Part shown: one piece after another, positions 1-33,785 of the stretch
Position numbering within the stretch: the first letter of the stretch is position 1
How the letters are laid out: each line of letters starts with the position of its first letter
Assembly: GCA_964255285.1 (NCBI GenBank)
Contig: CAXUUL010000091.1
Location: 1-33,785 of the forward strand
Direction of reading: 5' to 3'
DNA: 33,785 nt
DNA from: Ionaspis alba
Taxonomy: Eukaryota
The notes under the pieces: model-generated
Database searches by the model: none
What the model saw: only the letters and a program-made list of their open reading frames with translations
Told to the model about the DNA's origin: nothing
Translations under genes and position numbers: made by a program

Positions 1-798
1 TCCGACGGCGGATAGAAGGATAGAAGGGCAAACATTACCATGACGCCGTCATCTTCTCGTTGTGGTTAGTTGGCCCCTCTTGTGCCTGAGCGGAATAGGG
101 AGGGAAACAACGAGAATGCGGGGCAGGCACCCCCTGTCTCCTCCCGAGGTCCCCTGTCAGCTTTCCCCCCGTCGTCGCTGTCGCTTGCCGGCAAGTCGCA
201 ACAGTCCCGGGAATTTCTCTGGTCTAGCGAGAAGTTTCCTTGTCTGCGCATGACAACATGAAAAGAAAATGGCCCAAGAAAGCCCGATCCACTTGCAAAG
301 TCGAACTAATGCCTCAACCTCCGGTTTTGACTTCCTGTATAGCTTCACTCTTACGGCCTCGCTCTTGGCATCTGATGAATCTCATTCCCTGGGATCAAAT
401 GCTATTGCTACTGCGACCCGCTTATTCAATCGACTGTACGAAGTTGCCAATGGATGTGCCTGGTCCCTAAAAACCTCGGGGAAACAAAGAAGAATTAGAA
501 GCAAACTTGAATCATTCCCAAGCTTCCAGCTCCGAAAAAGGAACCACCGGAAAACGGGAGACCAGATGCGTCTGCTGCAGGTTTGATCTACGAGTCGTAC
601 GTAGATAGACATCTGCACGAGAGCTGCATTAGCATTCCGCCACACCTTTCGCGGTAGCTTCCAGAGAAGAAAGACAGAGACCTGCGACTTCCAGCTGGCC
701 ATATACTTTTAATTCATTTTAATATCTCTTGGTCTTTCCCAACACATTTTGGCTCAGACCCATTGATCACGCGATCGTTTCATACATCCAGGAACACT

Positions 799-2384
799 AT
801 GACGCTGTTCCGTACCAAGACTAATGGCCAAGGCGTTCAGGTCGAAGACACGCGCATCGCGGTGGTTATGGTTGGCTTGCCAGCTCGTGGTAAGAGTCTG
901 ATTGCTCAAAAAGGTCGGTCTACCTCATCCGCTGTATAATAGACGAAGCTAACCATGGTACGCCGCCAGTCGTTCGTTATCTGCGCTGGCTCTCCATCCC
1001 CGCCAAAACGTTCAACGTTGGTTCCTACCGTCGAGCGGATACCCCACAGCCCACCGCGGATTTCTTCGACACAGGTAATACGGAAGGAGAGCGCTTGCGT
1101 CATGCAGCGGCAGAAGCCGCCGTCTCGGACATGGTCAAGTGGTTCGAGAAGGGAGAGGGAATTGTGGCCATACTAGATGCTACCAACTCAACCAAGGCAA
1201 GACGGCGTTGGGTCTACGAACGGTGCGAGGCAGAGAACATCCAAACACTCTACGTGGAGTCCAAGTGCGACGACGAACCTCTGATCATGAGTAACATCCT
1301 CGAAGTCAAAACCACATCCCCGGACTACAAAGGTCAAGATCCCGAAGTGGCCGCTCAGGATTTCCGAAATCGGATCAGAAATTACGAGAAAGTTTACCAG
1401 ACGATAGGTGACGACGAGAAGGATCTTACCTACGTCAAGCTCATTGACGTCGGCAAGCATGTCATCATCAATCAAATCAAAGACTACCTCCAAAGCCGCG
1501 TGGTCTACTACCTCATGAACCTCCACATCAAACCCCGATCCATCTGGCTCTCACGGGTACGCAAACAACCTTCCCGGCCACTCAAATCTCCCATCACATA
1601 CTGACTGACTTATTCATCCCAGCACGGCGAATCCGAATACAACCTGCACGGCAAAATCGGCGGCGACGCACCCATCTCTTCCCGCGGCGAACTCTACGCC
1701 CAAGCCCTCCCCTCCCTCGTCCGCAAATCCTCTCCGCCCAACCAACCCCTCACAATCTGGACCTCGACCCTGCAACGCACCATCCAAACCGCCCGCCACC
1801 TCGCTGCCACCCCCATCGCCCCCGCCAAACTCGAATGGAAAGCCCTCGACGAGCTCGACTCTGGCGTCTGCGACGGCCTCACCTATGCCGAAATCGAAGC
1901 CCTGTATCCTGAGGATTTCCGCGCCCGCGATGACGACAAGTATAATTATCGCTATCGGGGTGGGGAGAGTTATCGTGATGTGGTGATTAGGCTCGAGCCG
2001 ATTATTATGGAGTTGGAGCGCAGTGAGAATGTTATCATTGTTACCCATCAGGCTGTGTTGAGGTGCATTTATGCGTATTACATGAATGTGCCACAGGAAA
2101 AAAGTCCGTGGATGGAGGTTCCGCTGCATACGCTTATTAAGTTGACGCCGAAGGCGTATAGTACCCAGGAAGAGAGGTGGGCGGCGGATGTTCCGGCGGT
2201 TAGTACGTTTCGGGAGAAGGGGAGTGGNNNNNNNNNNNNNNNNNNNNNNNNNNNNNNNNNNNNNNNNNNNNNNNNNNNNNNNNNNNNNNNNNNNNNNNNN
2301 NNNNNNNNNNNNNNNNNNNNNNNNNNNGATGTTCCGGCGGTTAGTACGTTTCGGGAGAAGGGGAGTGGGGCTAGGCATCAATAA
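799..2384 (+). CDS. fbp26: 6-phosphofructo-2-kinase/fructose-2,6-bisphosphatase (Fbp26-type), 3 exons, ~440 aa after collapsing the gap duplication
   Basis: Exons 799-913, 970-1556, 1623-2384 with GT-AG introns (914-969 has GCTAAC; 1557-1622 has CTGAC). P-loop MVGLPARGKS, FNVGSYRR and DATN in the kinase domain. The histidine phosphatase motif RHGES is formed across intron 2, followed by GGESY and VTHQAV. Exon 3 contains an N gap with a duplicated 41-bp flank. Confidence 0.95.
2187..2368. other. Scaffold gap (100 N, 2228-2327) with an identical 41-bp sequence on both sides; assembly overlap
   Basis: 2187-2227 = 2328-2368 (gatgttccggcgg...gggagtgg). Removing 141 nt keeps the fbp26 frame and gives a single DVPAVSTFREKGSG. 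Confidence 0.9.
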
Positions 2385-3831
2385 GGGAAAAGTGACAAGA
2401 GGTTATGTGGATCTGTGAATGGGGTCGGAGTATGGGGACATTTGGTCCTTTGGAGTGCAGGAATGGGAATTTGGAGGATGGATTGCTGGAGATTGAGTGC
2501 TGGAGACAAGTCGAGTGAGGAATACAGAAGCACAGCAGATTCTCAGGCTTAACGTCCGAGCAGAGTGATGCTAGACTGCCCACTCGCAGCTACAGTCTCC
2601 CTACTCTTTTGTCAGGCAGAGCTTGACATGCTTTGGGTCATGTCTATTGTGCAGAATAGATAGAGGAATTCTTTTCACGATTCCATGCTTTGCACACATG
2701 TGATAGACATCTTTGCATCCGACCATATGGTTCCATCGCACGTGTGTGGAAGCATAGGCTACATAATCGAGCACTACAGTACCACATCAGAGTCTTGATA
2801 CTCTAGTATAGTACTGCTACAAACAGCGTTCTTGTTCTTCCAGTCGGCTGGGAATAGTTTTACGCTTATTCGAAGCATTTCAATATGTCACTTCGTGGAT
2901 GTGTTATAAACTGTGTTGGCTTTCATGTCGCAGCGCCAGATAGTCGTTTGTTCTCAATGTATTAGAAGGACATTATTGGGTGAGGTTGCGCTTATTGTGT
3001 ATTGTTGTGAATCAAGAAACTCGCATCCGAGTCATTTGAGCTTATACCTTTCAGTCTCCTGATGTAAGGCAGGGAGCATTGCCATTCATTCTTGTACTAG
3101 TACAGTTGTCGTCGACCGAAGACTCGAGGAAATATCTGCGAGGAGAGGCAGCAACTGCTTCGCATTCGCTGGGCGGAGAGAGCCTTTGTTGTTTGACTCG
3201 TTTGCACTGGATTCATTCTCTCAGCCGCACAAAAGCTTCACGACACAAATGATGGATATGCATGATGATTTCTCATCGAGTACATGCTTGAGCTAAGCTT
3301 CAGGCATGACCATACTTTGAGTGGCTAAGCAAGTGTTTGTGGTAATTATCCTAGAGTTGAAAATGAGTGTTTCTTTGAATGTCGTGCTTGTCCTGTTCAT
3401 TGTTGCCTGTCATCAGCCACAACTTTCGGTATTTCGCGGACCTCGTGAGGATCTGCGTAAAGGTGCTTTGAGTCTGTGGACTTCGATTGCTTTGCTTTAG
3501 CTGACAAGGCAATCGACCACCACCGACACAAACCGCGGCTGAATCAATGGTGGCTGAACGCCTCCTGAGTGCGCCGCAGCCTTGCGCTGCTATGGGTACT
3601 ATTCTGGAAGCTAACATCTTATCTCATTGGTTTCTGCATACATTAGTCGACTCTTCCTTTTTTTCTCACCCCCCCTGCATTTGATCTTTGGGTGCCCTCC
3701 AAGATCTCCTTTTGCAAGACCGCGCAGACGAGGCTGACAGCTGGAGCTGCACATACTCGACACCATGAGCTTCTTAAAGCCAAGCATTTCCTGGGCATTC
3801 TTCCCTTTGCTTTTCCATATGTAAACCCAAA

Positions 3832-6243
3832 ATGCCTCATCAGACTGTTCGCCTGCGAAACCTACCCGCCAAAACCGTGATTGCAGATGTCCACAACTTC
3901 TTGATCGACAAGAACATTATCACCACTCATGCACAAGCGAGCGTCGGGCCAATCTGTGATCAGGCTGAATCGGCTCTGAAGCAAACAACTGTGTCTCTAT
4001 TGGTTCATCCGGATTATTACAGCCAGGTGCTTGCTTTGCCAGAGGCAAGACGTAACTTTACGTGCCAAGATGGCTTTGGAGCTGATCCAGCAAGAAGCTC
4101 TGTCATCGACATTGATAACCACTTCTTCGACCTGACGACCATTCATTCGTCAAATAATCCTGCTACAGGCAAGCCAGATATCGAGTAAGTTCCTTGTAGA
4201 TCTTACCCATGCAGACCTTCTTCAGAGCTGTTGCTTGTCTATACATCCAATCAGCATTGTACATCTTTGGATCTTATCTGCTGTCGCTTGAAGATCACTC
4301 CACTAACCAGAGAACCAGCATTCTAGTCACCCATGGTCTTGCCGGTCATGCGTGGAACAGCTTCACCACTTGGATCGCATGGCGGATAGGCCAGTACAAG
4401 GAAGTCAACTGGCTACGCGATATACTCCCGAACCTGCTATCTGGCTATGCCCGTCCAGATGGGCAGCAAGGGATCTACGCAAGGATCATGACCTTCGGCT
4501 ACAACTCCAACATCTGGGTCAATGCTAGTCCTATCGCTAATTTCGATGATGCCGTCAATAACTTGATCGCTGGTTTGAATCGAGAGCGCCGTGTTGTAAG
4601 AAAGGTCCACCTGTCTAGCAGAACACAATCAGTAACAGCTGTATAGGATCCTGCCCGCCCGTTATTCTTTATCGCGCATAGCCTTGGGGGTATTGTTGCT
4701 AAGCAGGTCAGTATTGTCGGCTTGCTTCCTTTGACCACTTGATTGATCTCGGCATCAGACTATCATCTCAATGGTGAGCGAAACGATCGGTCAGAACCCT
4801 GCCCATTTTCGAAATCCTATCACAGGTTGCTTGTTCTTTGGTGTGCCTCACAAAGGTTCTGGCACTGCAGGGAAATTCTCACCGGTCCTTGAGGCGCTCG
4901 GAATCTTTTTTGATGTAGGAAGCAAGAATGTCAAGGCGTTAAAGAAAAATTCGGAGAGGCTCTCCGATATCGCTACGCAGTTCAGGTACATTAGACAAGA
5001 CTGCAACATTACTGTTGTTAGTTGTTATGAACTCAATCGGGACTTGAAGCAGATAGTGGGTCAGCTGTGGTTCCTTGCATCCCTATAGAATACTTACCGC
5101 TGTCGAAGGTTGTCCCCGAAGACTCTGCAGTCCTCCGCTATGATCGCAATTGTCCAGTCCCGATCGGCATCTACAAAAGCCATAGGGAAATGGTAAAGTT
5201 CGCCCAAAGCAGCGATCAAGGTTTGATCAACGCCGTCGATGTTATAGCCCATACCGCCAGGCGCGCACTAGCCTCCCTAAATCCAGACGTCTCTTCTCCG
5301 ATTGGTCCGGGGCCTGATCCAGTACTTCCTCGTCTCGCTCCCGGAGAAGAAGACCCATTTGCAAACCTTGGTCGATTCGATACAGTGTTTCTCGTCGATG
5401 ATTCTCTTTCCATGGCTGGTCCGGGATGGACTCTAGCCCGGAAGATCCTAGAACGCTCAACCGGAATTGCCATGCAGTATGACGACAATGGCATTGATAT
5501 CTACTTCCTCAATTCCAAGCACAACCAAACCCAAGTCACTTCCGACGCTTTAGTACGTCAGACCCTTGAACGCGTTACGCCTCAAGGTGGTACGCCACTA
5601 GGCCATAAGCTTCAAAGGCATCTGCAAGGCTACATTGACAAATTCATGGAGCAAGGTGGACGCCACAACCAAAACACAAAAGAACTCAACCTAATTGTGA
5701 TTGCGGATGGAAAGCCAGATGAAAAGTATGCCAATATTAAAAGAACGGTCGTCCGCGCTGCGAAGGACCTTGATGAGGAAAGGGCTTCGGATACTCAGAT
5801 TGCCATTCAGTTCTGCCTTATCGGCGATGATCAAAAAGCCGCGGAATTTTACAAGACTCTTGACGATGATATCGAGGCAGAACAGAATTTGCAACGAGAT
5901 GTAAGCTCTTCTATCTACCAGAACCTCGCTCTCGTAGTTCGACAATCCCCAAGTTCACAGTCTCAATTTGCATTGATGCATTCGCAACCTGCATGCGAGC
6001 TCTCCCCAACTCTTTCGTTGATTTCCATGCTGCTACATCAGCTAATCACTTGTCCTTTAGATCGTTGACTGGATTCAATGCCTCAACGAGCTCGACCTCG
6101 ACAACGACTTCTACATCAAACTCCTCACAGGTGCATGGAACAAGAACGAAGATGAAAGACCCTCTACTCATGACCAGGAAACCAGAGCAGGTGGTCGTTC
6201 ACAGTCGGATCCGACTGTGAACCCTAGGAATGGTACTTGGTAA
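3832..6243 (+). CDS. Uncharacterised 653-aa protein: RRM-like N-terminal module + SesB-like (DUF676/PGAP1-like) alpha/beta hydrolase + C-terminal von Willebrand factor A domain; 6 exons
   Basis: Exons 3832-4184, 4319-4595, 4647-4706, 4759-5055, 5109-5900, 6061-6243 (1962 nt, in frame; donors GTAAGT, GTAAGA, GTCAGT, GTGGGT, GTAAGC). Hydrolase motifs: DILVTHGLAGH, NWLRDILP, ARIMTFGYNS, RPLFFIAHSLGGIV (nucleophile elbow), CLFFGVPHKGS, IVVPEDSA, SHREMVKF. vWA motifs: DTVFLVDDSLSM (DxSxS), GIDIYFLN, GGTPLG, LIVIADG, IQFCLIGDD, RDIVDW. Confidence 0.85.
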
Positions 6244-6758
6244 GGAGGATAGGGAAGGGAGTTTTAGGCGTGGAGATCTCGTATGAAGAGACTTATGACT
6301 GTTAGCACTGGGTTTGGGAGTTGTAGAGGAAGTTCTTGTCTGATATCGTCCTCATCCTCAATATAGGCGGATATCTATACTTGTACTCCCTTTTTCGTTG
6401 GTTGTTCTGCGGAAAAGGTCATCTGATGAATAATTGGGTGGGAGTAAAATGAGTCATGTTCTGGGTGCAACTCTCTATTGATGATCATACGAGCCGTGTT
6501 CGTGGTTGGCATTTGGCTATTTGTCGGCATTGTTGTGCTAACCAATCTGGCTCCCATTGTCTACACCCGATCGTTCATAGTTCCGTCTTGTTATCTGTGA
6601 TCACAAACGGGGAAGCTCGGTCGGGAGCTTGCTATTTTGATAGTACTGTATGAAACCAAATCTATCTGGTGCACCTCGTGTCTTCCGGCCTACATTGTAT
6701 GCTCAGCTCTACATGACGACCACGCAAGCAGGTCATACGGGGAAGAATTGTTAACATC

Positions 6759-6968
6759 ATGTGATATTGATAGCAATCAACACCATCCAACACCAGCTAC
6801 ACTTTTGAGCGCANNNNNNNNNNNNNNNNNNNNNNNNNNNNNNNNNNNNNNNNNNNNNNNNNNNNNNNNNNNNNNNNNNNNNNNNNNNNNNNNNNNNNNN
6901 NNNNNNNNNNNNNATGTGATATTGATAGCAATCAACACCATCCAACACCAGCTACACTTTTGAGCGCA
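6759..6968. other. Scaffold gap (100 N, 6814-6913) with a 55-bp duplicated flank; assembly overlap
   Basis: 6759-6813 is identical to 6914-6968. Confidence 0.9.
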
Positions 6969-7121
6969 CCCAACTCATCCAACAGATCCCACTCCACCGA
7001 CCAGCTTCGTCAAACCATAGAGCCCCCATCCCAAGCACGTATCAGCAAAGCAGCTTCCACCAACCCTCCCTCCGTCCGACCACCATCCTTTCATTCCCCT
7101 AGCCCCAATCCAGTAGACCCC

Positions 7122-10100
7122 TCACTCCTTCAAAGGCGGCAACTCCCCATCCCACCTAACCTTCATCGTCGTCGGGAACGGGAAAAACGAACTCCCGTCC
7201 GCCGTCATATAAAGCGTATACTCGCCTGGAAAAACCGTCACCTTCTTGATCTCCCCCTGCGGTCCCGGCGCCCTGCGCAAATTCTCCAGCTTGCACACCG
7301 TCTTCAGCATAGTTGTCATGGCCAATTTGCTCATGTCGTAGCCGAGACATTGGTGTGGGCCGAGTCCGTAGTGGATGTAGGACTCGAGGTCTCGCTTCAG
7401 GTCGATGGTGTCGGGCTCGGGGAAGACCGACTTATCGCGAGAGGCGGTCACGAGATCGACCATGACGCGGTCGCCGGGTTTGAGGTCGAGGGTTTTAGAA
7501 CCGTCGGTGACGGTCGTGGCGGTTGCCACGTCCCGATAGAGACCGACGGAGGAGCGGAGGCGGGAGCCTTCGAGGAAGCTGGAAAGTGGATGTTAGAATC
7601 AAGTAATTGTTCGAGAGAATGATGGAACTTACTATCGCAGGATCAAGTCATCGGCTTCTTGCGTATCGAGCTTAGCCAATCGGTTGATCTCCTTGAGATG
7701 CGGCTTTCCTTCATCAGACAAATAGTAGTCCAAAGTCTGCGCAAAGATTTGCCCCTGGTTCGCCACCATGCCGCCAGCTGTCGGCAGGATCTGCGACCAT
7801 ACAATATCTCTGACGCCGAGACCGCTTTTCAGGAGCTGCGTGATCATGTGCGTACCATAGCTGGACAATGGTGTATGTCTGTGGAAGCGCTCGATTGCTT
7901 CGGCGATGAATCCTGATCTGCTGACAGGCTCGATTTTAGCCATCATCAGTTCGCCCAATTGTTGAGTGACCATGCGAGCGCCTTGGCGGAGCTGGAAGCT
8001 CTTGGTCACATCGGCGTCGTAGAAGATGCAGGTGAATACTAATGCCATGACCAAGTATAGTTCCTGCTCCGTGTAAATTCCGTAAGGATGGTCCTTTGTC
8101 TTGAGTGGCAGTGAAAAGACTTCAGCCGCGAAGTGTGCTTGAGCGAGATTGCCCACATCGCGGACGATGTCGACCTGGTTGACTCCACCCAGCTTATTCG
8201 AATGCTCGTGGAGGAGTTGGAGAGTGATCTTTTCGTAGAAGGTCTTAATCTCGTTATGCCACTTCTCACGGTACAGGGCTCCGACCATCCGGTCACGCGA
8301 CTCGTTATGCACAACGTCGTCTCCGGAAAGGGCGAAGTCTGCGCCATAGAGCTTGCCGGAATTGTACATGATGTGGGTGATGGACTCGCCCCATATCACC
8401 TTGAAGTCTTTCTTGTTCGTCAGGATATCCTTGCCGGTTTTGTAAGATGTAATCGGAATCAAGTCCTTGGTGCGTTTAGGCGGGTCGAAGTCATAGTGGT
8501 GATCGTAGTTTAGATGCTCGAGTATGTCCTTGTTCTCTGGTGGAATGACCAGTGGAAAGTGGGCATAAACCGAGTTCTGTTTGAAGTGCTTGGGAAATGC
8601 TTGGAGGATGAGTTTGTAGAAGACATGACCTTGGTCGACGGATAGATCAAAGCTTGCCTCTTTGAAGCCCCAGCTTGTCAAGTTCTTCGGAGTATAGTCA
8701 GTAGTATAGTATCGGTCTCCACGTACCAGTGCTACGGCGTCAGAGAGTACTGCACGAGATACGGTATAGGAAGGACAGAGGCCACTGCCAGGTGTCATTG
8801 GTTTCTTGCCTTCCTCAACTACCAGACCAGGATACAGTTCGACAAGATCAGGAGTATCGTATAGATGTCTCAATTGATCAGCAACCTGTTTGTTCGAGTT
8901 GATCTCCTCGAATGTTTCGTGTTTCTTCAAGCCAAAGAATGCTCGGAATTCATTCAAGGTGGCGAGATTCCACGATCGAGCCTGAATGATGCCGAGTATC
9001 TCAACGGATCGAAGCACCTGCGGCACTCTGTTGGCGCCAAATGAACCCGCGACATCCTCGATGCTCTCTGTGAGAATCTTGACCATCGCATCGTCGTCCA
9101 GTTCCCCATTCTCACCACGCTTTATGTTGGCGAAATAACGTTGTTGTGGATCGACAGGGACGCTGCTCTCCCACTCCTTTAGGCCTTGGAGCAGTTCGTC
9201 CTTAGACATCTGGGCAGGATCTTTCTTGAAAAGCCTTCGATACTCGTCCTGAGTCCACTGATCATCGCGTTCGGAAATCGCTGCATGCCACCGGTAGACC
9301 AGGTTGAATTCAGCAGAAACCTGGTTACCAATACCTGACGCAGCATTTCCACCAAAGGAGGCCTTATTCTCTTCGACACGAGGGTCCAGGTCCCAAACGC
9401 TCTTCGTTCTATTGATGTTGAGGATGGTTCGAACATAGTCCTTGAGAATGCAGTTGACATATAAGCCACACGTGATAAGGCGACCAGTCTGGAAGAGATC
9501 GTTGTCGTATTTCTTGAGCTTCTCTGGAGCGCCATCTTGAGGCTTTGTGAATCTTCCGTTCTCATTGATGAGGGCAAGCTTCTCGACGACGTGATTGTGA
9601 AAGCGATTGAACATGATGAGCATCACTCCGACTCCAGGAGGAAATCCAAGGAGGCGCTTTTCGGAGAAACAGTCCGCCTTGATCTTACCATCTTCGAAAG
9701 TGCGCATATGGTCTTGCTCTTCTTGGTTACTCCCATAAAGAGGAGCAAGATCGAGGTAGGACGAAGTCAGCGAAATGTTGAAATTCTTGTGATCCGTGCG
9801 GAAGAGATCTAGAAGATGTCAGAGTCAAAGTCCGGGCCCCCAAAGCATTTCTCAGAACCTACCGTGGATAATTATCGAAGCAAGGTAGAAAAGCATGCTC
9901 GAGATCTTATTCGGGTGAGGCACAAACTCTTTACGAGCCATAACGCTGTCGAACAAGGTCCCCGGATCGGGTAGAGCAGCACGCTGGGTCGTCTGCGGTC
10001 GGACACTGCGAGCATAAGGCGTCCCTGCAGCTCCAAGCTGGGGAAACAAGATATTCTAGAACAGATTAGTCTCCGTAGTAGAGGGATTTCGACTCGCTCC

Positions 10101-10755
10101 GTACGTTCTTCGATCCATCCGCTTCCCGATACTTAGCCTGGTCACCAAGGTATCTGGAGCTCCTCAGCATACGGGACTTGCAAGATTTCAATGTTTGTAA
10201 ACTCACGTGGCGGGCGGATGCTGTAGGTCATTCCATAGACCATTGATCAAGCCATTAGTGAGACTGAGGCCTTTCTTCGAGGTTTCAGGAAGCTCGCATG
10301 CCACCTAGACAATGATCGGAATTAGCGTAATCCTTCAAGCTTTGAGGCGACGCTATTACCTGTATCACTCGTTCCATCAGGTAGTCTCTGTCATCAGTAC
10401 CTTCATTGCGGATTTTTGTCTTGACGACGTCAATCAAGGTGTCTACATCCTCGATTTTCAAAGCCTTGAGATCTTTGAGGAGACCAGTGGAGATGGGAGG
10501 AGTAAGATAAGTCCCATCACCGGTCTCAGTAGGCAGAGGTCTCTTGGCATGGGCAAGCAGTCCAGCAAGGGAGTTGAATGTTTGTTCGATTGCCTCTCGA
10601 GGTGATTCGTACTCGATTGGCGCATCTGGTAGATTAGCCATGATGAATTTCCAGATAGCCGAGCCGATGCTGAGCGCCGGTCGCTTCTGAGCTGGGGCCG
10701 AGGGACCTTCGCGAGGCCTAACGACGCCATTAGTATAGCTGTAATTGTGTGCCAT
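7122..10755 (-). CDS. ppoA: Linoleate 8R-dioxygenase / P450 hydroperoxide isomerase fusion (linoleate diol synthase, psi-producing oxygenase A-like), 6 exons, ~1122 aa
   Basis: Exons 10755-10360, 10304-10207, 10153-10105, 10055-9863, 9808-7633, 7578-7122 (3369 nt). Peroxidase domain: IIHDLFRTD (distal His, across an intron) and FNLVYRWH (catalytic Tyr, proximal His). The YVRTIL hexamer is typical of 8R-dioxygenases. P450 domain: ANQGQ, EGSR (ExxR) and YGLGPHQCLG with the heme Cys present. The start could instead be the upstream in-frame ATG at 10788. Confidence 0.93.
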
Positions 10756-11228
10756 GGTTTGTGATTGACGAGAAGTCCAGCGTCTCATAACGTAAGAATA
10801 AGAGGACAATGATAAAGGTCAAGGATGCCTAACAACGGGACAAGGTAGTTTTGAGTAACATGTAGAAGCGAAGGACTTGTAGCTGGTAGTACAAGCTGGA
10901 CAGTCACGAGGAGTCTCCATAATCCGTTTTAGGCAATCTCGAATGACTCTTACCTTGAAACAGCACAGCAACAAGGCTCTTAGCGACACACAGGCAAGGC
11001 AGTCACAGAACAGCGATGACTTGAGACGGCGTAACCCAAAAATGTCACAGTAGGTAAATCAAGATAGATGGATGGATGCTGCTACCCGCACAACAACAAA
11101 GGAAGATTCGCGAAGCTATTCGGATGAAAGAAGAATAAGTAGAACTAGATACACGACACCGGGTTCACACTAGCCCTATGAGTTAAAGATCTTTTGAACA
11201 ATGAGCAGAAGCAATTGCAACTCTGTCG

Positions 11229-11280
11229 GAAAAAGGAAAAGAAAACAAAAGAGAAACAAGACTCGACCTTCACTATATAC
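11229..11280 (-). promoter_or_regulatory. Putative ppoA core promoter: TATA-like box followed by a pyrimidine-rich tract
   Basis: On the minus strand, GTATATAG (11273-11280) is followed by a CT-rich tract (plus strand 11229-11260, nearly all A/G). This is a typical filamentous-fungal core promoter layout, about 500 bp upstream of the ATG. Confidence 0.4.
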
Positions 11281-12433
11281 AGCGGTAGTCCAAACAATCA
11301 TGGGAGACCAATGCACGCTGTCGTTACCTGAAAGCCCTTCTGGGGCTGAAGAATGTGGAGGTAAGTCAGCTCGTCGTGGCATTGCGCCTCGGGCTGGAGC
11401 GCCCCCATCACTCCATCAAATCAGACAACCCCACTGGTTTCTCTGGCTGGCACTAACTTGCATGCCAATGACGGGAACGGAAGCATGTCCTTAGTCGCCG
11501 TGGTCAGCTTTCACAAGCAAGCTGTCTACCTCGTCCATCGAGCGACGAGTACTGTAGACCAGGTGAAAGATATGGCGAACCGTCGGGCATGAGGCAGATT
11601 GTAGGAGGAGCAGGCAGACAAAAGTCCTGAGGCAGACTTCAATGCAGACACGGAGCTGATCAGAGTAAACTGACCAGGCAAATGGCTCGAAAGTGCTTTT
11701 CGTCCACCGTGACGCCAACCAAGCCGAGTCAGCGCCAGCCAACCGTCGTGTAGAATCATACCTGTAGATAGTGGAAGCTGGTCTGCAGCAGCCACCGGAG
11801 AAGTATCCACTTTGTATCCGCCAAGGCTCCGACCACAACCGCCATCTCTCAGCGGAGACACCGTCGTTCTGTTTGTGCTACCCGACGACGAGGAGCCTGG
11901 ACCAGGATAATGGGTATTGTGTTTCTTTCTTTTCAGTGGCCGCCTGTTTCCAGATCTCCCCGTCGTTATCGACCGGCTGTCAACGGGTGGGGGTGTCATC
12001 CGCTATTCCTTCGTCCTTATTTGATCAGCACTACGGTACGGTCCAGGCATGGTATCCAGGGGTAGAGCAACGAGGCAACTGCAGGCTGCTCTGTCTTGGT
12101 AGAAGGAGGATTCAGGCCATGATCAGACCAAGGCAGCTATGACTTCAGCCTCCTCTGCCTAAGTAAAAACATGTGAAGCTATATAGAAACCATCGATATT
12201 GTACCGAAATTGTTCTTTTTACGTGTTTATGTTGCTCAGTTGAACGATTTTCCTTCAGAACCCGACCGTACGGGTCCCCTGCAAGCCAAGCGTATCTTCA
12301 CGGGAGAGCAACATTCGAGCAGAATGGAGGTTACTACAACCAGATTGCGTTGACGTCACAAGATAAGTACAAATTATTGGGGGTGGCTATGTGGGAACTT
12401 TTAAGCGCTCAGTTGGCTGCATGATCTTGGTGG

Positions 12434-12643
12434 TGCAACACCATTAATTCCTCGACTAGCCTGCAGCTACACTGCCTGAGGGCACTGGNNNNNNNNNNNN
12501 NNNNNNNNNNNNNNNNNNNNNNNNNNNNNNNNNNNNNNNNNNNNNNNNNNNNNNNNNNNNNNNNNNNNNNNNNNNNNNNNNNNNNNNNTGCAACACCATT
12601 AATTCCTCGACTAGCCTGCAGCTACACTGCCTGAGGGCACTGG
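12434..12643. other. Scaffold gap (100 N, 12489-12588) with a 55-bp duplicated flank; assembly overlap
   Basis: 12434-12488 is identical to 12589-12643. Confidence 0.9.
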
Positions 12644-12936
12644 AAGTGCTCGGCCATGCAGACGAAGGAAGAAGGCAGCACTAAGCGATTGCGGCTGGCT
12701 GGAGGAGAACGACTCCAAATCTCACCACCTGAAACGAAAAAGCTATTATATGCTCGTGAAAGTCTGTAGAAGTATTGAAGACTCATTGTCTATATCGCCG
12801 ATATACAGGGAAGATATGGCGGAATGCTAAAACTACAGCGCTCTAACATCCATGAATCTCACACCGCCCAATGCCAACTCTCCCACTTCCTTGTACGTCG
12901 CAGCTAGAATGATGTTCAAACCCTGAAAAAACCGCA

Positions 12937-15233
12937 TCACTGAGCAGTCAATTCAGCTATCCTCCGCTCGATTTCCGGTACAGCTCGAAGCTGCAGCTCA
13001 AGCTCTTCTTTTTCGCTACCAAAACAGTCAGTATCAACATCCAAAAGCAAGACTCAGAGTAAAGACGTACTCTTCCAATTCCAACCTCCTCTCCGCATCC
13101 AGCTTCGTGAAAATATAACCCCCCTGTCCATCAAACTGCAAAATATGCCCATGATATTTCCACAAGCTCCGTCGATGACTGACTGTCATAAGAGTGATCC
13201 CAAGGGCTTTCGCGTTATCGTACATGGCCTTTTCGATCTCCAGCGTCACACTGCTCGTACATTCGTCCAGGATTGCATACTTGGGAGCGTGATAGAATAG
13301 TCGTGCCATGGCTACTCGCTGTTGCAGACCACCGGAGAGGACGTCCCTCCATTCTTCCTCTGCATCCCATCCTCCGACACGGTCGACGATATGCTCGATT
13401 TCTACTTTTCGTAGTATGGAAAGCAGATCAGCGTCGGAGACTTTCTTGTCTCGCATCTCTCGCAGCGAATCCGGGTATATGATTTGCTGGCGAAGTGTGC
13501 CACATGAAAGGTAGGGTCTTTGGGGAATGTAGAAGATGTCTGAGAATGGAGGTTTCTTCACTGTGCCGCCATAGATTGGCCAAAGTCCACCAAGGATCCG
13601 GAAGAGCGAGGATTTGCCACATCCATTGGGGCCGACGATGAGTAGATGTTCGCCGCGCTTGACAGTGAAATTGAGTTCTCGGACCAGAACATCGCCATTG
13701 GGTGAGACAATGGGCACATTGACAAATTCTATGTCGGGTGTCTCGATCACTTCGCCTCGACCTTGAAGAATCGCTGCATTTTCATCCGTACCAGCGGAGG
13801 ACACAAGCTTCTTCTCAAAATGACCTGCTTGGATATCGTCCATCACATCAAGGAGGGTGGAAACTCTCGAGGTGTACCCTGCGAGCTCGGTGATTTCCTT
13901 GTAGCTAAACATTACTCGGCCAAAGGCATCTGATGAGGAAAGAAGCATTCTTCGGTTCGTAACAAAGCCTAACTAGGGTCAGTCATGTCCTGTGCATCCA
14001 AAGACCTCTAAAACATACTTTCCGTCCGATCGCCCATGCCACGCAAGGTTTGACCAGGGATCTTGAAGAAAACAGGAACACTGCAAAGCATGAGGCCCAA
14101 TGCTCCCCAAAAGTATTTGATAACAAAATCCTCCATCAAAGCATGATAGAAACGCCTTCTCAATATCCGATTGACATGCTTGATCAACGTGAAATATCCC
14201 TTATCTAGTGTATCCTTTTCTGCCTCGTGTCCATGGTACAATGCTATTTCCTCGCTATTGTCAATCAACCGCGAATGCTGAAATCGGAACTCCCCCTCCA
14301 GTCGAGCTTCCTCGGCCACGTATTTTCCGAAAGGAGGTGTCAATGCCCGCATTACACTCGCTGAGAGCTGGACCAGCAGACTCATCATGAAAAGTCCTTC
14401 GCCTCCCACGGAGCGAGAAAGAGAGTAATTGTAGATTATCATATCGAGTATTGGTTTGGCGAGATTGGAGTATAACTCTGCAAGACTGTTGGAGAATCGG
14501 GAAACATCCACTGTGATTAATTGATCGGCATTCTTTATTCGATCATCCAGGGTCGAAAGGCTGTAGAAGGTCATATTCGAAAGGTATTTGGAGTGTATGT
14601 GATTGGTGAGACGAGTCCGGTATTGAAGAGAAAGCTTGCACTGGTGATACGAGAGCTATCATAGTTCATCAGTGAACACTGTCGACTCGACCCGCGATCC
14701 GAGGAGTTCGTTACCATTGAATTTGTAAAAGTAGCAGGAATTGCCACAACCATCCACCACACAATACCCAAGAGAAACTCCTTGCCCTTTCCCCGCACGA
14801 GACTGCTGACCAGCTTCCCATCAAGCTCAGCAACATAAAGACTGATCAACGTCCGTATGACCAGAAAAAAGCTGTGACTTATAACCAATCTCAACTCCTT
14901 ACTCTTCCACCCCGGTATCACGATTTTCAGAAGCCTCAACAAATTCCTGAAGAACTCCCTATTCAATTCTACTCTCTTCCTCGCCGTAGCCTCTCCCTCC
15001 GTCGAGCTCGTCCCAGGCCGCTGTCGTACCTGCGCCTGATGTATAGAAGCAGCTTTCTGCTCCGAGATGGCATTGCGGATGCGATTGATGAGGGCAACGA
15101 AGAGAGTGAGATAAACGGTCCGCGATATCTTGGTCCGATGCTTGAGGTAGAGATCTGTCAGGGCCGACACGAGCTGCTTGATGGACTTCTCCGAGGCCGG
15201 TGTTGGGAGCAGGAGCTTGGATTGGACTGCCAT
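12937..15233 (-). CDS. pxa2: Peroxisomal long-chain fatty acyl-CoA ABC half-transporter (ABCD, Pxa2-like), 4 exons, 710 aa
   Basis: Exons 15233-14715, 14655-14019, 13968-13071, 13015-12937 (2133 nt). EAA-like motif [10 protein letters not shown], Walker [10 protein letters not shown], signature [17 protein letters not shown] and Walker [11 protein letters not shown]. The QQR..MAR/DECTS pattern matches Pxa2 rather than Pxa1. Confidence 0.9.
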
Positions 15234-15394
15234 GATGCTCTGCGCATCGTGATCGATGATGAGTGGAGCTGAATTGCTTATTTGAGGAACGCTGCGGTGT
15301 CACTGTTCTGGCTGGCTGACATTATAGAAGACTTGGATGGGCAGGATCGTCCTAGATGGATGGTGAAGCTGTTTTGTGACATGTGAAACAAATG

Positions 15395-15400
15395 CCGAGG
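15395..15400. promoter_or_regulatory. CCGAGG, candidate FarA/FarB (fatty-acid-responsive Zn2Cys6 factor) site in the pxa2 promoter
   Basis: Exact CCGAGG about 160 bp upstream of the pxa2 ATG. This core is known from promoters of peroxisomal and beta-oxidation genes in filamentous ascomycetes. It is only a 6-mer and also occurs elsewhere in the window. Confidence 0.5.
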
Positions 15401-15444
15401 CGGAGAGCTTCTTGAGCTCCAGTTTGCCTTCTCATCTTCGCGAC

Positions 15445-15608
15445 TACAGGGTCACCCGTAGTAACCGAACGCACGTCAGATCGCGAACAAACCCCCTTAA
15501 ACGCCCTAACATCGGTCAACTAAATTGAAATTAAGGGGCAACACTTAGGTGGTCTAGTGAGTCTGTCCGCGATCTGACGTGCGTTCGTTTACTACGGGTG
15601 ACAGTCTA
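15445..15608. mobile_element. MITE-like foldback element (~160 bp, 39-bp TIRs, symmetric flanking TA)
   Basis: 15451-15489 gtcacccgtagtaaccgaacgcacgtcagatcgcgaaca is the reverse complement of 15564-15602, with 2 mismatches in 39. TA dinucleotides lie symmetrically 4 nt outside each arm (15445-15446, 15607-15608). Inner inverted repeat: ccccttaa (15493-15500) / ttaagggg (15531-15538). No coding capacity. Confidence 0.7.
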
Positions 15609-15794
15609 CGCCAGCCTCAATCAGAATCATAACTGCCATTATCTGGTGTGTATTTTTTCTTATCATTGGCTTCATGTCTCTTATAGAGGAAGCCAGATTT
15701 GAGGTTGATTTTGGGGTGGCTACATAATCTATATTTATACCACAGAAAGCTTGAGGTCCTCTTGAGGTACCAGGTCTATCACGATGAGGACTAA

Positions 15795-16739
15795 TTAAAG
15801 CTCTCCCAGGAAGCAAGAGTCGCGATCACTGTCATTACCGTTGTCCCAATTAGGTGGACGGGTTTCTGGATGCATGAAGGCATCCTCTGCTTCCTCATAA
15901 CGCTGCTCAAACTTGCTCAATGCCCTCCCAACGACACTTCGTAGCGGTTCTGAACGGCCGGCATTGCGAATCCTTATTCTACGAATGGAGTTTTCGAAAG
16001 TTTGGCGTACAAGAAGGACGTCTTCTTTGTCCTCGAGGTATTCGCGAACGCTTTGGGGGATGTTGTCGGCATTTACGGAAGCCGTAGACGGTGTAGAAGA
16101 CTCGTCAAGGTTGACGAACGAGGCGGACGTCGTGTGTTTATCTTCTAAGCACCTGAGACCCATAGCATGATGCTCGGGTCGAACTGACGTAGGAGTTAGT
16201 AGTGGGAGACCGCCTGAGTGTGGGATCTTGCCCGTGAGAGCATTGAGACTGTCTGAGACATGACTCTTCTTTAGATTTGCCATTCCCTGCACTCCCTGGA
16301 CCAGGTTATTGTCAGGCGCAGCGCTCTCTGCATTCACCGTCGAGTTCGAACGTGACTGCGAAGGTTTCGAATCATGACTGGTCTGGCTTGCACGTAGAGG
16401 AGAAGTGGTGCCGTTGCGTGCTTTCAATACCGCAACCGTCGATCTGATGTCGTTGAGAGTGATGGCATGAGTGGAGTGTGCCTTCTTATTGGAGCCCTGC
16501 GATTCTACACGACGTTGATGCTCCTTCAGAATTGCTTCTTGGGCCTTGACGCGATCACTCTCCAGGTCTGCAAGTTGTGCAAGCAAGCCGACGAAACACG
16601 TGCCCCTCGATTGAGCATCAAAGAGCTGACCACCAGTTTCTTGCACGGCATCGTAAGCTGACAAACCCCATTTCGTTCGAATTCGAGCTTCATAAGCCTC
16701 CAGCTTCTTGTCGTTACGGTCGCGACGAGGAGATGCCAT
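15795..16739 (-). CDS. Hypothetical/orphan protein, 314 aa, intronless; helical-looking N-terminal ~110 aa, S/T-rich disordered middle, short charged C-terminal region
   Basis: Uninterrupted 945-nt ATG-TAA ORF filling the space between arg8 and the MITE, with AT-rich 3' flank. No motif recognised. Confidence 0.65.
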   Translation of the reverse strand: MASPRRDRNDKKLEAYEARIRTKWGLSAYDAVQETGGQLFDAQSRGTCFVGLLAQLADLESDRVKAQEAILKEHQRRVESQGSNKKAHSTHAITLNDIRSTVAVLKARNGTTSPLRASQTSHDSKPSQSRSNSTVNAESAAPDNNLVQGVQGMANLKKSHVSDSLNALTGKIPHSGGLPLLTPTSVRPEHHAMGLRCLEDKHTTSASFVNLDESSTPSTASVNADNIPQSVREYLEDKEDVLLVRQTFENSIRRIRIRNAGRSEPLRSVVGRALSKFEQRYEEAEDAFMHPETRPPNWDNGNDSDRDSCFLGEL

Positions 16740-17109
16740 CGCCGAGCAGAAGGTTCAGTTATAATCAGGCTTTGGTGTCCAGAAAATGACCTGCTCGTCA
16801 GGTTTACTGAGATGGCACCACTTCGTAAACTAGAGAAGCTGATTTTGTCGAAGAAGATAGCACGGCCCCATGTAAAGAGTTTTGGTTTAGATGGACTGTT
16901 CCAAATTGTAAAAGTCGTTTGCTTGCAAAGCAACGGAGAACTTGAAGTATTGATAACCGAGATCAACAACCCTTAGCGTGTGGAAGCACCGCGATATGTC
17001 GTGTTTTGGCGATTACTAAGCCCAGCAGGTAAACATGGATATTGAACGAGCATCGATAGTCGCGAGCCAAAACAAAGGTAATGCTCAGTTACTGATAGAA
17101 TGCTAATCC

Positions 17110-18689
17110 TCACCGTCCTGGTGGAGCCATCTCCTGGTGACCCTTCGTGCCTGGTACATGCTCGTTCGTATTGAAGACAAACCTTATGGCTTCTTCGAGG
17201 ATCTTGAGACCTGCCTTGATCTCCTCATTACTAATAATCAAGGGAGGCACGAATCGCAGAGTGTTGGTTCCACCGGTAATAACAAGCAGACCTCTCTCGC
17301 GAGCAGCTGTTACTATGGGAGTGGGATCTTGATTCAGCTGAACTCCGAGGATGAGACCTCGTCCTCTAACCTCAGTGATCTGGTAGGGAAATAACGCCTG
17401 CAGTCTTGAAAAACCCCCGCGAAAGACCTTCTCCTTTTCCAAGACTCCTTGTTGAAGCTCCGGTTCTGACAATCGTGATACCATATAGTGTGCCAGGCGA
17501 CAAGCGAGGGGATTACCACCGAAAGTGGTTCCATGATCCCCCGTAACTATACATTCAGCAACCTCTTCCGAGACGATGGTGGCACCAATTGGAAATCCAT
17601 TGCCGAGTGCTTTGGCAGTCGTGAGAATATCTGGATGTGCCGAGGAAGGCAGATTCCCATGAGCCCATAGGGTTCCTGTACGAGATAATCCGCATTGTAT
17701 CTCGTCGAAGATAAGCACGGCACCGACTTCGTCGCATCGATTACGAAGAACTTGAAGAAACGAGTCGTTTGCCACTATGACACCACCCTCACCTTGAATT
17801 GGCTCGACGATAACACCACAAGTCTTTTCAGTGACGAGATTGTTGATACTGGCTTCGTCGTTGTAGGTTCCATACCTGAAGCCAGGGAGCATTGGTGCAA
17901 ATGGCTTCTGATATTTTGGATTCGGGGTGGCCGACAGCGAGCCCAGTGTCCTTCCGTGGAAGGAGTTATGGAACGATACCAGCTCGTGTTTCTCACCAGA
18001 AGGCTCTCTTATCTTACCTACCTTGCGTGCAAATTTAATAGCCGCTTCATTGGCTTCACTGCCCGAATTACAGACAAATACCTTGGAGGCTGATCTCATT
18101 GCTCCTGATTCTCGAGTCTTTGTAACCATCAATTTGGACAATTCTCCCGTCCATGCATTGTGGTAGAGATTCGATGCATGTACAAGAGTCCGAGCCTACA
18201 AAGGTTCAGCGAATTCCTTCCATTTCACTCATGTATGCTTACTTGTTGGGAGATCAACCTCGACATTCCTGGGTCACAGTGACCCAGAGCATTGACAGCA
18301 ATGCCAGCAGTGAAATCAAGATAGCGTCTGTTTTCCACGTCCCAGATGTAACAGCCTTCACCTTTGACCATCACTGGTGGCGGTCGTACATATGTTGCTA
18401 CCATGTAAGGCTTAAAGCCATCGACCATGGCTGCAGTTGCAGAATCGGACGGAGGGTCTGGCGAGGGTAGGGATGCTTCCCTCTGGAGACTTTGTCAGTA
18501 ACGTGAGATTCTGAGCTTGATGACTGAGGGGCATACGCTTATGTCGTAGTCAGGCCTTTCTGCGACACTGGAGGTTGGCACCGCCATTGCAGAGGCATTG
18601 CGTCTTTTTCTTTTTGCTTCCAGGAGAGGCAGGTAAGGTGCAGTCCCAACAGCGCCGACACGCTTCTGCACCACACGAAGTGCCATCAT
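17110..18689 (-). CDS. arg8: Acetylornithine aminotransferase, mitochondrial (class III PLP-dependent), 3 exons, ~492 aa
   Basis: Exons 18689-18537, 18482-18243, 18195-17110 (1479 nt). Motifs [66 protein letters not shown] (PLP Lys) and [10 protein letters not shown]. Arg-rich N-terminal presequence. Confidence 0.95.
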
Positions 18690-18931
18690 ACGAACAGAGT
18701 AAGGCAGAAATGAATATGCAACTCAATTGCTTATCAGAAGGATAATGCTGAGAACAGAGCGACAATAGAGTGTGACACATCATCTGGTGTTTAGGGCTTT
18801 TCTCTGTCACACAAGAATTGGGCCGGTGTCGGACCATTTAGCGCTCCTATTGCACAGTGACTTCATTGTGCTCCTCAATGCATCCACTCGAAACTTAACT
18901 TCTCAAAATTATAACCATCCTTCACATCACC
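18690..18931. promoter_or_regulatory. Short bidirectional promoter region shared by arg8 and sdh8
   Basis: Only 242 bp separate the two divergent start codons. Confidence 0.6.
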
Positions 18932-19429
18932 ATGAGTCTCCGCCCTCTTCTTCCTGTGCGGCGTATACTTACCTACCGCAACTTCTCTACTTCATCACAA
19001 TTGCAAGCACCACCGCCTTTCGCCACCGGACCCGCGCCGCCTCGGCTTCCAGAAGAGGAACAGAAACGTTACGAACAACTACAGCGCGCTTCTACGGGAG
19101 CTTTCAGCACTCCTAGGCCGACGATCGTGGTCAATCAGTCCTCGTCTTCCTCAACTCCGCAACAGTCTAGACCACAGATCAATCAATCCCCACATGCGGA
19201 GACCTCGTCACTTTCAGATGTAGACAAAGAGATTGCGGCAGTCAACGCAAGAGTGCAAGCTACTGGTAATGGGCAAGAATTACATCCTGACATTCGCAGA
19301 GGAGTGAAGCCGGAATTCGAGGGCGACAGAAATCCAAAGACCGGTGAAATCGGTGGTCCAAAGAATGAACCTTTACGATGGGGTAGTGGAGTTGATTGGA
19401 GCTACAACGGCAGAGTAACGGATTTCTGA
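18932..19429 (+). CDS. sdh8: Succinate dehydrogenase assembly factor 4 (Sdh8/SDHAF4, DUF1674), mitochondrial, 165 aa
   Basis: Presequence MSLRPLLPVRRILTYRNFSTS, then PPRLPEEEQ. C-terminal FEGDRNPKTGEIGGPKNEPLRWG...DWSYNGRVTDF is the DUF1674 signature. Confidence 0.92.
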   Translation: MSLRPLLPVRRILTYRNFSTSSQLQAPPPFATGPAPPRLPEEEQKRYEQLQRASTGAFSTPRPTIVVNQSSSSSTPQQSRPQINQSPHAETSSLSDVDKEIAAVNARVQATGNGQELHPDIRRGVKPEFEGDRNPKTGEIGGPKNEPLRWGSGVDWSYNGRVTDF

Positions 19430-19961
19430 TGGCAGGGTCGAGGTGTTATTACAGCGCCATTGAAGGGCGTTCGGAGTGTTTGACTCTTGAGCGCTGAGCA
19501 TAGCTGGCGTTAGACTTTCAGCATTGATCAAGAAGTAATCAGAGCTTGTTCTCGAGTCTGTAGCGTATTAACACTCTGGCACATATCTTTTAAATTGTTC
19601 TTAAGAACCTTCTCGGAGATATTGTATTCGGCGGGGGCTGGATAAGAGTGAAATGCAACAAGCTAGCATTTGGCTATAGTAGTACCTGTTCAACTAGCAG
19701 TAGCCATATTATTTACTCTTCCACAGCATTAGTGGTTGGTAGTTTCAGAAGTGTGTGTGTAAGCCCTAAGTAGTATCAGGATTTCTTAGTCGTGTTGTGA
19801 TCATTATTCCGATCCCCATTCGACCATGTTTGTGGCTTAGGCCGGAAAGCCTGGAAATCCACTGGCCGAGGAAGCGGGTTTCGGCAGTGAGAGAAGAAAA
19901 TTCCGCCACTGTATTTATGCATGACTTAAATGACAAGGATACTCTTTGTAACAAATTCCAG

Positions 19962-19968
19962 TGACTCA
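19962..19968 (+). promoter_or_regulatory. TGACTCA, Gcn4/CpcA (cross-pathway control) element upstream of tryptophan synthase
   Basis: Perfect TGACTCA about 85 bp upstream of the trp5 ATG, with a near-site ATGACTTA at 19921. Tryptophan synthase is an established target of general amino-acid control. Confidence 0.65.
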
Positions 19969-20051
19969 GGAACCATTTCTTTGTCCCGTCCAACCATTCG
20001 TCTCCCATACACTCAATTGATCATTTTTTTTCTAGAGTCGCTGCACTCGTC

Positions 20052-22404
20052 ATGGATGCCATCAAGAAGACATTTGCGCAATGCAAGCAAGAGAACCGCT
20101 CAGCGTTGGTCACCTATGTGACAGCTGGGTTTCCCACACAAGAGGAAACAGTGGACATATTGTTGGCAATGGAGGACGGTGGCTCTGGTGGGCAACTTCT
20201 CCAGCATGTGATCGATGTCAAATTCTAACAGTCCACAGACATCATAGAGTTAGGCCTGCCTTTCACAGACCCAATTGCAGATGGTCCCACAATTCAGAAG
20301 GCGAATACTCAAGCATTGAAGAATGGCGTTACTGTTACATCTACATTGGAGATAGTCCGAACTGCACGGCGACGAGGACTCAAAGCCCCCATCATGTTCA
20401 TGGGTTACTACAATCCTCTGTTGAGTTATGGTGAAGAGAAAATTATGAAGGATGCGAAAGAAGCAGGCGTCAATGGCTTTATTGTGGTTGACTTGCCACC
20501 GGAAGAGGCAGTGAGGTTCAGAAATTTCTGCACGAAATCAAGGTAAGCCAGGCGCTTTAACTGAGCCTCACCTCCAGTGACTGACGCACTTCTCCTCAGT
20601 TTATCGTATGTTCCTCTAATCGCACCAGCCACGTCGGAACCACGGATGAAGTTGCTTTGCAAGATTGCAGACTCTTTCATCTACGTTGTTTCTCGAATGG
20701 GTGTCACTGGAGCGTCGGGAACGCTCAACGCCGACCTACCAGACCTGCTCGAACGCGTCCACAAATACTCTAACAATGTTCCAGCGGCCGTAGGATTTGG
20801 TGTCAACACACGGGAACAATTTCTTGGCGTTAGTAAAATTGCCGAAGGAGTTGTCATTGGCAGCCAAATCGTCACGACGCTGGCGAATGCGGATCCAGGT
20901 CAAGGGGCAAAGGCTGTGCAAAAGTACTGCTCGCAGATCTCTGGGAGAACGGAAGGGTCACATAATGGTACGAATGGTGTGACGAGAGAAGTTGGACTAA
21001 TTGAAACTATGGGGGAGGCTAAGGAGCCGAATGGCGATAGCGTTCATGTTGATGAGGTAGTCCGAAATGGAGACCACGGTACCGGACCGGGATTAGCAGA
21101 CCAGCTCGAAGCTCTGAACATGAACGGCGACGCAGACCCTGCCGCAGTACCATCGCGGTTTGGGGAATTTGGTGGACAGTACGTGCCTGAATCACTCATG
21201 GACTGTCTTGCCGAGCTCGAGGAAGGCTTCAATCTGGCCAAGAATGACCCTAAGTTTTGGGAGGAGTACCGAAGCTATTATCCATATATGGGCAGGCCAA
21301 GTCAGATGCATCTGGCCAATAGGCTTACCAAGCATGCTGGAGGTGCAAACATTTGGCTAAAGCGGGAAGATCTCAATCATACCGGAAGTCACAAAATCAA
21401 CAATGCGTTGGGCCAGATCTTACTTGCACGACGACTTGGGAAGACCGAAATCATTGCCGAGACCGGCGCTGGACAGCACGGAGTCGCGACTGCTACAGTC
21501 TGTGCCAAGTTTGGCATGAAATGTACCGTTTATATGGGTGCAGAAGACGTTCGAAGGCAGGCTCTCAACGTCTTCCGGATCAAGCTTCTCGGTGCAAAGG
21601 TTGTCGCAGTAGAAGCCGGAGCAAGGACACTACGAGACGCTGTCAACGAGGCTATGCGTGCCTGGGTTGTCGATCTTTCCACTACACACTACATCATAGG
21701 GTCTGCCATCGGTCCTCATCCATTCCCAACGATCGTCCGAACCTTCCAATCAGTCATTGGCAACGAAACAAAGGAACAAATGCAGACTATTAAAAGCAAG
21801 CTTCCTGACGCAGTCGTGGCCTGCGTTGGAGGTGGCAGCAACGCCGTCGGGATGTTCTACCCGTTCTCAAAAGATCCAGGCGTCAAGCTTCTCGGAGTCG
21901 AGGCTGGAGGTGACGGACTTGATACCGAAAGGCATAGTGCCACACTGACTGGAGGCACGAAAGGCGTTCTGCACGGTGTGAGAACATACGTACTTCAAAA
22001 CAAGCACGGACAAATATCCGAGACACACTCCGTATCTGCAGGCTTGGACTATCCTGGAGTCGGTCCCGAGCTAAGTTCATGGAAAGACACCGAGAGAGCA
22101 AAGTTCATCGCTGCGACGGATGCCGAGGCGTTCAAGGGTTTCCGGCTGTTGTCTCAGCTCGAGGGAATCATTCCAGCGCTTGAAACAGCACATGCTGTCT
22201 GGGGTGCCATGGAGCTGGCTAAGACGATGAAGAAGGATGAGGATATTGTAATTTGTCTTAGTGGAAGAGGAGACAAGGATGTACAGAGTGTAGCGGATGA
22301 GTTGCCGAAGCTTGGCCCACAGATAGGCTGGGATTTAAGGTGTAAGTGATCAAGGAATCTTTATACTCCTTAGTGACAAATATGCTAATTGTTCCCTAGT
22401 CTGA
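20052..22404 (+). CDS. trp5: Tryptophan synthase, fused alpha-linker-beta, 4 exons, 728 aa
   Basis: Exons 20052-20187, 20239-20542, 20600-22341, 22400-22404 (2187 nt). Alpha: [30 protein letters not shown]. Beta: [27 protein letters not shown] (PLP Lys), [34 protein letters not shown]. The last intron restores the conserved C-terminus WDLRF. Confidence 0.97.
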
Positions 22405-22847
22405 GAAAGTTGTCTTTTACACAATTCTCGCATTAGACATAGCCGCTCACGCCTCCAGCCAGAATCTTAGCTTTGCATCTAATAATCAAAGTCATAGACT
22501 CATTCATCATACCGTGATGCTGCCGGGTTCAAAGGAGAAAGGGGAGATAATTACACTGCTTGGTAAACCAGGTATCTCTTGAGTACGAAGATACGAAATT
22601 GCGGAAGCACACGAGGTACAGTCATGATCACGGAGGTTCAGGAGAGTCAACTCAATTTTAAAGCGGCTGAGCTGGGACCAATGTCCCTCGATCAAAATGA
22701 TTTATGCAAATTGCTTAGGCCTGGTCGTGAGTTATGAACCTCGATCAAAAATCTCTCGCAAATTTGAATGAAAGCGACAGTATCGAGAACACCCGCTGTC
22801 ACTCCCAGAGTTAGCCCTATCAATATCAAGCTCTGCCAAGCCCTTAC

Positions 22848-22889
22848 CCCTGCAAGCTTGCCCCCGCTACATCCCTGCAAGTTTGCCCC
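22848..22889 (+). repeat. Short direct repeat, 2 x 17 bp with 25-bp period
   Basis: ccctgcaagcttgcccc (22848-22864) and ccctgcaagtttgcccc (22873-22889), 1 mismatch. Confidence 0.6.
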
Positions 22890-23296
22890 AATCTGCGTTT
22901 CCGACAGACAGCCCAAAGAGGCAATTATGATCAAGCGATGATCACGTGATTAATCTTCCTCAGCAACTAACAAGCTATTTGGGTGTATGATTGCTGCAAA
23001 TTCCGTGTGAAATCGAAAATCTTCGACCTCTCAGACATGTAATCCAATGAATTTTACTAGCACATGGTCCACAGGAGCAGCACGATAGAAGGATTTTACT
23101 AGGCACCAACGGAAGAAAGATCTGACGATACCATTGATCACGGCACTGACCCTTAGCTTGGGGAGTAGCAGCGGCGCCATTGCATAATCTCTTGCTTGTA
23201 TGTACAGTCAAAATGCTTTCCCTAACACTGTCACACGCTAAATAACATGCACGACGATACTGCACTCGTGCAAAAGACCAAATCCAGCCTGCGTCG

Positions 23297-24763
23297 CTAT
23301 ATAAGTCGACAGTACTCCCTCCCATGCCTGACCTGCCATCCACAAAGCCAGACCTCCACGCCCATACCCAGTAGCCCCGCCACACAAATCCCTCCCGAGT
23401 CACTAACACTGGTCGCTCCGAGCGAGAACTCCCTGTCGCCCCTCGGCACGGTATCCAAGATCTCCGCAAAAGTATTTACATATACTAGACCACCCAGCAA
23501 ACCCTCCCAGAATATTATCACAAATATCACCCATACGTTTGGCAGGAAGTCGGAAAGGGCGTGCGCGATGAGCAGGATCAGATTAGCGATCTGGAGGAAG
23601 GAAGGCAGATAGAGGTTGTGCACGCGGAGGAAGGGAGTGGAGGACCGGGAGATAAAGACGCCGAGCTGGTAGATGGAAGCGTAGGTGGGGTAGAAAGAGC
23701 GGTAGCTTGTGAAGGGGGTCGTGGGTAGAGGAAAGAGGAGGGTCGGAGTGACACCTTGGTTGATGGTGTATTCGGCTATATAGACAAGGAGAAGAGGTAG
23801 CATACTACGATACGGGTGTTAGTCTTTCTTTGATATCTTTGTGGAGCCGCTTACAAGGGAATGAAAAGGCCGCGGGAGCGTCGAAGATTGGTACGAAAGT
23901 TGTGCCACCAAGTGCCTTGAGCGCTTGACTGAGATATTTGACTTTGGCTCAGAGAGAGCAAACCTTCGTCTTCTTCATCGATGCTGGGTGAAATCTCATT
24001 CTCGCCGAGGACACCGGGAAAATCTGCTGCTGAGCTTGGGGATGTGTCATCTTTCAATTTCGCATATACTGCGGCATGCAGAGGTTCTCGAGGTAGGATG
24101 GTGAAGAAGCTGACGAGCATGATTATCGGAAGTAAAGCAGATGACAGCAACGCGCTCTTGACGCTCATTTTCAGAGCAGTGGTAACGATTGCGTAGGCTC
24201 CAGCACCGACCAGACCCGCAGCTCCCGTTCCGCTTCCCCAAGCAGCAAGGCTGAAAGGACCGTAGAAGTGTGTCAACCCTAAGAAACTCAACTCCCCTCC
24301 ACCGCTGGATAGACTAGCCAGGACAACGCCGGCCATCTTCGTTGTGATTGTTCCTCCATCCGTGTAAGCGGGCGTCATGGCTATGAGCAGCATGCCACAT
24401 GTTGAGAGCACCACAAACAGTATGATGCGAACCGAGTAGGGTATCGCGGAGATGAAGTAAGGAGCGCATAGCTTTGTCAAGAAGCTGGGTATCACATCGG
24501 CGAGCAAGACGACTCCTTTCGGTACATCGGGACCTACGAGATCGAGAGCGGCGGAGAGGATGATCACATAGAGGACGTTGTTGATTAGTCCTGCTCGAAG
24601 TTAGCATACTGTGTTTTTTCCCTTATATACAGGGGTACAGGTAGAGCATACCGAAAAGCCAGAAGGCGGCACAGACTCGGGGATCGACTCCATCGAAGGC
24701 GGCTCGAAGTCGTGCTCTGTACATAGCCCACGAGGTTGATGGCGCGCCGGGTAAGGGGAGCAT
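23297..24763 (-). CDS. btn1: Battenin/CLN3 family vacuolar-Golgi membrane protein, 3 exons, 451 aa
   Basis: Exons 24763-24652, 24590-23855, 23804-23297 (1356 nt). Motifs [88 protein letters not shown]. Confidence 0.95.
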
Positions 24764-26483
24764 CGCCTGGTAATTTTCATAAGGGAATTTGTAGAGGTAG
24801 GGCGAACATTGTCATCCAGTCACTGTCAAGGACACTTTGAGAAGAGCTATCGAATGAAGCAGGAGTCAAGTGTTGGAGATCGAGTGTGACATCCGAGGCC
24901 ATGTGCTTACATGGTTCTTTGTGCTGAACCCCTGCCAGGGACCCGGCAGCCCAGGCCGAGCTTGGACCATTTACTATCCGTCGTCTCAACGCAGATCACA
25001 GATGTCACTGTCGTCTCGAAGGTACCTTGCCCGATACTACACGAGACAAGTGTAGTAATTAAGGTGGCGGACACGCTCTTTTTTTCTGGTGTCGAACAGT
25101 CACCTGGCTGTTGACCACATATCCAGACGATTCCCTCCATGCAGACTTAATGACTGCAGCATTCCAAACACGACGATAACGATATGGAAATGCAGCCTTG
25201 AAAGCCTCACTGAAGAAATCAAAGCTTGCAGTATATGTTGTGATTACTGTTATCATAGACACTGAACTTATCTCTCACCTAGTCTTTTCGTTCTCGTGGC
25301 AGCACTGAGGTGTGGTCTACGAGACACCTAGCTTTGCTCATTGTTTGCAAAATCTAGTACTCCTCGCTCTTGATATATCGTTAGTCGGCGTGGTTCTATG
25401 TATGAACCTAAATGTTTTACTCTTATTTGCCCTGTTGATCTAGTACCCAGCGTGAAGTTTTACCCCTTAGTCTATCCATTTTCAATGCTACATTACGGTT
25501 GGACAAGATCCCAATCGAGGATTATAGTGGTGTGACGTTTGTCAAACTATCCAACCTTTCAATTCTGCTGGAGATACGATGAAGGTTCTCTTGATAGACG
25601 CAAGTGTAGGACATGAGTCATTCCTAGAGCTTGTCTTCGATCTTTTCTGAGGAAGAAAGAAGAGCCACGAGGTTTTGCTGACAATGGTTGGTACGTTTCT
25701 ACTCATTACGCGAGTGGGCCAGTCAAGAGCCTGCAAGAGGCGCATTGAAGAAGTTTCGCAATTCGGAATTATCAGTATGGCGATCCCCACCGGAGAAGAA
25801 ACTGGGAAAGACTCGATATATAGAGAGAGCTCAGGGTATGGGTGATGAGGTTTGATGAGGCGGCGGAGAGCTCTGATCCTGTGGTCTGAAGATAGGGTTC
25901 ACGAGGTCAATGTGAGGTCGACTCCCAAAGAATTAACGATCTGAATATCTTTAAACCATTTACATTATTATGCGCCTTCCGTTCTGACGTCTATACTCTC
26001 CAATATGAAGGAGGAAAACATACGGACGCTTGCTTTCCATGTGATTGCTTCGTGCCAGCACTCTCGAGGCTCTGGCCGCATAAAACGCACGTCCCTACCA
26101 ACCTGACCAATGAAACCGTCCGCCAAGTCATGGTCACGTATGTGATGCATAGTCCGACAGGGATTCTCGGCAGTGGAACAGGGGTACACCGCCCTTAAGG
26201 TTTGGATGATCGACGCTACTGCTGTCGCTCCCCCAAATTCAGTCCCGGTTTGCTTTTCTGTCTCATTCTCTCCATTCCCCGTCATCCAAGACCTTCATTC
26301 TCCGACTCCATCCTCCCCGGGTCTGATATAGTCACATCTTTGCAGCTTCATTGTTTGCTTTCTCCCATCATGAGCAACAGCCTCATCTGCTATTCTTTCC
26401 AACGTCTTACCCTTGTATCCTTACCCTAAGCTTCGTCTTCGATCACGCGCTCGCCGCTACAGATTCTAGAAGCGCATTCATCA

Positions 26484-29400
26484 ATGGATTCTCGACATCC
26501 AGCACCGCATCCTTTCTCTCGACCGCACTCACAATCGCAGTCGCAAGTTCATACTCTATCCAACGAGACACGATTCGGACCTATCCCTCCCCCGCCATAT
26601 CATTCTCAGTCTTCAGTTTTGCGACAAGATCCTCCACCCCGCATCGATCCATTTCTTCCTCGAAGACCCACCCACGATACCTTTGCTACCACTACAACCC
26701 GTCCGGATAACGGTTCATCGTATGGATTTCCTCAAGGACCGAGCATCCCACCCAGCCTCTTTGCACCAACGATCAGCTCAGATTCGAACGATGGAGGCAT
26801 GCGACGCGGAAGCTATGGATCGAATTTGGCATACACCCATACGGCGAGGGAGGAACAAGACGTAAGGAAAGGCAGCGGTACGTTGATCTCTCAGCAGATT
26901 CAGGTTTTGCTTGATTCTATATCCCCTTTGGCTTGTGCGCTGCACTTGTCTCCTGGTGTGCTCGTACCTCTCTGGCTCTCCCACTTTCGCAAACCTCTAC
27001 CGGGGAGATTCTATCTTTACAAAAGCACCTAAGGACGGTGAAGGAGAGGCTCGAGTCAAACGAACAATCTAGAGATATTCTGGGTACCTTTGGATAAGTA
27101 ATCCTTGATTTTCCGATTGAGTGACCCAACCGTGACGACAGACTCCTCAAGAATCCAGAACTTGGGTTTGTGACAAGCAGTGGTACTGGAATGGACCAAC
27201 GAATGCATAAGTTGCGGCAACAGAGCGGCTTCAACGATTTACAGTCCTTCTCATTCGATTTTTCTCGTACTGGCCAACTGGTCCTTTTCCCGCAATGGAC
27301 ATGAAATGCGCACGGCCATAACCGCAAGATGCGCCACGGGGATCCCCGCATCTGCTACCCCTGCTCCACGCTAACGATCGCTCCGTCCCGTGTCCGAGTT
27401 TGTAAATTGTACAAACATTCGTCACTCAACCGACACTGACGTGCCTTTACTCCAGTCGCAGACGCGGGTCATCCTATCCAACGGCCTCCACCACCACCAC
27501 CATCATTGCTGTCCGACGCGTCGGCTACCAGGCCTCGAAATGGCTACTCTGATAAGTCTTCGCCCTCACTGAACGGGGCGACGACCGCCACCATGTACCG
27601 AGGTGGGTTGATTTGATAACTCCCTAAGGAGGCACTTTCAGACCTCTCAGATCAACGATCCACGACATCTATCAATCTTATATTGCTCTGAGTTAAAGTT
27701 GCTCTGCATTACAAGTTGTTTCTGCCGTCAGACCTATGTTTAGTGATTGAAACGCGCTGACCATGCTGGCTTCAATCTAGGTACCCTCAACCGTTCTCCA
27801 CCGCCACCTCCTCCGTTCAGCGCGCGACAAATGCTGCCTCCAACTTCTCCACAATACACTCATTCTCAATATGCCCCCTTTCCGTCAGTCGCTCGTGGTG
27901 CGCCAGTGCCGTCACCGTATGCACGCGAAAGCCAAGCGACGTCAACACATCGTCCTGGTAGTAGCATGTCAATATCCTCCATGTTGGGTACTAATCCTGA
28001 AGACAAACCGCGAGAGCCCGCATCAGTTCATCGGACAAACGGATTTGGTTCCTCTTCAGCGGCGCCGATGACGGCTCCATTACCTACCTCTGCACCCTCA
28101 CCCACTAGACCGGAATTTGGAACTGGCCAGCAGGTATACAGGGCACAAACCCCAGATGCATACAAGAACCATAGGGCTGGGCATACTCGCCCCTCTCGCG
28201 CCTATTCCGGCGGCCCGCCACCACGGCCATTCTCCGGTTCTCAAGCAAGCTCTCCAGATGTCTTTCGGTTCGGTCCTCCTCTGAATGCATTCAACAATCA
28301 GCCATCGTCCCAATTCTCCAATACCCAAGAAAAATCGCCATATCTCGAAGATTCAGCCATGTCACAAGCGAGGCGCTCAAGTCTCAACAATCTGGAGCAG
28401 TTGACAAACTATCGCCAGACTGGATTTCGAACACCACCGGTTGAACCTGGAAACAACCATGATTCGAACCAGAGGTACCCAAGACCAGTGAATGAAGAGC
28501 TACTTGACCAAAGACTGCGACACGAATCTATGAATAAGGACGAACCAATACTTAGACACAAGCCCAATAGTGCCAGTGTCCCTACCTTCTACGAGATTGA
28601 TCGTCGCGCACCCGGACCAGCTCAAAATCAGAGTCCAACGAACGCAAGACCTGATCATGCTGGCGAATCAAGCGGTACCAACTATCCGTTCTTATCCAGA
28701 TCGATCCGCCACGACCAACGCACTGATGATCGGCCGCAAAATGGAAGCCAAAATGGCACCGAGCCCAAGAATGAGTATCCTTACAAAGCTCGGCCAGGTA
28801 CTATTCCGTCTGCCCAAACGACGGAACCTTGGAAACGTCCAAACGACAGTCCATACACTGGGCTGAATCAAGCTTATCAAGATGCAAGACATGTTCCAAT
28901 TCATCCTGTCGACGAATTGAGGCAACAGGCGATGCGTGATTCGCCTTCCATTTCGACGCCGACCGAGAGAAGCCAGCCTGCATTAGTTGCAGATCGAATA
29001 GACCAACAAATGGGACAAATGGACGAACCGCAGCTTCAAAAGAATTTGCTTGGTCTTATGGTGGAGAACAACAAACGCAGCGGCCGAGTTTCTCCCCTTC
29101 CTCAAGCTGTCCAAGGTGCACAAGGTCGAACGAGAGGTCCAGCTAGTGAGCCGGGTATCAAGAATGAGTTTGCGAGAATGTTCTCCGGAATCGGAAGTGG
29201 TGTCGGAAGTGCAATGTCCACCCCAGTTCCACAAGAGTTAGGTGCATCTATCTCGTTTCCGTCGAGTCCTACTAGGACGGAAGAAGTTGAAAGACGAACT
29301 CCTTTCAGTGGGCGCAATGATCTTGTGGAAAACATAAAGCCTCGAGTGACGTCCCGCGGTGGTAGACGAAGTCGGAAGATGAAAGATGAAGAGTCGCGGA

Positions 29401-30554
29401 TCGATGTTGGTAATGTTAGTGGGCAGGGTCTTACTCGATCTTTCAGTGCGAGAGGTGCGAAAAGGAGTCGACAAAGTTACAACATCTCCAATCATGTGTA
29501 GGTGGATCGTTTTTTCAAGCGACCTGTAAATCTCAATGCTGACTTCATTAGCCATAATCATCATGCCGACGCCCTGACTACATCTAGCACACCCTTCTCG
29601 ATGACAACAATAGGAAAGCGAATATTCACCCCGAACCAAGCTCTTGTCACAGGTGTGCCACAATCATCAACACCGCACCATCATCACCACCATCACCATC
29701 ACCATCATCATCATCAAAACCAACTTGCAACCAAGGCGCACGCCAGCCCTCCAATCAAGACACGTCAGCCTTCCATTACTGTGTCTAGTAAAGCTGTATT
29801 GGACAGTGTGAAGCATCTTCCACGCCATCATCTGGGCTCGACTCTCTACGCTCCAGTACTCAGCACTCCGTCCCATACAGCATCCCACGAGCATTCCAAA
29901 TTCGGCTACGTCAGCACACCGAAACCTATCCCCCAATTTGATGGTCAAGAGAACTGCACATTCACCATTCGCGTTCCACGAGTGTGTTTACAGAGACGCG
30001 AGCGCGAAGAAATCTGCCAGCGACGAGCTCTGTGGGGCTCGGGTGTGTATACTGACGATTCGGATCCGATCGCAGTAGCCATCCACAGTGGCTGGATCCG
30101 AGGCGAGTGGGGGGATGATGTCGATATCTCTATGCTCGATCTTGCGGGGAGCCCTGACGATGCTTCGACCAAGAAAGCAGATAGTAGTGAGAATCCAATT
30201 GAAGTGGCGGATACCATGGACGCCCCGCCTTTGACACCCGTTGTTCCCCCCAGCGATCGAGACCTCCACATCACGCTCCTCATTCTGCCTGCCCTACAAA
30301 ACTACGCCTCGCTTGTGCAGCATGGTATCAGATCCCGGCCATGGACAAACGGTCACGACGGACTAAGTTTCATGATCGAGAAGATCAGTTGGGTCGATGA
30401 GGGAGCTGCACGGGGCGAGGAGAGGGGTGGAGAGGCGAGGAGGAAGAGGTTGAGGATGCTGATGACGGCTGGGGATTTGAGAGTGGGACCGGCGATGAAG
30501 ATGGGGTTTGGAACGAGCGGGTCGGGCTTGAAGGCTGCGGTTGTGGCTGCTTAG
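26484..30554 (+). CDS. rxt3: Rxt3 domain protein (Rpd3L/Sin3 histone deacetylase complex subunit), 4 exons, ~1086 aa
   Basis: Exons 26484-26877, 27456 (or 27462)-27602, 27781-29497, 29552-30554, in frame. C-terminal Rxt3 domain: RHHLGSTLY, ENCTFTIRVP, RALWGSGVYTDDSDPIAVAIHSGWI, DLHITLLILPALQNY, HDGLSF. Conserved short motifs SSMSISSML and RVSPLPQAVQG...IKNEFARMFSGIGSG. The two 5' exons are less certain than the 3' part. Confidence 0.85.
29676..29714 (+). repeat. (CAY)13 trinucleotide repeat encoding 13 consecutive His in Rxt3
   Basis: cac cat cat cac cac cat cac cat cac cat cat cat cat, in frame, just before the Rxt3 domain. Confidence 0.9.
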
Positions 30555-30808
30555 TAGAGTTTGGATTGCCGTGGGAGGGAGAGGGGGTTTTGGATATAGT
30601 GGTTTGGACGGTCTGTTCATGTGTGGTTGAGAATGTATGATTGAATACGCTAGAGATTTGGCGGTATACTGGGGATGGATATAATTGGCAGATGTTTTCG
30701 AACAGCAGTTGAAGAGGTCCAATTCCAGTCATCTAGTCATTTCGACTTCTGGCGCTCAACTCGTACTATCTGATCTAGCCAAGTATCAAGAGACCTGGTC
30801 ACTTCATA

Positions 30809-30908
30809 NNNNNNNNNNNNNNNNNNNNNNNNNNNNNNNNNNNNNNNNNNNNNNNNNNNNNNNNNNNNNNNNNNNNNNNNNNNNNNNNNNNNNNNNNNNN
30901 NNNNNNNN
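30809..30908. other. Scaffold gap (100 N) without duplicated flanks; true gap size unknown
   Basis: N run between rxt3 and the lipase gene; the flanks are not repeated. Confidence 0.9.
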
Positions 30909-31240
30909 CTATGGCGGCGCTGGATCACGGCTGATTCGACGAGTCTGAGAGTGTTGCGTTGCCGGGCTTACTCCACCACTTCTCCTTACACTACTCATAC
31001 GACCGTGGTCTCGACGAACTGCCAATCCGTTGCATTGTCTGACTTGGGAGATCTACCTCGACTTTGGTATATCTGCGCATCATCATCTCTTGATCGGCCA
31101 CGTCCACATCGACCTGCTTCTTTCCTCTGTACAATAGCATTTGACGGATTCGGCCTGGTTTGCGCGGACGGTTTAGACAGCATTTGCATCAAATCGAGCT
31201 TTTTTTGACCGATATAGTGGGCATAGCGTGCTGGGTGAAA

Positions 31241-33519
31241 ATGATAGGTGTGTTCTCACGCCCCCTACATTCCCTCTCCTTCTTTCATGCCAATTGACCG
31301 TTGCCAGATCACGTCCTGGGTCGACCTTCTTTGAAGTTCCGCAAGATCCAAGTATTTGCTGTGGTATCATTCTGGTCATTATATCTGCTTCGGTAAGCAC
31401 ATGCTTTGTCCCCGAGAAATTGTCATGTCTCTTTTTAACAGTCGACTCCAGAGGCAATCATCATGGCCCTCCATTTCTTCGAAACATTTCTTCTCGTCTC
31501 TCCAAGCGATTGACTCCTTGGCAAACTCTTGTCATTACACTGTTGTGGCTCTACATCTCTCGAAACTTTGCAAAAATATGCGGCCTGGAATCCCCAGAAC
31601 CGCTTGCGAATCTCTACAATCGGTCGTACTTCCGTGCAACATGGATCACAACGGGGTTGGACGCGGGCTTCTGGACCGCGATGCGAATAAAGAAAAAGTG
31701 GTTGAGAGACTTAGCATCCATGGTCTTTAGTGTCTACTACCTGTTCGCTGCCGAGCAAGCCGACGAGAAGGTCAGAAAAGTACGGGCGACATTGACTGTG
31801 GATCACTTACGAGTCTCCTGGAACAAACCTACGACTCCATATCTTTCATTCTTCACTAAGCTCATGCGACCAAAATTGGCTCGATATCCGCCTCGATTGA
31901 TCCGTATTCCGAGACCCGCAGAGTCATCTTACAAAGAGCCTGTTCTGGCATGGCTTTACTACGATGGACCGTTTTCCACTATCGCCAATCACACAAAGAT
32001 CATACTCGATGTTCCTGGTGGTGGTTTTGTCGCCATGAGTCCAAGAACCAATGACGACAAGTTACTCGCATGGGCAGGCAGGACTGGTCTACCTGTCTTG
32101 AGTCTCGATTACAGGAAAGCCCCAGAGTATCCGTATCCTTACGCCTTGAATGAGTGCTACGATGTCTACCACACCTTGATTGCCACCCGTGGGCGCTGCA
32201 TTGGCTTGTCTGGTGCTACTCGACCACATATTGTGATAACGGGAGATAGCGCAGGAGGTAATCTTGCGACAGGAGTCGTGTTGATGATATTACAGTCAGC
32301 GGGCACTGAAGCTAGGAGATGGAATGACCAAGAGACACTGCCTGCTCCAGATGGATTGATTCTTATTTACCCTGGTCTGGACATGAATATCGGCAATTGG
32401 ATGACGGATGAACAAATGTCCTTGATCCAGGATCGAAAAACTCGTTCAACGAACAAGAACATCATTCGCCGTAAAAGCGAGGACTACTACAAACTTACGC
32501 CCACAACACCTCATCCCTCCGACAACGAACAAGAGCCAGACTGGTCTCCTCGAACATCGGCCTCTGCAGCCTCTCCTGATCCCGACATTCCTCCCGCTTC
32601 ACTCCCTTCGCCTCACATGGCTCATCTAATCCAACCCATGCCCACAACGGTGGCGCATAATCAAGCCTCTGTCGTCTCCTCCAAGCCCCGCACCCTCAAA
32701 ACCCGCCTTGCCATGTCCTCCATGATCTCCTATACCAACGACCGCATCCTGACCCCCGAAATGATGCGCGCCATGATTATCCTATATGTCGGCCCTCACA
32801 ACCGTCCAGACTTCTCGGCCGACTTCCTGCTGTCTCCTCTTCTCGCACCGGAAGCTCTGCTCGCCGAGTTTCCAAAAACTTATTTCCTGACTGGTGAGCG
32901 TGATCCCCTTGTCGACGATACAGTTATCTTTGCCGGTCGACTTCGACAAGCGAAGTACAATCGCTTTGTCCAGCGCAAGGAACTGGGATTGCTGAAAAGC
33001 AAAGATGTCTTCGATGAACGAGATCATGTTGAGGTTGCTCTCATTCCTGGGATTTCGCACGGCTTCCTGCAATTTGTGTCTATCTTCCCCGAGGGCTGGA
33101 AACACATCTTTCGATGTGCGAGATGGGCAGAGGAGATCTTTGCACGAGAGGAGGAGAGGAATGGAAACGGGCATGGCGGATATTTTGACAAAGGCGCTAA
33201 TGAGAGGCACCATCGGAGAGCGCTAACGGAGAGCTCGGGCGATGAGGATCGCCCGCTAGAAATGAGCTCTATACGTAGCGCGAACGGGAATGGTAGTGTG
33301 CATGGCGCAGGAAGTCCTGCGGGTAGTGCAGATGGTAGAAAAGCGGCTAAGGCCAGGGGAAGAGGTAGACGAGGAAGGGAGGGTAGGGAGGCTACGCCGA
33401 GGAGGCAGAAGAGTCTGGTCAGCTTGGCTAGCGAGGATGATCTTTTGGGACGGAGGATGAAAGGGTTGGCTGGAGGATTGATGGGAATGGGGATAGGGGA
33501 AGGCGTGGATACTCCTTGA
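31241..33519 (+). CDS. Hormone-sensitive lipase family alpha/beta hydrolase (Abhydrolase_3), 3 exons, 719 aa
   Basis: Exons 31241-31247 (ATGATAG), 31308-31392, 31452-33519 (2160 nt), giving MIDHVLGRPSLKFRKIQVFAVVSFWSLYLLRGNHHGPP. Oxyanion loop DVPGGGF, DYRKAPEYPYP, nucleophile GDSAGG, acid GERDPL and HGFL. Confidence 0.9.
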
Positions 33520-33785
33520 TATGTGGTTGAGAAACGAGTGTGATATGTAGGATTGTGAGTGTACAAATATGTAGAGCGGTTGAGGGCATAGTGAAAAGAA
33601 ATATTATTCATGACCATATACAATCTCCTGATGGACTCCCCGTTGTCATCCGTACGTCCAAATCGTGGTCGTCGTAGATTCATCACGTAGCATGCGTCCT
33701 TCCCTGACACTCAAAAGGCACTTTCTCCACCACTACATACATCCCCTCCTCCCATCAAAACCACCTCCTTACCCCTTTCCTCTCC

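Follow-up and report, generated by a model that had tools for sequence, protein, structure and literature searches.

Positions 3832-6243 on the forward strand of an Ionaspis alba contig hold an intact six-exon gene, read from the sequence and its stop-to-stop ORF list, for a soluble 653-aa protein in which a predicted RRM-fold domain, a SesB-like alpha/beta-hydrolase and a C-terminal vWA domain follow one another on one chain. This RRM-hydrolase-vWA fusion is real. Comparison with database homologues indicates that the gene belongs, as a short form, to an unnamed Pezizomycotina family of old and single origin and patchy distribution, the constant core of which is, by the same comparison, the RRM-fold domain, the alpha/beta fold and the vWA domain. 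The window, meaning the whole stretch of DNA that was analysed, is 33,785 nucleotides long.

Gene structure and domain fusion

The gene comprises the following features, all on the + strand.

3832-4184 (+): exon 1, aa 1-118, ending in phase 2; ATG at 3832-3834, predicted RRM-fold domain at about 3841-4131 (aa 4-100), then the start of the hydrolase
4185-4318 (+): intron 1, GTAAGT..CAG, sequence read directly
4319-4595 (+): exon 2, aa 118-210; N-terminal part of the hydrolase with the HG oxyanion motif VTHGLAGH, WLRDILP and RIMTFGY
4596-4646 (+): intron 2, GTAAGA..TAG
4647-4706 (+): exon 3, aa 211-230; nucleophile elbow AHSLGG, with the Ser222 codon AGC at 4680-4682
4707-4758 (+): intron 3, GTCAGT..CAG
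4759-5055 (+): exon 4, aa 231-329; central part of the hydrolase with FFGVPHKGS and a helical insertion
5056-5108 (+): intron 4, GTGGGT..AAG, the weakest signals of the five introns
5109-5900 (+): exon 5, aa 330-593; C-terminal part of the hydrolase, Pro/Gly linker at 5244-5363, vWA core from 5364
5121-5123 and 5181-5183 (+): exon 5 hydrolase residues in the sequence, Asp334 (GAC) and His354 (CAT)
5397-5411, 5592-5594 and 5706-5708 (+): exon 5 MIDAS residues D426-S430, T491 and D529
5901-6060 (+): intron 5, GTAAGC..TAG
6061-6243 (+): exon 6, aa 594-653 plus the stop TAA at 6241-6243; last vWA strand and helix (to about 6156), then a low-complexity tail

Joined by script, the exons give 1962 nt, 653 codons and a single terminal stop, while the ORF list shows reading frames interrupted at every intron; retention of intron 4 would bring in a stop at 5086-5088. 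All five junctions, 5055/5109 included, align with homologues without gaps, and those of exon 2 do so against P0107, P0009 and P0019. When 15 family proteins were searched against the window with tblastn, matches were confined to the exons of this gene, among them matches at 4317-4727 in the exon 2 region. Exon 6 is kept in P0019 (tblastn match at 6061-6216), in P0023 and in the vWA-only protein P0001. In pairwise phmmer comparisons, P0107, P0029, P0023, P0072, P0063 and P0083 each gave one continuous match running from residue 4 or 5 to residues 585-598 of the spliced protein. Since the hydrolase Asp and His lie together with the vWA in one uninterrupted exon of 264 codons (5109-5900), the hydrolase-vWA fusion is independent of the splice prediction. 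The highest Kyte-Doolittle score over 19 residues of the spliced protein is 1.33, which leaves it with no membrane segment.

It could be held that the gene model is an annotation artefact or a pseudogene, i.e., two genes or a decaying copy from which the 653-aa protein is never made. The weak signals of intron 4 would fit this, as would the weak Pfam matches of single exons (vWA scores below gathering, exon-3 matches at E ~0.05), on account of which our domain calls rest on family-level evidence. We nevertheless regard such an artefact as highly improbable: the frame is intact, the junctions fit the homologues, the domain boundary falls inside one exon, every catalytic and MIDAS residue is kept, and several environmental homologues (e.g., P0029, P0023 and P0072) have database entries as one protein each, 916-967 residues long and with all domains. 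The initial annotation, which had proposed a spliceable 653-aa gene with a series of hydrolase and vWA motifs, is thus borne out by the exons, frames, GT..AG introns and gap-free junctions, and every motif it listed is present in the spliced protein.

Three domains and their conservation within the family

For the N-terminal domain, an AF2 model of the exon 1 translation (pLDDT 83.7) displayed the order beta-alpha-beta-beta-alpha-beta. Comparison of this model with 48,161 PDB representatives by VIA-align returned RRMs for all of the best 50 matches (Z 8.0-9.7), superposed at an rmsd of ~2 A over 72-78 residues. Foldseek gave weak matches only (E 0.02, RRMs mixed with PII proteins, nothing at E<=0.001), so that the fold call rests on VIA-align. 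On these models, the domain is an RRM fold, in agreement with the RRM-like reading first proposed for it. The family RRM HMM matches aa 4-108 of the window protein, and Pfam RRM_1 detects 2 of 19 family members (best E 0.002).

The hydrolase spans aa 112-374 and holds both the HG oxyanion motif and the nucleophile elbow, with Ser222 in AHSLGG, Asp334 in VVPEDSA and His354 in KSHREM. From these residues, we read it as a serine alpha/beta-hydrolase of the SesB-like/DUF676 type, apparently competent in catalysis. Pfam matches on the 20-aa exon 3, to Hydrolase_4, PGAP1 and DUF676, are weak (E 0.04-0.07). A three-domain AF2 model (pLDDT 77.4) was made of the homologue P0107 rather than of the window protein, to which it is 31-39% identical per exon; with this model, Foldseek matched thioesterases, monoacylglycerol lipases and carboxylesterases at E 1e-7 to 1e-5. 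The catalytic residues are unevenly kept across the family. Ser, Asp and His occupy the aligned columns in 5 of 23 vWA-fused members, the window protein among them, and its nearest relatives P0009, P0107, P0166 and P0006 retain all three along with the HG motif. The nucleophile Ser is kept in 9/23 vWA-fused members versus 121/122 proteins outside the family (84/85 of the NLR-linked ones), and it is lost in 14/23 versus 1/122; the Asp column outside the family is poorly conserved or poorly aligned. Catalysis therefore seems dispensable across the vWA-fused family as judged from these alignments, and the alpha/beta fold may have been conserved for a non-catalytic role, even in the window protein. 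A vWA-gated lipase, as the initial annotation had envisaged, is accordingly weakened as the conserved job of the family, since the hydrolase of most relatives is predicted to be dead.

The vWA domain has a complete MIDAS, made of D426, S428 and S430 (DDSLS), T491 (GGTP) and D529 (IADG). The same five residues (DSSTD) are present in 142 of 155 relatives, i.e., 120/128 vWA-only and 22/27 hydrolase-vWA proteins, which upholds the intact site recognized at the outset. Pfam on exon 5 gave vWA-TerF-like at E 9e-4 (19.9 bits versus a gathering threshold of 29.4) and VWA at E 4e-3 (17.8 versus 23.8 bits), and Pfam VWA matched 17 of 19 family members at E<=0.1. In the P0107 model, this part displays alternating strands and helices, and Foldseek matched it to the vWA of CMG2 at rank 37. 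A search of exon 5 against 1.84 billion representatives recovered 1451 relatives at E<=1e-3, of which only 20 reached E<=1e-30, the best being 69% identical over the vWA only. Among PDB sequences, exon 5 had no match at E<=1. The ESM Atlas returned only vWA clusters with scores of ~0.8, which we treat as a lead only. A word-index search with exon 5 among longer proteins yielded one vWA relative (P0001), a limit of its sensitivity given the many found by the exhaustive search.

The three domains recur in the same order in 18 fetched database proteins (HMM tally), all unnamed or "hypothetical", and another 8 proteins in this tally are N-terminally cut fragments with hydrolase and vWA. This supports the three-domain reading, and the architecture is not unique. 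Taxonomically, the named members fall in Geoglossomycetes, with two paralogues in Glutinoglossum americanum, and in Xylographa, Chaenotheca and Podospora australis. Many relatives are long forms with an additional caspase-like N-terminus; the caspase-like N-terminal parts of 9 long-form proteins had no tblastn match anywhere in the window, and an upstream caspase-like exon in the window was rejected on this basis. In a tree against 109 NLR-type or stand-alone hydrolases, all 20 vWA-fused hydrolases formed one clade (FastTree SH-like 97; IQ-TREE SH-aLRT 98), the tree being unrooted, its non-vWA proteins recruited by similarity to the vWA-fused family, and its sampling free of bona fide PGAP1/Bst1 and SERAC1 orthologues. 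Two family patterns scanned over 185,579 prokaryote genomes gave 138 pattern matches, none confirmed by tblastn. No description of a fungal hydrolase-vWA or RRM-hydrolase-vWA protein was found in full-text searches of the main texts of openly accessible articles.

Relation to fungal NLRs and other known systems

The hydrolase is, by homology searches with P0009 and the family profile in place of the window protein, homologous to the DUF676/SesB-like N-termini of fungal NACHT/NB-ARC proteins. Among long proteins, 13 of the 14 matches to the P0009 hydrolase region carry a STAND NTPase family in precomputed Pfam annotation (best E 4.3e-24), at 26-31% identity over 56-92% of the region and with >=80% coverage in 13/14. 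The family profile matches NLR-type proteins down to 4e-41, including proteins named "LipA and NB-ARC domain protein". Kinship to fungal NLR effector N-termini, part of the original proposal, holds up: ~30% of residues are identical over ~90% of the hydrolase, the HG motif, the nucleophile elbow and the His are shared, and small stand-alone versions exist too. Such hydrolases rank among the most frequent effector domains of ascomycete NLRs, accounting for 13-14% as given by Wojciechowski et al. 2022 (PMC9815663), and for ~20% of annotated NLR N-termini as given by Dyrka et al. 2014 (PMC4986451), where sesB is merged with Pfam alpha/beta-hydrolase annotations.

Unlike SesB-like NLR effectors, the window gene has neither NACHT/NB-ARC nor ANK/TPR/WD40 repeats, and carries an RRM-fold domain before the hydrolase and a vWA after it. 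Pfam found no NACHT/NB-ARC match on any exon, the hydrolase running directly into the linker and vWA, and no sensor repeats in the spliced protein, whose C-terminus is the vWA and a 30-aa tail; no NOD was seen by Pfam at the family level either. The two groups also differ in the nucleophile, nearly invariant in NLR-linked hydrolases and often absent from vWA-fused ones. In NLR-type proteins the hydrolase starts at median residue 42, and the RRM-fold domain occurs in 0 of 128 hydrolase proteins without vWA (HMM tally). This tells against the suggestion that "RRM-like + SesB-like" forms an NLR module. Similarly, the idea of a vWA standing "in place of" the NOD does not hold in a recent sense, as the phylogeny places vWA-fused hydrolases in a separate clade; an NLR with a recently swapped NOD was rejected given this single clade and the clade-restricted RRM fold. 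The sole mention of an NLR-linked vWA in fungi that we found is in a P. anserina NLR figure legend, which lists TROVE and vWA among its domain abbreviations.

The vWA itself resembles a fungal family of stand-alone or C-terminal vWA proteins (Pfam VWA / vWA-TerF-like range), with the same DSSTD MIDAS and the same last strand and helix. In these relatives, most of which go by "VWFA domain-containing protein" or "hypothetical protein", the vWA lies at the C-terminal end, with median N- and C-extensions of 96 and 35 aa. They differ from the window protein in that 130 of the 157 vWA-bearing proteins counted (the window's included) have no hydrolase; the N-termini of these hydrolase-free relatives either lack any Pfam domain or bear caspase-like domains or DM9 repeats.

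The alpha/beta-hydrolase fold with a GxSxG elbow is shared with PGAP1/Bst1 and SERAC1. The PGAP1 match is, however, only E 0.052 on exon 3, with 1/19 family members matching at E 0.066, and the window protein has no membrane segment. The sesB-like lipase domain is related to human SERAC1 according to Dyrka et al. 2014 (PMC4986451), and some NLR matches are auto-named "Protein SERAC1", the proteins so named either carrying NLR-type domains or being short.

For bacterial MoxR-vWA (VMAP) ternary conflict systems, Kaur et al. 2020 (PMC7159879) describe a caspase-superfamily domain always beside an alpha/beta-hydrolase gene. As in these systems, the fungal vWA is joined to variable enzymatic effectors, and the long-form relatives hold caspase-like, alpha/beta-hydrolase and vWA parts on one chain. 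Unlike in the bacterial systems, where effectors are described as C-terminal to the vWA (PMC7159879), they are N-terminal in the fungal family. A Pfam scan of 19 large window ORFs revealed no MoxR AAA+ or other AAA+ ATPase, no VMAP/iSTAND, NLR or other partner. The bacterial STAND/TPR protein P0164, named for the FxSxx-COOH system, gave a weak hydrolase match (E 4e-4). The likeness to MoxR-vWA systems is one of theme rather than of demonstrated homology between systems.

Candidate functions and their implications

That the hydrolase is active, that the vWA binds a ligand, that binding and catalysis are coupled, and in which biological setting they act, we infer. Our preferred reading, which we consider evenly poised, is that of a soluble cytosolic RRM-fold/SesB-like hydrolase/vWA protein in which contact made by the vWA would control the tethered enzyme in a defence, stress or death setting. 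Through a divalent cation, the MIDAS would hold on to a partner or target protein by one of its acidic side chains, and this contact would place or switch the N-terminal enzyme, the Pro/Gly linker between hydrolase and vWA presumably being flexible. The enzyme would be an esterase, lipase or thioesterase in the window protein, and a caspase-like protease next to a predicted-dead hydrolase in the long-form relatives. Given the kinship of the hydrolase to NLR effectors and the caspase-like domain of relatives, we place the gene, through guilt by association, most likely in defence, stress or regulated cell death and not in core metabolism; an immune, non-self or cell-death role of the window gene itself is likewise one that we infer.

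The neighbouring genes would be compatible with a more ordinary role. Pfam identified 6-phosphofructo-2-kinase, an ABCD transporter, a class-III aminotransferase, tryptophan synthase and CLN3 among the window ORFs, bearing out the housekeeping neighbourhood that had been described; the fusion gene sits between the 6-phosphofructo-2-kinase gene and one for a Ppo-type oxygenase. The gene might then encode a housekeeping or metabolic lipid esterase or acyl-protein thioesterase that the vWA docks to a cellular structure, with no non-self or death role. The structural neighbours of the P0107 hydrolase are ordinary enzymes of this kind, small stand-alone proteins with a related vWA are common across Ascomycota and Basidiomycota, and no hallmark of an immune gene was seen for the window gene. 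We consider this possible but somewhat unlikely, since the hydrolase finds its nearest sequence relatives beyond the family among NLR N-termini and small DUF676 proteins rather than in PGAP1, the family is patchily distributed at low identity, and caspase-like domains and dead hydrolases in relatives misfit a conserved metabolic enzyme.

Loss of the nucleophile from most members next to an almost invariant MIDAS, together with the confinement of the RRM fold to the vWA-fused family, would instead suit a non-catalytic scaffold, i.e., a binding chassis and adaptor, for instance in protein turnover or an RNP-linked process, with the intact triad as a leftover. The vWA-only P0001 displays, by eye, putative ubiquitin-interaction-like motifs upstream of its vWA, which would also fit. 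A scaffold is nonetheless improbable for the window protein. The retention of Ser, Asp, His and the HG motif in this protein and its nearest relatives points to purifying selection for catalytic function in this sub-branch, and RNA binding seems doubtful, as strands 1 (TVRLRNL) and 3 (TTVSLLV) have no aromatic residue at the usual RNP1/RNP2 RNA-stacking positions.

A further reading, which we hold to be unlikely, extends the vWA-controlled enzyme to the whole family. The RRM-hydrolase-vWA proteins would then form a NOD-less branch of fungal immunity or cell death, a single-chain eukaryotic counterpart of the bacterial vWA conflict systems, in which the vWA senses or assembles and effectors are interchangeable. 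The vWA would take the role of NACHT/NB-ARC and repeats and drive death effectors on the same chain, these being a live SesB-like serine hydrolase in the window gene and a caspase-like domain beside a dead hydrolase in the long forms.

The vWA-fused family carries the SesB-like enzyme type on a far shorter chain that lacks a NOD and whose metal-dependent binding site is simple and can be mutated, and thereby offers a tractable handle on what SesB-like hydrolases do and how they are switched; its natural dead-enzyme and caspase-bearing variants add to its use as a model. If the vWA turns out to serve in sensing or assembly, counts of fungal immune-like repertoires that go by NOD domains alone would be incomplete. 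If it does not, an unnamed three-domain family is still defined, and many truncated database models are corrected.

Gene structure and domain anatomy

The gene at 3832–6243 (+) was reconstructed by reading exons from the sequence of 3500–6600 together with stop-to-stop frames, and joining them by script.

Exons of the gene and its weakest intron
3832–4184, +, exon 1 (sequence reading and stop-to-stop frames)
4319–4595, +, exon 2 (same basis)
4647–4706, +, exon 3 (same basis; 20 aa)
4759–5055, +, exon 4 (same basis)
5056–5108, +, weakest intron, GTGGGT..AAG
5109–5900, +, exon 5 (264 codons without interruption)
6061–6243, +, exon 6 (encodes the final vWA strand and helix)

All introns are GT..AG, and the joined exons comprise 1962 nt, i.e., 653 codons and one terminal stop. 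The weakest intron is needed because read-through reaches a stop at 5086–5088, and all five splice junctions match homologues in the alignment with zero indels. When 15 family proteins were searched against the window by tblastn, matches were confined to these six exons; the ~300-aa N-terminal extensions of long-form relatives had no match anywhere in the window, so that 3832 is plausible as the genuine start of the gene. Since the single exon 5109–5900 encodes Asp334 and His354 as well as the linker and vWA core, the fusion is independent of splice prediction. The spliced protein also aligned (by script) as a single segment, which begins at residue 4 or 5 and ends at 585–598, with six database relatives, namely P0107 (607 aa), P0063 (746 aa), P0029 (942 aa), P0023 (916 aa), P0072 (967 aa), and P0083 (890 aa). 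Every motif read in the initial annotation was recovered in place.

Single-exon Pfam matches were weak (exon 3: Hydrolase_4, PGAP1, and DUF676, E ~0.05; exon 5: vWA-TerF-like, 9e-4, and VWA, 4e-3, both under gathering scores), and domains were therefore called via relatives. An exhaustive HMMER search with exon 5 against 1.84 billion representatives returned 1451 proteins at E ≤ 1e-3, 632 at ≤ 1e-10, and 20 at ≤ 1e-30, the best relative being 69% identical over the vWA only. For exon 1, an AF2 model built with 17 homologues (pLDDT 83.7) displayed the order beta-alpha-beta-beta-alpha-beta, and 50/50 of the matches listed from 48,161 chains were RRMs (Z 8.0–9.7, rmsd ~2 Å over 72–78 residues); Foldseek gave a weak result (E 0.02), and Pfam RRM_1 was found in 2/19 family members (best E 0.002). 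RNA binding by this domain is doubtful, because the positions that we take to be the stacking aromatics of the RNP1/RNP2 consensus are non-aromatic in the window protein.

The full three-domain model is that of homologue P0107, 31–39% identical to the window protein (AF2; pLDDT 77.4, pTM 0.58, falling to 30–37 in the Pro/Gly-rich linker). In structure searches, it resembled thioesterases, monoacylglycerol lipases, and carboxylesterases (E 1e-7 to 1e-5), and also matched the CMG2 vWA domain. The window hydrolase carries an HG motif, Ser222 within AHSLGG, Asp334, and His354, which makes catalysis plausible, and its vWA has a complete metal site (MIDAS; D426, S428, S430, T491, and D529). The exon 6 strand and helix are also kept in relatives P0019, P0023, and P0001. 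No membrane segment was found in the window protein (top hydropathy over 19 residues, 1.33), which is soluble.

Three further features of the window were observed.
6814–6913, 100-N run, ~570 bp 3′ of the stop and clear of the gene
7122–9818, −, downstream neighbour, fused animal-haem-peroxidase and cytochrome P450 (Pfam)
27747–30554, +, two long open frames (584 and 350 aa) abutting at one stop

The N run is flanked by the same ~55-base sequence (6759–6813 and 6914–6968) and has the appearance of a gap introduced in scaffolding where two contig ends overlap, or else of withheld sequence. The neighbour has the architecture of a fungal Ppo/linoleate diol synthase-type oxylipin oxygenase. At 27747–30554, Pfam places Rxt3 and LCCL domains in the second frame and nothing in the first; this is probably a single gene whose N-terminal part is long and unannotated, or one with an intron at the junction.

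Hydrolase kinship and family architecture

The hydrolase region of P0009, a close relative, was searched against proteins of 959–2735 residues (E ≤ 1e-3), and 14 matches were obtained at 26–31% identity and 56–92% coverage (≥80% in 13/14), with a best E of 4.3e-24. According to precomputed Pfam lists, 13/14 combined a STAND NTPase family with ANK or TPR repeats, and the remaining one had DUF676 alone. We take these NTPase families to be NB-ARC, NACHT, NPHP3_N-type, and AAA_16, an accession-name mapping that is consistent with source names. A search with the family profile (alignment A1) reached 125 proteins, with E down to 4e-41; beyond the few three-domain members, these were mostly NLR-type proteins (e.g., ‘LipA and NB-ARC domain protein’) and stand-alone DUF676 proteins of 250–360 aa. 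The proposed SesB-like identity thus holds as homology to NLR N-terminal hydrolases (E 4.3e-24; profile 4e-41), which are the closest sequence family, but no NOD is attached. In Dyrka et al. 2014 (PMC4986451), ‘sesB-like’ is an operational label that pools sesB HMM matches with Pfam alpha/beta-hydrolase annotations located before the NOD, and is related to the SERAC1 lipase. PGAP1 identity was rejected (E 0.05 on 20 residues; 1/19 members, E 0.066).

Family-built domain HMMs were run over 284 fetched proteins and the query. RRM-fold, hydrolase, and vWA occurred together in 19 proteins (query included), hydrolase and vWA in 8 (every one an N-terminally cut fragment), hydrolase only in 128, and vWA only in 130. 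In this tally, the RRM-fold domain was never seen without the other two, and was detected in 0/128 hydrolase-only proteins. Since NLR-type hydrolases also begin near the N-terminus (median residue 42; at residue ≥100 in 8/78), an RRM-like domain joined to a SesB-like hydrolase is, contrary to what had been suggested, not an NLR module. We further built trees from the 129 hydrolase domains with at least 190 HMM positions (26/155 partial rows dropped). All 20 vWA-fused hydrolases fell on one side of a branch from the 109 others (FastTree SH-like 97; IQ-TREE LG+G4 SH-aLRT 98), in trees that are unrooted and whose other domains had been collected through their similarity to the vWA-fused family. 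A single old fusion is nevertheless the simplest reading, and the idea of a one-off swap of a vWA for the NOD gives way to that of a family.

Members with a named source belong to Trichoglossum, Geoglossum, Xylographa, Chaenotheca, Podospora australis, and Glutinoglossum, the last with two paralogues (P0166 and P0009); others are unnamed environmental assemblies, and database entries are named ‘hypothetical’ or ‘VWFA domain-containing’ proteins. No description of the RRM-hydrolase-vWA architecture was found in the openly accessible full text that was searched. Overall, we are highly confident in the anatomy and family assignment of the window protein taken together.

Conservation of the metal site and of catalysis

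The nucleophile serine is kept in 84/85 NLR-type, 30/30 stand-alone, and 7/7 mid-length proteins, in 8/14 short vWA-fused forms, and in 1/9 caspase-bearing long forms. The MIDAS reads DSSTD in 120/128 vWA-only and 22/27 hydrolase-vWA proteins. Because DSSTD is near-invariant while the serine is often lost, the metal site appears to be the family constant and hydrolase catalysis optional, although apparently retained in the sub-branch of the window protein: Ser-Asp-His occupies the aligned columns in 5/23 family members, the window protein among them, and is likewise kept in its nearest relatives P0009, P0107, P0166, and P0006.

Nine long forms (P0029, P0023, P0072, P0083, P0087, P0042, P0051, P0027, and P0037) add a caspase-like N-terminal domain of ~300 aa, in which Peptidase_C14 was barely over cut-off in two and Raptor_N was found in three at E ≤ 0.1; caspase-like His and Cys motifs were seen in their alignment. 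Their order is caspase-like, RRM-fold, nucleophile-less hydrolase (GHGxGG in 8/9), and vWA, and they resemble a version of the same chassis in which a protease stands beside a pseudo-hydrolase. The same vWA type is also found behind DM9 repeats and caspase-like domains, and its commonest upstream context is an N-terminus with no Pfam domain; P0004 and P0005 have DM9 repeats and then two copies of it. Nearly all of the 130 vWA-only proteins have the vWA at the C-terminus; a C-terminal extension of at least 150 aa is present in four. One vWA-only protein, P0001 (Kwoniella, 821 aa), has a long low-complexity N-terminus, where two short acidic, Leu/Ala/Ser-rich stretches (~residues 235–275) presumably resemble ubiquitin-interaction motifs, as judged by eye. 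Database models P0009, P0058, P0063, P0029, P0083, P0072, P0087, P0042, P0051, P0027, and P0037 end at or just past ‘DRDV’, followed by unrelated residues; evidently the last intron was read through, and the final vWA strand and helix (exon 6 here, 6061–6243) are missing.

A bacterial parallel and a possible role

The closest thematic parallel is provided by bacterial MoxR-vWA ternary conflict systems, in which, according to Kaur et al. 2020 (PMC7159879), vWA proteins bear variable effectors and a caspase domain always comes with an adjacent alpha/beta-hydrolase gene. The window protein may perhaps act in a comparable way, yet falls outside these systems: neither MoxR nor a third component was seen among 19 large window ORFs scanned with Pfam, the effector order is the reverse of that described there, and no family member was found in a prokaryote genome scan. 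One of the 13 STAND-bearing matches is bacterial, namely P0164 (Amycolatopsis, 989 aa), a STAND/TPR protein whose name refers to the FxSxx-COOH system and whose similarity to the fungal hydrolase region is weak (E 4e-4); Kaur et al. 2020 tie FxSxx-COOH peptides to actinobacterial vWA-MoxR systems.

By extension from established knowledge of MIDAS vWA domains, the vWA of this family would bind a partner's acidic residue through a divalent cation, and this binding would localise or switch the tethered enzyme, with the RRM-fold domain as a family-specific adaptor packed beside the hydrolase. Mechanism and setting, taken jointly, are a possible if somewhat doubtful reading. The kinship with NLR effectors, the caspase-like domain in relatives, and the patchy spread are association rather than functional evidence, and point to a setting that may lie in stress, defence, or regulated cell death more than in core metabolism.
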